Assembly: GCA_963737635.1 (NCBI GenBank)
Contig: CAVTTL010000001.1
Location: 1,024,001-1,088,000 of the forward strand
Reading direction: 5' to 3'
DNA: 64,000 nt
From: an uncultured Methanoregulaceae archaeon
Lineage (GTDB): Archaea > Halobacteriota > Methanomicrobia > Methanomicrobiales > Methanospirillaceae
Shown here: piece after piece, positions 1 through 64,000 of the stretch
How the letters are laid out: every line of letters starts with the position of its first letter
Numbering within the stretch: the first letter of the stretch is position 1
The notes under the pieces: generated by a model
The model's input: the letters and a program-made list of their open reading frames with translations, nothing else
Told to the model about the DNA's origin: nothing
Database searches by the model: none
Made by a program: the position numbers and the translations under genes

Positions 1-1205
1 CGCGTGCAATCAATATCTGCGCAACGTGCCCGGTGGGTCTCATCGGTGACGATTTAGGTGCGGTTGCAAAAGCGGCAGAAGAGCGGCATGGCATCCAGGT
101 GCTTGCGTATAATTGCGAGGGATACAAAGGTGTCAGCCAGTCGGCAGGGCACCACATTGCAAACAACAATGTGATGGAGAAAATTGTCGGCAAAGGAACA
201 GAGCGAAAGCCCGGTAGGTTCGTCATCAATCTCCTTGGCGAGTACAATATCGGCGGCGACGGGTGGGAGCTTGAGCGGATCCTTAAGGAGATCGGCTATA
301 CCGTTAACTGTATCCTCACCGGGGATTCAAGTTATCTCGATATAAAAAATCTGCATCTCGCGGACTTAAACCTCGTCCAGTGCCATCGGTCGATAAACTA
401 TATCGCCGAGATGATGGAGGCAAAATACGGTACGCCATGGCTGAAGGTCAACTTCATTGGCATTGACGCGACGAACCAGTCGCTCCGTCAGCTCGCCCGA
501 TGTTTTGATGACCCAGATCTCGCCCGAAAGACCGAGGAGATTATTGAGCGGGAGACTGCCCGGGTTACCCCCATACTCGACCAGTACCGGAAGGTGTTGC
601 AGGGCAAGACCGCCTTTGCAATTGTCGGCGGCTCCCGGAGTCACCACTATCAGTACCTCCTCCGTGACCTTGGTATGGAGATGATCATCGCCGGTTACGA
701 GTTTGCCCACCGGGACGACTACGAAGGCCGGCAGGTAATCCCTACCATCAAGACCGATGCGGATAGTAAGAACATTCCCGAACTTCACCTCATCCCCGAT
801 GAAAAAATGTACAAGGAACCGCACGTCCACCTGAACCTGTCAAAAAAGAAGTTTGACGAACTAAACGCCGAAGTCCCGCTCAACTACTATGAGGGCATCT
901 ATCCGAACATGAAGAACGGGCATATTATCATCGATGATGCAAACCATCACGAGGTTGAGGTCCTGATACAGACCGCAAAACCCGACCTCTTCCTTTCCGG
1001 GGTCAGGGACAAGTATATCGTCCACAAGATGGGGGTTGCCTCAAAACAACTTCATGCCTATGACTACAGCGGCCCGTACGCGGGATACAACGGTGCGATC
1101 ACCTTTGCCCGTGATGTCGCAAAAGCTCTCACGACCCCTGCATGGAAACTGATCACCCCTCCATGGGAGAAAGAAAAAGAAACACGGAGTGAGTCTCATG
1201 CTTGA
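1..1205 (+). CDS. nifD: Nitrogenase MoFe protein alpha chain (5' end outside the window)
   Basis: Motifs CEGYKGVSQSAGHH, NLVQCHRS (FeMo-co Cys), YEFAHRDDY (FeMo-co His) and HAYDYSGPYAGY. Contains the clostridial/methanogen-type insertion IPTIKTDADSKNIPEL. Overlaps nifK. Confidence 0.97.
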   Translation, partial: RAINICATCPVGLIGDDLGAVAKAAEERHGIQVLAYNCEGYKGVSQSAGHHIANNNVMEKIVGKGTERKPGRFVINLLGEYNIGGDGWELERILKEIGYTVNCILTGDSSYLDIKNLHLADLNLVQCHRSINYIAEMMEAKYGTPWLKVNFIGIDATNQSLRQLARCFDDPDLARKTEEIIERETARVTPILDQYRKVLQGKTAFAIVGGSRSHHYQYLLRDLGMEMIIAGYEFAHRDDYEGRQVIPTIKTDADSKNIPELHLIPDEKMYKEPHVHLNLSKKKFDELNAEVPLNYYEGIYPNMKNGHIIIDDANHHEVEVLIQTAKPDLFLSGVRDKYIVHKMGVASKQLHAYDYSGPYAGYNGAITFARDVAKALTTPAWKLITPPWEKEKETRSESHA

Positions 1206-2565
1206 ATGTGTACCGGAAGAAACGGTCAGCCACACGACCGGGAAGATCAACCCGGCAAAAACCTGCCAGCCTATCGGTGCAATGTATGCGGCTCTCGGTA
1301 TCCATGGATGCCTGCCGCACAGCCATGGCTCGCAGGGCTGCTGCGCATATCACCGCATGCACCTTACCCGGCACTTCCGCGACCCGGTGCTTGCGTCATC
1401 AAGTTCCTTTACGGAAGGAGCCTCCGTTTTTGGTGGGGCAGCGAACTTAAAGACCTCGATAAAAAATGTCTTTACGATCTACAATCCCGAGGTCATGGCA
1501 ATTCATACCACCTGCCTCTCGGAGACAATCGGCGATGATATTCCAAACATCCTCAAACAGGCCGAGATTCCCGAAGGAAAAGTGGTTATCCACGCCAACA
1601 CGCCAAGTTATGCGGGTTCGCATATCACGGGTTTCTCCAACATGTGCAAAGCGATGGTCTCCTATCTCGCCCAGTCCGATAGCGTGGACAAAAAAGAGCA
1701 GGCAAATGTCCTGCCGGGTTTTGTCAATCCCGGGGATATGCGGGAGATCCGACGCATCGTCTCGTCTCTCGGTATAAAACTGATCATGTTCCCGGACACC
1801 TCGGGGGTCCTTGACTCGCCCCTTACCAGCAGGTACCAGATGTATCCTGAAGGCGGGGCCACTGTTGCCGAGATCCGTGATTCAGGCAACTCTGTAGTCA
1901 CGCTCGCGCTTGGTGCATTCGCGTCCCACGATGCTGCCGATATTCTCCAGGAAAAATGCGGCGTTACTGGCATCCCCTTGAAACTCCCCATCGGTCTCAA
2001 GGCGACGGATGACTTTATCATGGCGTTAAAAGACTGGTTCGGTAGTGAAGTTCCCGGGACCCTGACACTCGAACGCGGCCAGGTTATCGACACACTTATC
2101 GACACACATTTCCATTACCAGGGAAAGACGGTCGCAATCTTCGGCGATCCTGATCATGTGATTGCCATGACCGAATTCGCCCTCACGATGGGTATGATCC
2201 CCAAATACCTGCTCACTGGTACGCCCGGGAAGGAGTTCGAAGCGACCATAAATGCTATGCTCGACGAAGCAGGCATTCAGGAACGACGGGTGAAAGCAGA
2301 AGGGGATCTCTTCGATCTCCATCAGTGGATCCGGGAAGAAAAAGTGGATCTCATGATTGGCACAACATATGGGAAATACATTGCCCGTGCGGAGGACATC
2401 CCTCTTGTCAGGTTCGGTTTTCCCATTCTTGACCGGGCCGTTCACCCCCTCATGCCTGTGGTTGGCTACCGGGGCTGCCTGCGCCTGATCGAGCAGATCA
2501 GTAACGCACTTCTCGAGCGCCGGGATCGCGATGCGCTTGACGAGGATTTCGAATTGGTTCTGTAA
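1189..2565 (+). CDS. nifK: Nitrogenase MoFe protein beta chain
   Basis: INPAKTCQPIGA, HSHGSQGCCAY and TTCLSETIGDD P-cluster motifs; C-terminal DEDFELVL. ATG alternative at 1198. Confidence 0.97.
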   Translation: MSLMLECVPEETVSHTTGKINPAKTCQPIGAMYAALGIHGCLPHSHGSQGCCAYHRMHLTRHFRDPVLASSSSFTEGASVFGGAANLKTSIKNVFTIYNPEVMAIHTTCLSETIGDDIPNILKQAEIPEGKVVIHANTPSYAGSHITGFSNMCKAMVSYLAQSDSVDKKEQANVLPGFVNPGDMREIRRIVSSLGIKLIMFPDTSGVLDSPLTSRYQMYPEGGATVAEIRDSGNSVVTLALGAFASHDAADILQEKCGVTGIPLKLPIGLKATDDFIMALKDWFGSEVPGTLTLERGQVIDTLIDTHFHYQGKTVAIFGDPDHVIAMTEFALTMGMIPKYLLTGTPGKEFEATINAMLDEAGIQERRVKAEGDLFDLHQWIREEKVDLMIGTTYGKYIARAEDIPLVRFGFPILDRAVHPLMPVVGYRGCLRLIEQISNALLERRDRDALDEDFELVL

Positions 2566-2594
2566 ACAAAGAGTATTTCCTTAAAGAAAAGAGG

Positions 2595-3999
2595 GTGAAG
2601 GAGATTATGGAAGATTCATGTTCGATCCCGGCAGGAGCGGTCGCGTGCATTGTCGAACGGCAGGATTCGATCCTGACCGCAGGCAAAAGCCGGGCCCGTA
2701 TCCATTGTGCGGATGACAGTCTTGCCGGTTCGGTCAGCCAGCGGGCCTGTGTATTCTGCGGGGCCCGGGTGGTTTTGAACCCGGTGACCGATGCGGCTCA
2801 TTTAGTCCATGGGCCTATCGGCTGCGCCACGTACACCATGGATATCCGGGGCAGCCTGTCCAGTGACTCCGAGCTGTACCGCAACAGCTTCTCAACAGAC
2901 ATGAAAGAAAGGGATGTGATCTTTGGTGGTGAGAAAAAACTTGCGGTTTGTATCGACGAAATAGCGGAAAAATACCACCCCCCGGCAATATTTGTCTATG
3001 CAACCTGCGTCTCGGGTATGATTGGCGACGATATAATCGCGGTCTGCAGAGCGGCGTCGGCACGGCATGGAATCGATGTGATCCCGGTCGAATCCAGCGG
3101 GTTTATTTCCGGCAACAAGGTCGTCGGCTACCGGGCCGCAGCTGAAGCTTTGCTCCGGCTCATTTGCCCAAAAGAGGGCCAAGTGATCGAAAAAACAAAA
3201 AAGATCAATTTCCTTGGTGAGTACAACCTCGGTGGAGAGAAGTGGGTGGTCGAACGGTACCTCAAAGAGATAGGCATTGAGATCAACGTCGCTTTCACCG
3301 GTGATTCGACCGTTGCAGCGCTCAAACGAGCACCCTCAGCATTCCTGAACTTGGTTCAGTGTACCGGTTCGATGCATTGGGTTGCAGCCAGCCTCGAACG
3401 ATCGTTTGGTACCCCATATATGGATGTAAACTTTTTCGGGCCGGAGAATACAGCGGAGAGCCTGCGAAAAATCGCCGCATTCTATAACGACGAAAACATC
3501 ACCCGCCGCACGGAAATCCTCATCGACCGGGAGATGGGCCGTATCCGCCCTGTACCTGGAGAAATACCGGAGCAAGCTTCGGGGAAAACGAGCGGCCATC
3601 TACGTGGGTGGTGCGTACAAGGCGATCGCCATCATCCGCCAGCTCCGGGGACTCGGCATGGAAATCGTGCTCTCCGGTACCCAGACCGGTAAACAGGATG
3701 AGTACGAGAGCATGGGCAGGATGCTCTCGGAAGGCACGATCATCATAGATGACGCAAACCCGGCCGAACTCGAAAAATTCCTGCTCGAAAAGAACGTGGA
3801 TGTGATGATTGGTGGCGTAAAAGAGCGCGCGCTCGCATATAAACTCGGGATCGGTTTTGTCGACCACAACCATGACAGGAAAGACAGCCTTGCCGGGTTC
3901 GATGGCGCCGTCCGGTTTGCCCACGAAGTTTCTGTCACTACGTGTTCGCCAGTCTGGGAGCATATCAGGACCCCGGTCAGAGGAGGGATCCAGCTATGA
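2595..3999 (+). CDS. nifE: FeMo-cofactor scaffold NifE, split by a 1-nt frameshift near 3555
   Basis: ORF 2595..3692 has QRACVFCGA and HGPIGCA. After RIRPV the sequence continues in the other frame as LEKYRSKLRGKRAAIYVGG and runs on through ORF 3604..3999. Confidence 0.93.
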
Positions 4000-5396
4000 C
4001 GGGCATCAAGGTTGCAACCCTGCCTGCAATTCTTCCCCGGGCAAGACAGGTCAGCGAGAACCAGTGCCATATGTGTATGCCGATCGGGGCTGTCACCGCA
4101 TTCAAGGGCATTGAGAACGCGATGGTCCTTGTGCACGGTTCACAGGGGTGCAGCACGTACATGCGACTTGCAAACATCGAGCATTACAACGAACCGGTCG
4201 ATATCGCCTCGTCTTCGCTGAACGAGAAACAAACCATCTACGGTGGCGAAGCCAACCTCAGGAAAGCCATGGATAATGTTATCAGGGTATACCAACCGGA
4301 GGTGCTGGGTATCCTGACTACCTGCCTTTCCGAGACCATGGGAGAGGATCTTGAACGCATTGTCTCTTCATATGTGCAGGAGAAAAAAATCGCCGGCGTC
4401 GACATCATCCCGGTGAACACACCCAGTTACAGCGGAACGCATACCGAGGGGTTCTGGGCGGCGACCCGTGGTGTAATCTCATACTACGCCCGACCAACGC
4501 GGCCGCACCGGCGCATCAACGTCATCGTTCCGCACATCAGTCCGGCCGATATACGGGAGATCAGACGCATCCTCGACTGTACGGGACTCTCGTATACACT
4601 GGTACCGGACTATTCGATGACTCTTGACCGCCCCTACGGGGGAAGGTACCAGAAAATACCTTCAGGAGGAACGCCGGTAAAAGAGATCGCAGAAATGGCC
4701 GGGGCACCGGTGACCATCCAGTTCGGGACAACCTGCCCCGATACCCTGTCGCCAGGCTTGTACCTGGAACAGGCGTATGGAGTACCCCTCATCAATCTAC
4801 CACTACCTATCGGCCTCAAAAACACGGATCTCTTTGTTGATACCGTCACAAAGATCAGTGGGCAGCCTATGCCGGATGAGCTTATACTCGAACGCGGCTG
4901 GCTTCTCGATGGCATGGCCGATTCGCATAAGTTCAACGCTGATGGGAGGCCGGTCATCTATGGTGAACCCGAGCTGGTGTACGCCTTTGCCACGCTTTGC
5001 GCAGAGAACGGAGCCCCGCCGGTAGTTATTGCTAGCGGCACACAAAACAGCCTGATTGCCGAACGACTCGCCTTGAGGATCGACTCGGCCGATGAAAAGC
5101 CGGTCCTCCTTGAAGGAGCCGATATTGCCGCAATCGAAGAAGCGGTGTTACGTGCCGGATCAAACATTGCAATAGGCCATTCCGGAGGAAAGTCGCTTTC
5201 CGAGCGCCACGGCATCCCGCTTGTCAGGGTTGGTTTTCCCGTCCACGACCGCACAGGAGGACAGCGGATCCTCTCGGCCGGATACCGGGGTACTCTTGCC
5301 TTTCTCGACCGGTTCACAAACACGCTTCTGGAAACCAAGTATGCCACGTACCGCAGGAAGATAAAAGAAGAACTCTGTATCACCGAAGGTGTCTGA
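3996..5396 (+). CDS. nifN: FeMo-cofactor scaffold NifN
   Basis: NQCHMCMPIGA, HGSQGCSTY, TTCLSETMGED. ATGA overlap with the nifE stop. Confidence 0.93.
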   Translation: MTGIKVATLPAILPRARQVSENQCHMCMPIGAVTAFKGIENAMVLVHGSQGCSTYMRLANIEHYNEPVDIASSSLNEKQTIYGGEANLRKAMDNVIRVYQPEVLGILTTCLSETMGEDLERIVSSYVQEKKIAGVDIIPVNTPSYSGTHTEGFWAATRGVISYYARPTRPHRRINVIVPHISPADIREIRRILDCTGLSYTLVPDYSMTLDRPYGGRYQKIPSGGTPVKEIAEMAGAPVTIQFGTTCPDTLSPGLYLEQAYGVPLINLPLPIGLKNTDLFVDTVTKISGQPMPDELILERGWLLDGMADSHKFNADGRPVIYGEPELVYAFATLCAENGAPPVVIASGTQNSLIAERLALRIDSADEKPVLLEGADIAAIEEAVLRAGSNIAIGHSGGKSLSERHGIPLVRVGFPVHDRTGGQRILSAGYRGTLAFLDRFTNTLLETKYATYRRKIKEELCITEGV

Positions 5397-5398
5397 TT

Positions 5399-5707
5399 AT
5401 GCAAAAACCCAAGCACCATATCTTTGTCTGTACCAGCTCCCGTGCGAACGGGCAGCAGAAAGGATTCTGCCACTCCAAAGAGGGCGTTGACATTATGTCA
5501 AAATTCATGGAAGAGATTGAAGAACGCGATATGGGTGGAGAGGTCTTCCTCTCCAATACAGGCTGTTTCGGGATCTGCGAAAAAGGCCCTGTCGTCGTCG
5601 TGTACCCGGACAATGTCTGGTACGGATCGGTCTCTCCAGATGACGTTCCCGTGATCCTCGACGAACACATTGAAGGGGGAAAAGTAGTGGACCGCCTGGT
5701 AATCTGA
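5399..5707 (+). CDS. Thioredoxin-like [2Fe-2S] ferredoxin (nif-associated)
   Basis: HIFVC..C...TGCFGICEKGPVVVVYPDNVWY signature. Confidence 0.92.
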   Translation: MQKPKHHIFVCTSSRANGQQKGFCHSKEGVDIMSKFMEEIEERDMGGEVFLSNTGCFGICEKGPVVVVYPDNVWYGSVSPDDVPVILDEHIEGGKVVDRLVI

Positions 5708-5732
5708 AAAGGATTGCGCAGGCTGGAAGTGA

Positions 5733-6374
5733 ATGATGGCAGAAGAGATAGCAGCAATCCTTGGCGAAGATGGCGTGAGTTCCCCGTTGAACGAAAAGGG
5801 AACGGTTGTCGTATTTGTGCGCACAGAAGGGGCTTGGAAAAAAGATCGCGAGGTGTTGCTCGTCATCGACCCGGCAAAAGGCATCAAAGATATGCGGGAA
5901 AAAATGGCGGAACTCATACGATTTCTCGGTCCATGCCGGATTCTCATTACCGCGTCGGCCAGCGGAGCACTATATTTTGAGCTGGAGAAAGCCCGGTGCT
6001 CCATTTGGGAAATTTCCGGGAAGCCTCAGGAGTTTTTCAGCCAGGTTTGGGCGGAGGAAGAAAAAGAGAGATCAAAAGAAAGGATCCCTGCACAGACACC
6101 GGGAGTGTCCGGGATACCGGTACCTGTGGAAAAAACCCCGGGCACGTTCAGCATCTCGATAAAAGAAGTCCAAGGTAAGCGCCCGGATATATCAAGCAAG
6201 CAGGTGCTCCAACAGTTCATCCAGAGAGGGGGATTTCTGGTTCTTGATATCACCTGCTCCCATGTGCCACCCTGGATAGAAGTCGAGGCAGAGCGCCGTG
6301 GCTATATTCTTGAAACCGAACAGGTAGATAGCAACACCATGAAAGTCAGGCTGACGACATCTGCAAGTCGGTAA
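5733..6374 (+). CDS. AnfO-family nitrogenase accessory protein
   Basis: Family-like segments MREKMAELIRFLGPCRILI and SSKQVLQQFIQRGGFLVLDITCSHVPPW; located in the nif cluster. Confidence 0.75.
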   Translation: MMAEEIAAILGEDGVSSPLNEKGTVVVFVRTEGAWKKDREVLLVIDPAKGIKDMREKMAELIRFLGPCRILITASASGALYFELEKARCSIWEISGKPQEFFSQVWAEEEKERSKERIPAQTPGVSGIPVPVEKTPGTFSISIKEVQGKRPDISSKQVLQQFIQRGGFLVLDITCSHVPPWIEVEAERRGYILETEQVDSNTMKVRLTTSASR

Positions 6375-6456
6375 AATTATATAAATCAACATCATCAGAG
6401 GGTTAGAACGAAGAAACGAACAATCTCCAGTGCTTACGAAAAAGGAAGGGAAATTC

Positions 6457-6786
6457 ATGAAGATGATTCAGGCAATAATAAGGTCCGAGAGACTGGACGG
6501 CGTTAAAAAGGCGCTCGAAGAGAAAGGCTTCATCGCCATGAGTATCATGGAAATCACCGGCAGGGGAGAACAGAAAGGCATCACCCTTGAATACCGGGGG
6601 GCAATGGTAGAAGTGGACACACTTCCCAAGATCATGCTCCAGATGGCTGTCGATGACGAGGATGTCGATCCTATCATTGCGATCATCCGGGCCGCAGGAA
6701 GGACGGGGAATTTTGGCGATGGAAAGATATTTGTCTGGCCGCTCGATCTGATGGCCAAGGTCCGGACTGATGAAGTATGGAGATGA
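6457..6786 (+). CDS. P-II family nitrogen regulator (GlnK-like)
   Basis: MKMIQAIIR, TGRGEQKG, YRG T-loop, RTGNFGDGKIFV. TATA-like TTATATAAA near 6377. Confidence 0.93.
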   Translation: MKMIQAIIRSERLDGVKKALEEKGFIAMSIMEITGRGEQKGITLEYRGAMVEVDTLPKIMLQMAVDDEDVDPIIAIIRAAGRTGNFGDGKIFVWPLDLMAKVRTDEVWR

Positions 6787-6860
6787 AACCCGGGTTTTGT
6801 AAATAAAGGCAATACAGAAAATTTCTGGTAGTTTCATATAGGCACGGTGAGGTCCCAGCG

Positions 6861-7838
6861 ATGCTCAAAGCAGGTGACATGGTTTGCGATTACAAAATCG
6901 TAGGATTACTGGGTCAGGGCGGGTTCAGCCAGATCTACAAGGCATATGCCCCCGATGGTACATTTGTGATCCTTAAGTTTCCGGATGTCTCCCTGCTTGG
7001 CGATCAGGCGACCTACGAACGTTTCCGGCGGGAGGTCGCTATCGGGCAGAAACTAAACCATCCCGCTATTCCGCGTGCAATCAGCTTTGTAGAGGGGTCC
7101 GATTCGGTCTTTCTCGTTATGGAATATATTGATGGGTCATCTCTGCGCACGTACCTCAGCGAAAAAGCACCTCTTCCCCTTAAGGAAGGGCTTTTTCTTG
7201 CAGACCAGCTTGCTGAGGCAATCGAGTATCTGCATTCTCACGGTGTCTATCACCGGGACCTTAAACCGGAGAATATTATTGTCGGACCCGATGATAAGAT
7301 CCATATCCTCGATTTCGGGAGTGCGTTGCTCGAAGGTTCCCGCCGCGTGACTTGGAGGTGGGCATCAAATGCCTTTGGGACACCGGACTATATGGCACCT
7401 GAGCAGATTCAGGGAAAACGGGGGGATGCACGGACCGATGTGTACGCACTTGGGATGATCGTATATGAGATGCTGACCGGGACATTACCGTTCCAGGGAG
7501 ACAATGTCCTCGCAGTCATGAACCAGCACCTGACCGGAGTCCCGGCTTCTCCCCGCGTGCTCATGCCTTCAATCCCTGAAAGCATCGAGGCAGTGATACT
7601 TAAGTCGATACGCCGCGATCCTGATGAGCGTTATCAGTCTGCGAGTGCTTTCCGGTATGATATGGAGCATTTTGTAGATCTCGATCTCTCACAATTCCAT
7701 TGGGAACCTGAGGGGGCCGCCAGCGGAGGGGTACTCACCAATCGCCAGATCTGGCTGCGGACCATCTTGGTTGTTGTCGTTTTCCTGGCAATAGCGATAC
7801 TACTTGTCCTCGCGGCATATCTGATGCATCATCACTAA
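6861..7838 (+). CDS. Hanks-type Ser/Thr protein kinase with C-terminal membrane anchor
   Basis: LGQGGFSQIY, HRDLKPEN, DFG, GTPDYMAPEQ; hydrophobic C-terminal helix ILVVVVFLAIAILLVLAAYL. Confidence 0.95.
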   Translation: MLKAGDMVCDYKIVGLLGQGGFSQIYKAYAPDGTFVILKFPDVSLLGDQATYERFRREVAIGQKLNHPAIPRAISFVEGSDSVFLVMEYIDGSSLRTYLSEKAPLPLKEGLFLADQLAEAIEYLHSHGVYHRDLKPENIIVGPDDKIHILDFGSALLEGSRRVTWRWASNAFGTPDYMAPEQIQGKRGDARTDVYALGMIVYEMLTGTLPFQGDNVLAVMNQHLTGVPASPRVLMPSIPESIEAVILKSIRRDPDERYQSASAFRYDMEHFVDLDLSQFHWEPEGAASGGVLTNRQIWLRTILVVVVFLAIAILLVLAAYLMHHH

Positions 7839-8022
7839 AACCAAACTCGTAAAGTGTATTTTCAAAATTGAATCCTTCAAGCGATTCCAGCGGTTTTCCC
7901 GCACACTTTTTGGGATCAAAACCTGCGTATCAATTGGAAAGAATCTTTCATTTTATAAATTCTGTAAGGGTAACCCCGTCACATAAAATAATAGTTCCCG
8001 GACCCTATGTTTCACGCGGTCA

Positions 8023-8457
8023 TTATACCAGCGCACTGTCGCCCTGTTCCCCGTTCCTCACCCGGATAGCGCTGACCATGGGGCAGACAAAGATCTTCCC
8101 GTCTCCATGGCGCCCCGTCTGGTTTACTGCAATAAGTGTCTTGATTACGGGAATCACATCGCCGTCGTTTGCGACGATAATCAGCATTCTTTGTGGCTGG
8201 AACCCGTATGCCCTCTCCTTTTCAGCAGGTTGGCTGCTGGTAGGAGCTGCCGACGCCGGAACGGCATCCTGCTGGAGTGGATGCCTGCCTGCATAAGGGT
8301 AGCGATCCCCCCCGGGAAGGCGGGGCAGGATCATTCCTTTCTGTAGACCTTTTCCTGTGACATGAAGGAACGTGAAGCCATGTACGCCGAGCTTCGTGAG
8401 GGCGGACTTGGTCTCTTCTGCTTTCTCATTTCTGATGATGGCGATGATCTTCTTCAT
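8023..8457 (-). CDS. P-II family protein, NifI2-like with very long T-loop
   Basis: MKKIIAIIR, VTGKGLQKG, long insertion, NQTGRHGDGKIFVCP, IRVRNGE. Confidence 0.88.
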   Translation of the reverse strand: MKKIIAIIRNEKAEETKSALTKLGVHGFTFLHVTGKGLQKGMILPRLPGGDRYPYAGRHPLQQDAVPASAAPTSSQPAEKERAYGFQPQRMLIIVANDGDVIPVIKTLIAVNQTGRHGDGKIFVCPMVSAIRVRNGEQGDSALV

Positions 8458-8833
8458 ATCGGAGTACCGGTATTAGCCGGAAGGCCCCGACCGTTCCTGC
8501 GGTTTTCAGCCGTTCTGATAGTATACGCGTCTTCAACGTAGGTTATAAAGATCTTGCCGTCCCCGACAGCCCCGTGACCGGGATTCTCTTTTTGCCAAGT
8601 TCTTGCCATGGTACTGATAATTTTCACGGCACGTGCGACATCGATATCCGGGAGTACGAGCATGAGCATTTCTTTTGGAATCTCAGAATAGTTGACGGAA
8701 CCTGCCGTAATTCCTATCTCAGCTCCATGACCAGTCACGTGGAGACGTGTCATCGCGCTGATTCCGGTTTTCTCCAGTGCATCGATCACTTTTTGTGAAT
8801 ATTCCGCCGGATAATTGCCCAGATCATTTTCAT
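8454..8833 (-). CDS. P-II family protein, NifI1-like (1-nt frameshift near 8806)
   Basis: ATG at 8833 gives MKMIWAIIR, then a frame change into (PE)YSQKVIDALEKTGISAMTRLHVTGHG...YSEIPKEML...GDGKIFI...YTIRT. Confidence 0.85.
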
Positions 8834-8978
8834 AGATACATCACCACAACATTCAGAATGAAGCCGGGTATCTGTTTTCCGATGGCTGGATCACCGTACC
8901 AGGAATCGTGGGTTCCTTTAACGCTCTTTTTCATGTCTGCTGGTGAATAGAGACGGTTGCGGTTCATAAAGTACCAAA

Positions 8979-9848
8979 TTACCTTTTTCCAAGGAGTGAC
9001 CGCCATGAAAACGGAATGGTTGCTTGTTTTCCGATAATATCGATATGAAACATAATGCCAGTGATGTTGTCTGGTGCTCCCCGGCTCAGCGCAAGCCGGA
9101 CCAGTTTTTCACATCCCCTGCTCATGTCATTCTCCTTTAAGGCGGACTGTATCTCCTCATCAGTAAGTTCTGACCATAAACCATCGCTGCAGAGAAGGTA
9201 AGTGTCGCCCTGCTGTACCTTCTGGTGGGTAATGTCGGCATTCATGAACGGTTCCCCGCCAACGGAACGGGTAAGCTGGTGGCGGCCCGGATGCTGTGAG
9301 GCCTGTTCAGAAGAGATCAGGTGAATCTGGAGCATGTCGCTTGCCATGGTGTGATCCCGGGTCAGTTGATCGATACGATCTTCTCTCATCCGGTAAAGGC
9401 GGCAGTCGCCAACATGGCCGATAACCAGTGAATCGTTGTCCAACACAGCGATGGTTAATGTGGTCTGCATTTTCCGGAACAACTCCGGATCGGTCTGGGC
9501 TACACAGAAAATTTTCTGGTTTGCATTTTGCATCGCCCGGCTGACTACACGGTCCGCCCCTCCTCCGTGCCATGTATGAAATTCCTCTTTTATAGCTTTG
9601 AGGGCCATCCTGCTTGCGATTGCACCGCCCCGGTGTCCGCCAAGGCCGTCAGCTACAGCAAAGACATACCGCGATGAGGACTCGGTATCGGTTTTTCCTT
9701 CGATAACGTGAGTAACCCAGTGGGCGTCTTCATTCTGGGATCTCGTCAGACCCTGATGGGTAATAGCCCGCCATGTAACGATTACGCCGACAAGATTTGG
9801 CGCCTTAACCGTAGGCACGATTACCGAATTTTCTCCCATGATGACCAC
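8979..9848 (-). CDS. PP2C/PPM Ser/Thr protein phosphatase (Stp1/PrpC-like)
   Basis: RSQNEDA, VADGLGGH, HVGDCRLY, LLCSDGL, GAPDNIT. Confidence 0.95.
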   Translation of the reverse strand: MVIMGENSVIVPTVKAPNLVGVIVTWRAITHQGLTRSQNEDAHWVTHVIEGKTDTESSSRYVFAVADGLGGHRGGAIASRMALKAIKEEFHTWHGGGADRVVSRAMQNANQKIFCVAQTDPELFRKMQTTLTIAVLDNDSLVIGHVGDCRLYRMREDRIDQLTRDHTMASDMLQIHLISSEQASQHPGRHQLTRSVGGEPFMNADITHQKVQQGDTYLLCSDGLWSELTDEEIQSALKENDMSRGCEKLVRLALSRGAPDNITGIMFHIDIIGKQATIPFSWRSLLGKR

Positions 9849-9976
9849 ATGATTCTATCTATGATTAAAAGATATGGATACCGGATCCGGCAGATACCTG
9901 CCAAGATATGTTACCGGTACCCTTTTTCTTTTTAACTCCAGGCTGTTGTTTTATCGTCTATTGCCAATGTCAAAAA

Positions 9977-11560
9977 TTATGCATCATCCTGTTCCAGTCC
10001 GGTTGCCCGTGGCAGGTGTCCGGACATGATAGGTCGGCCCTGTTTTTTCGTGTTGGAAATGAACCAGATTGCCCCGGCTACCAGCCAAACTATGACCATC
10101 GCAATCGCAATCAGAGCATCAGTTGCTGAACTGCCTCCGGCACTGACACCGAGCCAGACAACCGCACCAAGCATGACGAAATTTGCCAAGAAACCGAGTA
10201 GTGGTACTATGCGGTGTTTCAGGAGGTTGGCATCAGAACGGTGGAAGAAGGCCCAGAGAGCAATGAGGTTTGTCAGGCCGTACAGGAGGAACGTGCCGGT
10301 GTTAGATGCAAGGGTAATCTGGGTCAGATTGTCTATGTTGAGGACTCCGTACGCGCCTAAAGCTGCAGATACAGCGACCAGGATCCAGATACCGTAATGC
10401 GGGGTGTCGTATTTACCATGCAGGATACCAAGCAGCGTAGGCATCTCTTCGTCTTTACCCATAGCGTAGGTAATCCGGACACCGGTGTTAAAGCATGCAA
10501 GGGTTGTCCCGATCAATGCGAGCACTACTGTTGCAGCCATAATTAAAACCAGCACAAATCCCGTGCCTCCTAGCATCTGGTCGCCGATTACCCGGATCAT
10601 ATCGCCGATAGGAGCTCCGGAAGCCGCCGCTGCTGTATAACCCGAGATTGCCGCTCCGGTTGCATCGGTTCCGGTTAGTTGTGGACCGACAAAATAATTT
10701 GCAGCGAAATACTCGAACAAATAGGCGAATGCACCCTGAATGATAAGAGAGAGAAGGATTGCTTTTTTAATATCCTGTTTTGGCCGGAGCGCTTCGGAAC
10801 CTAGCGATGTCACCGACTCGAAACCCACCAACAGCAGAATTGCGATGGTCGACTGGAAGAGCAGGTTCGTGAAGTTGTGCGGTATAAGGATTGTTGAAAC
10901 GGATGTGGCGTATACCAGATTGGGGTGAGTCTCTCGGTACAGAATTGCCAGTATCGAAAAACCGATAAGTGCCACCAACTGGATGGTGTTGATGACGATA
11001 GCAGTCATGGTCGAACCGGTTATTCCGCGGTATGCAATATAGCCGTTGAGAACGGCGAACAACACGGCAACAAGAATCTGTTCCGGGACTGACAGGGCAA
11101 TCCCAAAGAGGCCGAAGATATAGACAATCAGGATAGCCGAAAAGGCCACCATGATACCCGGATAAATCCAGTAATACAGATGAGATATCCAGCCTACCAG
11201 AAATTTAACGATTCGTGCCCATTTGCGATGCTCTGCTTTTTCTTTCTCGAGAAACGAGGCTTCAGCATAATAATAGGACGAACCGGCGCCGGCTTTGGGA
11301 TAGATGTTTGCCAGTTCTGCGTACGAGATTGCCGTCAAAAACGCAAGAACGAGTGCGGCTAAAAGGCCGGTCCACATCTCGCCCGCGGTCGTTACGCCAC
11401 CGTTGGTTTGCGCGGCTTGTACCTGGAATGTGGTCCAGAGAAAGGCCCCCGGGGCAATCAACGCCATGGCATTGACCAAGAGCGAGGTGAGATTTAATGT
11501 ACGTTTCATTGTTCCGGTTTTGGGAACAGTTGCCTGATTTCCTTCCTGTGATGATGTCAT
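9977..11560 (-). CDS. APC-superfamily amino acid/amine permease
   Basis: About 12 hydrophobic helices; SYAELANIYPKAGAGSSY, LVGFESVTSLGSEA, RITYAMGKD. ORF extends to 11596 via TTG. Confidence 0.9.
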   Translation of the reverse strand: MTSSQEGNQATVPKTGTMKRTLNLTSLLVNAMALIAPGAFLWTTFQVQAAQTNGGVTTAGEMWTGLLAALVLAFLTAISYAELANIYPKAGAGSSYYYAEASFLEKEKAEHRKWARIVKFLVGWISHLYYWIYPGIMVAFSAILIVYIFGLFGIALSVPEQILVAVLFAVLNGYIAYRGITGSTMTAIVINTIQLVALIGFSILAILYRETHPNLVYATSVSTILIPHNFTNLLFQSTIAILLLVGFESVTSLGSEALRPKQDIKKAILLSLIIQGAFAYLFEYFAANYFVGPQLTGTDATGAAISGYTAAAASGAPIGDMIRVIGDQMLGGTGFVLVLIMAATVVLALIGTTLACFNTGVRITYAMGKDEEMPTLLGILHGKYDTPHYGIWILVAVSAALGAYGVLNIDNLTQITLASNTGTFLLYGLTNLIALWAFFHRSDANLLKHRIVPLLGFLANFVMLGAVVWLGVSAGGSSATDALIAIAMVIVWLVAGAIWFISNTKKQGRPIMSGHLPRATGLEQDDA

Positions 11561-11644
11561 CTTAATGTATCTCCCTTGACAGGATAAGATTTTCAATTGA
11601 AGTATGGCTTTTCAGGAACGATCATCTGCTCATGAGCAACCATT

Positions 11645-11658
11645 GGAAAGTAGATTCC
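11645..11658. promoter_or_regulatory. NrpR operator GGAA-N6-TTCC
   Basis: Exact GGAAAGTAGATTCC, just downstream (minus strand) of an AT-rich TATA-like element at ~11668-11679 and upstream of the APC permease. Confidence 0.8.
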
Positions 11659-11865
11659 TTCTTAGCATAATAAATATATCTGTTCGAGCACAATTACTTG
11701 CATGCAAGAAAGAATCACATTTCTAGACAGGTATGTGAAAAGGAAATTGCGATCTTTGATCCGTATTCCAGCGGCATTGGTAACTAAACAGCCGGGCAGA
11801 TTATACCCGTTTTAACTCATAGTGATCTATTGTAAGAATTGCAGACCGGAGTCGAGAAATATTGT

Positions 11866-12828
11866 ATGACAAAAATACTAACTCGGATCCCCGATCATCT
11901 CGTTTATCTGGTATTAGCTACCGGGGCATTTTCCCTGCTTTTTCCCGGACCAGGTTCTTTGGTGGGATGGATCGTCACTCCCGTTCTTGCACTGATGGTC
12001 TTTTCCATCAGTTTGACCATAGACGTCAGGGATTTACTTCAGGTAACCAGGAATCCATTTACTATTGTATGGAGTGTGATCCTGCAATTTGTCGTTATGG
12101 CACTTTTTTCAATCCTACTTGGAAAAATATTTTTCTCCCACATGCCGGATTTGAATTCCGGGCAAGTACTTCTGGGGGCCCTCCCCGCTGACATCTCTGC
12201 CCCTCTCATGGTCTCCCTCGTGGGAGGCAATACGGCGCTGGGGATGACGATGCTGGTGACCGCTATGGTTCTGACGCCTTTTATTCTACCTAACATTCTC
12301 ACATTGTTTGGCGGCATAACATTGCAGGTACCAACCATGTATCTTGAGGCTGAATTAGTGGGGATTATTATAATTCCTCTTATCCTTGGTCTCCTCTTAA
12401 ACCACTACTCGGTAAAAATACGGGAAAAAAAGGATGCGTGGCCGGGGTGCGCCGCGCTGTGCTATGTCCTGCTTTTGTTTGCAGTCGTCTCATCCAACGC
12501 TGTTTCCATCATCTCATTGAGAGACTTTGCGGCAGTGATCCTTATCGTAGAATTATCGCTTAACCTCTTTGGATACGGTCTTGCCTATCTGACAAAGATC
12601 GTATTTAAACAAAAAAAGGAGACTTATCTATCTCTCTTGTTTATCGCCAGCACCAAGGAATTCGGGATCGCTCCTGCCGCTGTGGATACGATGGATTTAA
12701 ACCGGGTAATTGTTATACCCTCGGCATTTTATGCAGTTGTCCAGATGATATCATCTCCTCTCATGGTTAAAGTGGTTAATTGCCTGAAGCCAGGTGAATC
12801 CGTGAAAGAGACGTCCACTCATATGTGA
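11866..12828 (+). CDS. Bile acid:Na+ symporter (BASS/SBF) family transporter
   Basis: Polytopic; LALMVFSISLT, VILQFVVMALFS, SLVGGNTALG. Confidence 0.8.
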   Translation: MTKILTRIPDHLVYLVLATGAFSLLFPGPGSLVGWIVTPVLALMVFSISLTIDVRDLLQVTRNPFTIVWSVILQFVVMALFSILLGKIFFSHMPDLNSGQVLLGALPADISAPLMVSLVGGNTALGMTMLVTAMVLTPFILPNILTLFGGITLQVPTMYLEAELVGIIIIPLILGLLLNHYSVKIREKKDAWPGCAALCYVLLLFAVVSSNAVSIISLRDFAAVILIVELSLNLFGYGLAYLTKIVFKQKKETYLSLLFIASTKEFGIAPAAVDTMDLNRVIVIPSAFYAVVQMISSPLMVKVVNCLKPGESVKETSTHM

Positions 12829-13134
12829 AGCTGTTTGCCGATATCCTGCCTTAGTTTTTTTCCGCCGGCGCCTTGTCCACACCTCGGCACACCTTTGGAG
12901 GAACGAGACATATGAGCTTATCCTGGCCATGCATTGTTTTTTTGTGGCGCTGCTATTCCATGAGTTCCGTTTTACCATCGATATAATTATCTTTATATCT
13001 GGTAGATCGCACATTCTTTCCATAAAATTTTTATAACAACAAATGACACGCAGCTAATGTGAATGCTTTGCTACTATCCAAAGCATCTCATGATGAAGGT
13101 GTATTCCATTGGGGCGTCGTCAGCTCTTTGGTCG

Positions 13135-15528
13135 ATGATCAGGAAACAGATTAAGCCAGCCGTAATGATGTTTCTTTTACTCACGGTTCTCGTGGGCATT
13201 GTGTACCCTCTGGTTGTAACAGGTATCGCTCAGGTGATCTTCCCTGCACAGGCGAACGGGGATCTTATTGTTCATAATGGAAATATTGCGGGATCTTCTC
13301 TCATAGGCCAGCCTTTTTCGTCCCCGGATTATTTCTGGGGGCGCCTCTCCGCAACATCGCCGGTGCCCTACGACGCTGAAGCCTCAGGCGGTTCGAATTA
13401 CGGTCCACAGAACCCGGCTCTTATTACAGAGGTACAGGGACGGATAGATGCCCTTCACACAGCTGACCCGAATAACACGCAACCAATCCCTGTCGATTTA
13501 GTGACATCGTCAGGGAGCGGGCTTGATCCGGATATTAGCCCAGCTGCGGCCTACTACCAGGTCCCAAGGGTTGCACGGGAGCGGAACCTTTCCGAAAGTG
13601 ACGTTTCCATGCTTGTTGCGGCAAACACAGAGAACCCGGTGCTCGGGATCTTTGGCCAGCCGGTGGTAAATGTCCTGAACCTGAACCTGGCGCTCGATGA
13701 TCTGAGTGCCCATACAATCCCGGTTCCGCAGGCGACAATACCCAGAAGCACGCCCGCGAACACGCTGTTTGGGATAACTATCACTGACTGGGCCTTCCTC
13801 ATCCTGCTCGGTGTTATCCTCGCACTCCTTCTTGTTCCGGTTGGGGAGTTCATGTTCCGGGTTTACACGGGTAAGCCGACGTTCCTGTCCCCGGTGATCA
13901 TGCCAATAGAAGGGTGGATCCTCCGGATATGCGGTGCCGGGAGCGATGAGGAGATGGACTGGAAGCAGTTTACCGTTGCGATGATGGTCTTTTCCGTCGT
14001 CGGGATTGCATTTGTCTTCTTTATCCAGGAGGTCCAGCAGTACCTCCCACTCAACCCGCTCAGTGCCGGCCCGGTTTCGTGGGATCTCTCACTCAACACC
14101 GCGGTCAGTTTTGCTACCAACACCAACTGGCAGTTCTATGTTCCGGAAACGACCGTCAGCTATCTGACACAGTTGGTAGGGCTTGCTGTACAGAACTTTA
14201 TGTCTGCAGCGGTGGGTATGGCGGTGCTCGTTGCGTTCATTTACGGTTTCTCACGCAGGTCGACCCTTACCATCGGAAACTTCTGGGTGCTGCTCGTCCG
14301 CGGCATCTGGATTCTCCTGCCGCTCAGTTTTATCCTAGCCCTTCTCCTTGTATCACAGGGAACGCCCCAAACATTAGGTGGTCCGGTAACGGTCCCACTC
14401 CTCAATCCGGTGAATGATTCAAATGGGAATCTCGTCACCACGCAATCGATCTCGCTTGGGCCTGCGGCGTCACAGATCGCAATTAAAATGCTTGGTACAA
14501 ATGGCGGGGGTTTCTTCAATGCAAACTCAGCGCATCCCTTTGAAAACCCGACGTGGTTCTCGGATTTGATCGAGATCGTCGCTATCCTCCTGATTCCGGT
14601 ATCTCTCTGCTTCATGTTCGGTAAGATGATCGGATCGGTGAAGAAGGGAATTGCCATCCTGATCGCCATGACCCTGCTCTTTGTGCCGCTCCTGGGTCTT
14701 GGCATCTGGTCGGAGATCGGAGGCAACCCGGCCTTTGTCCCCCTCGGGATAGACCAGACGCCGTCCCATCTCCAGCCCGGCGGCAACATGGAAGGAAAGG
14801 AGGTACGCTTTGGCATTGTCCAGTCAGCAGCATTCTCCGTAATAACCACGGTAACCAGCTGCGGTGCAGTGAACTCGATGCACGATTCTTTCATGCCGCT
14901 TGGCGGTCTTGTCCAGATATTCGACATCCAGTTGGGTGAAATTGTCTATGGCGGTGTCGGATCAGGCTTGTACTGCATGTTCGTCTTTATCATCATCGCA
15001 ATGTTTATTGCCGGGCTGATGGTCGGGCGGACACCTGAACTGTACGGCAAGAAGATCGAGCCGTACGAGATGAAGCTCTCTACTATCCACATCCTCATTC
15101 CCCTCTTTTTGATCCTGATCGGGACCGCGATCGCGGTTTCAATCACCCCGGGAACAGCCGCGGTCTTCAACCCGGGACCTCACGGGTTCTCTGAGATCCT
15201 GTACGCATTCAGCTCGGTCTCCCAGAACAACGGTAGTGCATTTGCCGGGTTGTCATCGAACCAGTTCTACAACATTTCCACGGCAGTCTGCATGTTTATC
15301 GGGCGTTATGCCATCGCTATCATCACACTCGCATTGGCCGGGGCATTTGTGACAAAGAAGATCGTGCCGGCAAGCGAGGGGACGCTGCAGGACCACCGGC
15401 CGCTCTTTATCATCTGGGTGGTCTTTACTATCCTCATCATCGGGGCACTCAGTTTCCTACCTGCGCTCTCCCTGGGGCCCATCGTTGAATTCCTGATTCA
15501 GATCGGAAGGGGTGTTATCCATGTCTGA
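13135..15528 (+). CDS. kdpA: K+-transporting ATPase KdpC-KdpA fusion protein
   Basis: N-terminal ~190 aa is KdpC ([49 protein letters not shown]). A Pro/Thr linker leads in frame into KdpA ([42 protein letters not shown]). Confidence 0.93.
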
Positions 15529-17620
15529 CCATTCAGGCCCGAAAATCCCGGCAACGGACCAGTACGCACTTTACCGGCGGGCAATTATCGATTCTTTCAT
15601 TAAACTTGACCCGAGGACACTATACCACAACGTAGTGATGTTTACCGTTGAGATCGGCAGTGTTCTTACCACCCTGCTCTGGATCCAGGCGCTTCTGGGG
15701 CATGGCGAAGCACCGGCTGGGTTCATCGGTGCCGTTTCCCTCTGGCTCTGGTTCACGGTCCTCTTTGCAAACTTTGCCGAAGCGCTCGCGGAAGGCAGAG
15801 GCAAGGCACAGGCTGAAGCCCTGCGCAAAATGCGGCAGGATACCGCTGGAAAGAAACTGAAGTCCGGGTACACAATCGTAAAGGGAAAAGAGCCGGAGTC
15901 TTCGGACTATACGGTCGTCTCTTCATCCATCCTACGTAAAAATGATGTCTTCTATGTCAAGGCCGGTGACACGATCCCGGTGGATGGCGAGGTGATCGAA
16001 GGCATCGCATCCATAAACGAGAGTGCGATCACCGGTGAAAGTGCACCCGTCATCCGTGAATCCGGCGGCGATCGCAGCGCAGTCACTGGAGGTACAAGTA
16101 TTCTTTCGGACTGGCTGATTGTCAAGGTGAGTGCGGACCCCGGCGAAGGTTTCCTCGATCACATGATCTGCCTTATCGAAGGGGCTAAACGACAGAAAAC
16201 GCCCAACGAGATCGCGCTCAACATCCTCCTTGTCGGGCTGACAGCCATTTTTGTTATCGTATCCGCGACCCTCTATGCATTCTCGGCTTACAGTGTCCAG
16301 TCAGCCGGGGCCGGGACTACGGTCACGATCACGGTCCTTGTCGCCCTCTTTGTCTGCCTCGCACCGACTACGATTGGTGGTCTCCTCTCAGCGATCGGCA
16401 TTGCGGGCATGGACCGGCTGATCCGCAGGAACGTGATCACGACTTCCGGGCGAGCCATTGAGGCCGCAGGCGATGTCGATGTCCTCCTCCTGGATAAGAC
16501 CGGGACCATCACGCTCGGGAACCGACAGGCCGTGGAATTTATCCCGGTTGACGGAATGGAAGTTATGGATCTTGCGGAAAATGCCCAGCTTGCTTCTCTT
16601 GCCGATGAAACCCCTGAGGGCCGCAGTATCGTGATCCTCGCTAAAGACAAGTACGGCCTTCGAGGCAGGACGGTAGGAGATGGATCCGGTACCGAGATGC
16701 AGTTCATCCCGTTTTCCAGCCAGACCCGTATGAGCGGCGTTGATCATGGAGACATTTGTATCCGCAAAGGTGCAGCAGATGCGATGTTCAAATACATCGA
16801 AACAAATGGCCATACGGTATCGGAGAACCTCAAACTGGTAGTGGATATGATCTCACGGGCCGGAGGAACTCCGCTTGTTGTTGCAAAAAACGGGAAAGCT
16901 CTCGGCGTTATCCACTTAAAAGATATCGTGAAGGGTGGGATAAATGAACGGTTTGCCCAGCTGCGGAAGATGGGTATCAAAACGGTCATGATCACAGGCG
17001 ACAACCATCTCACTGCAGCGACCATTGCCGCTGAAGCCGGCGTCGATGATTTCCTTGCGGAAGCCACCCCTGAAAGCAAGCTGAAACTGATCCGTGAATA
17101 CCAGACCGGCGGGAGAATGGTTGCCATGACCGGTGATGGGACAAACGATGCCCCGGCGCTTGCCCAGGCAGATGTCGCCGTCGCCATGAACACCGGGACC
17201 CAGCCGGCCCGCGAAGCAGCAAACATGGTCGATCTTGATTCCAACCCGACAAAACTCATCGATATCGTCGAGATCGGAAAGCAGCTTCTGATGACCCGCG
17301 GGGCGCTGACCACGTTCTCTATTGCAAACGATATTGCGAAATATTTCGCTATCATCCCGGTCGCGTTCGCTTCAACCTACCCGGCCCTTGGGGCCATGAA
17401 TATCCTTGGCCTGCATGATGGCATCTTGTCGGCGGTCATCTTCAACGCGATCATAATTGTTATTCTCATTCCCCTTGCCCTCCATGGCGTGAAGTACCGG
17501 GCGATGTCTGCTGAAGAATCACTGCGGAACAACATTCTCATTTACGGCGTTGGTGGGCTGATCGCTCCGTTTATTGGTATAAAAATTATCGATATGCTGC
17601 TCGTGTTTCTAGGGGTGTGA
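15521..17620 (+). CDS. kdpB: K+-transporting P-type ATPase subunit B
   Basis: [41 protein letters not shown]. Confidence 0.97.
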
Positions 17621-17788
17621 AAATATACGATATCACCTGTCTTTGCGCCAGAATCAGCCGGATCAGGATAACCTTCTCACACCCGTGAGAATTAAAGGGA
17701 GCGGTGCAGGAACCAGAAAAAATTTTTGTGTGTGTATTCTGGGAGATGGCCGAATTTTGGGGACGCTACTGATAGCAGCACAGACACT

Positions 17789-18136
17789 TCAGCACGTGAC
17801 GTGCAATATAGCAACGTATGATCTGTGTTCTTTTTCCATGCTCTCCAGCACTTCAGGAGTCGGCCGAATAACCGTTTCGTATTCCGCGAGAATCTCCTTT
17901 GCTTCGTCTGTGACCGGGAGATCACCGTATTGTCCTGTTCCAATATACACGACCTCGGGTTTCTCTTCCTTAAGAAATGCGAGTTCATGATCGGCAAGTG
18001 GAGTATGCCCATACAGGTTCTTGAGTTTTTTAGATTTCTTTTTTGACCGTTTCTCTATGGATGTGTCCCGGTGGACGATGACATCGTGATCGTACCGGAT
18101 ATCGCCGATCTCCACCCAGCCGAACTTTGTCTTCAT
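17789..18136 (-). CDS. Mth938/DUF498-like protein
   Basis: FGWVEIG, PEVVYIGTGQYG, C-terminal ILHVTC. Confidence 0.8.
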   Translation of the reverse strand: MKTKFGWVEIGDIRYDHDVIVHRDTSIEKRSKKKSKKLKNLYGHTPLADHELAFLKEEKPEVVYIGTGQYGDLPVTDEAKEILAEYETVIRPTPEVLESMEKEHRSYVAILHVTC

Positions 18137-18232
18137 AATGGAACAGTTTGCTCTTGAGCGTTTGTACTGTACAGAATCATTTTGTACGATTCTAATAAAA
18201 TCAATTAAGATGCCAGAAGTATAAAAATTCAC

Positions 18233-18712
18233 ATGAAACTTGCAACCGCAACTATCCTCATTATCGCGATTGTTTCATTGGTGATAGTCTCTGGTTGTAC
18301 GAGCAGCCAGCCGGTAGACCAAGTAGCATCACAGCCGAACACCTCAACTACGCAATGCTCTTTAAACACATGCCCGGTTGCATCTACCCCTGCAGCCGAA
18401 CCTGCATCGCCCCCGACGGGTGCGTCCTCTGATCCTATCATAGGAGACTGGCAGTTAAAGAACGCGCCGTATTCCTGTAGTGCAGTATTCTATGGCAGTG
18501 GAACCGGGCACCTTTCATGCAGCCTCTATTTGATGAGCCAGACGAAGAATTTCTCATGGAAGAACAACGGCACTCTTGACCCTTACAACACATCTTATAT
18601 TATTACGCTTTCTGATGGAAGTGGGACGATAGCGCCTGCAGTGATGGGGCAGGATGGGCGCATCACCTCTGGTGTACTACCGACAGGATCTTACTTGATA
18701 AGAGAGGAATGA
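18233..18712 (+). CDS. Hypothetical lipoprotein
   Basis: Signal peptide with VSGC lipobox-like motif, Pro/Ser/Thr linker, DPIIGDW domain start. Confidence 0.7.
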   Translation: MKLATATILIIAIVSLVIVSGCTSSQPVDQVASQPNTSTTQCSLNTCPVASTPAAEPASPPTGASSDPIIGDWQLKNAPYSCSAVFYGSGTGHLSCSLYLMSQTKNFSWKNNGTLDPYNTSYIITLSDGSGTIAPAVMGQDGRITSGVLPTGSYLIREE

Positions 18713-18825
18713 TGGATACGGTTTACCTGTGGAATTCTCATGCGTTAACCAACTTTAAAGAAAATGACCTTGTCATACATTAATTTCAGTCTGGTATTCA
18801 TACATCATGGTAAGGTAAGTGGATC

Positions 18826-19302
18826 ATGAATCTCACCGAAACCCAAGAGCTGTTTACCTTATTCTTTGCAATTTATTTCGCTATGATAATAGATCGTTCC
18901 CATGAGATGTACAAACCATGGGATACATACAATGCCTGGAGAGGCAAATCTCATAACATCAGGCGTTTGCTGGCAGCATGGATTATTTTATTTGCCATAC
19001 CCCTCGTGCATTTTGCGATCTTATTTACCCTTCTTGGATCAGTTGATGTTCCCTTCGATATGACACTCAGGGGAATTGCCAATGTTGTTTTGATCGGCTT
19101 CAGTTCGTTTTTCGAGTTTGGCTATTTCAGAATATACGAATCTTTTCTGCACAGATATCCATCATCGTTTTTCTCTGATGAGGACTTGACACAAATAGAG
19201 GGTTCAGGCAAGATTCGCCCGGATTTCAAGGCTCACTTTATCCCCGGAACTTTATACGTAGTCCTGTCTATTTTGGCTATGCTGGTCGCGATTTATTTCT
19301 AA
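18826..19302 (+). CDS. Hypothetical membrane protein (about 4 TM)
   Basis: 158-aa ORF with four hydrophobic segments. Confidence 0.7.
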   Translation: MNLTETQELFTLFFAIYFAMIIDRSHEMYKPWDTYNAWRGKSHNIRRLLAAWIILFAIPLVHFAILFTLLGSVDVPFDMTLRGIANVVLIGFSSFFEFGYFRIYESFLHRYPSSFFSDEDLTQIEGSGKIRPDFKAHFIPGTLYVVLSILAMLVAIYF

Positions 19303-19453
19303 TACTAAATGATAGTTTAGCACCCGAACAGATCTGGTTTGGTGTCGTGGCCCAGAGAAATACCTCTCGACATTACTAGACCGGTATTTAAAGAAGTCTC
19401 GAAGATGCACCAGAACCATAAATGCATGGTCGTCCCATGGTACTGGCAGGAAT

Positions 19454-20638
19454 ATGCAGGTACCTTTACGTGAACTTACAGCCAGACTGGCCCGGTTCAG
19501 GGACAGGATGGATCGCTCCTGCCCTGACTGGGAGGTTGCAGCTATCTCGGAAAAGATTAACCTCTACTATTTTACCGGCACTATCCAGGACGGACTGCTT
19601 CTTGTGCCCCGGCAGGGAGATGCAGTCTTCTGGGTCCGGAAAAGTTACGAGCGGGCAGTGGCTGAGTCGGAGTTTCCTGATATCCGGCAGATGGCCAGCT
19701 ACCGTGATGCCGCAGCTATCATAGGTCCGATGAAAAAACCGGTCTACCTGGAACTCGATTTTGTATCGATCGCTCAGTACGGGCGCATGCAGAAGCATTT
19801 CTGCTTTACCGGGCCATTGGGAGTTGATGCTCAGGTTGCTGCGGTCCGGTCGGTAAAAAGCCCGTACGAGCTCGCCCTTATGGAGCAGGCAGGGAAAATC
19901 CACCGGCATGTACTTGAAGACATCGCCCCGGATCTCCTGGTAGAAGGAATCGATGAGGTCTCGCTTGCATCCGATCTCTATTCTGTGATGGTCCGGGAAG
20001 GCCACCAGGGGATTATCCGGTTTGGCATGTTCAACGAAATGCTCCTTGGTCAGATCGGCTTTGGGACAAGTTCTATTGCACCTACCTGTGTGGATACCCC
20101 CGGGGGGATCTCCGGGATGTCCCCTGCGGTCCCAATGGCGGGGTGCCGGGAACGGAAACTTTCCAAAGGCGATCTTGTCGTCATCGATATCGGGTGCGGT
20201 GTTGAAGGATACCAGACCGACAAAACGATGACGTACATGTTCGGGAAAGCAATTCCCGATGCGGCCATCCGGGTCCACGAACAATGCGTCGCGGTACAAG
20301 ACGAAGTAACTGAACTCCTGAAACCGGGCGCAATTCCCTCGGAGATCTATACAAGTGTCATGAACGGCCTCGCTCCTGAATTCAGAAAAGGGTTTATGGG
20401 ATTCGGGCAGAATACGGTCAAATTCCTCGGCCATGGGATCGGCCTCTGGATTGATGAAAGTCCGGTCATCGCGAAGGGATTCGACGAACCATTAGAGGAA
20501 GGGATGGTCTTTGCTGTCGAACCAAAGAAGGGCATACCGAATGTCGGTCTTGTCGGCATCGAAAATACGTTTATCGTGACACATCAGGGAGGCCGATCCT
20601 TAACCGGGACCCATCGTGGGCTGATACCGATCTATTGA
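19454..20638 (+). CDS. Xaa-Pro aminopeptidase family (M24)
   Basis: IDIGC..GYQTD, FLGHGIGL, VFAVEPK, GIENTF. Confidence 0.92.
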   Translation: MQVPLRELTARLARFRDRMDRSCPDWEVAAISEKINLYYFTGTIQDGLLLVPRQGDAVFWVRKSYERAVAESEFPDIRQMASYRDAAAIIGPMKKPVYLELDFVSIAQYGRMQKHFCFTGPLGVDAQVAAVRSVKSPYELALMEQAGKIHRHVLEDIAPDLLVEGIDEVSLASDLYSVMVREGHQGIIRFGMFNEMLLGQIGFGTSSIAPTCVDTPGGISGMSPAVPMAGCRERKLSKGDLVVIDIGCGVEGYQTDKTMTYMFGKAIPDAAIRVHEQCVAVQDEVTELLKPGAIPSEIYTSVMNGLAPEFRKGFMGFGQNTVKFLGHGIGLWIDESPVIAKGFDEPLEEGMVFAVEPKKGIPNVGLVGIENTFIVTHQGGRSLTGTHRGLIPIY

Positions 20639-20735
20639 GGGCACGTTTTTTGGTAGTAAATCCGGCAGGAACGGCGATACCGGAATGCGAAGCTAAATCC
20701 ACATCTATTTATCCCGTTATGCGCTACCGCTCATC

Positions 20736-21446
20736 ATGATCGGCATCTCGACCTACTGTCTCCTTGACGAGCCGCTTCCTGTGGCACTGGACCGACTATC
20801 CGGTCTTACCGGTCTTATCGAGGTGATGGACGAGGGGCCCCATTTCGTGGACAACCCGGAACTCTTTGAAAGCTATTCCGGGGATTTCGTCCTGCATGCC
20901 CCATACCACGGTATGAATATCGCCTGCCTGTTCGAGGCTGTCCGAAGGGCAAGTGTCGAGGTGATGACCGATTGCTTCGCACAGGCCGCCGGGATCGGTG
21001 CTTCTGTGGTCCTCCATCCGGGGTATTTTGCCTGGGAACAGGAGCGCGAGCAGGCAAACCGGCAGTTTGAAAAATCTCTAGCCGCTCTTGACGGTGCCGC
21101 CCGCGAGTTCTCCGTTGAGTTCTCGTTTGAGAACATGGGAGACATGAATTATTTCAACCTGAGGACCCCGGAGGATCTTGGGATTATCCAAGATCACCAT
21201 TTTACCCTCGATGTCGGTCACGCAAACCTTAACCAATGTCTGCCGGGATTTCTCGAAACCCACTTTGTGCATTTGCATCTCCATGACAATGACGGAAAGA
21301 GGGATACTCACAGCCCTGTGGGGGAGGGAAATATCGGTTTTCCCGCTGTGATGGCCGCGATGCGGCGGGAGAACTCAACCGCGATCGTCGAAGTGAAACG
21401 CTATGAAGGGGCCATAGCAAGCCTCCGGGCGCTTGAAAGGATGTGA
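20736..21446 (+). CDS. Sugar-phosphate isomerase/epimerase (AP endonuclease 2 TIM-barrel) family
   Basis: LHAPY, VLHPG, FENMG, LDVGHA, LHLHDNDG. Confidence 0.85.
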   Translation: MIGISTYCLLDEPLPVALDRLSGLTGLIEVMDEGPHFVDNPELFESYSGDFVLHAPYHGMNIACLFEAVRRASVEVMTDCFAQAAGIGASVVLHPGYFAWEQEREQANRQFEKSLAALDGAAREFSVEFSFENMGDMNYFNLRTPEDLGIIQDHHFTLDVGHANLNQCLPGFLETHFVHLHLHDNDGKRDTHSPVGEGNIGFPAVMAAMRRENSTAIVEVKRYEGAIASLRALERM

Positions 21447-21536
21447 CAACTTTCGTGGCAGTATTTCGAAAATAAGTGTGGATACTACCGGAATCGCCGG
21501 GCCGTCCTGAAGAAAAAGAGTGGCTCGCTGGAGAAA

Positions 21537-22136
21537 TCACATCTTGATCTGCGCCAGCGCATCGTAGACGATCTTCCGGTACACGGCCGGATCGAGAGTG
21601 GGGTAATGCTCTTTTGCCTTGAGGATATCCGGGTTCGTACCGGTGGCGAGTGCATCGAGCCGGTCGAGTGTGCGGGCTGCGGTGTCCACTACCCAAAGAT
21701 CCCGGGTCTCCTTATCCACGGCCGTGATCGATTCGACCCGGACCGAGACGAGGTACGACCCATCCGGCTTCTGGTACAGGTTTGGTTTTCCCGTCACCGC
21801 GACAAACGCGGGCGTCTCGATCTTTGCTAGTTGCTGCATGGCCTCGGGCTGGTAGCTTCCAGCCATGATAAAGAACGTGCCGGTCGGATCGATCACCCGG
21901 CCCCGGTAGAAGATGTTCTGCTCGCCCTGCCGGGTCTTCTCGGTCAGCGTACCGGCAAGGAAGATCCGGTTGGAGCGTTCCCCGGTGGGCAGGAGCACGA
22001 ACGTCGGGCTCTTTTCGTCTTCTCCGGTTTTAAACTGGTACCGGCATTCACGGAGCTCGCTTGCAAAGACCCGGCGTGCCGGCTCGCGCTCGAAACTGCC
22101 GTCACGACGACCCATTTCCGCTGCCCGGGAGCTCAT
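21537..22136 (-). CDS. RPA-associated OB-fold protein (small RPA subunit-like)
   Basis: MSSRAAE...REPARRVFASEL, LLPTGERSNRIF, DPTGTF. Own ATG at 22136; appears fused to rpa in the ORF track. Confidence 0.8.
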   Translation of the reverse strand: MSSRAAEMGRRDGSFEREPARRVFASELRECRYQFKTGEDEKSPTFVLLPTGERSNRIFLAGTLTEKTRQGEQNIFYRGRVIDPTGTFFIMAGSYQPEAMQQLAKIETPAFVAVTGKPNLYQKPDGSYLVSVRVESITAVDKETRDLWVVDTAARTLDRLDALATGTNPDILKAKEHYPTLDPAVYRKIVYDALAQIKM

Positions 22137-23381
22137 AGTGCACCCCCGGCCCGGTTGAGCAGCTTTTGTATGTTCGCCACTCTCATAGTGCATCCACTCA
22201 CAGCTGTTGACGAGCAGTCTGTTCTCGATCTCGCGGCCTTCGCAGGTCACGTACCGGCCGAGCACCTTATCCCGCATCTGTAAAAACACCTCGTCCATCC
22301 CAAGCGGGTTATTCTCTGCGATCTCCTTTGCCTGATCGAGGTTCATCCCGGTCAGTGCTTCGACAACATCGCGCTTCAGGAGGAGACTGTGTGTTTTCTC
22401 CCCATCGTCCAGCCATCCCTTGATCCGCAGGTCGTAGACAAAGTTTGGCTGGATCTCATGGATCGGGCAGTAGTTCTGCCGGGAAAGGGCGCGATTGCAC
22501 CCCTCGACCGGGCACCGCTTGATGATCCCGGAGCCAGGCGCGACATGCACGATGGCTCCCCGGACCTCTGCATCGCCGCCGGTTGCAGTGACGATGTCCC
22601 CTTCCTCCTGCATAATGGTCGCGCCCGTGAGATTGAGCGAGAGCCGTTCGTTGAATTCGTCGACTTGCGCATAAAAGATTGAGTAAACCGAGCCTACTGC
22701 CAGTCTCTCTTTTCCCGGATCCTTCCAGATCACAAACTTGACCGTGGCGGTCTCATCACCGAGAAGGCCGGACTGGAGCATCCGGTCGTGGGTGGCCTCC
22801 CACTCCTGGATCACTTTCGCGCGGACACTCCCGATACCTGGCTTCTGATCCTTGATCGGTAACGGCGACGGGATCAAGGGATCATTCTTGTCAATCGCCG
22901 TGATCGTAGTCCCCGAATGCACCTTAAGGTTGGGGATGTTCTTGTATTCGTCCACTACAGCAGATTCGATGTGGTACCATGACCCCTCTTTCATCTTCGG
23001 TGCATTGGCTTTTGTCCAGACGACAAACCGGATCGCGCCGGATTCGTCGGCGATAATCCCGCTCTGGGCAATCGCCGGCGACGGGGGGGTGGCAAGGGAA
23101 ACAACTTTTCCATCCAGATTTATCCAATCCCCGGGGCAGGCGTCTGCAATCGTCTTTTGCCCGGTCGCGCCACCCGTACCAGGTGATCCCTGCGGGCCTG
23201 CTGTCGGGATGTTGAACTCTTTTGCGAGCTCGTTTGAGACGCTGCGTTCCGCCTCGGCAGGCTGGACGCCGAATTCCTCGACGAGCCGGCGCAACTTGCC
23301 CTCAACCTTTTCACGGATGATCTCATGACCGCTTTTTTGGAACTTTCGGGAGATTCTCTCAGTAGCTTCGGAATAATCCAT
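22133..23381 (-). CDS. rpa: Replication protein A (OB folds plus Zn finger)
   Basis: Tandem OB folds (ADESGAIRFVVW, GDETATVKFVIW) and a CPVEGC...CPIH zinc finger. Removing one A from an A-run near 22165 gives TKLLNRAGGAL* overlapping the next ATG. Confidence 0.85.
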
Positions 23382-23513
23382 TCTTACATCTCCAGTCGTA
23401 CTTAGGATAGAATAACGTGTTATAACAGGTACCGTGCGCTGCGAAAGTAATCATGCTTACGCATTTGAGCGCTATGGTGAGATTTATGTCCCCGTACGGG
23501 AATTAAGTGTAGT

Positions 23514-23708
23514 ATGGCTGACTTAACCGCAGACTCTACAATCTACGATCTTCTCCAGGCGAAACCGGAATCGACCGAGGCACTCTTCAAGTTTGGCATG
23601 GGCTGTGTCGGATGTGCCATTGCCCGTGGCGAGACCATCCGTGAAGCTGCCGAAGCACATGGCATCCCACTCCCTGAGCTCTTAAAGGCTCTGGGGATTA
23701 AGGAATAA
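23514..23708 (+). CDS. DUF1858-domain small protein (hybrid-cluster-associated redox disulfide domain)
   Basis: FGMGCVGCAIARGETIREAAEAHGI. Confidence 0.85.
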   Translation: MADLTADSTIYDLLQAKPESTEALFKFGMGCVGCAIARGETIREAAEAHGIPLPELLKALGIKE

Positions 23709-24586
23709 CTTCCTTTTTTTGCATCTTCCGGTATCGAACCAGCTCTTCGAGCGGCGCGTCCGGATAGCGTTTTAAATAATCTGCAACTGCCGGTTCGTGC
23801 AGCAGGGCGCAGCGCGAGCAGTTCCAGATCCGGCCGTTTGTGGAGCTCGGAGACCATTCACCGAGCGTTTCATCTTTGCATGGGTAGAACGGGCAGTAGC
23901 AGAAGTCGCAGCGCTGCCCCGGGAAATGGCAGGGATAATAGGGGCAGTTAACCGGTGACCACTCAACCCAGTGCCCTCCTTCAAACCGGCTGTAGATAAA
24001 AAATGCCGGTCGTGTATGCTGCGCCCCTCCTTCGAAACGGCGGAGGGCCTCGGGTACCCCCCTGAGCACCGCGTCCCGCACCCGTTGTCCGGGTCCGGTG
24101 ATCCGCCCGGCGTACCGGTGCTTTACTGCCCCTTCGCATGCAGCGATCACGGCATCAGTGGGAGTGCCGGAGACCTGCCCGAGAGCAAGCAGGGCCTCGG
24201 CCTTAGCCTCTGTCGCAACCATGATGGTTTCAAGCAGCGCGCTATCATCCATACCCTCACTGCTGCACGCGATGATGTTGATGGTCCCGGCGCCCGCTGG
24301 TTCCTGCCGGATCCCGGCAGTCACAAAGACGGTGATAAAATCGTACTGGAGCACGCACAAGTGATGGATCGGAACGGCAGTCAAAAGCCCCAGCACGTTT
24401 GGTCCAGTACCTGGCAGCAGCCGCGACAAGCTCGACCTCTTTTTCCGGTGCCGCATGGTCCCAGCCCGCGGGAACCGTGTGGTTGAAAAGGGTAGTAACA
24501 TTCCGGATGCCGCCGGAGATCCCGGTGCTTGCGGCGCGGAATGCACCGCGAATAAAAAGGGAACCTGAATCGGTATAATATCTCAT
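23698..24586 (-). CDS. cbiZ: Adenosylcobinamide amidohydrolase with Cys-rich C-terminal domain (frameshift near 24415)
   Basis: STGISGG..NHTV, GLLTAV, GTINII, TEAKAEAL, SGTPTDAV and CPYYPCHFPGQRCDFCYCPFYPC, split across two overlapping ORFs. Confidence 0.85.
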
Positions 24587-24944
24587 GCGACGGAGTATCG
24601 GATCCGGTCCTGAGCTCCTGCTGCTTGCCCGCGTTCCAGCCGGAAACGTCCTGCAGGTACCCGGTTACCCGGCTGATCTGGACGACGTCGTGGGAGCCGC
24701 ATTCGGGACAGATGGGCTTACCGCAGAGCGGGCAGTACTCGATCCCGGAGATCATCTCATGGACGCAGTGGCAGTTGTCGAGGGGGCACATGATCTCAAG
24801 CTTGGTCTCCCCGCAGTTCGGGCAGGGGTTCTGGTCAACGATGAGATGGCATGTATGGCATTTGTATTTTCGCTCAGATTCAGGAATATCCTCGAGTTTC
24901 GTGTATTTTTCCGCCATTTTCCTTTGTTCTATGCTCCAATCCAT
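24583..24944 (-). CDS. Stand-alone NrdD-like C-terminal Zn-ribbon/glycyl-radical domain protein (frameshift near 24612)
   Basis: Multiple CxxC pairs, then SRVTGYLQDVSGWNAGKQQEL; one added A restores LKDRIRYSVA*. Confidence 0.78.
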
Positions 24945-25060
24945 ACTACTACATTGCAGAAGTGCTTAATAAATTTATAAGATGCCTTCAAGGGGGTAAT
25001 ATCGCATTCGCGGTACGTACTGGCGCGCACCGGGTGATCGGGCTATAAAATAAGAGTTGT

Positions 25061-25708
25061 TTACTCTTTCACTCTCTTGCGGATACGGGCATAAGACTGG
25101 CTCGCGGCAGCAGGATCCGGTGCATCGTAGATGGACCGGCCTACGATAATTCCGTCGACAAGTGAAGCGATTGCATCGGCGTCCCCGCCCTGCGCGCCGA
25201 TACCCGGGGAGAGAATTTTCCCGTCGCCGACAAACCCCCGCAGGACCCGCACCCTGTCTGGCCGGGTGGCTGGCGCGATGATCCCGTCAGCGCCAGCGAT
25301 AATGGCATTTCCTGCGATCTGTTCTGCAACCCCGTGGGAGAAAAACTCATTCCCGCCCGGATGGCTCATCTCGGCGACCACATAACACGCTCCCCGGTGC
25401 GCCCGCGCTGAGGCGATGCATGCCTTTACCGAGTCTATGCCGGGAAAGCCGTGGCATATAATTCCGGAGAACCCGGCAGCAAACACCTGGTCGCAGATGA
25501 GCCGGTTTGTGTTGGGGATATCGGCGACCTTGAAGTCGGCGATAAGCGGCAGGCCGGTCTTCTCGAGTTCCCCGGCGATGGAGAGGCCTGCCGAAAGCAC
25601 AAGGGGATAACCGATCTTGATCATATCAAGGTTCGGGGCGCAGGCATGAGCGATGGCAAGCGCCTTTTTCTTTTCCGTCACGTCCAACGCGAGGATGAGG
25701 TCAGGCAT
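25061..25708 (-). CDS. pyrF: Orotidine-5'-phosphate decarboxylase
   Basis: LALD, DFKVADIPNT, MSHPG, SPGIGAQGG, IVGRSIY. Confidence 0.96.
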   Translation of the reverse strand: MPDLILALDVTEKKKALAIAHACAPNLDMIKIGYPLVLSAGLSIAGELEKTGLPLIADFKVADIPNTNRLICDQVFAAGFSGIICHGFPGIDSVKACIASARAHRGACYVVAEMSHPGGNEFFSHGVAEQIAGNAIIAGADGIIAPATRPDRVRVLRGFVGDGKILSPGIGAQGGDADAIASLVDGIIVGRSIYDAPDPAAASQSYARIRKRVKE

Positions 25709-26639
25709 GGGACAACCGCTCCATTACGGCCGCGACGAGGACCGGTAACGTGATCGTAGCGTCACCGTACACGGTCACGGCCCGTGCTTCCTCGGTGATC
25801 TTGCCCCATGACCGGGCTTCGTCAAGCGTTGCGCCTGAAAGGCCGCCAAGGTCCGGCCTGTCGCCGGTCAGCTGGATCGCGTAATCGAAGCCGTTGGGGG
25901 TCATAAGCATGCTCTGGAGGATGAAGTTTTTGGGAACACCCCCGCCCACAAGTAAAGCGCCGGCTTTCTTTGTTGCAAAACAAGTGTCGAGGAGCGCAGG
26001 CATGTCGGCAAATGCGTCCACGGTCACCTTATTGGTCTGCGAAAAGAGCCAGTACTGGAGGCCGATCATCGAGTCCTGTACCGCCGGGCAGTAGACCGCG
26101 ATCTCTTCTTTTGCGGCTGTGGCGAGGATACCGGTTTTCAGGTGCGAGCCGATATGGCGCAAGAGGCCTGAGATCGAGATGGTGCTCTTTGGCTCAAGTT
26201 CGCCGAACACGCCCTGCATGAAGGTCTCGAAGTGCTCGAAGGCTTCGTTTGGGAGATATACATCGTAGATACGGTTGATCTCGTCGTGCCGGAGCTCGAT
26301 GTCGTTACAGAAGGCGGAACCATGGAAGTGCCGGCACCCGATTGCCTCGATGATGTCGTGCGTGAGATTTGCTCCGGTCGAGACAAGGATGTCGATGTGG
26401 CCGTCCCTGATGAGATCAGTAACGATCCCGCCCATCCCCGCCGGTACCATCGCGCCGGCAAGGCCGAAGAATTTGGTTGCGTCATCATCCTGCAGCATCT
26501 GCGCGTAGATCTCTGCCGCCTGGCAGAGCGAGCCGCCGTTGTACGCCCCGGCTTTTCCCATAGCAGCCACCAGTTCGCCAACCGTCATGGCCGGCCTGAT
26601 ATGCATCTGGGTAACCGGTTTATCGCACTGGTTTTTCAT
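25701..26639 (-). CDS. dys: Deoxyhypusine synthase
   Basis: GLAGAMVPAG, STGANLTHD, GGGVPKN, GGLSGATLDEARSWGK. Start placed at MKNQC. Confidence 0.95.
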   Translation of the reverse strand: MKNQCDKPVTQMHIRPAMTVGELVAAMGKAGAYNGGSLCQAAEIYAQMLQDDDATKFFGLAGAMVPAGMGGIVTDLIRDGHIDILVSTGANLTHDIIEAIGCRHFHGSAFCNDIELRHDEINRIYDVYLPNEAFEHFETFMQGVFGELEPKSTISISGLLRHIGSHLKTGILATAAKEEIAVYCPAVQDSMIGLQYWLFSQTNKVTVDAFADMPALLDTCFATKKAGALLVGGGVPKNFILQSMLMTPNGFDYAIQLTGDRPDLGGLSGATLDEARSWGKITEEARAVTVYGDATITLPVLVAAVMERLSHA

Positions 26640-26763
26640 CGCACATTCCCTTACTGTTTGCTGCAATCCTATTGGTGCTTGAGGCTGATAACAGTGTTTG
26701 GAAAAGGACCTGTGACTACCGGTATCAGGAAGATATTTACCCAATAAGAATGGTCTTACATCT

Positions 26764-27240
26764 ATGCAGGACGTTCGTTTGACGGTCAAGAAACGGGCAT
26801 TTCCCAGTCGCGGCCGGGTACGCCTGAATTTAGCGATCCTCCCGGATCTCGGTATTGCCGATGGAGGACATGTGGATCTGGTCAATGAGAGCACCAAAAA
26901 ATCGGTCAGCGTCATGGTAGTCGCCGATACCATGGTGCCATCCGGGCAGATCCGGATCAGTGAAGAGGACCTTAAAATCATTGGCATACATGAGGACGGA
27001 GAGGTCCTTGTCAGGAAAACACCGCCTCTCCAGGAAAAACTCTCAAAGGCAGCCGCAGAAGCCAATAAGACAATTTCGGCGGGTACACACAAACTTGACG
27101 AGGCGGCCAGAAAAACCACCGGCGAAGTAAAAAAAGAGACGAAGAAGGCCTCGGACCGCATCGAAAAGGCCGCGGCACAGACCGCAAAAGACGTAAAGAA
27201 AACCGTGAAGAAGGTAACCGGTAAAGGGGACGATCTCTGA
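26764..27240 (+). CDS. Hypothetical protein: CDC48_N/AbrB-like beta domain plus Lys/Ala/Thr-rich tail
   Basis: SRGRVRLN..LGIADGGHVDL pattern repeated as IGIHEDGEVLV; tail KKTVKKVTGK. Confidence 0.7.
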   Translation: MQDVRLTVKKRAFPSRGRVRLNLAILPDLGIADGGHVDLVNESTKKSVSVMVVADTMVPSGQIRISEEDLKIIGIHEDGEVLVRKTPPLQEKLSKAAAEANKTISAGTHKLDEAARKTTGEVKKETKKASDRIEKAAAQTAKDVKKTVKKVTGKGDDL

Positions 27241-27296
27241 ATGTGCAGCCCGTGTGCAAGAGGGGATAAAAACACCCGGAATGGGAGGTATTGAGC

Positions 27297-27690
27297 ATGG
27301 CAGACGCTGTCGTGACACCGGTTATCTCCGATACCGCGATCATCGGCATTTTAATCGTCCTTGAGCTTGGCAATCGTGTACTTCATCATCCGTGAAATAC
27401 GGATCATGAAGACGACCAACCGGTCGATTGAACTGGATCTGGAACGGGACAAGCTCAAGATCCTCCAGCAGCACGAAGCGTCAAAGATCTTCCCGTTCAC
27501 CCGGTTCTCTCATGAGCAGACGGCTGCGATAAAACAGGTCGAGGATGAGAACATGGTGATTGGGACAGATAATTTTGCAAAGGAAAATCTCCTTGACAAG
27601 CGGCTGACAAGGCTTGAAAGTATCGTAAAATCAAAGAAACTGGATCATCTCCTCACAAACGTCCAGGAACAGGAAAAGAAGGTGAAATGA
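27297..27690 (+). CDS. Hypothetical membrane-anchored coiled-coil protein (frameshift near 27360)
   Basis: GGGAGG RBS, then ATG 27297 MADAVVTPVISDTAIIGILIV joining SLAIVYFIIREIR of ORF 27361..27690. Confidence 0.7.
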
Positions 27691-27693
27691 CGT

Positions 27694-28005
27694 ATGTACC
27701 CGGTTATCAGCCAGAACCGGAACGAGACCGGGGATTCGTTCTGGGACCAGTTTGCGACAATCCCCGGGACAATCGAATCGCACGTACCGACGTTTGACAA
27801 ATCGCTCGATTCATATTTCGACCAGCACTTTGCTGCCATCATTGAGGAATGGGAGCTCGTGACCGAGAACGATCTTGAGACACTTGCAAATCGGCTTACG
27901 CGCATTACCGATGAGATCAGCAGTCTCTATGCGGGAAAAGCCGCAATCGAAGCACGGGTACAGCGGCTGGATGACATGATCACGTCACTGGAGCGATCGG
28001 TATGA
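27694..28005 (+). CDS. Hypothetical coiled-coil protein (EEW-L paralog 1)
   Basis: LDSYFDQHFAAIIEEWELVTENDL; translationally coupled to the next gene. Confidence 0.8.
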   Translation: MYPVISQNRNETGDSFWDQFATIPGTIESHVPTFDKSLDSYFDQHFAAIIEEWELVTENDLETLANRLTRITDEISSLYAGKAAIEARVQRLDDMITSLERSV

Positions 28006-28223
28006 TCGGCTTGGATTCGTATCTCAATGCCTATGTGGACCGCCGGATGAAATATGTCGTCGAAGAATGGGATCTCTCCACGAGGACCGATCTTGCGGAT
28101 TTCACCGGCAGGCTGGAGGCGCTCGAACAGGAGATCCCCCGGCTCAAAGCCTTTGAACATGCCACCTCGCACAAACTCGCCGAACTGGAAACACGTGCAG
28201 GGAAACTGAAGAGGAGGACCTGA
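28002..28223 (+). CDS. Hypothetical coiled-coil protein (EEW-L paralog 2)
   Basis: LNAYVDRRMKYVVEEWDLSTRTDL; ATGA overlap. Confidence 0.8.
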   Translation: MIGLDSYLNAYVDRRMKYVVEEWDLSTRTDLADFTGRLEALEQEIPRLKAFEHATSHKLAELETRAGKLKRRT

Positions 28224-28224
28224 T

Positions 28225-28581
28225 ATGGATCTTCTTACCTTTATCCTCCTTGTCATTATCCTCTGTGTCATCATCTTCCTCGTGTATTATTTCTTCCGGG
28301 GTGCAAAAGGTGACATTGCCCTTTCCCGCCCGGTGGAGAGCCGGGTAGACGAGTACCTTGACCGCAGGTTCCAGAGCATGGTAGAGGAGTGGCAGCTGGT
28401 CAGCCGGCCACGGCTCGCGAAGTTCCAGGACCAGCGCATCCCGGAGATCGAACAGGACGAAGCACGCATTGCCGAACTCACGTCCTACGAGACCGGGATG
28501 AAGAATACCCTCGCATCGCTGGAGGCGCGCCTTGACGCTCTGGAAAAAGAACTGGCCGGCAAAGGAAACACCAAAAAATAA
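28225..28581 (+). CDS. Hypothetical membrane-anchored coiled-coil protein (EEW-L paralog 3)
   Basis: N-terminal TM helix, VDEYLDRRFQSMVEEWQLVSRPRL, LEARLDALEKEL. Confidence 0.8.
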   Translation: MDLLTFILLVIILCVIIFLVYYFFRGAKGDIALSRPVESRVDEYLDRRFQSMVEEWQLVSRPRLAKFQDQRIPEIEQDEARIAELTSYETGMKNTLASLEARLDALEKELAGKGNTKK

Positions 28582-28627
28582 AGGATCTGCGGATCGTATC
28601 CGTGAACTCAGGAAAGAGATCACGGTG

Positions 28628-28837
28628 ATGCGTAAGCAGGGGGAACCGCCGGTAAAGGATCTCCACAGTTTCGCCCAGTTCACGTGCGATCTCTGCAATA
28701 CTCCCCACCCGATCTCGGAGCTCCGGCAGTGCGTGCTCTGCGGGCGCTGGGCATGCGAAACCTGCTGGAAGGACGAATATTATACCTGCCGGTCCTGCGC
28801 CGGGCTCCTGAAGATCAACCAGATCCGGGGAGACTAA
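28628..28837 (+). CDS. Small Cys-rich zinc-finger protein
   Basis: CDLC, CVLC, CETC, CRSC. Confidence 0.75.
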   Translation: MRKQGEPPVKDLHSFAQFTCDLCNTPHPISELRQCVLCGRWACETCWKDEYYTCRSCAGLLKINQIRGD

Positions 28838-28924
28838 AAAAACTCCTTTTTTTTGCATTTTCCCGGGTGTTCTTCAGCATTGCCCCAACCCATTTATCGC
28901 TGCCCGGTTCAATGATACAGTAGC

Positions 28925-29587
28925 ATGGTTCTCCCGTTCAGTTTTGTCGATATACTACTGCATTTTGACAAGTACCTCCCGGTGATCCTCCAGCAGTACG
29001 GTCTGTGGACCTACGTGATCCTTTTCCTGATCCTCTTCTGCGAGACAGGCCTCGTGATTGCTCCCTACCTGCCGGGCGACTCGCTGCTGTTTGTCGCAGG
29101 GGCAGTTGCCGGTGCCGGGATGCTCAACATCTGGGTTCTGCTCGGGAGTCTCATCCTCGCATGCGTACTTGGGGATACCGTCAACTACTGGATCGGCTAC
29201 ACCTTCGAACTGAAAGTGCTTGAATGGAAATACTCCCTCGTCAAAAAAGAGCACCTCGAAGAAACGAAACAGTATTTTGACAAATATGGCGGTTTTACCA
29301 TTGTTATAGCACGGTTTATGCCCTTTATCAGGACTTTTGCGCCATTCCTTGCTGGTGTGGGTAAGATGCGCTACTCTTGGTTCTTGGGATATAACATCCT
29401 TGGGGGCGTGATGTGGTCGTGCCTTTTCCTGCTCGCCGGTTATTTCGTGGGCAATCTCCCGATCGTGCAGCAGAATTTCACGCTCATCACGTATGGGATC
29501 ATTGCGGTCTCGCTTATTGCGCTCGTCTCAGTCTTTGTCAAAATATACCGGTCCGTGAAGAAAGGAAAAGGGATCAAGGGAGCATAG
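28925..29587 (+). CDS. DedA/VTT family membrane protein
   Basis: ETGLVIAPYLPGDSLLF, GDTVNYWIG, ARFMPFIRTFAPF. Confidence 0.93.
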   Translation: MVLPFSFVDILLHFDKYLPVILQQYGLWTYVILFLILFCETGLVIAPYLPGDSLLFVAGAVAGAGMLNIWVLLGSLILACVLGDTVNYWIGYTFELKVLEWKYSLVKKEHLEETKQYFDKYGGFTIVIARFMPFIRTFAPFLAGVGKMRYSWFLGYNILGGVMWSCLFLLAGYFVGNLPIVQQNFTLITYGIIAVSLIALVSVFVKIYRSVKKGKGIKGA

Positions 29588-29669
29588 TCCCATTCTTTTT
29601 TGTGAACTTCGGTGTTTTTAGCGCCTAGTTCAGCAATCTTCTTGTCCCGTTCGCTCCGAGTAGTACACC

Positions 29670-32031
29670 ATGCAGAGACCCGATCCCGGCCCGGGCAAAG
29701 AGGCGATGCAGCCGTCTCCTGACGGGGCCGGGACGGTCTTTCTTTTCGATCTCTCTGAATGGCGGGGACAGCTCGCCCGGAGTATCGCCCGGAACAATAT
29801 CGGCATGAGGAGCAGTGAGATTGCTCTGGCTGTCAACCGAATCCTGTTCCGGTTCTGTATTCTCGCCATCGCGGAAGATCGCGGCCTCATCACCCCGGGA
29901 AAACTCCGGTGGATCGCCGAGGCTGAGGAGAGCAATCTCCGGCTCGGGGAATTTTTTGCGGACACCGGCGATCCCTGGGCCGGGACTGATGGAACAAAAG
30001 ACAGTAATCACCGGCACAAAGCCGTCCCGGGAATACCTCCTGTGATCGATGACGAGATCATCAGATCGATCGCCACCCGATTCTCCTCCGTGGATCGGCC
30101 ATACGATTTTTCCCAAATCTCCCTTGAGGACGTTGCCGGGGTGATCGACCAGTATCTTGCCCGAACCATCAGGCGGTCTGCTGCTCACCAGGCGGTCGTT
30201 GTCGATCGGCCGGGTGCCGGGATCGGCGCTGCCGTGGACCCGGAGATCTTAACCTATGCAGCGACAAACACTCTTGCCGCCGCCCGGGCCAGCCGTCCTC
30301 CGGAAGAACTGCTCCCGCTGCGCATCCTCGACCCCGCGTGTGGTGCCGGTGCCCTGGTACTCCGGGCATTTCACAGTCTTGTCCGGGATGAGAAGCACAC
30401 ATTTGCTGAGAGAAAAGAGATCCTGGAGCACAGTCTCTTTGGCCTCGATATCGATTCTCATGCAGTAGCGGCTGCCCGAATACTGCTTTCCTTTGGTGCC
30501 TGTGAAGGAGAGGACATCAAGACGCTGTCGGGTGGTTTTTTCGCGGTGTTCAGCGATCTGCTCCACATACTGTCGGCCACTATCCGGTGCGGGAACGCGC
30601 TTGTTGGCCCGGAGATTGCAGATGATGAATCCTGGGCGTTCTGCCCGGCGCATGAACGCCACGCGATCCAGCCCTTCGATTGGCAGGAGGTCTTTTTTGA
30701 GATTTTTGCTCCCGGCGGGTTCGATGTCGTGATCTGTTGTCCTCCCGAATGCCCGGTACCAGAACGTGAATGGCTGCAGCGGTATTTCCAGCGACATTAT
30801 GCTGTCTACGATGCCGGGACGAATCTCTCGGCGTTTTATATCGAAAAGGCACTCAGTCTCTTGCGTCCCCAGGGCGTCTTGGGTTTTGTGACCGGTGCCT
30901 GGTGGCTCCATGCAAAGGCCGGTGCACCGGTACGGGAGCTGCTCCTGACGCGGCAGATCGAGGAGATCCTGTTCTCCGGAGATAAAGAGGGCAGCTCCTG
31001 TTTTCTCCGATTGACAAATACTCTTCCCTCGCACCCGTTTGTGGTACGGCATGCCGAATCGGTTATGAGATCAGCGGAACCTGTGGGATTTCCTGTCGAC
31101 CCCCATGAGCTGTCTGCCGGGGGCTGGACGTTTCGCGATACCCGCAGGGAACGGGTGTTTAAGAAGATTTCCTTGGCCGGGACCCCCCTTGAGACATCAG
31201 TTCTCGGCGGGATCCAGTATGATCAGGGAAATGAACTCCCTGAAGTACTTGTCATCGACGCTCTCCGGCGAAAACGGCTGGTTCGCGGGGAGAGCCGGTG
31301 CAAAACCCTGGTGCGCCCGTACATTTCCGGGGAGATGATCGGGAGGTACAGCATATCATCACCCCGGAAATACGGCATTTTTATCCCGCGGGGATGGACC
31401 GGCCGCCATGCTCCGGCGCCTGGTAAGGAGTGGCAGTGGTTCAAAAAACGCTGCCCGGGCATTGCCCGCTATCTTGAAGAGCATAAGGCAGTCCCCAACA
31501 ACCGGTCGTCACCCGAGGAATATTGGTGGGAATGTACCGGCAGTCCGGATACACGGCAGGGGGAGAAAGCCCGGATTGTTTTTCCAGCCCACGTTTTTCC
31601 TCCTACGTTCACGATCGGAAGCGGCCGGGCATTGCTCGGCGGTCACACCGGGGTTATCGCCTCCGGGAGCCCGTACCTGCTTGGGCTCCTCAACAGCCGT
31701 CTCGCCGCATTCGTATTTGCCAGCCTTTCCCACAATCGCGATCGGTCCGGTGATGAATACTCGGGAATAGTTATCGGAGAGTTTCCGGTCTACACACCGG
31801 ATTCTGGACGATCCCCTGGATAAGGCCCGGTATGATCGACTGGGGACACTGGTAACCGAGATGCTTGATCTGCACCGGCATCTCAGCCGCGCAACGACCG
31901 ACAGGGAAAAACAGATTATCCGACAGGATATCGACTCTGTCGAAAAGCAGATAGATTCACTGGTCTATGGGATCTACGGGCTTTCGGTGAAGGATATTGC
32001 GGTTGTAGAATCATCCTTTGCAACGATGTAA
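29670..32031 (+). CDS. Degenerate Type IIG (Eco57I-like) R-M methylase/TRD protein lacking a nuclease domain (frameshift near 31803)
   Basis: ILDPACGAG motif I, LFGLDID, IRCGNALV, GGFDVVICCPPE in place of NPPY, YLLGLLNSRL. The C-terminus continues in another frame to IDSLVYGIYGLS...TM* (stop 32029-32031). Confidence 0.75.
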
Positions 32032-32047
32032 TCTCCCGGTGAAACAC

Positions 32048-33274
32048 TTACGGAATCTCCGGTACTCCTCTGCACAGCGGTTTTGCGAGATGCCTTCGTG
32101 CCGTCGGGGGCACCTCATACCATCCGGTACTCAGCGTCCGGGGAATCTCGGTCACTTCTGTCTTTTTCTCGTGCGTCCCGCACTTCCGGCACTTGTAACC
32201 CTTATCTTTCCCGTCGCTCGTCATGCGCTTGCCGCAGACAATACACACCGGGGCCCTGGTGCGGAGATCCTGTGCAGCGGCAACCAGGCAGATCTTCTCC
32301 AGGTTGATGCTCCCTTTCTTGTAACTCCCGACCGCCACGATCCTGTCGCCCGGCACGAGTGCCCGCACGATTTCCCGGAAATTCTTGGTCGGCTCGTATG
32401 CCATGCACCGGACTTCTGAGGATCTATCCTCGATCGAGAACGAGACATGTCCTCCGGGGCCGGTCACCGGGCGGCCGGCGACCGTTCCCGGCACCCGGTA
32501 CGAGAGCCCTTCGCGCAGGGACCCCCATGTCCCGGGAAGGAGGTGGGCGTCAGTCCCTTGGTTTGTCACCCAGATCTGTTCGAGCGCCGGTTTTTCCGAT
32601 ACAATCAGGGACCGGGCCATCATTACCCAGGAGGGACTCTCGCCCCGGATCCCAAAGAGGACCGGATCCGGTGTATGTGGCACGCAGACCACAACGTGGT
32701 TTGCAAGGTCAACGGTATCCCACGTGTGGGGGAACGTCGTCTCCTCTGCAACAAACAGGCTCTTTGGGTCTACGTCACGTGGGGTGCCCCACCGGGCCGG
32801 GTCGCGGTATGTAAGGATTTCGTACGTAACGTCGGAAAAGACACTGGAGACTGCCGCCGTCGCGCCGATAAGCCCGCGCCGGTTCTTCCAGCCCCGGTAT
32901 CGGGCGCCTGATTTTTCAAGAATATTCACGGCCTCATCGATCTCGCAGAAGTCCGTTACTGCCTTCCGGTAAAAGGCCGGGTCCGGACGTGTCTCCGCTA
33001 CCACGACCCCGGGATTCGTCTTCTCGCAGGAGAAATCGGCAAGCTCCTCCACGATCCCACACGCGAGAGAAAATGCCCGGTCCGGGTCTCCTTCCACATC
33101 CAAGGCGATCGCTGCGTTCCCCCGGGTCTTGAACGTCACATTCGGGTTGAGCCGGACGAGGCGTGCCTCCCGGATCCGCATATGGTTCTTGATCAGTCTC
33201 CGGGCGAGCACCGCGCCAAGATAGGTGGTGCACATCCCTGTCGGGGAGTCCGTATCATCGATGCCGATTAGCAT
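32048..33274 (-). CDS. tiaS: tRNA(Ile2) 2-agmatinylcytidine synthetase
   Basis: IGIDDTDS..GMCTTY, RLNPNV.FKTRGN, TNQGTDAH, YEPTK, Zn ribbon, RRHLAKP. Confidence 0.96.
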   Translation of the reverse strand: MLIGIDDTDSPTGMCTTYLGAVLARRLIKNHMRIREARLVRLNPNVTFKTRGNAAIALDVEGDPDRAFSLACGIVEELADFSCEKTNPGVVVAETRPDPAFYRKAVTDFCEIDEAVNILEKSGARYRGWKNRRGLIGATAAVSSVFSDVTYEILTYRDPARWGTPRDVDPKSLFVAEETTFPHTWDTVDLANHVVVCVPHTPDPVLFGIRGESPSWVMMARSLIVSEKPALEQIWVTNQGTDAHLLPGTWGSLREGLSYRVPGTVAGRPVTGPGGHVSFSIEDRSSEVRCMAYEPTKNFREIVRALVPGDRIVAVGSYKKGSINLEKICLVAAAQDLRTRAPVCIVCGKRMTSDGKDKGYKCRKCGTHEKKTEVTEIPRTLSTGWYEVPPTARRHLAKPLCRGVPEIP

Positions 33275-33317
33275 GTCTATATTAATATATGGGCACGCTC
33301 CATCCATTTGTAACTGC

Positions 33318-34242
33318 ATGTCTCAGGATCGCCAGCTCCAGCTGGTCACCAGTGTGATGATATCGGCGGGATTCGAAGTATCCGAGAAGTTTACCCTTCG
33401 TCCGAGAAGTTTCGATCTCATCGCACGCAACAACGGGACACTGCTTGTGATCAAAGTCGTGACGCATATCGACTCGGTGAGCGAAGAAGCGGCGTTCGAT
33501 CTTGATGTGATCTCACATCATCTGGGTGGGGTGCCTCTTATTGTTGGTGAACGTGCCCGGGAGGCTGAGCTCGAACGGGGTGCGGTGTACGTTCGGTACG
33601 GCATCTATGCGATCAGCGTCTCGACTCTGTACGATTATTTTGTCGAGAAGATCCCCCCGCTCGTGTACGCGTCTCCCGGCGGTCTGTACGTGAATATCAA
33701 CGGTGACGCCCTGCGGGAGCTCCGTGAGGGGCAGCGTATGTCGCTTGGCGATCTGGGGCAGGTGCTTGGGGTGTCCCGGCGCACGATCAGCAAGTACGAG
33801 GGCGGGATGGGCACGACGCTTGAAGTTGCTATCCGGATCGAGGAGTATTTCAATACTGGTGTGGTCGAGTCCATCGATATTGTCCGCCGCGAACCTGCCG
33901 AATCCGGGCATGAGGAGCCAAAGAGACGACAGGGCCCGGGTATTCCTATCGAATTCTTTGAGCAGGCTCGGGATGCAGCTTCACACGCTCCGGGGCGCAC
34001 CGTTCCAGGCTCTCCTCACGTTCGACAAGCATACCATCCTTACGGGTTACGGCCCGGCGCAGAAAGTGGTCAAACGTGCCGCTCTTATCAGCAACCTCTC
34101 GAAGATCGCAAAGAAGCACGCGATGTGTATTATCACCGACTACCATCACGAAAAGAAGATCGGCCGGACGCTCGTGATCGGTGAGGAACGCCTCCACGAT
34201 ATCGCAGATGGTTTCGAACTCCTCGATATGTTGGGCGACTGA
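33318..34242 (+). CDS. Archaeal HTH transcriptional regulator (COG1395-like; frameshift near 33962)
   Basis: RSFDLIAR, GAVYVRYGI, ASPGGLYV, HTH LGVSRRTISKYE; C-terminus APFQAL...KRAALISNLS in ORF 33703..34242. Confidence 0.85.
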
Positions 34243-34323
34243 TTTTTTTTAAGTCTAGTATACATTTTCAGATTTGCTGATCTCGCGTGTTCATCATCGC
34301 AGCAGTGCGATAAAAAAAGAAGA

Positions 34324-34929
34324 TTATGCTTTTTTCATGAATTTGGGGGAATTTGCAAGAAATGTTAACGCTTTCTCTTTGTGGACGTATGCGGGGTACC
34401 ATACGGTAAAGACGATAGCGATTACCATAAAGACCCATTTGAGATTGTCCAGAAATACAAGGCCGAGATCAGGTCGTAACACGAGAAAGCCGTCAATTGC
34501 AGCGCCGAGGGTAAAGGCAAGTGCCCATACCGCGGTTATGATATAATTTACCCGCATGAAGAGGGGGCTTTTCGCTCGTTCGGGATCAACCCCCTCTCGT
34601 GAATACTGGAGGGTGAAAGGGAAATGGAAAAGGATGGTAGCCCAGCAGACTACGGCGATTACCAGCATAGAAAGTGCCGCGAGGTATTTTGCGAGATAGT
34701 ACTGATGCAATCCAATGATCGGGATAAAGAACGCGACGAAAAACACGAGCGTTACCACGGCCAGGATATATCCTTTGAGCAGTTGCCGGTAACTGAGAAC
34801 AATAGTGAGCGCAATGGCGACAATAAAAGCAAGGGTCAGACTCATCAGGGGATTTCCAAGCGGAGCTTCAGCAATAAGTGCAAAGGCAATCCACGGAATG
34901 AACGCGGTAAAAAGCGATATCAGGTTCAT
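34324..34929 (-). CDS. Hypothetical membrane protein
   Basis: About 6 TM; PFTLQYSRE...FMRVNYIITAVW motif. Confidence 0.75.
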   Translation of the reverse strand: MNLISLFTAFIPWIAFALIAEAPLGNPLMSLTLAFIVAIALTIVLSYRQLLKGYILAVVTLVFFVAFFIPIIGLHQYYLAKYLAALSMLVIAVVCWATILFHFPFTLQYSREGVDPERAKSPLFMRVNYIITAVWALAFTLGAAIDGFLVLRPDLGLVFLDNLKWVFMVIAIVFTVWYPAYVHKEKALTFLANSPKFMKKA

Positions 34930-35206
34930 GCCATACAGATAGAATTCGCGGATGGATAACTCTTTTGAAGTGTTTTTTCCCTTCTATTGGGAAATGAGCA
35001 GATTAAACGATTTTGGGAGAAAGTGTATAGCTAATCGTGACAGTGCCTGATTAATAGAGATGATAAAAATGGGATCGGTAGCATTCCTCAGTACGAGATC
35101 AGGATGAAGATCAAACCTTAATTAAGCCGGACGTTACTTCAACAACCCTGAAATAACGCCCATCCTTCATGAGTTAGTTACCCTATCCGCATTACCCGTC
35201 GCTGAA

Positions 35207-35812
35207 ATGGAAACGGATTTCGCAATAGATTCCACAGGATTCAGGACAACAACTTTCAGCGAATACTGCGGGATGAAACACGGACAGAAGAAACAGCACA
35301 AATGGATCAAGGCGCATATGGCAACCGGTGTAAAGACCAACATCGTAACCGAAATTGTGATAACTGCCGATAATGTCCATGACACTAAACCATTCAGGAC
35401 ACTTCTGAACGGGACAGCAAAGAACTTCGATATCAAGGAGATATCAGCAGACAAAGCATACTCATCACGCGATAACCTCGCCGCAGTAAAAGAAATCGGC
35501 GCAAATGCTTACATCCCTTTCCTGAAAACTGCTACCGGTAAATCACACGGATCACCGCTTTGGAACAAGATGTACCACTACTTCAAAATGAACCAAGAAG
35601 AGTTCATGGAACACTACCATAAGAGGAGCAACATAGAAGCAACCAACGCGGCGATTAAAAGGAAGTTCGGAGAGACTTTGAAATCAAAGAACTCCGTTGC
35701 TCAGGTAAATGAATTGCTTGCGAAGATCATCGCTTACAATCTAACGGTAGTAATCCACGAGATGTACGAGAATGGAATCTCACCGGACTTCTTACAAATA
35801 AAAAGATCTTAG
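35207..35812 (+). pseudogene. DDE transposase (IS5-like), N-terminally truncated
   Basis: FAIDSTGF, WIKAH, ISADKAY, YHKRSNIEATNAAIKRKFGE, KIIAYN. The frame extends upstream (YFNNPEITPILHEL) without a start codon. Confidence 0.8.
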
Positions 35813-35818
35813 TAATTT

Positions 35819-36292
35819 TTACTTGTGGTTATATTTCGATAAATTTTCTTTTAATTCCGGATTTCCCCGAATTATAAGATTGTAAAGTGTTGTCCAATAT
35901 TCTAGTTTCACTTCACTTCGACCAAACATATTCATTTTAACAAATTGTGATCCTTTTAAGGAAACATTCGCCATAATTTCTTCGTAAGTTATCGGATCAA
36001 TGTGTATATTTTCTGTAATTCGTTCAATATCTGCAAAATAATCCGATTTTTGCTTTGTCCACTCTCCTGCACCCTCCAACTTCGCAGTGCTCGTAACTTT
36101 AAAAATAGATTTAATAGCCCCATGAGGTTTTGTGTAATAAAATAAAATTAAATCGTTTGGCTCTACGGTTTTACGGACACTCCATCCAGAATGTTTTTTA
36201 GCACTATCCAACTCCTTACGACGATCCTCATGTGCACCGCGTTTATCAATACCAACCGACATGATCCATATCTTTGACATATTTCGCTCCAT
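35819..36292 (-). CDS. EVE/PUA-like domain protein
   Basis: WSVRKTVEPNDLILFYYTKPHGAIKSIFKV and PITYEEI pattern. Confidence 0.65.
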   Translation of the reverse strand: MERNMSKIWIMSVGIDKRGAHEDRRKELDSAKKHSGWSVRKTVEPNDLILFYYTKPHGAIKSIFKVTSTAKLEGAGEWTKQKSDYFADIERITENIHIDPITYEEIMANVSLKGSQFVKMNMFGRSEVKLEYWTTLYNLIIRGNPELKENLSKYNHK

Positions 36293-36486
36293 GTGAAATA
36301 TATCGCAATCGTTTTAATAATTGTTCGGATTTTGATCTCTGCACCTAAAGTCCGGTGTCTGCACCTAAAGTAGGGTCAAAAAGTGACTTTGGGTGCAAAG
36401 CCCCCCTCTAGAGGTTCTGGTGCGTCTGCGGTTGATCCACCGCGCTCGCGGTTGGTGGTGCGTGGCGGTTGGTAGGAACGCAGAGA

Positions 36487-37608
36487 TTAGAAACCATCAA
36501 AGAATTGACTTTTTCTAAATCCGATGACACATCCATCTGGATATGTTCCATAGCGGCTGGTTCGATTGGATACTATTATCCGATTGCTATCTTCTAAAAT
36601 CTTTAAACTTCTTGACCACATTTGAGGGAATGGGGTATGCTCAATACAAAATTCTTTTAATTGGGTTGTTGTTAGGGATCTTCCTATCAAAGATTTGTAA
36701 ATAAATTCTGCCTCATCCTCAAATTTTGAATCCTCACAATAAGATACCAAGAAACTTTGACCGGCATCTGTTATATCGGAAAAACTAAAAGTTCCTCTCG
36801 GATCAACTTTGAGCATTGCTCTTTTCATATACGACAATCCATCAATGTGATTTGAGGCAAAAAATAGATGATAGGAGACATTATTCATTTTGTCAACCAT
36901 TTCAAAGGATTTGACATATTTTGAAGCTGTTTTGAGTTGCATATGGTATAATTCAATTATTTTTGATAGGCGTTCATTGGGGTTTCTAAGTGGTCTAATG
37001 TTTCGCCATTCCGATGTTCCAAACAATCCATCAAATGTTTCCTCTCTTGGATCGTCCTTAGCTTGGATAAAACGATTAATTCCATTATAAGCGAAATTAA
37101 TGAATACCTCACAGCTTCGGAATGCGAGAATTCTTTCGATTATGTAAAATGGCAATCCACTATATCCAAAAGGATCAATAAACGCAAATGTAGGAGCTGA
37201 GCTTTTACTCTCTTTATCGAGAGCCGCCAACAAAGCTTTCATTGCAGTTTCAAAATCCGCATGATATACATCCACCTTAACATTTTTTGGCAAATCTGGG
37301 AATCGCTTTTTTATTGTCCTTTCTAATATTTCCGCCCTTGTTGCGTCTTGTTCAATAAAAATAAAAACAAATTCTGTAGATCCATTGCATAATTCATGCG
37401 AATGCCCTAAAAGACATCTCAGTGCAACTAATGGTGAGCCATCCTCCCCATTTTCATATTTACCGGGACCGGCAAAACCATCGATATAAACAAGTCTTTT
37501 GTTATGAGCTTTTGATAAAATAGGATACCACGCTTTCAGGTATTCTTCTAAAATTCTATGTTTTGCCTCAGTATGTGGTTCTTTTATCCAAACGGCGGAT
37601 TCCGGCAT
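36487..37608 (-). CDS. tcmP: Three-Cys-motif partner protein (TcmP; SAM-MTase-like fold plus C-terminal wHTH)
   Basis: HTEAKHRILEEYLKAW, YIDGFAGPGKY, GSPL, FAFIDPFG, EVFINF, YHLFFASNH. Confidence 0.88.
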   Translation of the reverse strand: MPESAVWIKEPHTEAKHRILEEYLKAWYPILSKAHNKRLVYIDGFAGPGKYENGEDGSPLVALRCLLGHSHELCNGSTEFVFIFIEQDATRAEILERTIKKRFPDLPKNVKVDVYHADFETAMKALLAALDKESKSSAPTFAFIDPFGYSGLPFYIIERILAFRSCEVFINFAYNGINRFIQAKDDPREETFDGLFGTSEWRNIRPLRNPNERLSKIIELYHMQLKTASKYVKSFEMVDKMNNVSYHLFFASNHIDGLSYMKRAMLKVDPRGTFSFSDITDAGQSFLVSYCEDSKFEDEAEFIYKSLIGRSLTTTQLKEFCIEHTPFPQMWSRSLKILEDSNRIIVSNRTSRYGTYPDGCVIGFRKSQFFDGF

Positions 37609-37624
37609 TATTATTTTATAAATT

Positions 37625-38398
37625 TCAATAGGATAATAAGTCTTTCTTGATGTAATGCGACTTTCCATATTTTTTTAACTTTGCCGTAACTTTAATCCTA
37701 AAATCTCGCCAATCAATGGTTTTTGCTTGGGCGTTATAATTTAATTTTCCCACTTTGTAAAAATCTACAAAATCTTTTGTTAAGTCGATCAATTTGAGAG
37801 TTTGCTCAGGTATCCAAACGGGTTCCAGTGATACATATGTCGGGATACCCATATCATGCGCTTTTTTCAAAGCCTCAATCCTTTCATTTGTTGGTGCTGC
37901 TCCACCCTCAATTTCCTTTCTGTATTCTTCATCTGTAAAAACTAACGTAGCACCATATTCACTTAATTCGGGGCTTTTCGACAGTAAATCAAAATCCCTT
38001 TCTGATCGTTTTCCGCCTTTGGTCAATATTGAAACTTTTAATTTATGTTGGTGTAATATCTGGATCGCTTGCCTACTGAGTTGTTGCTTAACATCCAGTG
38101 GTTGATATGGGTCTGTGGTGAAAGATAACAAAATCGTACGTTTTTCGCCAATGCTCTCTAAATAAGCAGCATCATCATAGAATTTATTAATAACTCCCGT
38201 TCTGGGAGTTGGTTTGTAAAAATTCTCTTTTGTCATATACAGGGTTGCAGGGGCGTAACAATACGAGCAACGGTGACTGCACCCCCGGTAAAGGTTTGCT
38301 GCTAATTCACAATATTCACGCGCTTTCCCTCGCGGTTCGTATATTATTGATGTTTTTAGCCGGTTTTCTTCTTTCGAAACCAACTGGCAGCTTTGCAT
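37625..38398 (-). CDS. Radical SAM protein (SplB-like)
   Basis: GCSHRCSYCYA CxxxCxxC motif, SFTTDPYQP, ILTKG, YVSLEP. Confidence 0.88.
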   Translation of the reverse strand: MQSCQLVSKEENRLKTSIIYEPRGKAREYCELAANLYRGCSHRCSYCYAPATLYMTKENFYKPTPRTGVINKFYDDAAYLESIGEKRTILLSFTTDPYQPLDVKQQLSRQAIQILHQHKLKVSILTKGGKRSERDFDLLSKSPELSEYGATLVFTDEEYRKEIEGGAAPTNERIEALKKAHDMGIPTYVSLEPVWIPEQTLKLIDLTKDFVDFYKVGKLNYNAQAKTIDWRDFRIKVTAKLKKYGKSHYIKKDLLSY

Positions 38399-38479
38399 TT
38401 TTATTCTCACCAATTAAAAAATCTATATGGATATGATACTATATTGATCTTCCGGTGCATGGGGTGAAAGTGTAAAAAG

Positions 38480-38704
38480 TCACTCGGTTTTAAGAGTGTT
38501 GTTTTTCGTTTCTTTTTCCTTTCGTGTTGTCCAAGCTTTCTTTGCGATTTCACTTCTTCTTTGTTGTTTTGTTTCTATCCATAACTTGATTGCTTCATGC
38601 AATGCGATTGAAAGGTTTCCCCGTTTCATTCCCAACTCTTTAGCAACCTCCGTTCTGAATTCATTTTCAAGGTCATCTGGAAGAATAACGTCAATTCTGC
38701 CCAT
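38480..38704 (-). CDS. Ribbon-helix-helix DNA-binding protein
   Basis: GRIDVILPDDLENEFR...KRGNLSIALHEAIKLW. Confidence 0.8.
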   Translation of the reverse strand: MGRIDVILPDDLENEFRTEVAKELGMKRGNLSIALHEAIKLWIETKQQRRSEIAKKAWTTRKEKETKNNTLKTE

Positions 38705-38777
38705 AGGTTTTCACAAATAGTATAATGTCTCTCTCCGTTTATACACTTTTCCCCTTAACCACAATGGATAAATACTT

Positions 38778-38795
38778 TAACCACATATGTGGTTA
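38778..38795. promoter_or_regulatory. Perfect 18-bp palindrome, candidate RHH operator
   Basis: TAACCACATATGTGGTTA plus a half-site TAACCACA at 38756-38763, in the divergent RHH/transposase intergenic region. Confidence 0.6.
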
Positions 38796-38830
38796 TGTGT
38801 ATAAACCCGTCTGTGTGTTTAACCAATGAG

Positions 38831-40024
38831 ATGATGAAAATGATACGGCAACTTACCAACCCACGAGAATTAAAAGCACTGGCAATGCTCAGCGAACCCG
38901 ATACCGTACTCCAGACTGGCAAAGACGAGTGGGATGTTAGATCGCAGTCGAAAAACGCGTATTATCAGGTTGCCCGAAGTTACAAAGATCGGAATGCTCG
39001 TATGCGAGGACAGGCAACATGGACATGTTCATGTCCTGATTTCCAGACTCGCAACGTCATATGCAAACATCAGCACGCCGTGATGCTTTCCTTAAAGATT
39101 GCCGGTGATGTTCAAGAACAGAGTGCTCCAGCCGCCATTGCTGAGGCAGAACCAAAGATTACCTGCCCTTCATGCAAGAGCGAAAATATTAAGAAATGGG
39201 GAATCCGGAAGACCCGATATGGCACTACTCAGCGGTACGCGTGCCACGAATGCAATCATACTTTTGTCGTTGACAAGGGGTTTTGCCGGATGAAACATTC
39301 CCCTGAATCAATCACACTTACCCTGGATCTCTACTTCAAAGGATTGTCGGATCGGAAGATTGTGGATCACCTTAAACAATTCCACAATGTTACCGTCGTT
39401 CACACTACAGTTATTCGATGGATTCACAAATACCTGAAACTCCTGTCAACCTACGCTGAGAAGTATAAAGTCGATGCCGGGAATATCTGGCATTGCGATG
39501 AAACAACCGTTTTTATCAAGAAAGAAGGTGAAAAGAAGCACTATCAGTGGATATGGAATTTGATGGACGCAAAGACCCGCTATCTTCTGGCATGTCAGGT
39601 TACTGAGCACCGGTTCGTAAAGGATGCCCGAAAGCCCCTGAGCAAGGCAAAAGCGATGGCAAAGAATATACCGGATGCGATTGTGACGGATGGCCTACAA
39701 GCATACCGAGATGCAATTAAGGCTGAGTACTATGGGCTAGGGCGCATCCAGAACCCACACATCAGACTGAAGGACTTTGAAACCAAGCCGAACAACAACA
39801 TTCTCGAACGGTTAAACGGCACGTTCCGAGAGCGCACAAAGGTAATGCGGAGCCTTGATAGCGCAATCGGTGCCGGAGAGTTTGCCGCTGGTATGCAGAC
39901 GTATTACAACTATATCCGACCTCACATGGGGATCGACGGAATGACGCCGGCACAGATGGCAAATATCCCGATTAATCTGATGGGGAACCGATGGGAAACT
40001 ATGATTGGGCTGGCGGTAAAATAG
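38831..40024 (+). CDS. IS6-family DDE transposase with N-terminal SWIM finger and Zn ribbon
   Basis: CSCPDF..CKH (SWIM), CPSC...CHEC, WHCDET, IVTDGLQAY, NNILERLNGTFRER, YYNYIRPH. Confidence 0.92.
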   Translation: MMKMIRQLTNPRELKALAMLSEPDTVLQTGKDEWDVRSQSKNAYYQVARSYKDRNARMRGQATWTCSCPDFQTRNVICKHQHAVMLSLKIAGDVQEQSAPAAIAEAEPKITCPSCKSENIKKWGIRKTRYGTTQRYACHECNHTFVVDKGFCRMKHSPESITLTLDLYFKGLSDRKIVDHLKQFHNVTVVHTTVIRWIHKYLKLLSTYAEKYKVDAGNIWHCDETTVFIKKEGEKKHYQWIWNLMDAKTRYLLACQVTEHRFVKDARKPLSKAKAMAKNIPDAIVTDGLQAYRDAIKAEYYGLGRIQNPHIRLKDFETKPNNNILERLNGTFRERTKVMRSLDSAIGAGEFAAGMQTYYNYIRPHMGIDGMTPAQMANIPINLMGNRWETMIGLAVK

Positions 40025-40031
40025 AATATTA

Positions 40032-40517
40032 TCAATCTGTTTTTTGTTGGGATTTGAGTTTGTCCTTCACATATGCAAGTTCAATTAAATCGAGCATATC
40101 TCCCCGATCAGAGCTCAAAATAGGGAACGTTGAATATACTAACTGAATGAAGCGGTTCCAATCATATTGCTTTGTACTGTTAATCACAAAATCCAACATA
40201 TTTTTTTCGTCTATCGGTATATTAATTGGATAGTTTTCGTTGGACAGTTTAATCAGTGTTTTTTTATGACCAAAAGAATTTTGAGTGTTTTCGATTTCGA
40301 AAATGGATGGGTTATCTTTTGCACAATTATAAATATCCCATACAAACGGCCCAAAATTATTAAATTCCCATTGGATACCAGTGATTTGTTTTTTATTTTT
40401 TAGGGCAAATTTCCAATCGGCAAGATACACAAGTTTTGTTAGACGCGCATTGGACAATTCAGATTTGTGGGGGTAATTTTTAAGAAGATAAACCAATACA
40501 TCAACCAATTTGCTCAT
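40032..40517 (-). CDS. Panacea (DUF4065/SocA-like) domain protein
   Basis: RLTKLVYLADW...ITG..W..NNFGPF. Confidence 0.85.
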   Translation of the reverse strand: MSKLVDVLVYLLKNYPHKSELSNARLTKLVYLADWKFALKNKKQITGIQWEFNNFGPFVWDIYNCAKDNPSIFEIENTQNSFGHKKTLIKLSNENYPINIPIDEKNMLDFVINSTKQYDWNRFIQLVYSTFPILSSDRGDMLDLIELAYVKDKLKSQQKTD

Positions 40518-41422
40518 TATACATCCTGTTCTAAGTTCTCTTCTTCAGATTCCCAATTCTCACCTAAATATGGATTAGGGAGCTCTAACCTTAAAATTAT
40601 TTCCTTACATATATTAATCTGTTCGGAGTCCCTGAATAAGCCTTCTAATTCTCTTTTTGTGAAACGGGTGTTTTTCGTAGACTCTACAATAAATATTGCC
40701 TTTGGGTGGTGGTTTTCTCCTATCCTATAACCATAAATTAGTGGGGGTTTCATTGAAAATAACTCAGCCACTTCACGAGGAATATGCTCTAAAGTCTCTA
40801 ATGCAGTATAATATTCCTCTAAGGCTCGAATGGGATCTGGGTAAATTTTAAAGTATTCACCATCATTCCAAGCATGGCTTATTGCTCCCTGATCTGGGGG
40901 GTACTGATGTCTACGTACTGCATTATAGATAGGATTCGCTGAATATCGAGCGATAGGAAAGAATCCCGCTTCATCAAATACGTATAAGCTTATACGATCT
41001 GTTTTGTGAGTTGCGCCACCAAAATCGAGAATGCAATCTCCAATGTACCTATTTAGAAATTCAACAATTTCTTTGATGGTGTCCTGATGGAGTTCATCTT
41101 CTCCAGTAAGTCCATCAACCTGATCTTTTAAGTCTTGGTTTTCCTTTATTACATCCTTAAGTCTTTTTTTGTGCTTGTATGACAACCATACAATTGCAAG
41201 AGATAATACGATTAGAATAATGCCGCCAATTGCAATTTCAATATTAAAAACCGATGAAGTTGCCTTTGTAATGTCTGCCTTTGAGATATCTCTTATTAAG
41301 TCATAAAATATCGAGGAGAATACCGAGAAATAGATTCCGGTAATCGACGAAACTATTAGGACGGGTATTTCAGAATAATCCGTGAGCCATTCTTCGATTA
41401 TTTTGATGTATTTCCAAACCAT
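40517..41422 (-). CDS. Hypothetical protein: two TM helices, coiled coil, GAF-like domain
   Basis: Two hydrophobic segments, LKDVIKENQDLKDQV, DRISLY...RYSANP...QGAISHAW. TAATG overlap with the Panacea gene. Confidence 0.7.
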   Translation of the reverse strand: MVWKYIKIIEEWLTDYSEIPVLIVSSITGIYFSVFSSIFYDLIRDISKADITKATSSVFNIEIAIGGIILIVLSLAIVWLSYKHKKRLKDVIKENQDLKDQVDGLTGEDELHQDTIKEIVEFLNRYIGDCILDFGGATHKTDRISLYVFDEAGFFPIARYSANPIYNAVRRHQYPPDQGAISHAWNDGEYFKIYPDPIRALEEYYTALETLEHIPREVAELFSMKPPLIYGYRIGENHHPKAIFIVESTKNTRFTKRELEGLFRDSEQINICKEIILRLELPNPYLGENWESEEENLEQDV

Positions 41423-41703
41423 TTTTGAGGTTGTCCATATTTTTAAATTATATCGCAAATCTGAGTAGCTGTTGGGAATATAAAAAGAAAATGTATTGAA
41501 ATCGGTTTCATATTGTATTAAAACACAATCGGTCATTCATAGCACCATCAAAAAAGTGCATTGTTGCCTTGATCGCGCGAAACCAACCGCGATGCACCAG
41601 TACAGGTGAAATGCACCAAACAACCGACAACGCACCAGCACCCCTCTAGAGAACCATTATATAGAACCACAAACCAATTTTAGTGCTAAAAGTGGTGAAT
41701 TTT

Positions 41704-43359
41704 ATGTCGCAACAACTTGGAGGACAACCAATTCTTATTCTTAAGGAAGGTACCAACCGTACCCGAGGCCGTGACGCCCAGGGTATGAACATCACCGCTG
41801 CAATGGCTGTTGCCAGTGCAGTAAGGACCACGCTCGGCCCCAAGGGTATGGACAAGATGCTTGTCGATACCATCGGCGATGTCGTGATTACGAATGATGG
41901 TGTCACCATCCTCAAGGAAATGGACATCGAGCACCCGGCCGCAAAGATGATGGTCGAGGTCGCAAAGACCCAGGATGACGAGGTCGGCGACGGAACTACC
42001 ACTGCAGTCGTTATCGGTGGGGAACTCTTAAAGAAGGCCGAGGCACTCCTTGAACAGGACGTACACCCGACGGTTATCGCCCACGGCTACCGTATGGCGG
42101 CTGAGAAGGCGCAGGCGCTGCTCAAAGACATCGCGTTCGATGTCAAGTCCACCGACAAGGCACTCTTAAAGAACATCGCCGGCACCGCAATGACCGGCAA
42201 GGGCGCTGAGGCAAGCAAGGACAAGCTCTGTGACCTCGTGGTCAGGGCCGTCACCATGGTGACTGATGCTGACGGGACTGTCGATATCGACAACATCAAG
42301 GTCGAGAAGAAGACCGGCGGCAGCATCGAGGACTCCGAGATTGTTGAAGGAGTTCTCATCGACAAGGAGCGCGTGCACCCGTCAATGCCAAAGAAGGTCA
42401 CCAACGCAAAGATCCTTCTTCTCAACGCAGCGGTCGAGTTCAAGAAGACCGAAGTCGACGCTGAGATCAATATAACCCACCCCGAGCAGTTACAGGCATT
42501 CCTCGACGAAGAGGAGCGCATGGTCAAGAATATTGTCGAAAAGATTGTCAAAAGCGGTGCAAACGTCCTCTTCTGCCAGAAGGGTATCGACGACATCGCA
42601 CAGCACTACCTTGCAAAGGCCGGTATCTTCGCCGTCCGCCGTGTCAAGAAGAGCGACATGGAGAAGCTTGCCCGGGCAACCGGTGGCAGCCTCGTTTCAA
42701 GCATTGATGCGATCGGCAAGGAAGAACTCGGTCATGCCGGTGTTATCGAAGAGCGCAAGGTCTCCGGAGAGGAGATGACCTTTGTCGAGCAGTGCAAGAA
42801 CCCGAAATCGGTCTCCATCATTGTCAAGGGCGGCACTGAGCATGTTGTCGACGAGCTCGAGCGCGCCATCCACGACGCACTCCGCGTTGTCGGCGTCGTT
42901 GTTGAGGACAAGAAGGTCGTCGCCGGCGGCGGTGCACCCGAGACCGAGCTCTCGCTCCGGCTCCGCGAGTACGCGGCAACGGTCGGTGGCAAGGAACAGC
43001 TCGCCATCGAGGCATTTGCAGTCGCGCTCGAGATCATCCCGCGAACCCTTGCAGAGAACGCAGGTCTCGATCCCATTGACATGCTGGTAGAGATCCGCTC
43101 AACCCATGAGAAGGGCAAGAAGAACTACGGTCTCAATGTCTTCGAAGGAAAAGCAGTCGATATGAAGGCAGCCGGTGTTGTTGAGCCCCTCCGTGTCAAG
43201 ACCCAGGCAATCTCCTCAGCTGCAGAAGCCGCGATCATGATCCTCCGCATTGACGACGTGATCGCCTCTTCCAAGTCCCCCTCTCCGGCACCCGGTGCCG
43301 GTGGCATGCCGCCTGGAATGGGTGGCATGGGCGGAATGGGTGGCATGGGCGACTACTAA
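41704..43359 (+). CDS. ths: Thermosome (group II chaperonin) subunit
   Basis: [26 protein letters not shown] tail. TATA-like TTATATA at ~41657. Confidence 0.98.
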
Positions 43360-43385
43360 CCCCTTTTAAAATCTCCCCTTTTTTA
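43360..43385 (+). terminator. Oligo-T terminator after the thermosome gene
   Basis: CCCCTTTT...CCCCTTTTTTT immediately after the stop codon. Confidence 0.5.
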
Positions 43386-43600
43386 GTGTGGCGTTCTTCA
43401 TTGTTTCCCATGCGGGAATCGTGCATTTCACGAGGCTGTCACGTAATAGTGCCTTGTTGTTCCTTTTGAAGCAATAACAGCAGAAAAGTAACATCCGGAG
43501 TTACAACAAAGCCCGGATAAAAACGATCTTCGGGGTTTTATGGCTCGCTAAAAGTACTGCCACAGCGGATAAAATCCAAAAAGAAGAGAATTTGAGGGAA

Positions 43601-44161
43601 TTAATATGAGGCTGAGTTGGGGTTTGCCTGGACGATGATGGTTCCCGTGATGTTTGATTTATCCAATTGGTAAACAATTGTACCTGTCTGTTGTACGGTG
43701 AATGTATAGGTGAACCCCCCGGTCGGGACAATTGCACCGGAATTGAACACGCCACTGTAATTCCCGATCGTCATGATCGAGTGAGAGACGTTGTCATTGT
43801 TCACAAAGGTGATGCCGGTGCCGGGAAGGACACTGTCTACCAGGGGAGTGAAACCGGTGCTGGTGATGTGGACGGTGGTTACTTCGGATGCCGAAGTGGG
43901 TGTAGCCGCGGTTGCCACAGTAGTTACTACGGCAGTGACATTTGCTGCCGGTGCCGTCGTTACATTAGCAACCATCGTCACGTTGGTGACCGGTACCGTG
44001 GTTGCCACCGTAGTTGGAACAGAAGTGGCGACCGTGGTAACTACGGTAGTTGGGGCAGGTGTTTGCGTTGTAGTCTGTACTGAAGACGATGCGGGCTGAG
44101 TGCACCCGGTGACAGCCACCAGTGCAACAAGAAGGATAATAAATCCCATGAGCAGTTTCAT
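43601..44161 (-). CDS. Lipoprotein with Thr-rich linker and cupredoxin-like domain
   Basis: VTGC lipobox, T/V/A-rich stalk, GFTP..V.PGTGITFVNNDNVSHSI...FNSG. Confidence 0.8.
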   Translation of the reverse strand: MKLLMGFIILLVALVAVTGCTQPASSSVQTTTQTPAPTTVVTTVATSVPTTVATTVPVTNVTMVANVTTAPAANVTAVVTTVATAATPTSASEVTTVHITSTGFTPLVDSVLPGTGITFVNNDNVSHSIMTIGNYSGVFNSGAIVPTGGFTYTFTVQQTGTIVYQLDKSNITGTIIVQANPNSASY

Positions 44162-44350
44162 ATGGTGTACTCATGAACCCTTTATATTTTAATAAATTTG
44201 CTTTTTGAGGCAGAATCCTCTCGCAAAACCCAAACCGAACCTGAATTTTTATCCATACATTATACCGCCAGCGTAAACTCGCGATCTTCCAGCCCCTCCA
44301 CGATCCAGCTGCGACAGGTTAATGATGCCCCGGATGCACAACACTCCAGC

Positions 44351-44752
44351 ATGGACGACAAATTCATCAGCACGGATTACCGCACCGATTGTTACCACTG
44401 CCGGCAAATGGCAGACCAGCATATTCATGTTATGCCCAACCGGACTGATGTTACCTGTGGAAACTGCGGTGCCACCCGGGTCTTTATACCCCTCAATGAA
44501 GACGTGGACAAAGAGGGTGTTTTTGCAAAACCCGGGCACTGGCCGGTCTGGTCTCTTGCGCCGCAGGCCGTGTGCCGGAACTGCGGTGTCGACGGACTTC
44601 ACGATCTGACGGTCAGCTGCCGCACTATAACGGTACGGTGCCGGAACTGCCGGTTCACCCACCTGTATCGGTTTAATCTCGAATACATGGCCGGGGACGC
44701 ACCGGATGACAAACCGGCTGATGTCGTCTCCGGTCATGCTACCTGTCCGTAA
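44351..44752 (+). CDS. Duplicated zinc-ribbon protein
   Basis: CYHC, CGNC, CRNC, CRNC. Confidence 0.7.
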   Translation: MDDKFISTDYRTDCYHCRQMADQHIHVMPNRTDVTCGNCGATRVFIPLNEDVDKEGVFAKPGHWPVWSLAPQAVCRNCGVDGLHDLTVSCRTITVRCRNCRFTHLYRFNLEYMAGDAPDDKPADVVSGHATCP

Positions 44753-44776
44753 CGGAGCGGTAAGAAAAGAAGATTC

Positions 44777-45499
44777 TTACGCACAGTTCACGCACTCAAG
44801 GGCCGGGTACGTGTCTGCGTAACATTCAATGATATCGTTAAGCTTGGCTGAAAGTTTCTGGTTTTTGGTAAGGATGAAAAAGACCACTTCGGTGTCGGTG
44901 ATAACGGCAGGAGTCATGCTAGTCCATTTTTCCAGCTCACCGGATATATTCCTGATAAAGTCCTCACGTTTTCCCCGGGGGAAATGCTGGTAGATCATCA
45001 GGAGCGAACCGGGGTCCATCCGGTTGCAGACCATTTTTATCTCCGAATAGAGCAGGTGTTTGCTGTCCGGGCTGTCGGTTCTGAGGCCGGTATCCGGATC
45101 GATGAAGATCAGGGAATTCGCGGGGAATTTATGGAACACGGACCGGAAATAGGTGTCCCGGTCATGGTTCGTGAACCTCTGCTTACCGGGGATGTCAATC
45201 AGGATCGTTTCATTCTCGAAATAGGTCGAGACACCGTTGATATACTCAAGATCGTTATCGATCTCCTGGAGCCTTGCGAGGTGTTCCCGGAGTTCCCGGT
45301 TCTGGCTGCCGGCTTTTCCGGATCGATACGCATCTTCAAGATCTTTTTGTGCCGCACGTTTCCGGTGTGCTTTTGCCTCAGTTCCGGTCAGCATCGGGAC
45401 AAAGGTAAAACCTGCAACTTCGGGCAGGGATTTCATGATATGCCGAACCAGATCGAATTTGAAGAGATCCCGGGTATCTCCAAAGTTCCTGCCGTTCAA
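44777..45499 (-). CDS. Hypothetical protein (possible MTase-like fold)
   Basis: 240 aa; NFGDTRDLFKF, LIFIDPDTG, LMIYQH. TTG start. Confidence 0.65.
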   Translation of the reverse strand: MNGRNFGDTRDLFKFDLVRHIMKSLPEVAGFTFVPMLTGTEAKAHRKRAAQKDLEDAYRSGKAGSQNRELREHLARLQEIDNDLEYINGVSTYFENETILIDIPGKQRFTNHDRDTYFRSVFHKFPANSLIFIDPDTGLRTDSPDSKHLLYSEIKMVCNRMDPGSLLMIYQHFPRGKREDFIRNISGELEKWTSMTPAVITDTEVVFFILTKNQKLSAKLNDIIECYADTYPALECVNCA

Positions 45500-45678
45500 A
45501 GATATAATCCCCCTTGCAACCGTATATTAAGGCAATATATAAAAAAGGTTGCGAATTGTACCTGGCATCCGGAAGATCGTTTCTCTCACCGCCTGAATGC
45601 GGGCAACAGTTACGTCTTCCAGTAGAAGAAAAAAGAACGATAAGAAGAGGAAAGCGAAATCTAAAAATATACGGGGAG

Positions 45679-45939
45679 TTATTTTTCTTCCCGCACCATG
45701 GTGATGGCTTTTTTGGGGCACTCGTTGGCACAGATGCCACAGCCCTTGCAGAACCTGAGATCAACAGTAAGTTCCTCATCGATCGCGTTGTCGGGGCAGT
45801 ACATCGAACAGAGTCCGCACGCGTTGCATTTCTCCTTGTCAACGACGGGCCTGAACACCCGCCACGACCCGGTCTGCCCGGCGGCTCCCTCGGTTGGCCG
45901 GCTCACCGCCAGTCTCTCGCGTTTTGCGCTGCTGCTCAT
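45679..45939 (-). CDS. porD: 2-oxoacid:ferredoxin oxidoreductase delta subunit
   Basis: TGSWRVFRP, CNACGLCSMYCP, CKGCGICANECP. Confidence 0.9.
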   Translation of the reverse strand: MSSSAKRERLAVSRPTEGAAGQTGSWRVFRPVVDKEKCNACGLCSMYCPDNAIDEELTVDLRFCKGCGICANECPKKAITMVREEK

Positions 45940-46463
45940 GCGCTCATCTCCTTATACGCTGCATCCGCAGCCTTGACATTGCGTTCATCGGTAAACATCC
46001 CCCGTATTGCTGTCTTTGCCGATTCCGGCGAGATGATACCCATCTTTGCTAGTGCCCCAAGCACCGGTGTATTGAGGATGGGGCTTCCCGCGACCACGAG
46101 TTTTTCCCTAAGGGCGATTCCCGTCAGGTCGACGTTGAACGTGGTACATCCAGCAAACTCCGGGTTGTGGGCGCTGTTGATGAGTACCCGGCCGCCTTTT
46201 TTTAAGCCGTGCAGGACATCAACCGTCTCCATCACGCTTGCATCGAGCACCACCACAAGGTCCGGATCCCGGATCTGGCTGTAAACTTTGATGGGACGGT
46301 CATCGATCCGGACAAATGAGACGACCGGAGCCCCCCGGCGCTCTGCACCATAGAAGGGGCAGGCAGTTGCATACTTGCCGTCGTGGAGTGCAGCCGTTGC
46401 GAGGAGCCGGGCAGCAGTCACGCCACCTTGTCCGCCCCGGGAATGGATCCTGACCTCAAACAT
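45936..46463 (-). CDS. porC: 2-oxoacid:ferredoxin oxidoreductase gamma subunit
   Basis: RGGQGGVTA, YGAERRGAPV, NTPVLGA. Confidence 0.9.
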   Translation of the reverse strand: MFEVRIHSRGGQGGVTAARLLATAALHDGKYATACPFYGAERRGAPVVSFVRIDDRPIKVYSQIRDPDLVVVLDASVMETVDVLHGLKKGGRVLINSAHNPEFAGCTTFNVDLTGIALREKLVVAGSPILNTPVLGALAKMGIISPESAKTAIRGMFTDERNVKAADAAYKEMSA

Positions 46464-47568
46464 GGTCGTTCACTCCGAACCAGAACTCTTCTCCCATACG
46501 GCGCTCCCGGACAAAATCTGCCATGTCGTCGTAGGTCACTTCCTGCCCGCCGAGACCGGCGATTACGCTGTAAACCTCGCACTGGTTCTTTGCCATGATC
46601 TCGTGGGCAACAACACCGCCATAGCCAAACGAGTAGTCCCGGTCGATGACTACGACTTCTTTCCCGGCAAGGTCGAGCTGTGGGAACGGGCGGAACCAGC
46701 GCAGGCGCATTGAGCCGGCCTTTACGCCCTCTTTTCGCAGGATGTCTATGGTAACCTCAGCCTCTTTCCCGAGCGTGCCCATGGCAATAAGGATAACGTC
46801 AGCGTCCTCGCACCGGTAATCTTCGGTCGGGCCGTAGCTGCGGCCGAACCGGCCTGCAAAGTCCTTTTCGGTTGCTGCGATCACCTTGACCGAATCGCGC
46901 ATCGAGCGTTCGATCTCCCACCTGAACCGGAAGTGCTGTTCTGGCCCGGTAAGCCCGCCATACCCGGCCGGGTTCTTCGTATCGATGGCATGGGGCAGGT
47001 GAAGCGGCGGGATGAAGTCCCCGGGCTCCACGGTGTCCAGCGGCTGCATGATATGGGAGAGAGAGAACCCGTCGAGGTTGACCATCACCGGCAGCAAAAC
47101 ATCGTTGTGCTCGGCGATCCGGAACGCCATCAAGGTAGTATCATACGCTTCCTGCACGGTCGAGACATATACCTGGAGCCAGCCGGTATCGCGTTCCTGC
47201 ATTGCGTCAGTATGTTCTGCCCAGATGTTCCATCCGGGGCCAAGCGAGCGGTTCACGTTTGCCATTACGATCGGGAGGCGCGCTCCTGCGGCCCAGTTGG
47301 TCATCTCGTGCATGTAGAGCAGGCCGTGGGCGCTTGTCGCGGTAAACGTCCGCACGCCCGTAATGCTGGCACCGATACAGGCAGCCATTGCGGAATGCTC
47401 GCTCTCGACCGGGATGTAGCGGCTCTTCATCTGGCCGCTCGTTACGTAGTCTGCGATGGTCTCCACGATCTCGGTCTGGGGCGTGATGGGATAGGCCGCC
47501 ACCACGACGGGTAGCGCCTGTTTGGCCGCCTCGGCAATAGCCTTATTTCCGGTCGCGATCTTTCTCAT
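46456..47568 (-). CDS. porA: 2-oxoacid:ferredoxin oxidoreductase alpha subunit
   Basis: AYPITPQT, ESEHSA, FTATSAHGL, LDGFSLSH, GLGG. Confidence 0.92.
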   Translation of the reverse strand: MRKIATGNKAIAEAAKQALPVVVAAYPITPQTEIVETIADYVTSGQMKSRYIPVESEHSAMAACIGASITGVRTFTATSAHGLLYMHEMTNWAAGARLPIVMANVNRSLGPGWNIWAEHTDAMQERDTGWLQVYVSTVQEAYDTTLMAFRIAEHNDVLLPVMVNLDGFSLSHIMQPLDTVEPGDFIPPLHLPHAIDTKNPAGYGGLTGPEQHFRFRWEIERSMRDSVKVIAATEKDFAGRFGRSYGPTEDYRCEDADVILIAMGTLGKEAEVTIDILRKEGVKAGSMRLRWFRPFPQLDLAGKEVVVIDRDYSFGYGGVVAHEIMAKNQCEVYSVIAGLGGQEVTYDDMADFVRERRMGEEFWFGVNDHV

Positions 47569-48449
47569 GGCTCTGCCTCCTCTGCGGCCAGTTTTTTGAG
47601 GTTTGCTGCGAGCTGCTGCCGGAGGATCTCAATTGTTTTTTTGTCAATGCCAGAGAACCGGCCCTGCGGGGCGAGGTATTCCTCGAGGGGGATCGGTTTT
47701 TTCATCGCTGCTTTCGAGGGTGCAGTAATGGAAAGTTTCCCGTTCTCGCGCTCGTAGAGCACCCACATGCCGGATTTGACCGCGAGTTTTCCTATCTCGA
47801 TTGTCCTCTCGGTCGGATAGCGCCACCCGGGCGGACAGGGCGCAAGGATATGGAGGAAGGTCGGGCCCCGGAACGTCAGGGCTTTGGCCACTTTTTTGTA
47901 GATGTCCTGGGGGTACGCACTGCAGGAAGTGGCCATGTATTCGAGGTGATGGGCGGCGGCAATTGCGTCGATGTCTTTCTTCCCCACCGTCTTTCCCGTT
48001 GGCGTGGTGGTGGTCTTTGCACCAAGAGGGGTCGCTCCCGAGCGTTGCATACCGGTATTCCCGTACGCCTCGTTGTCGTAGCAGATATAGAGGAAATCGG
48101 TGCCCCGTTCAAAGGCACCCGACATAGACTGGATGCCGATGTCGAGGGTCCCGCCATCACCGGCGTACACGATCACGTGGGTCCTTTTGCCAAGAGCCTG
48201 GAATGCTTCGGACATGCCTGATGCACAGGCAGCAGCTGCGGCAAATGCGACGTTATGGACAGGCACGTTCATCGCGGTATTGGGGTAGATCCCCTGGATG
48301 ACGCTCGTGCAGCACGCGGGAACAACAAGAACGGTATCCTGACCGGCAGCTTTTAACACGTAGCGCAGGATCAGCGACGAACTACACCCGGCGCAGGCAG
48401 ATGTGCATTTTTTTAAGTATTCTTCTTTTGGGATTTCAGCGATGATCAC
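47565..48449 (-). CDS. porB: 2-oxoacid:ferredoxin oxidoreductase beta subunit
   Basis: ACAGC, GDGG..DIG, YDNEAYGNTGMQRS, APCPPGW. GAGGAG before a GTG start. Confidence 0.92.
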   Translation of the reverse strand: MIIAEIPKEEYLKKCTSACAGCSSSLILRYVLKAAGQDTVLVVPACCTSVIQGIYPNTAMNVPVHNVAFAAAAACASGMSEAFQALGKRTHVIVYAGDGGTLDIGIQSMSGAFERGTDFLYICYDNEAYGNTGMQRSGATPLGAKTTTTPTGKTVGKKDIDAIAAAHHLEYMATSCSAYPQDIYKKVAKALTFRGPTFLHILAPCPPGWRYPTERTIEIGKLAVKSGMWVLYERENGKLSITAPSKAAMKKPIPLEEYLAPQGRFSGIDKKTIEILRQQLAANLKKLAAEEAEP

Positions 48450-48620
48450 CAACTCCTCTTGCCTAGCGTGATAAACGCGAAAAAGCGAATCTATCATTAT
48501 TTATCATTCTGGGTGCAAAAAAAGGAAGTCTGTTTTACTCGATGCCGGTCTGTGGATTCGGGATGGCGATCACTTTCGCACCGCCCGGTCAGGCCTTTAA
48601 ACAGTGCATTATGCAACTAT

Positions 48621-48780
48621 GGTACAGGGAGGATCAAACCCCTAAAAGCACGTTCCCGGTGACCCGACCGGTATGTGGCTCCTCCCGGCCTCTCAAAAGA
48701 AAAACCCTTGAATGAAATCCCGGTTAGGACGCATAAGCGGACCCCTCTCATCCTGCTTGTGCCCCGACTCTTTTGTTTTT
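48621..48780 (+). ncRNA. Candidate structured small RNA (two long hairpins plus U-tract)
   Basis: TTTAAA at 48596-48601. Hairpin 1 spans 48627-48686 and hairpin 2 spans ~48722-48769 with loop CCCCTCTCA. Ends in TTTTGTTTTT. Confidence 0.5.
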
Positions 48781-48827
48781 GACCTCCTTTCTTCGAAAAA
48801 GCAATATATTTTAGGAACATTTCTCTA

Positions 48828-49322
48828 ATGTCTGCTATGGCTCTTCGATCCCTCAATCTTCCCGGAGTCGGTACAAAATACGAATTTGAGACTGACAAAG
48901 GCGATACGGTTGCGATTTTTTTCACCAAGACCGGATCCATCCAGATGTATACCCTCCAGAAAGGCTGCCACACGCCGAGTGCGGCCGAGATGACGCCGGT
49001 GGAAGCGCGGAGGCTGGGAAACATCCTGACCGGGGCAATTATTGAGGCAGATCAGGAAAGCGTGGAGATCGCGTTCTCGGCGCTTGCCGATCTCCGGGTC
49101 ACCATTCACTCGTATATCATCCCCCGGGTTATTGCTGGAAAAACGATTGAAGATCTTCAGATCCGGGCAAAGACCGGGACTACCATTATCGCTGTCTCCA
49201 GGAATGACAGGAATATCATCAATCCCCCGCCATCGTTTGTCTTCGAGACAGGCGACGCGGTACTGGTGATTGGTGAATCAGACCAGCTCAAACTCTTCGA
49301 ACACGAAATCATGGTGGATTGA
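48828..49322 (+). CDS. KhtT-like K+/H+ antiporter regulatory subunit (RCK_C)
   Basis: LPGVGTKYE, EARRLGNIL, IRAKTGTTIIAV...NPPPSF..GD. Confidence 0.85.
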   Translation: MSAMALRSLNLPGVGTKYEFETDKGDTVAIFFTKTGSIQMYTLQKGCHTPSAAEMTPVEARRLGNILTGAIIEADQESVEIAFSALADLRVTIHSYIIPRVIAGKTIEDLQIRAKTGTTIIAVSRNDRNIINPPPSFVFETGDAVLVIGESDQLKLFEHEIMVD

Positions 49323-50468
49323 TGGAAGGCATCATCATCGCCCTTTTAGTCTGCCTCGTGCTCGCGCTGGTCAGCAAATACCTGACCATTCCGGCGATCC
49401 CGTTCTATATTATCGCCGGGGTCGTCCTCGGCCAGGCCGGGCTTGGGATCGTCGCGTCCGACCAGATCAGCAGTTTCTTCTCCAATATGGGGCTGATCTT
49501 CCTGCTCTTTTTTGTCGGCCTTGGTCTTAAGGTCGATAAAATTTCTGAGAACCAGAGGGAGGTGCTCACAAGTGGGATCATCGATCTCAACGTCAACATG
49601 CTCATCGGCTTTGTGGCTGCGTATCTCCTTGGCTTTTCCCTGGTTGAATCGCTCATTGTCGCTGCAGCGTTCTATCAGCTCCAGCACCGCAATGACAGTT
49701 ACTTCTTTAATCGAGAACCGGAAGCTGATGATGAGGGAGTCGGAGACCATCATCTGGCTGATGGTCTTTGAGGATCTTGTGCTCATCGTCGTCCTCGCAT
49801 TCCTTTCGGCCGGTAACGAGAACCTTCTTCTCTTTGCGGTGGAGATCCTCATCGGACTGGCCCTCGTTTATGCGCTTGCCCATTACGGGAAGGAATTTTT
49901 AGTTTCTATCCTCGATCGGGATGACGAGCTCCCGGTTCTTTTCACCTTCGTTGCGGTGGTTGCGACCGCGGGATTTGCCGTGACTGTCGGCGTTCCTGAC
50001 ACCCTGATGGTGATCGCGCTTGGGGCGGCATTTGCGACTACCGACCCGGATGAGTTCGAGCAGCACGCCCGCCCATTCAAGGACGTATTCCTGGTGATCT
50101 TCTTTGTCTTTTTCGGGATCACGATCAACCTTTCCGGGAGCGTCAGCTTTGGTGTGATCGCGATAATCTGTCTCCTTGCGATCGCAAGCAAGCTCATCTC
50201 CGGTGTGCTGACCGGGCTTGCACTGTATGGATCGGCACGATCCGGCCTTGAAATCTGGGCAAACACCATAGGCAGGGGTGAGTTCTCTATCGCGCTCGCC
50301 GCGCTGTACGGGTCTCCCCCGGTTGCTGTCACGATTGCTGTCCTGGTGATTGTAACCTCCCTGGTGGGTTCTTTTGCAGCGAAGTACTCGGGCTCCCTCA
50401 CGCGGGGGTTTGCATCCCGGGGCCGTCGTCACGGCCCCCCTCCACACCGGGTGCATACGGGTCACTAG
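49322..50468 (+). CDS. KhtU-like CPA2 cation:proton antiporter (frameshift near 49675)
   Basis: IPFYIIAG, GLIFLLFFVGL, ISSSTA, LMVFEDL, FKDVFLVIFF, GRGEFSIA across two ORFs. Confidence 0.85.
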
Positions 50469-50587
50469 GCGCCGGCCAGCGTCCCTGTGGGACATTAGCT
50501 CTCCCTGTCCTCTCATTGCGCAGGGTACCTTCGGATCGATAAAATTTTCCTGTGTGGTGCCCTTTCTTTTGACAACACGGGTAATCT

Positions 50588-51296
50588 ATGACAGAGTACC
50601 GGACAGGGTGCATGGTCTGTGGAAAGCCGCTCAGGTATCTTGAGTCTCCCGAGCGCCACGAATGTGCGTACTGCCACAGGGTTCAAGCAACCAATGCCCT
50701 GTGCGTCGATGGACACTTTGTCTGCGACCGCTGCCACAGTCTTGGCGCCGACGATGCAATTGAGCAGGTACTGCGTCCAGACAAAAGAGACCGACCCCGT
50801 CCGGATGGCAATCACCCTGATGCAGAATCCGGTGGTGAACATGCACGGCCCCGAGCATCACTTCCTTGTGCCTGCCGTGCTCCTTGCAGCGTACTGTAAC
50901 GTTACCGGGCAACCGGATCGCAAGGCCAGGCTGATCGCAACAGCGCGGGAACGTTCCGGGATGATCCGGGGCGGTGCCTGCGGTTTTATGGGAGACTGCG
51001 GGGCGGCGGTAGGCACCGGGATCTTCATCTCACTGGTGACCGGCGCGACGCCGCTTTCGCACCGGGAGTGGCAGCAGGCAAACCTTGTGGTGGCAAAAAG
51101 CCTTGAAACGATCGCCATGCATGGCGGGCCGCGCTGCTGCAAGAGAAACACGTTTCTTGCGATACAGGGGGCTGTCGCCTTCGTACGGGATCATCTGGGG
51201 GTGACAATCCCGATCTCCGGGGCCGTCACCTGCCACTTTTACGGCATGAATAAGGAATGCCTGACCCGGGACTGCCCTTTTTATCCTGCCGGCTGA
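50588..51296 (+). CDS. DUF5714-like Cys-rich protein (frameshift near 50765)
   Basis: CMVCG, CVDGHFVCDRCH, then MHGPEHHFLVPA, GGACGFMGDCGAAVG, GGPRCCKR. Confidence 0.75.
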
Positions 51297-51727
51297 TTTT
51301 TATTTCCCCGCGCTTCGATGATCCGCTCAACGATCAGGCGCGAGCTTGCAAGGTCCCCGTCTGCATATTTCCCAATCCTGACGACCTTGGCCTGAAGCCG
51401 CCGCTCTGCAAGCTCGCTTCGCAGTTTTTCCTCATCGAAATACTGGTTGAACCCGATGGTGATGATATCAGGGCGGATCTCCTCTATGGGGTGGAACATG
51501 TCGGTCCGGTCCCCAAGAATTGCGTGATCGACGGGCTTGAGCGCGGCGATCATCACGAGGCGCTGTTCTTCCGGGAGGACCGGGTGAGGCTTATGCTTCA
51601 CGTTTGCATCCCTGGCTACGATCACGAAGAGCTCATCGCCCAGTTTCTTAGATTCGGAAAGGTAGTAGAGGTGCCCCGGGTGGAGGATGTCAAACGTCCC
51701 GGTGGCAACGACGCGCCGAACAGTCAT
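51281..51727 (-). CDS. ribL: Archaeal FAD synthase (cytidyltransferase-like)
   Basis: ATGTFDILHPGH, VIVARD, PDIITIGFNQ. Confidence 0.88.
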   Translation of the reverse strand: MTVRRVVATGTFDILHPGHLYYLSESKKLGDELFVIVARDANVKHKPHPVLPEEQRLVMIAALKPVDHAILGDRTDMFHPIEEIRPDIITIGFNQYFDEEKLRSELAERRLQAKVVRIGKYADGDLASSRLIVERIIEARGNKNQPAG

Positions 51728-52095
51728 GGGATTACCTCAAGATGGCAGGGCTCCCCCTCCGCATCAAAACATTGCCAATCGTCCTCACGGTACGGGGCAC
51801 CGATGATGAGGTTGTACCTTCCTGCCCTGGGAAAGAAGTTCATGTCCGCATTGGATGGCCTGAGGACGCCGTTTGGGTGGGAGTGGGCGCTCCCCGCAAG
51901 GTGGGTGCCAAGCGGCATCATGTCAAAGAAGATGGAGGCAGATGCACTTCCGGTAATGGTGCCTGGAAGAAGGTTGAGTTCGCTGATTACACCATCCTCC
52001 TCTTTCAGGAGTGCGGCGAACTCCTTGGGGTGGTTATTCCTGCCCAGTTCGAGCAGCAGTGAGAGAAGATCTTTTTTGATTCCGCGGATGGTCAT
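51724..52095 (-). CDS. JAMM/MPN (Mov34) metalloprotease
   Basis: HPKEF, GSAHSHP...PSNAD. Confidence 0.9.
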   Translation of the reverse strand: MTIRGIKKDLLSLLLELGRNNHPKEFAALLKEEDGVISELNLLPGTITGSASASIFFDMMPLGTHLAGSAHSHPNGVLRPSNADMNFFPRAGRYNLIIGAPYREDDWQCFDAEGEPCHLEVIP

Positions 52096-52274
52096 GGTCG
52101 CACACGAAAAAAGCGTTCCGGCGCTTGTACCGATCCATTCGTTCTGGTATGCAAAAAATGAATCGCAACATACTCGGAAGGGTTGGACCAGTCCTGATTC
52201 GCCCCTTTGGGCTTATTGACAACCCGGGAACGCTCTGGCTGCAGGGTTTGAACAGATCGTGGTCAAAAAAATAT

Positions 52275-52976
52275 TCAGGAAGACGATCCTGTCTGGCTCC
52301 TGAACCATTTCAAGAAGGCCGCGATAAGATCGCTGTCCTTCTGGTCCTGTGCCTGGTTCGCGCTGCTTTCCTGCTGTAGACCTGCCCTATCGTTGTTCCC
52401 GTTCTGGTTCTGGCTTTCGTTTGCGGTGCTGTTATCGAGATGGTGCCAGGAATGGGTCATATTTCCGTTTACCGGTTCGGGTGCGGTAAGGTTCCCCCCG
52501 GGGCCGGTAACGTTTCCTCCGCCGGGCCAGCCCATGGTGGCTGCACCTTGTGCTGTCCAGTTGTTCTCATCGGTGGTATTGCCGTCAAACGGCGGGTGGT
52601 CAAACGCCATCGCGTCTGCAGTTGAATTATCCGGCCCATACCAGGTCATGTTACCTATAGGCGTCATGTTCATCGCCATCTGGCCTGTCATGTTTCCGAA
52701 GGTGCCTCCGGGCGGGCCCTGATGCCCACTCTGGCCATTATCGTTCGTTCCTTGGTTCGCATTCTGCCCGTTGGCTGGCATCAGATTCCCTTGGCCGCTA
52801 CCTGCGTCCTGATTCGCGGGACCGCCCTGTGCCATTCTCTGCGTGAATCCTCCCTGACCAAGAGAGTTTCCTTGGCCGGGTCCCCCTCCGGGCCCTGCTG
52901 CTGCAGCCCCGGATACCATAAGCATGGCCGCACACAACAGGACCGAAAGAAGTCCAATCCTCTGTATTAGGTTCAT
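52275..52976 (-). CDS. Secreted low-complexity Gly/Asn/Gln-rich protein
   Basis: Signal peptide, many N-x-T/S sequons, C-terminal LIAAFLKWF helix. Confidence 0.7.
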   Translation of the reverse strand: MNLIQRIGLLSVLLCAAMLMVSGAAAAGPGGGPGQGNSLGQGGFTQRMAQGGPANQDAGSGQGNLMPANGQNANQGTNDNGQSGHQGPPGGTFGNMTGQMAMNMTPIGNMTWYGPDNSTADAMAFDHPPFDGNTTDENNWTAQGAATMGWPGGGNVTGPGGNLTAPEPVNGNMTHSWHHLDNSTANESQNQNGNNDRAGLQQESSANQAQDQKDSDLIAAFLKWFRSQTGSSS

Positions 52977-53225
52977 CGTGTATGTCTCCCTAAGGCGAAC
53001 CGCTTTTTCCCTGCGGTCTCCCTGCACGCCTTATTTTGTGGGAAGGGTATAAATTGGAATTACGCCCGGGGTCAAATACTTGCAAAAAATATGACAATGA
53101 TTGTACTGGAAAGTTAACTATATCCGCCAAGCATTTCTCTCCCAAACAGGTAAGAACCCTGAAGTCCGGGAAAATCTCTCAAAAAATGTGGGCTTTCCTT
53201 TTCAGGGAAAGGATGGATCGGCAGC

Positions 53226-53507
53226 TTACTTCTTGCCGGTCACTTTGATAATGTGGTAACCGAACTGGGTCTTGACCGGTCCGATAACAGCGCCCTGTTC
53301 TGCGGGAAATGCTGCCTGCTCGAACTCCGGGACCATTTGTCCCTTGCCAAACCAGCCTAGGTCGCCCCCGTTCTTTTTTGAGGGGCAGGAAGAGAATCGC
53401 TTCGCAACTGCGGCAAAATCCTCACCTTCGTTGATCCGTTTTAAGAGCCTGTTTGCATCGTCCTCTTTCGTCACGAGGATATGGGATGCTCGTATCTGTG
53501 TAGTCAT
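53226..53507 (-). CDS. ppiC: Parvulin-type peptidyl-prolyl isomerase
   Basis: RASHILV, SSCPS...GGDLGWF, MVPEFE, TQFGYHII. Confidence 0.93.
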   Translation of the reverse strand: MTTQIRASHILVTKEDDANRLLKRINEGEDFAAVAKRFSSCPSKKNGGDLGWFGKGQMVPEFEQAAFPAEQGAVIGPVKTQFGYHIIKVTGKK

Positions 53508-53559
53508 ATATATTAATAGGGTTTTTCGGATAAAAGAGTTAAGAAAGAGAACAGACCGG

Positions 53560-54971
53560 TTAAAACTCGCCGTCCTGTTCGAAACTCCTACCGTACCGGA
53601 TCGCAAGTTCTGCCTTGTAGAGTTCCCTGCCGAGATATCCGGCATGGTCGAGAAGCGAGATGTGATCTTCCGAAATCAGGGTAAAGAGAATATCCTGCCA
53701 CCGGGTTCCCTTCACGGCTTTCCCTTGGATCTCTGCAACAATCTGATCACCTTCAATGCCGATCCGGAAGTTGCCCTTCGGGTCGTAGGCGATCTCATCG
53801 GGCATTGTTTTTGCGGTGGTTGCGGTCTCGTATTCCAGTGGCGGCTCGTGCCTCCGGCGCTTCTCCTTGAGCACCAGCAGATCGATCCCGAGGTCCTTTG
53901 CGTATGGCCGGTCCCGGGCAAGTATCATCATCTCCGTTGCCCTTCGCATCTCCTTTATCGAGCCATGGGTCTTGTCCGAGTGTTCGCTGGTGAAAATGAT
54001 TGAGGCACCAACTTCCTGTGCCATACCGGCAAGGAGCGCATTTAAGCCGATAGAGTCTGCGTCAAGAAGCTCTGCCACGTTTCCCGCACCAAAGAACTGC
54101 GGGCAACCATAATCCCTGAACTGCGCGAGAGATGCAACAAGTCCTGAACCGACCGGCTGGAGAAGAGGATCTGCGATAATACAGATAATCCCGCGCGCCG
54201 GGCCCGGGCAATATTGGTTTTGAGGGTCTTCTGTCCGGGTACAACGACCGCTGCGGCCCCGGCCCGGCTTATCTCGTTACCGATATGGGGGATGTTTTTT
54301 TCCTGCAGTGAGAGTACAAGGTCGGCCCGGAAGAGCGCCGCTCGGATCAGCGCGGGGTCCTGCGTGTCCACAGCGAGCGGGCGGTCGAGATCTGCAAGTT
54401 CGTCGAAGATCCGTTTTACCTCTTCTGGTGTCGCGTCGAAACCAAAGCCAAGATCGACGATATCTGCTCCAGCCCGGAAATAGTGTTCTGCACGCGCCCG
54501 GATATCCTCTACCCGGTGAGCATCCATGATCTCGGCGAGCACTTTCATCCGTGAATTCCCGCCGATCTTCAAACCCCGGATCATAAACTCCGGCTCTGCC
54601 CTGTTTTCAGCTGCTGCCACCCGATCCATCGCGTCCTGTGCGTTTTTTGCGGCAAGGAAATCATCGGCAGGGATCGTGCGCGAGAGCTGGCCGGTTTTTA
54701 TGAGCGGGAGAACCCATTCGAGGTCTGCAGCATGCCTGGGGCCTCGGTATATGGGCACCCCGGTATCGTGCTCGATCTGCTCAAACGGGACCGTGCACAT
54801 CCCCGAGACTATTACGGCGTCATACGTGCCGTTTTGGATCAGGTTCCTGAGGGCGTGAGGCGTAAGAAACGAAGCTATCTTCCCGGTCACCACTACATCG
54901 GCGTCGAACCCGGCCGCTGCCCGGCGAACGGTCTCTGCAGTGGTGGCACCGGTAGGTAGGAGAATACGCAT
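53560..54971 (-). CDS. Dihydropteroate synthase-like pterin-binding protein with DUF4346-like tail (frameshift near 54190)
   Basis: VASF-like KIASFLTP, GPRHAADL, MKVLAEI, GADIVDLG, GAGNVAELLDADSIG, DPKGNFRI, HAGYLGREL. Confidence 0.85.
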
Positions 54972-55012
54972 ACGTTTTCTTAATACCAGTGAGATAAAAA
55001 TACTATGATCAG

Positions 55013-55690
55013 ATGCTGACCTGCGACCTGCATGTTCATACAAATTTTTCCAAGGATGGCGAGAGCAGTGTCGAAGAGATTCTCCGCCAGGCGGAGGCGG
55101 TCGGGCTCGACGTAATTGCCATCACGGACCACGATTGTATCGACGGGGCAAAAAAGGCACTCGCATACCCCACTTCGCTCCTTGTCATCCCCGGGATCGA
55201 GGTCTCGACTAAACAGGGACACCTGCTGGTGCTCGGGGTAACCGAAGTCATTCCTGCCGGTCTTGACGTTCAGGAGACCGTAAGGATCGCCCGGCGTATG
55301 GGGGCACTGGTGATCCTCCCCCACCCGTATCACGTATGGCGCCACGGTGTTGCCCGGAGGGTCCGGGCAGCGATGAACATCGTGGATGCAGTCGAAGCGT
55401 TCAACAGCCGTTATATCGTGGGGTCGGCAAACCGGAAGGCAGGCCGGATCGCGGCACGGTTAAACAAACCCTGTGTCGGGGGAAGTGATGCACACAATGC
55501 ACGGTTCGTGGGCTTCGGCAGGACGTTTGTCGAGGCAGAGCCGGATATGCATGCCATCTTTGCTGCTATCCGGAAGGGGCAGGTTTCCTGTGGCGGGAGA
55601 AAGACGCCCCTTCGTACGTATACCCGCCAATCGCTGAATAACACATGGAGAAAGATCAAGAGGCTAACCCGGCGGTTCCGCGTCCGGTAA
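55013..55690 (+). CDS. PHP-domain metal-dependent phosphoesterase
   Basis: DLHVHT, AITDHD, PGIEVST..GHL, PHPY, GGSDAH. Confidence 0.92.
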   Translation: MLTCDLHVHTNFSKDGESSVEEILRQAEAVGLDVIAITDHDCIDGAKKALAYPTSLLVIPGIEVSTKQGHLLVLGVTEVIPAGLDVQETVRIARRMGALVILPHPYHVWRHGVARRVRAAMNIVDAVEAFNSRYIVGSANRKAGRIAARLNKPCVGGSDAHNARFVGFGRTFVEAEPDMHAIFAAIRKGQVSCGGRKTPLRTYTRQSLNNTWRKIKRLTRRFRVR

Positions 55691-56487
55691 GGCTTGCATG
55701 CCGGGTCTCGTACCTGGGTACCCGGTTCTATGGCTCGCAGCAGCAGGAGTCCAGCTGTACGGTCGAAGGCGAATTCATCGCCGCGTGCCGGCGTCTCGAC
55801 CTTTTTTCTGACTGGAGGTCTGCGGGTTTTTGTTCTGCGGGAAGGACTGATCGTGGAGTGCATGCATGTGGTCAGGTTGTTGCTTTTACCACGACCTGTC
55901 CCGATCGCGCCAGGCAGGCACTCAACAACCAGCTGCCGCCCGATATCTGGTGCACGGCCTCAGCGGAAGTGCCCGATACCTTCCATCCCCGGTACGATGC
56001 CCGGTCACGCACGTACCGGTATTATTATTCCAGTGAGATACGCGACCTGCAGGCAATGGAAGCGGCAGCCAGGGTGTTCCTTGGCGAGCACAACTTCTCA
56101 AACCTGTCCCGTGTTGGCGGTAAAAACCCGTGGCGGAAGATCCTTGGGGTCCGGACCGGGAATGACGGGCGTTTTGTGTATCTTGAAGTCACGGCGGAAA
56201 GTTTTCTCTGGCACCAGGTACGGTGCATGGCAACTGCGCTTTATTCAGTTGGGATAGGTGAGCTGGATACAGAAGAGATCCAGTTACTGCTCAACGAAAC
56301 GACAAACCGGCCAATCCCGCCAGCTCCGGCGGAAGGGCTGGTGCTCTGGGACACGGATTGCGGGATCGCGTGGGAGCCGATCGAACAGAGCGATCGCAGC
56401 GCCACGTATTGTGCCGGACTCCAGCGGCACCACGCGCTTATGGAACAGATGTGCCAGGTGCTCAGGCCGGAAGACCTGAAGCGCTAG
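55645..56487 (+). CDS. truA: tRNA pseudouridine(38-40) synthase
   Basis: YLGTRFYGSQ, AGRTDRGVHA, RTYRY, FLWHQVR, PAPAEGL. Start position uncertain. Confidence 0.93.
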   Translation: MEKDQEANPAVPRPVRLACRVSYLGTRFYGSQQQESSCTVEGEFIAACRRLDLFSDWRSAGFCSAGRTDRGVHACGQVVAFTTTCPDRARQALNNQLPPDIWCTASAEVPDTFHPRYDARSRTYRYYYSSEIRDLQAMEAAARVFLGEHNFSNLSRVGGKNPWRKILGVRTGNDGRFVYLEVTAESFLWHQVRCMATALYSVGIGELDTEEIQLLLNETTNRPIPPAPAEGLVLWDTDCGIAWEPIEQSDRSATYCAGLQRHHALMEQMCQVLRPEDLKR

Positions 56488-56495
56488 GCCGGGTT

Positions 56496-57714
56496 TTAAA
56501 ATTCCCGGGCACAACCACTTGCGATCGCCGCTTCCTTCACAGCTCCCGCCACGGCTTTAACTACGTCCCGGTTCAGTACCCGGGGCAGGATACGATCCCG
56601 TCGGGGACGTTTTACGTACCCGGCAAGGGCATGGGCTGCGGCGATTTTCATTTCATCTGAGATCCGGGTCGCGCACACGTCCAGGGCGCCCCGGAAGATG
56701 CCAGGGAAGGCTAAGGCATAGTTGATCTGGTTAGGGTAGTCGCTCCGGGCTGTACCAACCACACCCGCCCCTGCCTGGAGGGCATCTTTTGGCAGGATCT
56801 CGGGAAGAGGGCTTGCCAGCGCAAAGATGATCGGATCGTCCGCCATTGTCCGGATCATGGCAGGCGTTACGATCCCTGGTACCGAGACGCCGATACAGGC
56901 ATCTGCCCCCTCCATCGCGTCGGAAAGGGTGCCGGTACGGCCGACCCGGTTGGTCTCTTCGGCGATGATGAACTTGTACTTGTTTTTGTACAAACCCTCC
57001 CGCTCCCGGTGGATGATACCCTGTGTATCGCAGACGATGATGTCGTTCACACTGGGAAAAAGACCGGGGTCGTAGCCGATATGCCGGAGCATGCGGGTAA
57101 TGGCAAAGCCTGCCGCTCCGGCTCCGCAGATAACGACATTCAAGTCTTCGAACCGCTTGTTTGTTACCCGGCACGCATTGAGCAGCGCTGCGAGGACTAC
57201 TACCGCCGTCCCATGCTGGTCATCGTGCATCACCGGTATCCCGATCCCCTGCAGAGCCTCTTCGAGCTCGAAGCACTTGGGTGCTGCGATGTCCTCGAGC
57301 GCGATTCCGCCAAAGACCGGCGCGATGTTCCTGACATCATCTGCAAACTCGGTGTGGTAACTCTCAAAACAGACAGGGAATGCGTCGATACCGGCGAAGT
57401 TTCTTGAAGATAAGGGCTTTTCCCTCCATCACAGGAATGGCTGCATATCCCCCGATGTTCCCGAGTGAGAGCACACGGGAACCATCCGATACGATCGCGA
57501 TGGTGTTGGCCTTAAGCGTGTACTTCCAGGCGAGTTTTGGGTCTTTTGCGATCTCTTTTGAGACCGCGCCGACACCGGGGGTATAGGCAAGAGAGAGGTC
57601 CCGCCGGTTTTTCAGCCTGACTTTTGAGTGCACCTCAATTTTCCCGCGGTATTTCTCGTGGAACGCGAGGGACTCTGCGTAGATGTTCAGCCGCTTTTTT
57701 CTCTGTCCGGTCAT
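56496..57714 (-). CDS. NAD(P)-dependent malic enzyme (frameshift near 57400)
   Basis: LSLAYTPGV, PVMEGKA, then FAGIDAFP...LEDIAAPKCF...HDDQHGTA, GAGAAG, PNQINY.LAFPGIFRGAL. Confidence 0.9.
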
Positions 57715-57819
57715 CAAGGCTTCACATCACTCATTCAATGGTGGCAGCGATGCATGATGAAACTTTTTGTGAGGATTTCTAGGAATGCTTTCGTGATGAG
57801 GCAGAGCGTCGGCAGGTCT

Positions 57820-58251
57820 TTATCTCGGCAGTCCCTTTCCGAAGATTTCATCGATCCACGAGCAGATCGCATCCCGCACTCTCCGGTAACCGTCGAGGAT
57901 TTCCGTATCGGTTCCGGGGGTGAGGTGGGGATCGGGAAATCCGTGATGAATGGTTTTTTTCGCCGAGGGGACAACAGGGCAGACCGCCCGGGCATTATCA
58001 CAAAGCGTGACGGCGAGATCCAAGGGGACGCCGTTAAACGTTTCGAGCGGTTTTGGCCGGTGACCTGAAATATCGATTCCAATCTCCTGCATCACTTGGA
58101 TTGCACGGGAGCTTACCTGTCCTGAAGGACGAAACCCAGCCGAGAAGGCCTCGTAGCGGTCGCTATATTTGGCTTTAAGGTAACCTTCTGCCATCTGGGA
58201 ACGAGCTGCGTTTGCGGTGCAGATGAAAAGGATGCGGGGCTTGCCGGTCAT
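57820..58251 (-). CDS. arsC: Arsenate reductase / LMW-PTP family
   Basis: ILFICTANAARSQMAE, VTLCD, CPVVP, FPDP, RRVRD. Confidence 0.88.
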   Translation of the reverse strand: MTGKPRILFICTANAARSQMAEGYLKAKYSDRYEAFSAGFRPSGQVSSRAIQVMQEIGIDISGHRPKPLETFNGVPLDLAVTLCDNARAVCPVVPSAKKTIHHGFPDPHLTPGTDTEILDGYRRVRDAICSWIDEIFGKGLPR

Positions 58252-58472
58252 ATATGTCAGCTTACGAATAATCGTACGCTGATCCTATACTTCTTTTCCC
58301 GTTAAAAAACCCGGTATTCTGGGTACACAGGAGTCCTCATGGATTGCCGGTCTTCCGGTTCTTGCAGATCCGTCTTCGGTAAGCTACCGTATTTTTGCTT
58401 TAGCGGTATAGTATTCGCTCAAGACTGCAGCGGCGGAAGGGTAGTGTTTTTGTCCATGGTTATACCCCCTCC

Positions 58473-59816
58473 TTATTGTCGCGAAAATGCCGCCGCAGCA
58501 GCGACAAAACGCCGGCAGAACGCATCGGAAAAATATGCATGGGTATATGCGCCGATTGCCGAATGTTCTGTCAGCCCATCGTTACCGTCCATGATGCCGG
58601 CTCCCTGCCCGAGCCGGATCGCAAAGTGTCCTCCAGGGTCGCATTCGATCCGCGAGTAATGGAACTCGTGACCTCTGACAGCCATGGTTCCTGTCCAGAG
58701 GCCGGCTCTCTTTTGGAACCTCCCGTGAACGTATCCGAGAGCTTGAAGTTTTTTTGTCATAACGACCCGGGCCGGCAATATGTCCAGCATCGTATGTTTT
58801 TTATCCGTTTCGAGGGATTTACAGAGGTACATGAGGCCGCCGCATTCCCCGTATACCGGCATACCTCCCATTATCCGGTCGCGGAGATAACGCCTAGACC
58901 GTGAGCGTGCAAGCGTTGCTGCATGGAGCTCGGGATACCCACCGCCGATATAGACGGCATCACATGCCGGCTGCACATCTGCGAGAGGTGAGAAATACCG
59001 GATCTCTGCCCCGGCACGAATGAGACGGTCCAGATTATCCTGGTAATAGAAACAGAATGCATCGTCATAGGCGACCCCGATGACCGCACGGGGATGAGGT
59101 GAAGGAGACCCCTGTGCGATGCCCTGCGGAACCTTAAGCGGCGGGGCAGCCTCAGCTACGGTGAGTATCTGATCAAGATCGCACGATTCCTGTATCAGGT
59201 GCCCAAAAGCCTTCATCGCCGGGGACTCATGCGCCATCAGGAGGCCGAGGTGCCTGCTCTTTACTTCACACTCCTGGTGCCGGGGCACCCATCCCAGTGC
59301 GGGCAGGACTTCTTCCTGCGCAATCATCGCCCGGTGCCGGTCGCTCCCGATCCGGTTGTAGATGATGCCGGCAATCATAACCCGGGGATCGAAGTCCTTA
59401 AAACCCCGGATTACCGCGTGGATACTGCGCGAGACCGCATGTGCATCGACAACCAAGATGACCGGGGCTTTCAGGATCCGGGCCACGTGAGCTGCACTTG
59501 CAATATCTGTTCCACCGGTGCCATCAAACATCCCCATGGCCCCTTCGATCACAGCAATATCCGCGCCTGCCGTTGCATCGGTAAAGGTCCGCAGGATCCC
59601 GGTCTCTCCCATCATACAAAAGTCGAGGTTCCTTGACGCCCTGCTGCAGATGAGTGTATGGTGGGAGGGATCGATAAAGTCCGGCCCGGTTTTGAACGGC
59701 TGGACGTCAAGGCCACGGGCCACGAGGGCAGCCATCAGCCCGCTTGCGATCGTCGTCTTGCCGCAACCGCTGTGCGTGCCGGCGATTACGACCCTGGGGA
59801 TCTCTACTTGCATTAT
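58473..59816 (-). CDS. cbiA: Cobyrinate a,c-diamide synthase family (CbiA/CobB or CfbB paralog)
   Basis: GCGKTT, FKTGPDFIDP, SRHLGL, AFCFYY, GECGGLMYL, GHEFHYS. Confidence 0.85.
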   Translation of the reverse strand: MMQVEIPRVVIAGTHSGCGKTTIASGLMAALVARGLDVQPFKTGPDFIDPSHHTLICSRASRNLDFCMMGETGILRTFTDATAGADIAVIEGAMGMFDGTGGTDIASAAHVARILKAPVILVVDAHAVSRSIHAVIRGFKDFDPRVMIAGIIYNRIGSDRHRAMIAQEEVLPALGWVPRHQECEVKSRHLGLLMAHESPAMKAFGHLIQESCDLDQILTVAEAAPPLKVPQGIAQGSPSPHPRAVIGVAYDDAFCFYYQDNLDRLIRAGAEIRYFSPLADVQPACDAVYIGGGYPELHAATLARSRSRRYLRDRIMGGMPVYGECGGLMYLCKSLETDKKHTMLDILPARVVMTKKLQALGYVHGRFQKRAGLWTGTMAVRGHEFHYSRIECDPGGHFAIRLGQGAGIMDGNDGLTEHSAIGAYTHAYFSDAFCRRFVAAAAAFSRQ

Positions 59817-59935
59817 GATGGTGTTTGCCGGCCTCACGGGTATATCTTATTATGCATCCGGCATGGGTTCGGTGGCATGCGGGTTACGTGGTTATCTTCC
59901 TGGTAATTTGCTAAAAAAAAGAAGTTGTTTTCCGG

Positions 59936-60265
59936 TCATGAAGTTACGTTTGCGGCCTGGCACCCTTCTCCTCGGAAGAGTGCCCATTCCTCGCAGGTGG
60001 TGCCATTCGAGAACGTACACATGCCGTACTGGCTGCCGTCCGGGTTCGTTATGATCTGTGTTGTTCCCCCGATATTGCCACAGTTGACCGAAGCCGGGTT
60101 AGCCATACCGCTTGATCCGGTCTGTACAGCCTGAGGTGTCGTCGGGGCTGCAGCCAGGGTGGTTGTTGTCGGTACAGTTGAGGACGGCTGGGTACATCCG
60201 GCGATGATGATGCCGGCTGCTACACAGAGTCCAAGCACAAGAACTACAGAAGATCTCGATGTCAT
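59936..60265 (-). CDS. DUF333-domain lipoprotein
   Basis: IAGC lipobox; GMANPASVNCGNIGG...GMCTFSNGTTCEEWALFR. Confidence 0.85.
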   Translation of the reverse strand: MTSRSSVVLVLGLCVAAGIIIAGCTQPSSTVPTTTTLAAAPTTPQAVQTGSSGMANPASVNCGNIGGTTQIITNPDGSQYGMCTFSNGTTCEEWALFRGEGCQAANVTS

Positions 60266-60365
60266 GATCCAAATCGGTAACCGTTTTAGCTGCAGGTATT
60301 AAAAAAGATTGTATTGAATTCCTGAATCTGCCCCGTTTTCCGAATTTTATCATCATTCAGGGGCT

Positions 60366-61160
60366 TTAGTTTTCTGCCGCGTCTCTCATTCCGGAGACAT
60401 ATCTCTTAAGAGCAGTTTCCATGCCATCGCGATCACTGAGATGTTGTTCGACGATGTCTACGATTGCGCTCCCGACAATTACTCCGTCGGCCCCGGCCAG
60501 CTTACAAGTCGTGACCTGTTTCGGTGTCGAGATCCCAAAACCAAGCGCGAGTGGGATATCCGTATGTTTCTTTACCCGGTGAAGGAGTGCCAGAGCCTCG
60601 GGAGATATGGTCTTTCTTGCGCCTGTGACACCAAGCACCGATACGAGGTAAAGATAGCCTCGCGCCCGCTGCACTATACTGTCCAGGCGTTGATCGGAGG
60701 TCGTCTGCGTAACGAGAAAAATCGGAGCAATCCTGTGTTGTGCGGCGATCTGGATGACCTCGCTGGATTCTTCGACCGGCATATCGGCTACAAGGATGCC
60801 ATCGACACCTGCCTCGTGTGCCTCGCGGTAGAACCGGTCGATACCCCGGCGGTAGATCGTATTATAGTACGTAAGGAAGACGATAGGTACTTCGGAATAC
60901 GCCCGGATCTCCCGGACGATTGCAAAGATCGTGTCGGGTGTGGTGCCGGCGGCAAGTGCCCGGTCATCAGCGCGCTGGATGGTAGGGCCATCAGCAACCG
61001 GGTCAGAGAATGGCACCCCGAGTTCGAGAATGTCTGTCCCGCCATCGATCAGCGCCTTTGCGATCCGGATGGAGGTCTCTTTGTCCGGGTCCCCGGCCAC
61101 GGCAAAACCAATGAATTTGGTCGAACCTTTTTTCCGGAACACCTCATCGATACGCCCCAT
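60366..61160 (-). CDS. trpA: Tryptophan synthase alpha
   Basis: ELGVPFSDPVADGPTIQ, GVTGAR, GFGIS, VIVGSA. Confidence 0.97.
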   Translation of the reverse strand: MGRIDEVFRKKGSTKFIGFAVAGDPDKETSIRIAKALIDGGTDILELGVPFSDPVADGPTIQRADDRALAAGTTPDTIFAIVREIRAYSEVPIVFLTYYNTIYRRGIDRFYREAHEAGVDGILVADMPVEESSEVIQIAAQHRIAPIFLVTQTTSDQRLDSIVQRARGYLYLVSVLGVTGARKTISPEALALLHRVKKHTDIPLALGFGISTPKQVTTCKLAGADGVIVGSAIVDIVEQHLSDRDGMETALKRYVSGMRDAAEN

Positions 61161-62326
61161 TATGCCACCTCCGGCGCGAAACCTGCAACGTCCTTATCTC
61201 CTCTGCCCGATAGGTTGATGATTACAACATCTCCCCGATCGAACCGGTCGGCGTTTTTGAGAACATAAGCGACAGCGTGGGACGACTCAAGTGCCGGGAT
61301 AATTCCTTCTGTCCGGGATAGGTACCGGAAGGCATCCTGCACGTCCGGATCCCTGACTGCATGGTAGGAGACCCGGTGTGAGTCTTTCAGCATCGCGTGC
61401 TCAGGACCAACGCCCGGGTAATCGAGGCCAGCTGCGATACTGTGTGTGGGAAGTACCTGCCCGTCCCGGTTCTGCAACAGGTACGAGAGCGCACCGTGCA
61501 GAACGCCGGGGTCCCCGGCGCAGAGGGTTGCGGAATGCTCAGCCGTATCGAGTCCTTTGCCTGCCGCTTCGATCCCGATGAGCTCCACATCATCAGCGAG
61601 GAATGAATGGAAGATCCCGATTGCATTTGAGCCTCCGCCAACGCAGGCAACGATGGCATCCGGCATCTTTCGCTCTTTTCGCAGTACCTGCTCCCGCGCC
61701 TCACGTCCGATGATCGACTGGAAATCCCGCACGATGGTCGGGAAGGGGTGCGGGCCGACAACAGATCCGATCAGGTAATGCGTATCGTTCACATTTGCCA
61801 CCCAGTCGCGGAGCGCTTCGTTGGTGGCGTCCTTGAGCGTCTTTGTTCCTGAGCAGACCGGGTGGACCGTTGCGCCCATCAGTTCCATGCGAAAAACGTT
61901 CAGGGCCTGGCGCTTCATGTCGATCTCTCCCATGAACACGTCAACGTTAAACCCGAGCGCAGCCCCGGCAATTGCCGTTGCGACTCCGTGCTGGCCGGCG
62001 CCGGTCTCAGCGATCAGCCTTTTTTTGCCCATGCGTTTTGCAAGGAGCGCTTGGCCGAGCGTGTTATTGAGTTTGTGCGATCCGCCGTGAACAAGATCCT
62101 CGCGTTTCAGGTAGACTGCTAAACCGAGGTCCCGGGACATGTTCCTGCAGAAGGTGAGCGGCGTCGGGCGTCCTGCGTATTCCGACTGGAAACCGGTAAG
62201 TTCTTCTTCGAATACCGGGTCCCGCGCTGCATCTGCATAAGCGTCTTCAAGTTCGATAAGTGCGTTCATGAGGGTTTCCGGCACGTATTGCCCGCCGTAC
62301 TTCCCGAACCGTCCTTTTCCCTCCAT
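61160..62326 (-). CDS. trpB: Tryptophan synthase beta
   Basis: [48 protein letters not shown]. Confidence 0.98.
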
Positions 62327-62327
62327 G

Positions 62328-62903
62328 TTAGGCCTCCCTTGCGGCGGCTATGAATGTCGCGATTTTTTTATGCTCTTTTATTCCCGGTTTTTCTTCTACA
62401 CCACTTGCAACGTCGACCGCGTAGGGCCGGATCTCCCGGATCGCGTCCCGAACATTTTCCGGGGTAAGCCCACCGGCGAGGATGACCGGCACTGCAGATT
62501 CCTTTACAACGTCCTTTGCAAACGTCCGGTCAAAATGCCGGCCGGCACCCATACTCTCATCAATAACAACGGCATCGCAACTCTTGGGGATTGCATCTCC
62601 ACGGCCAATCACCCGGAGCACCCGGACTCCTGGCTTATCTGGGAAGGCAAACAGGTGCGAGATCTGGATCGCGTCCGGCGGAAGGGTGAGGATACGTTCC
62701 AGATCTGTTTCTGACTGCGTGTGCGTAACGATGATCCGGGTTACAAAGGGTCCGAGGCAACCGAATATTTCACGTGCCTTGGACTCATGTACCGAGCGCG
62801 GCGAAGACGGCGAGAACATAACGACTCCGATTGCATCGGCGCCGGCCTTTTCCGCGAATTGGGCATCTTCGATGCGGGTTATCCCGCAGATCTTTACGCG
62901 CAT
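62328..62903 (-). CDS. trpF: Phosphoribosylanthranilate isomerase
   Basis: [25 protein letters not shown]. Confidence 0.96.
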
Positions 62904-63649
62904 ACGAATTCCTCCAGTTTTTTTCTAGGGTGAGCATGGGCCATGATCGAGGATCCAATCAGGAACGCATCGCAGTACGGCCTTATTTCCCGGACGTCGT
63001 CTGCCGATCTCATGCCGCTCTCCGATACGACGAGCCGGTTTTTCTCCCGGATCTTTGATGAAAGGTTCCGTGTTGTCGACCGGTCGATAATCATGGTAGA
63101 AAGATCCCGGTTGTTAATCCCGATCAGCTGTGCTTCTGTTGCAAGGGCGCAGCCGATCTCCTCCGCGGTGTGGACTTCCACGAGCGGTTCGAGGCCTGCA
63201 TCGTACACGGCATCGACAAAATCCGGGAGCCTGTCGGAAAGTACGGCCGCAATGAGGAGTACCGCGTCAGCCCCCAGTGCTTTTGTCTCAGAGATCTGCC
63301 GCAGGTCGATGACAAAATCCTTCCGGAGCACCGGTACACAGACTGCCTTTTTGACCAGGGCGATATCGGCCCCCGAACCGCCAAAGAAGAACGGCTCGGT
63401 GAGGACGGAGATCCCGACACAGCCGCCGTCTGCAAGCACGCCAGCCATCATCGCCATGTCCACGTTCCGGCGAATCGTCCCACCTGATGGTGAGGTACAC
63501 TTTATTTCGGCGATCACCGGGTTCTTCTTTTCCGCGAAACGGATTGCTGCTTCAAGACTTACATGGCCGAACCTTTCCGGCTCCGGGAAAGAATCAGGTA
63601 GTTTCTCCACCCGCTTTTTGGTGCGGCAGATAATTTCGTCAAGGATCAT
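62894..63649 (-). CDS. trpC: Indole-3-glycerol phosphate synthase
   Basis: [36 protein letters not shown]. Confidence 0.96.
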
Positions 63650-64000
63650 GATGCGCTCCGCGTCGCATGGATAAGTTCATCCAGTTTTTTCTGTGCATGT
63701 CCCGCGTCAATTGAGGCCGCAGCTTGCCGGATACCCTCCGCAAGAGTTGCGGCCCGGCCACCAATATAGATTGCAGCCCCGGCGTTCATGAGCACGATAT
63801 CGCGTGCAGGACCTTTTTTCCCGGCAAGAATCGTGCGGATGATGCCTGCATTCTCTTCCGGGCCATCGCCGAGAAGATCAGCCGGCGCGCCCCGGGTAAA
63901 ACCAAACATTTCCGGGGAAATGATGTATTTTGTGATCCGGCCGTCACCGAGCTCTGTCACATCCGTCTCTCCTGTGATCGTGATTTCGTCAAGTCCACTG
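63646..64000 (-). CDS. trpD: Anthranilate phosphoribosyltransferase (5' part outside the window)
   Basis: [30 protein letters not shown]; upstream of trpC. Confidence 0.92.

Follow-up and report, generated by a model that had tools for sequence, protein, structure and literature searches.

Archaeal IS6-like cargo transposons that sit a set distance upstream of TATA boxes

Introduction

Members of the IS6 family are compact, 0.7-1.76 kb in length, with a transposase ORF that takes up almost all of the element (PMC7986276). The IS6/IS26 family (IS26, IS257, IS1216) shares a DDE_Tnp_IS240-type domain, GG tips and an 8-bp duplication with the archaeal elements considered here (PMC7986276; PMC6807381), and strict membership is marked by an E-DH---K (or E-SH---R) signature with DD(33-34)E spacing and by transposition through copy-in cointegrates and targeted conservative integration (PMC6807381). 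Long IS6 members with an N-terminal zinc finger are known from Clostridial clades h/i, also numbered VII/VIII (PMC7986276; PMC6807381). In the passages on IS6/IS26 (PMC7986276; PMC6807381), promoter-anchored targeting of the kind seen in the archaeal cargo family is not mentioned. Short archaeal IS6-like elements (the ISH14/ISH29 group; PMC6807381, Table 5) have a related catalytic domain and an 8- or 9-bp duplication; in the samples analysed here they likewise lie upstream of TATA-like cores. These elements are about 700 bp long, lack cargo, SWIM finger and Zn ribbon, and give a weaker signal, with the TATA core 18-19 nt from the tip as against 13-14 in the cargo family.

Promoter-anchored transposition is known from bacteria and yeast. 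The DDE elements TnGBS/ISLre2 (p-MULT 3) and ISKra4, some with cargo, insert 15-17 bp upstream of sigma-A promoters; TnGBS/ISLre2-type members with near-symmetric ends are found in both orientations, as in the archaeal family, and TnGBS and its kin form circles with a 6-10 bp spacer (PMC3942029). TnGBS/ISLre2 elements are bacterial and Mutator-like and use a -35 landmark, whereas the archaeal family is IS6-like and uses a BRE/TATA landmark in a register one base wide. For the archaeal ISH6, the same source suggests just an AT-rich preference (PMC3942029). The DDE-type integrase of yeast Ty3 is placed by TBP-containing TFIIIB, which makes insertion precise and harmless (bioRxiv 10.1101/2021.07.27.453949). 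Ty3, an LTR retroelement of eukaryotes, inserts close to the start site of Pol III genes, and its contact has been seen by cryo-EM, whereas the archaeal case is a DNA transposon upstream of the BRE with a proposed contact. Among the papers searched, none describes archaeal transposons anchored at TATA boxes.

The element and its insertion site

The window, a 64,000-nucleotide stretch of DNA from an uncultured Methanoregulaceae archaeon, contains a cargo transposon of about 5.2 kb that spans 36405..41650 including its 8-bp duplications and has both ends present (Table 1). By comparison of sequences, it is confirmed as an intact single-transposase cargo transposon. An earlier note on this DNA had described imperfect 22-bp TIRs directly inside an exact 8-bp direct repeat, with a second motif copy at each end, and all three hold: the TIRs match at 18/22 positions, the two copies of CCTCTAGA are identical, and the second copies lie 38 bp inward on both sides. 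The motif TGGTGCRT-N2-3-CGGTTG occurs four times in the entire 2.46-Mb genome, all four at the two ends of this element, and the paired copies are likely transposase-binding sites. The duplicated 8-mer has nine genomic occurrences, counting both strands. A genome-wide scan returned 319 candidate ends but only two pairs with a matching 8-bp duplication at most 40 kb apart, namely this element and a second at C1:425105-429100; a further 26 short paired ends (69-124 bp) of the same type show a duplication in 0/26 and a TATA box in 3/26. GC content is 0.39 in the element versus 0.52 in the main contig.

Table 1. Features of the cargo transposon and its surroundings (positions within the window)
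Feature	Position	Strand	Details
IS5-like remnant	35120..36292		DDE_Tnp_1 transposase and EVE-domain passenger
End of older IS5-like element	36337..36402	-	Same promoter, stacked upstream
Left TSD copy	36405..36412		8 bp; identical to 41643-41650
Left end	36413..36471	+	TIR 36413-36434 and second motif copy 36456-36471; 38-bp spacing
Cargo TcmP (three-Cys-motif partner)	36487..37608	-	TIGR04474, E 4.5e-66
Cargo radical SAM protein	37625..38398	-	PF04055, E 3e-17
Putative ribbon-helix-helix (RHH) regulator	38480..38704	-	74 aa; RHH_6, E 0.008, below cut-off; divergent from transposase
Perfect 18-bp palindrome	38778..38795		Between regulator and transposase
Transposase	38837..40024	+	About 394 aa, likely ATG 38840; SWIM finger, Zn ribbon, HTH, DDE
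Cargo SocA/Panacea-domain antitoxin-like protein	40032..40517	-	PF13274, E 3e-16
Cargo membrane protein	40517..41536	-	Likely C-terminal GAF-like domain; no Pfam match above cut-off
Right end	41584..41642	-	Second motif copy 41584-41599 and TIR 41621-41642
Right TSD copy	41643..41650		Final bases overlap upstream edge of putative BRE
Intact host promoter	41651..41663	+	BRE-like 41651-41655, TATA box 41656-41663; insertion landmark
Host chaperonin gene	41704..43359	+	ORF downstream of target promoter

Movement of the element as a single unit is probable. A circle-like joint from 41640 to 36403 appears on a single contig (depth 2.5) in one of seven sequencing runs; a tandem copy would give the same joint, and a circular intermediate, which rests on that one contig, is possible. 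No joint skipping the element, as expected of an empty site, was found in the seven runs, in which contigs show presence only; among the runs listed as containing the element none is of RNA.

The gene downstream of the target promoter is one that, from its sequence, we take to be the thermosome, a group II chaperonin. Its 5' part is found in 107/108 genus genomes. The orthologous site is occupied in register in 10/28 genus relatives and empty in 18/28, and occupancy on the thermosome tree requires seven changes, at least four of them forced by well-supported branches. An empty site with the same single 8-mer, which the earlier note had looked to relatives to supply, is present in none of the 28 informative relatives; their empty orthologous sites carry other 8-mers.

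The same promoter was occupied before. The older IS5-like element stacked upstream sits in its own family's register, with the TATA box 16 nt from its tip before the cargo element arrived. Its remnant comprises a 5'-truncated DDE_Tnp_1 transposase (+ strand, to 35812) and an EVE-domain passenger (- strand, 35819-36292); a search for its left end found none. In sequencing run X2, a contig covering 34244-41651 runs past the duplication into another family end.

Transposase and cargo

Profile matches agree with the earlier description of a single central transposase with SWIM finger and Zn ribbon and cargo on both sides. The protein combines a SWIM finger (E 6e-6), an InsA/IS1595-type Zn ribbon and a DDE_Tnp_IS240 domain (PF13610, E 6e-14, above cut-off). 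Its catalytic residues are D221, D285 and E324, numbered from 38837; across 87 aligned relatives both aspartates are invariant, the glutamate is at least 90% conserved, and R331 after it is also conserved, in keeping with the broad ISfinder definition of IS6 (an IS6/IS240-type DDE transposase with K/R after E). The best NCBIfam match is transpos_IS6 (E 4e-33), far above IS256 (E 3e-8), which sets the protein apart from Mutator-like (p-MULT 3/4) transposases, and no ISLre2-type model is among the 12 matches. The protein falls outside the strict IS6/IS26 definition: the stretch after E324, RLNGTFR, lacks an H, D285 and E324 are separated by 38 residues, and the score is 114.8 bits against a curated NF033587 cut-off of 125. 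A transposase tree with low supports, in which one row (L269) is an endonuclease and two rows are absent, suggests that the long and SWIM-less forms stand apart from short IS6. Archaeal or viral members make up 70-100% of the nearest Atlas clusters; a scan of viral contigs for the family gave 282 pattern matches, none confirmed. AlphaFold2 with a 20-sequence alignment yields a poor model (pLDDT 58, pTM 0.33), and a search for a solved structure related by sequence found none, the best match (E 0.07) being capsid proteins at chance level.

The TcmP protein is similar to component A of the PADLOC candidate system PDC-M30 (PDC-M30A, E 1e-62), and the radical SAM protein, which has no match in PADLOC, is its likely partner. 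For the membrane protein the nearest Atlas clusters are bacterial (scores 0.96-0.98), some with GAF on 27-34% of members. The regulator of the element's own postulated in the earlier note survives in part: an ORF occupies the slot, but its Pfam match is weak and its cluster occurs in 2/67 elements, so an RHH protein is not family-wide. Relatives usually have small proteins with other DNA-binding folds, of AbrB/MazE, DUF2080 or Zn-ribbon type, in the divergent position. The palindrome beside it is a putative operator; palindrome arms of at least 7 bp lie upstream of the transposase in 28/67 elements versus 82/670 shuffles.

A family of unit transposons

Related loci were taken as the best 80 of 87 and the best 80 of 532 matches, a set biased toward close relatives. 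An end-plus-duplication search recovers complete elements in 70/157 of these loci, 67 of them non-redundant, with the same TIRs, 8-bp TSDs and variable cargo around related transposases that the earlier note had predicted. One locus, L117, comes from a bin labelled bacterial. The 67 elements are 2614-11015 bp long (median 4778) and hold 439 ORFs in 249 clusters, 72 of the ORFs in the transposase cluster, so that passengers accompany the transposase as in a tIS; restriction-modification is abundant in the cargo. This set supports the proposal of a family of unit transposons whose ends lie far apart and whose defence-rich cargo is interchangeable. The accompanying statement that IS6 elements typically move passengers via paired copies or cointegrates is qualified by a one-member precedent of passenger-carrying IS6, the tIS ISDsp3 (PMC7986276), and the matched duplications of the 67 elements are compatible with simple insertion and resolved cointegrates alike.

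The ends are those of the broad IS6 family. At 13/16 TIR identity, a duplication of 8 bp is found at 58 loci, 6 bp at 10, 5 bp at one, and 7 or 9-12 bp at none, in line with the 8-bp target duplication of that family. The unbiased end search required GG tips alone. The end consensus begins GGTTCTG, identical to the first seven bases of the published bacterial consensus GGTTCTG(TTGCAAA), with a mean match of 9.5/14 over 134 ends; position 8 is variable (A 60, T 44, G 30, n=134). GG tips, a cTGTt-like motif and short TIRs also agree with the broad family, and an internal motif copy is present in 43/134 ends, at 38-bp spacing in 25/43. The compact form of IS6, with a transposase ORF of about the whole element length, is not what is seen: among 86 full-length loci with the TIR motif on both sides, none spans less than 2 kb, and TIRs immediately flanking homologous transposases, which would have counted against the earlier interpretation, are not seen.

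Insertion upstream of TATA boxes

That interpretation is supported but overlooked the more important features, which are promoter-anchored target choice and stacking. A TATA 7-mer begins exactly at +6 from the duplication in 47/67 elements, with none at +5 and one at +7, a count that is not blind because the TATA pattern was set after the flanks had been viewed. TATA starts at +4 to +8 are found for 51/67 elements (27 left, 25 right, 1 both); shuffles at these positions give a mean of 6.7 and a maximum of 13, and other 5-nt windows beside the elements hold 0-8 starts. The sites are not independent, as 16 lie at one orthologous promoter. Per distinct promoter, 18/22 clusters are at exact +6, as are 6/11 distant homologues (<60% identity, other archaeal groups). 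The register holds in either element orientation and amounts to fixed-distance insertion upstream of a core promoter element, as in TnGBS/ISLre2. The 67 elements have 61 distinct TSDs, and insertion is 5 bp upstream of TATA whichever sequence is duplicated. In the base frequencies at the targets, A-rich, BRE-like positions at +2/+3 are followed by TTTAWATA (+6 to +13). The strict TATA pattern is missed by 16/67 elements, four of them inside stacks and several with degenerate boxes; no clear TATA is seen at +6 in L111, in L222 or in the second element of this genome, at C1:425105-429100.

Judging from their translated sequences, the targets presumably include the promoters of thermosome (16), a second thermosome (6), CDC48-like (5), ArsR-like regulator (5), small heat-shock protein (3) and TFB (2) genes. 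Chaperone and heat-shock promoters are the majority of targets.

The same landmark serves other transposons. In a held-out test, a matrix trained on the cargo-element targets gives a single-offset peak beside nine IS5-like SWIM elements, with 0/2000 shuffles as high; their SWIM finger is shared with the IS6-like cargo family (29% over 98 aa). Among short haloarchaeal IS6 elements, 12/28 and, in a replicate, 11/29 carry a TATA-like core at a distance of 17-20 nt from their tip (shuffle mean 1.4, max 6). This shifted peak overturned their use as a clean negative, based on 1/34 at +4 to +8. IS4/IS5-type controls in haloarchaeal hosts give no peak (best window 3/24), and six short IS6 copies in genome G439 and most ISH17-type copies show no TATA signal. 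The SWIM finger was rejected as sole targeting module and is not needed for anchoring, since the SWIM-less IS6-like cargo elements L259 and L260 (9-bp TSD) also sit at +6; short IS6 without SWIM are anchored too.

How insertion may be guided

Members of this archaeal IS6-like family, the intact cargo transposon among them, lie a constant distance upstream of TATA, likely because the transposase recognises the TBP-TFB-DNA complex; guidance by TBP/TFB is something we infer from the sequence comparisons. The transposase would bind the paired motifs at both ends and cut the target just upstream of the BRE, recognising the complex through protein contact or through bent DNA. The TATA-proximal duplication copy would preserve the promoter and so leave the site reusable, with new elements inserting between older elements and the TATA box. 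A predicted complex of the transposase, the core of the host's TFB and one of its three TBPs scored 0.00 and is counted neither for nor against.

An unlikely alternative is direct recognition by the transposase, with no host protein, of the BRE/TATA sequence or of the bend intrinsic to it, held at a constant distance from the active site. The strong conservation of the motif at +2/+3 and +6 to +13 suits such reading, a rigid offset is expected of a tethered DNA-binding domain, and the data here point to no protein partner. Yet the motif equals what TBP and TFB read, and the genome offers 7610 TATA 7-mers, 1099 with BRE-like A's, of which about 30% (0.30-0.32) precede a co-oriented ORF, compared with 27/34 testable targets. 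Choice is further concentrated, with 27/51 anchored elements at three chaperone promoters, and long IS6-like, short IS6 and IS5-like transposases share the landmark in differing registers.

It is improbable that stacks arise mainly from IS26-like conservative end-to-end targeting of resident ends, once a few old founders had inserted at promoters. Resident copies are indeed targeted by IS26, IS1216 and IS257 (PMC7986276), and 24/51 TATA-anchored elements adjoin another element end on the far side, but 27/51 have no neighbouring end. Later arrivals in stacks occupy the side facing TATA, have a new 8-bp duplication of their own and differ in ends and cargo, 22 promoter clusters are used as targets, and at the thermosome site most relatives are empty and occupancy is scattered.

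Very little speaks for a loose bias to open AT-rich upstream regions combined with selection for promoter-sparing copies: copies inserted upstream of a core promoter do no harm and would be retained, and all data come from surviving insertions, but many upstream positions would be permitted where a one-base peak is seen, and ordinary haloarchaeal IS4/IS5-type elements lack such a peak. Scarcely credible is a heat-shock repressor (Phr/HSR1-like) as the tether in place of TBP/TFB, for although chaperone promoters predominate and a CTAAC-N5-GTTAG-like box marks 13 targets versus 29/7610 genomic TATA 7-mers, the box occurs in just 5/22 clusters, is missing from the commonest target (the thermosome promoter) and from TFB and SUI1-like promoters, and it is relative to the TATA box that the offset stays constant.

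TBP/TFB guidance remains the reading we prefer. TFB is homologous to Brf. It is also homologous to TFIIB, and Phr blocks polymerase rather than TBP/TFB (PMC9133787). A preference for heat-shock promoters may reflect the ability of a repressor to keep TBP-TFB in place there while polymerase is absent. A broader proposal is plausible, though we stop short of favouring it: archaeal IS6-like and IS5-like transposases may have evolved a Ty3-like TBP-TFB tether more than once, docking at strong or repressor-poised promoters and inserting immediately 5' of the BRE; chaperone promoters such as that of the thermosome would thereby act as reusable, polarised docks that build defence islands cassette by cassette, with short haloarchaeal ISH14-group elements following the same principle in a shifted register.

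Significance

The TBP/TFB machinery can be reconstituted in vitro from two small proteins, which makes the tethering question directly testable. Haloferax volcanii scores for the IS6 model, and given the short IS6 signal in haloarchaea, a tractable host such as this may already hold a test system. A safe-site transposon with a capacity of 5-11 kb could also serve methanogen engineering.

The finding gives a landing rule for a widespread archaeal transposon family. Bacterial TnGBS/ISLre2 and yeast Ty3 already provide cases of promoter-anchored transposition, to which it adds one at the archaeal TBP/TFB machinery. Since the transposase likely homes to promoter-bound factors, defence-type cassettes could accumulate with the host gene unbroken, and restriction-modification and other defence genes may in this way gather harmlessly beside housekeeping genes.

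Element architecture and cargo

The 5.2-kb cargo transposon upstream of the thermosome gene is real and intact. Its imperfect 22-bp terminal inverted repeats (TIRs), first described in the earlier note, agree at 18 of 22 positions, and exact copies of the claimed 8-bp direct repeat lie immediately outside both. The second internal motif copy reported for each end was likewise recovered, with 38-bp spacing, and all four motif occurrences in the 2.46-Mb genome fall at these two ends. The central ORF encodes a single transposase with the expected SWIM finger, Zn ribbon and IS240-type DDE domain; D221, D285 and E324 (numbered from 38837) are conserved in an alignment of 87 relatives, and near homologues carry the label Methanoregula. 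Cargo flanks the transposase on both sides, as claimed. At 37199, contigs assembled from several runs show G>A relative to the window.

Coordinates of the element, related elements and host factors (C1, main contig of the element's own genome, G000; L numbers, fetched loci)
Feature	Coordinates	Remarks
TIRs	window 36413-36434, 41621-41642	
TcmP		left cargo; TIGR04474; PADLOC PDC-M30A
Radical SAM protein		left cargo
Perfect 18-bp palindrome	window 38778-38795	between RHH gene and transposase
SocA/Panacea protein		right cargo
Membrane protein with likely GAF-like domain		right cargo
Further complete IS6-like elements	C1:425105-429100; around C1:277207-278379	3996 bp; 2769 bp
Intact SWIM + DDE_Tnp_1 cargo transposons	C1:978781-982455 (L234); C1:169806-173932 (L235)	GGCTTTGCAC ends, 9-bp duplications
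SWIM-less IS6-like elements	L259:2806-8089; L260:3014-6222 (approximate)	5.3 kb; 3.2 kb; GATTCTG ends, 9-bp duplication
Short paired ends, examples	C1:71136-71228, 1748113-1748204, 2140097-2140186, 2230198-2230290	
TBP genes	C1:54538-55056, 1737374-1737892, 2106445-2106966	
TFB gene	C1:721604-722608	

Two further complete elements reside in the same genome. Sampling covered 157 loci: 75 obtained from the top 80 of 87 matches in genome contigs, 78 from the top 80 of 532 in metagenomes, and 4 in the own genome. When only GG tips, TIR identity of 12/16 and a perfectly matching flanking repeat were required, 70 of the 157 loci yielded a complete element; many loci without one are short contigs. 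At 13/16 TIR identity, the repeat is 8 bp long in 58 loci, 6 bp in 10, 5 bp in one, and 7 or 9-12 bp in none. At the level of sequence, unit structure and an 8-bp duplication are established.

The 67 non-redundant elements measure 2614-11015 bp (median 4778). Transposase identity is at least 60% in 56 of them; the remaining 11 derive from bins labelled Bathyarchaeia, Thermoplasmata, Aenigmatarchaeota, Nitrososphaeria, Euryarchaeota or unclassified archaeon. Widely separated ends, as proposed, characterize the family: 86 of 134 full-length loci have a two-sided end motif, none spanning less than 2 kb. Of 134 ends, 43 have an internal motif copy, against a shuffle mean of 10.6; the spacing is 38 bp in 25 of them. 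The proposal of interchangeable, defence-like cargo also stands, with 439 internal ORFs falling into 249 clusters, 201 of them singletons. DNA methylase forms the largest cargo cluster (19 ORFs in 16 elements). Pfam matched 51 of 150 representatives (150 of 153 scanned), and PADLOC, at E 1e-10 or better, matched 23 of 99 larger ones, mostly to restriction-modification but also to dGTPase, SoFic and candidate systems. The suggested RHH regulator corresponds in the window to a weakly called RHH gene that diverges from the transposase, and it does not extend to the family (RHH cluster in 2 of 67); the divergent slot usually encodes a small DNA-binding protein whose fold varies between elements. 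In the SWIM-IS6-like transposase clusters at Atlas ranks 13 and 15, 63% of the members that carry a label are viral; a viral contig scan confirmed no viral relative.

The element resembles IS6 in ends, duplication and catalytic domain, but departs from strict IS6/IS26 in signature, spacing, size and model cut-off; it falls under the tIS definition. One passenger-carrying IS6, ISDsp3, is listed in the available part of PMC7986276, and the accessible text of PMC7002104 holds nothing pertinent to the comparison. A literature search, with ISfinder, TnCentral and supplements outside its scope, returned no account of a SWIM IS6-like cargo family or of TATA-anchored transposition in archaea.

Insertion at a fixed register to the TATA box

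The thermosome upstream region was aligned in the 29 best-scoring of 107 relatives with a match, less one that was too short. The empty site anticipated in the earlier note exists in 18 of these 28, where the upstream regulator gene terminates just ahead of the promoter; the single 8-mer it had specified does not hold, as 8-mers differ between sites. In the 10 occupied sites, a family end lies exactly 13 bp (8 + 5) ahead of the TATA box, beside differing 8-mers. Elements occur there in both orientations. Mapped onto the thermosome tree, occupancy requires 7 changes, of which no fewer than 4 are forced.

Across the family, a TATA 7-mer starts at +6, leaving 5 bp after the duplication, in 47 of 67 elements and at +4 to +8 in 51 (other windows, 0-8; composition-keeping shuffles, 6.7, maximum 13), by a pattern defined after the flanks had been inspected and thus not blind. 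The TATA box lies on a single side (27 left, 25 right, 1 both). The duplicated 8-mers comprise 61 different sequences across the 67 elements. Base counts beyond them are A-rich at +2/+3, then TTTAWATA, in agreement with the BRE-TATA layout in the available text of PMC2396416. After removal of L137, a false match, targets formed 22 clusters, 18 at exactly +6. The strict pattern is missing in 16 of 67 elements, which counts against universality. Judged from these alignments, the register is fixed whatever the target sequence, with both orientations used, sites reused and the downstream promoter intact.

Transposases of other build share this habit. A SWIM + DDE_Tnp_1 (IS5-like) family forms cargo units of 2.8-4.7 kb with 9-bp duplications. 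Beside 9 such elements (14 loci less 4 without an end pair and 1 near-duplicate), a matrix trained on IS6-like targets peaks at a single offset, to a height that none of 2000 shuffles reached; BRE/TATA anchoring lies 2 nt further out than in the IS6-like family. SWIM-less IS6-like cargo elements (L259, L260; transposases of 286-290 aa) also sit at +6. Their target, in two genomes from another family, is the promoter region of a nifH-like operon; the SWIM finger is dispensable for targeting.

Among short IS6 of the same phylum, only 1 of 34 is at +6. Of 28 short haloarchaeal-type IS6 copies, 12 have a YTTWW core at a distance of 17-20 nt from the tip (the best 4-nt window holds 13; the best windows of shuffles average 2.45), and 11 of 29 in a held-out replicate (50 loci less 20 without a usable end pair and 1 duplicate) have the core (shuffle mean 1.4, maximum 6). 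About 40% of ~700-bp haloarchaeal-type IS6-like copies (L253-L255, L262-L286, L299-L348) lie upstream of TATA-like cores, at 18-19 nt. The signal is absent from six copies in another genome (G439) and from most ISH17-type copies. IS4/IS5-type elements in haloarchaeal-type hosts give no peak (3/24 at best; some ends misplaced by 1-3 bp). In the own genome, 26 paired inverted GGTTCTG-type ends, 69-124 bp long and clustered in accessory regions, have a target duplication in 0/26 and a TATA box in 3/26, again counting against universality.

The landmark for insertion is probably the TBP-TFB-DNA complex on the promoter, because three transposase types use one landmark, each in its own register, and because thousands of matching sequences exist yet only few real promoters serve as targets. 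Direct readout of the DNA by the transposase is the unlikely alternative that survives best; selection alone is a very remote explanation. In working mode and not in membership, the element resembles bacterial TnGBS/ISLre2/ISKra4, placed 15-17 bp upstream of sigma-A promoters (available part of PMC3942029); guided by such a complex, it would also resemble yeast Ty3, placed by TFIIIB with contacts to TBP (available part of bioRxiv 10.1101/2021.07.27.453949). Insertion sequences are often near promoters generally, with no fixed register given in the accessible part of PMC9208149.

Stacking at promoters

Another element end adjoins the far side of 24 of 51 TATA-anchored elements; targeting of resident element ends is nonetheless improbable as the main origin of the stacks. 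In the window, the adjoining end, at 36402, is IS5-like; taking away the 5.2-kb element would bring its tip to 16 nt from the TATA box. This distance is the register found independently for the IS5-like family, so the IS5-like element likely arrived first. The stack spans the regulator stop at 34242 to 41650. One contig of run X2 covers 34244-41651, then passes into another family end, which belongs to a more recent arrival next to the TATA box. One contig of run X4 (depth 2.5) links 41640 back to 36403, a junction compatible with a circle whose spacer is 8 bp, or with a tandem copy; it did not recur in the other six runs. Stack 8-mers are often C-rich at the TATA-distal end (window 36403-36412; L081, L105, L162, L179), whereas empty sites are T-rich; earlier elements' terminal CC may have been captured by insertions shifted 1-2 bp.

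An Eco57I/TaqI-type restriction-modification gene (29670-32031), apparently split near 31820-31861, lies ~4.5 kb upstream of the stack. At 33965, inside the upstream regulator gene, which the window shows as split, contigs of several runs lack one base; this difference points to a probable misassembly of the window there.

Target genes and host factors

An ORF follows the TATA box in 27 of 34 testable targets, against a genome background of ~0.3. The target genes are presumably mostly thermosomes, a CDC48-like ATPase, an ArsR-like regulator and small heat-shock proteins; in L125 and L133, from two distant archaeal bins, we take the target to be the TFB gene's own promoter. A CTAAC-type box resembling the HSR1 site occurs at 13 targets, and the available text of PMC9133787 has Phr blocking polymerase while TBP/TFB remain on the promoter; a heat-shock repressor as tether is the least credible reading of all. 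The host encodes TBP in three genes and TFB in a single one, which bears on the choice of factor that could direct insertion.
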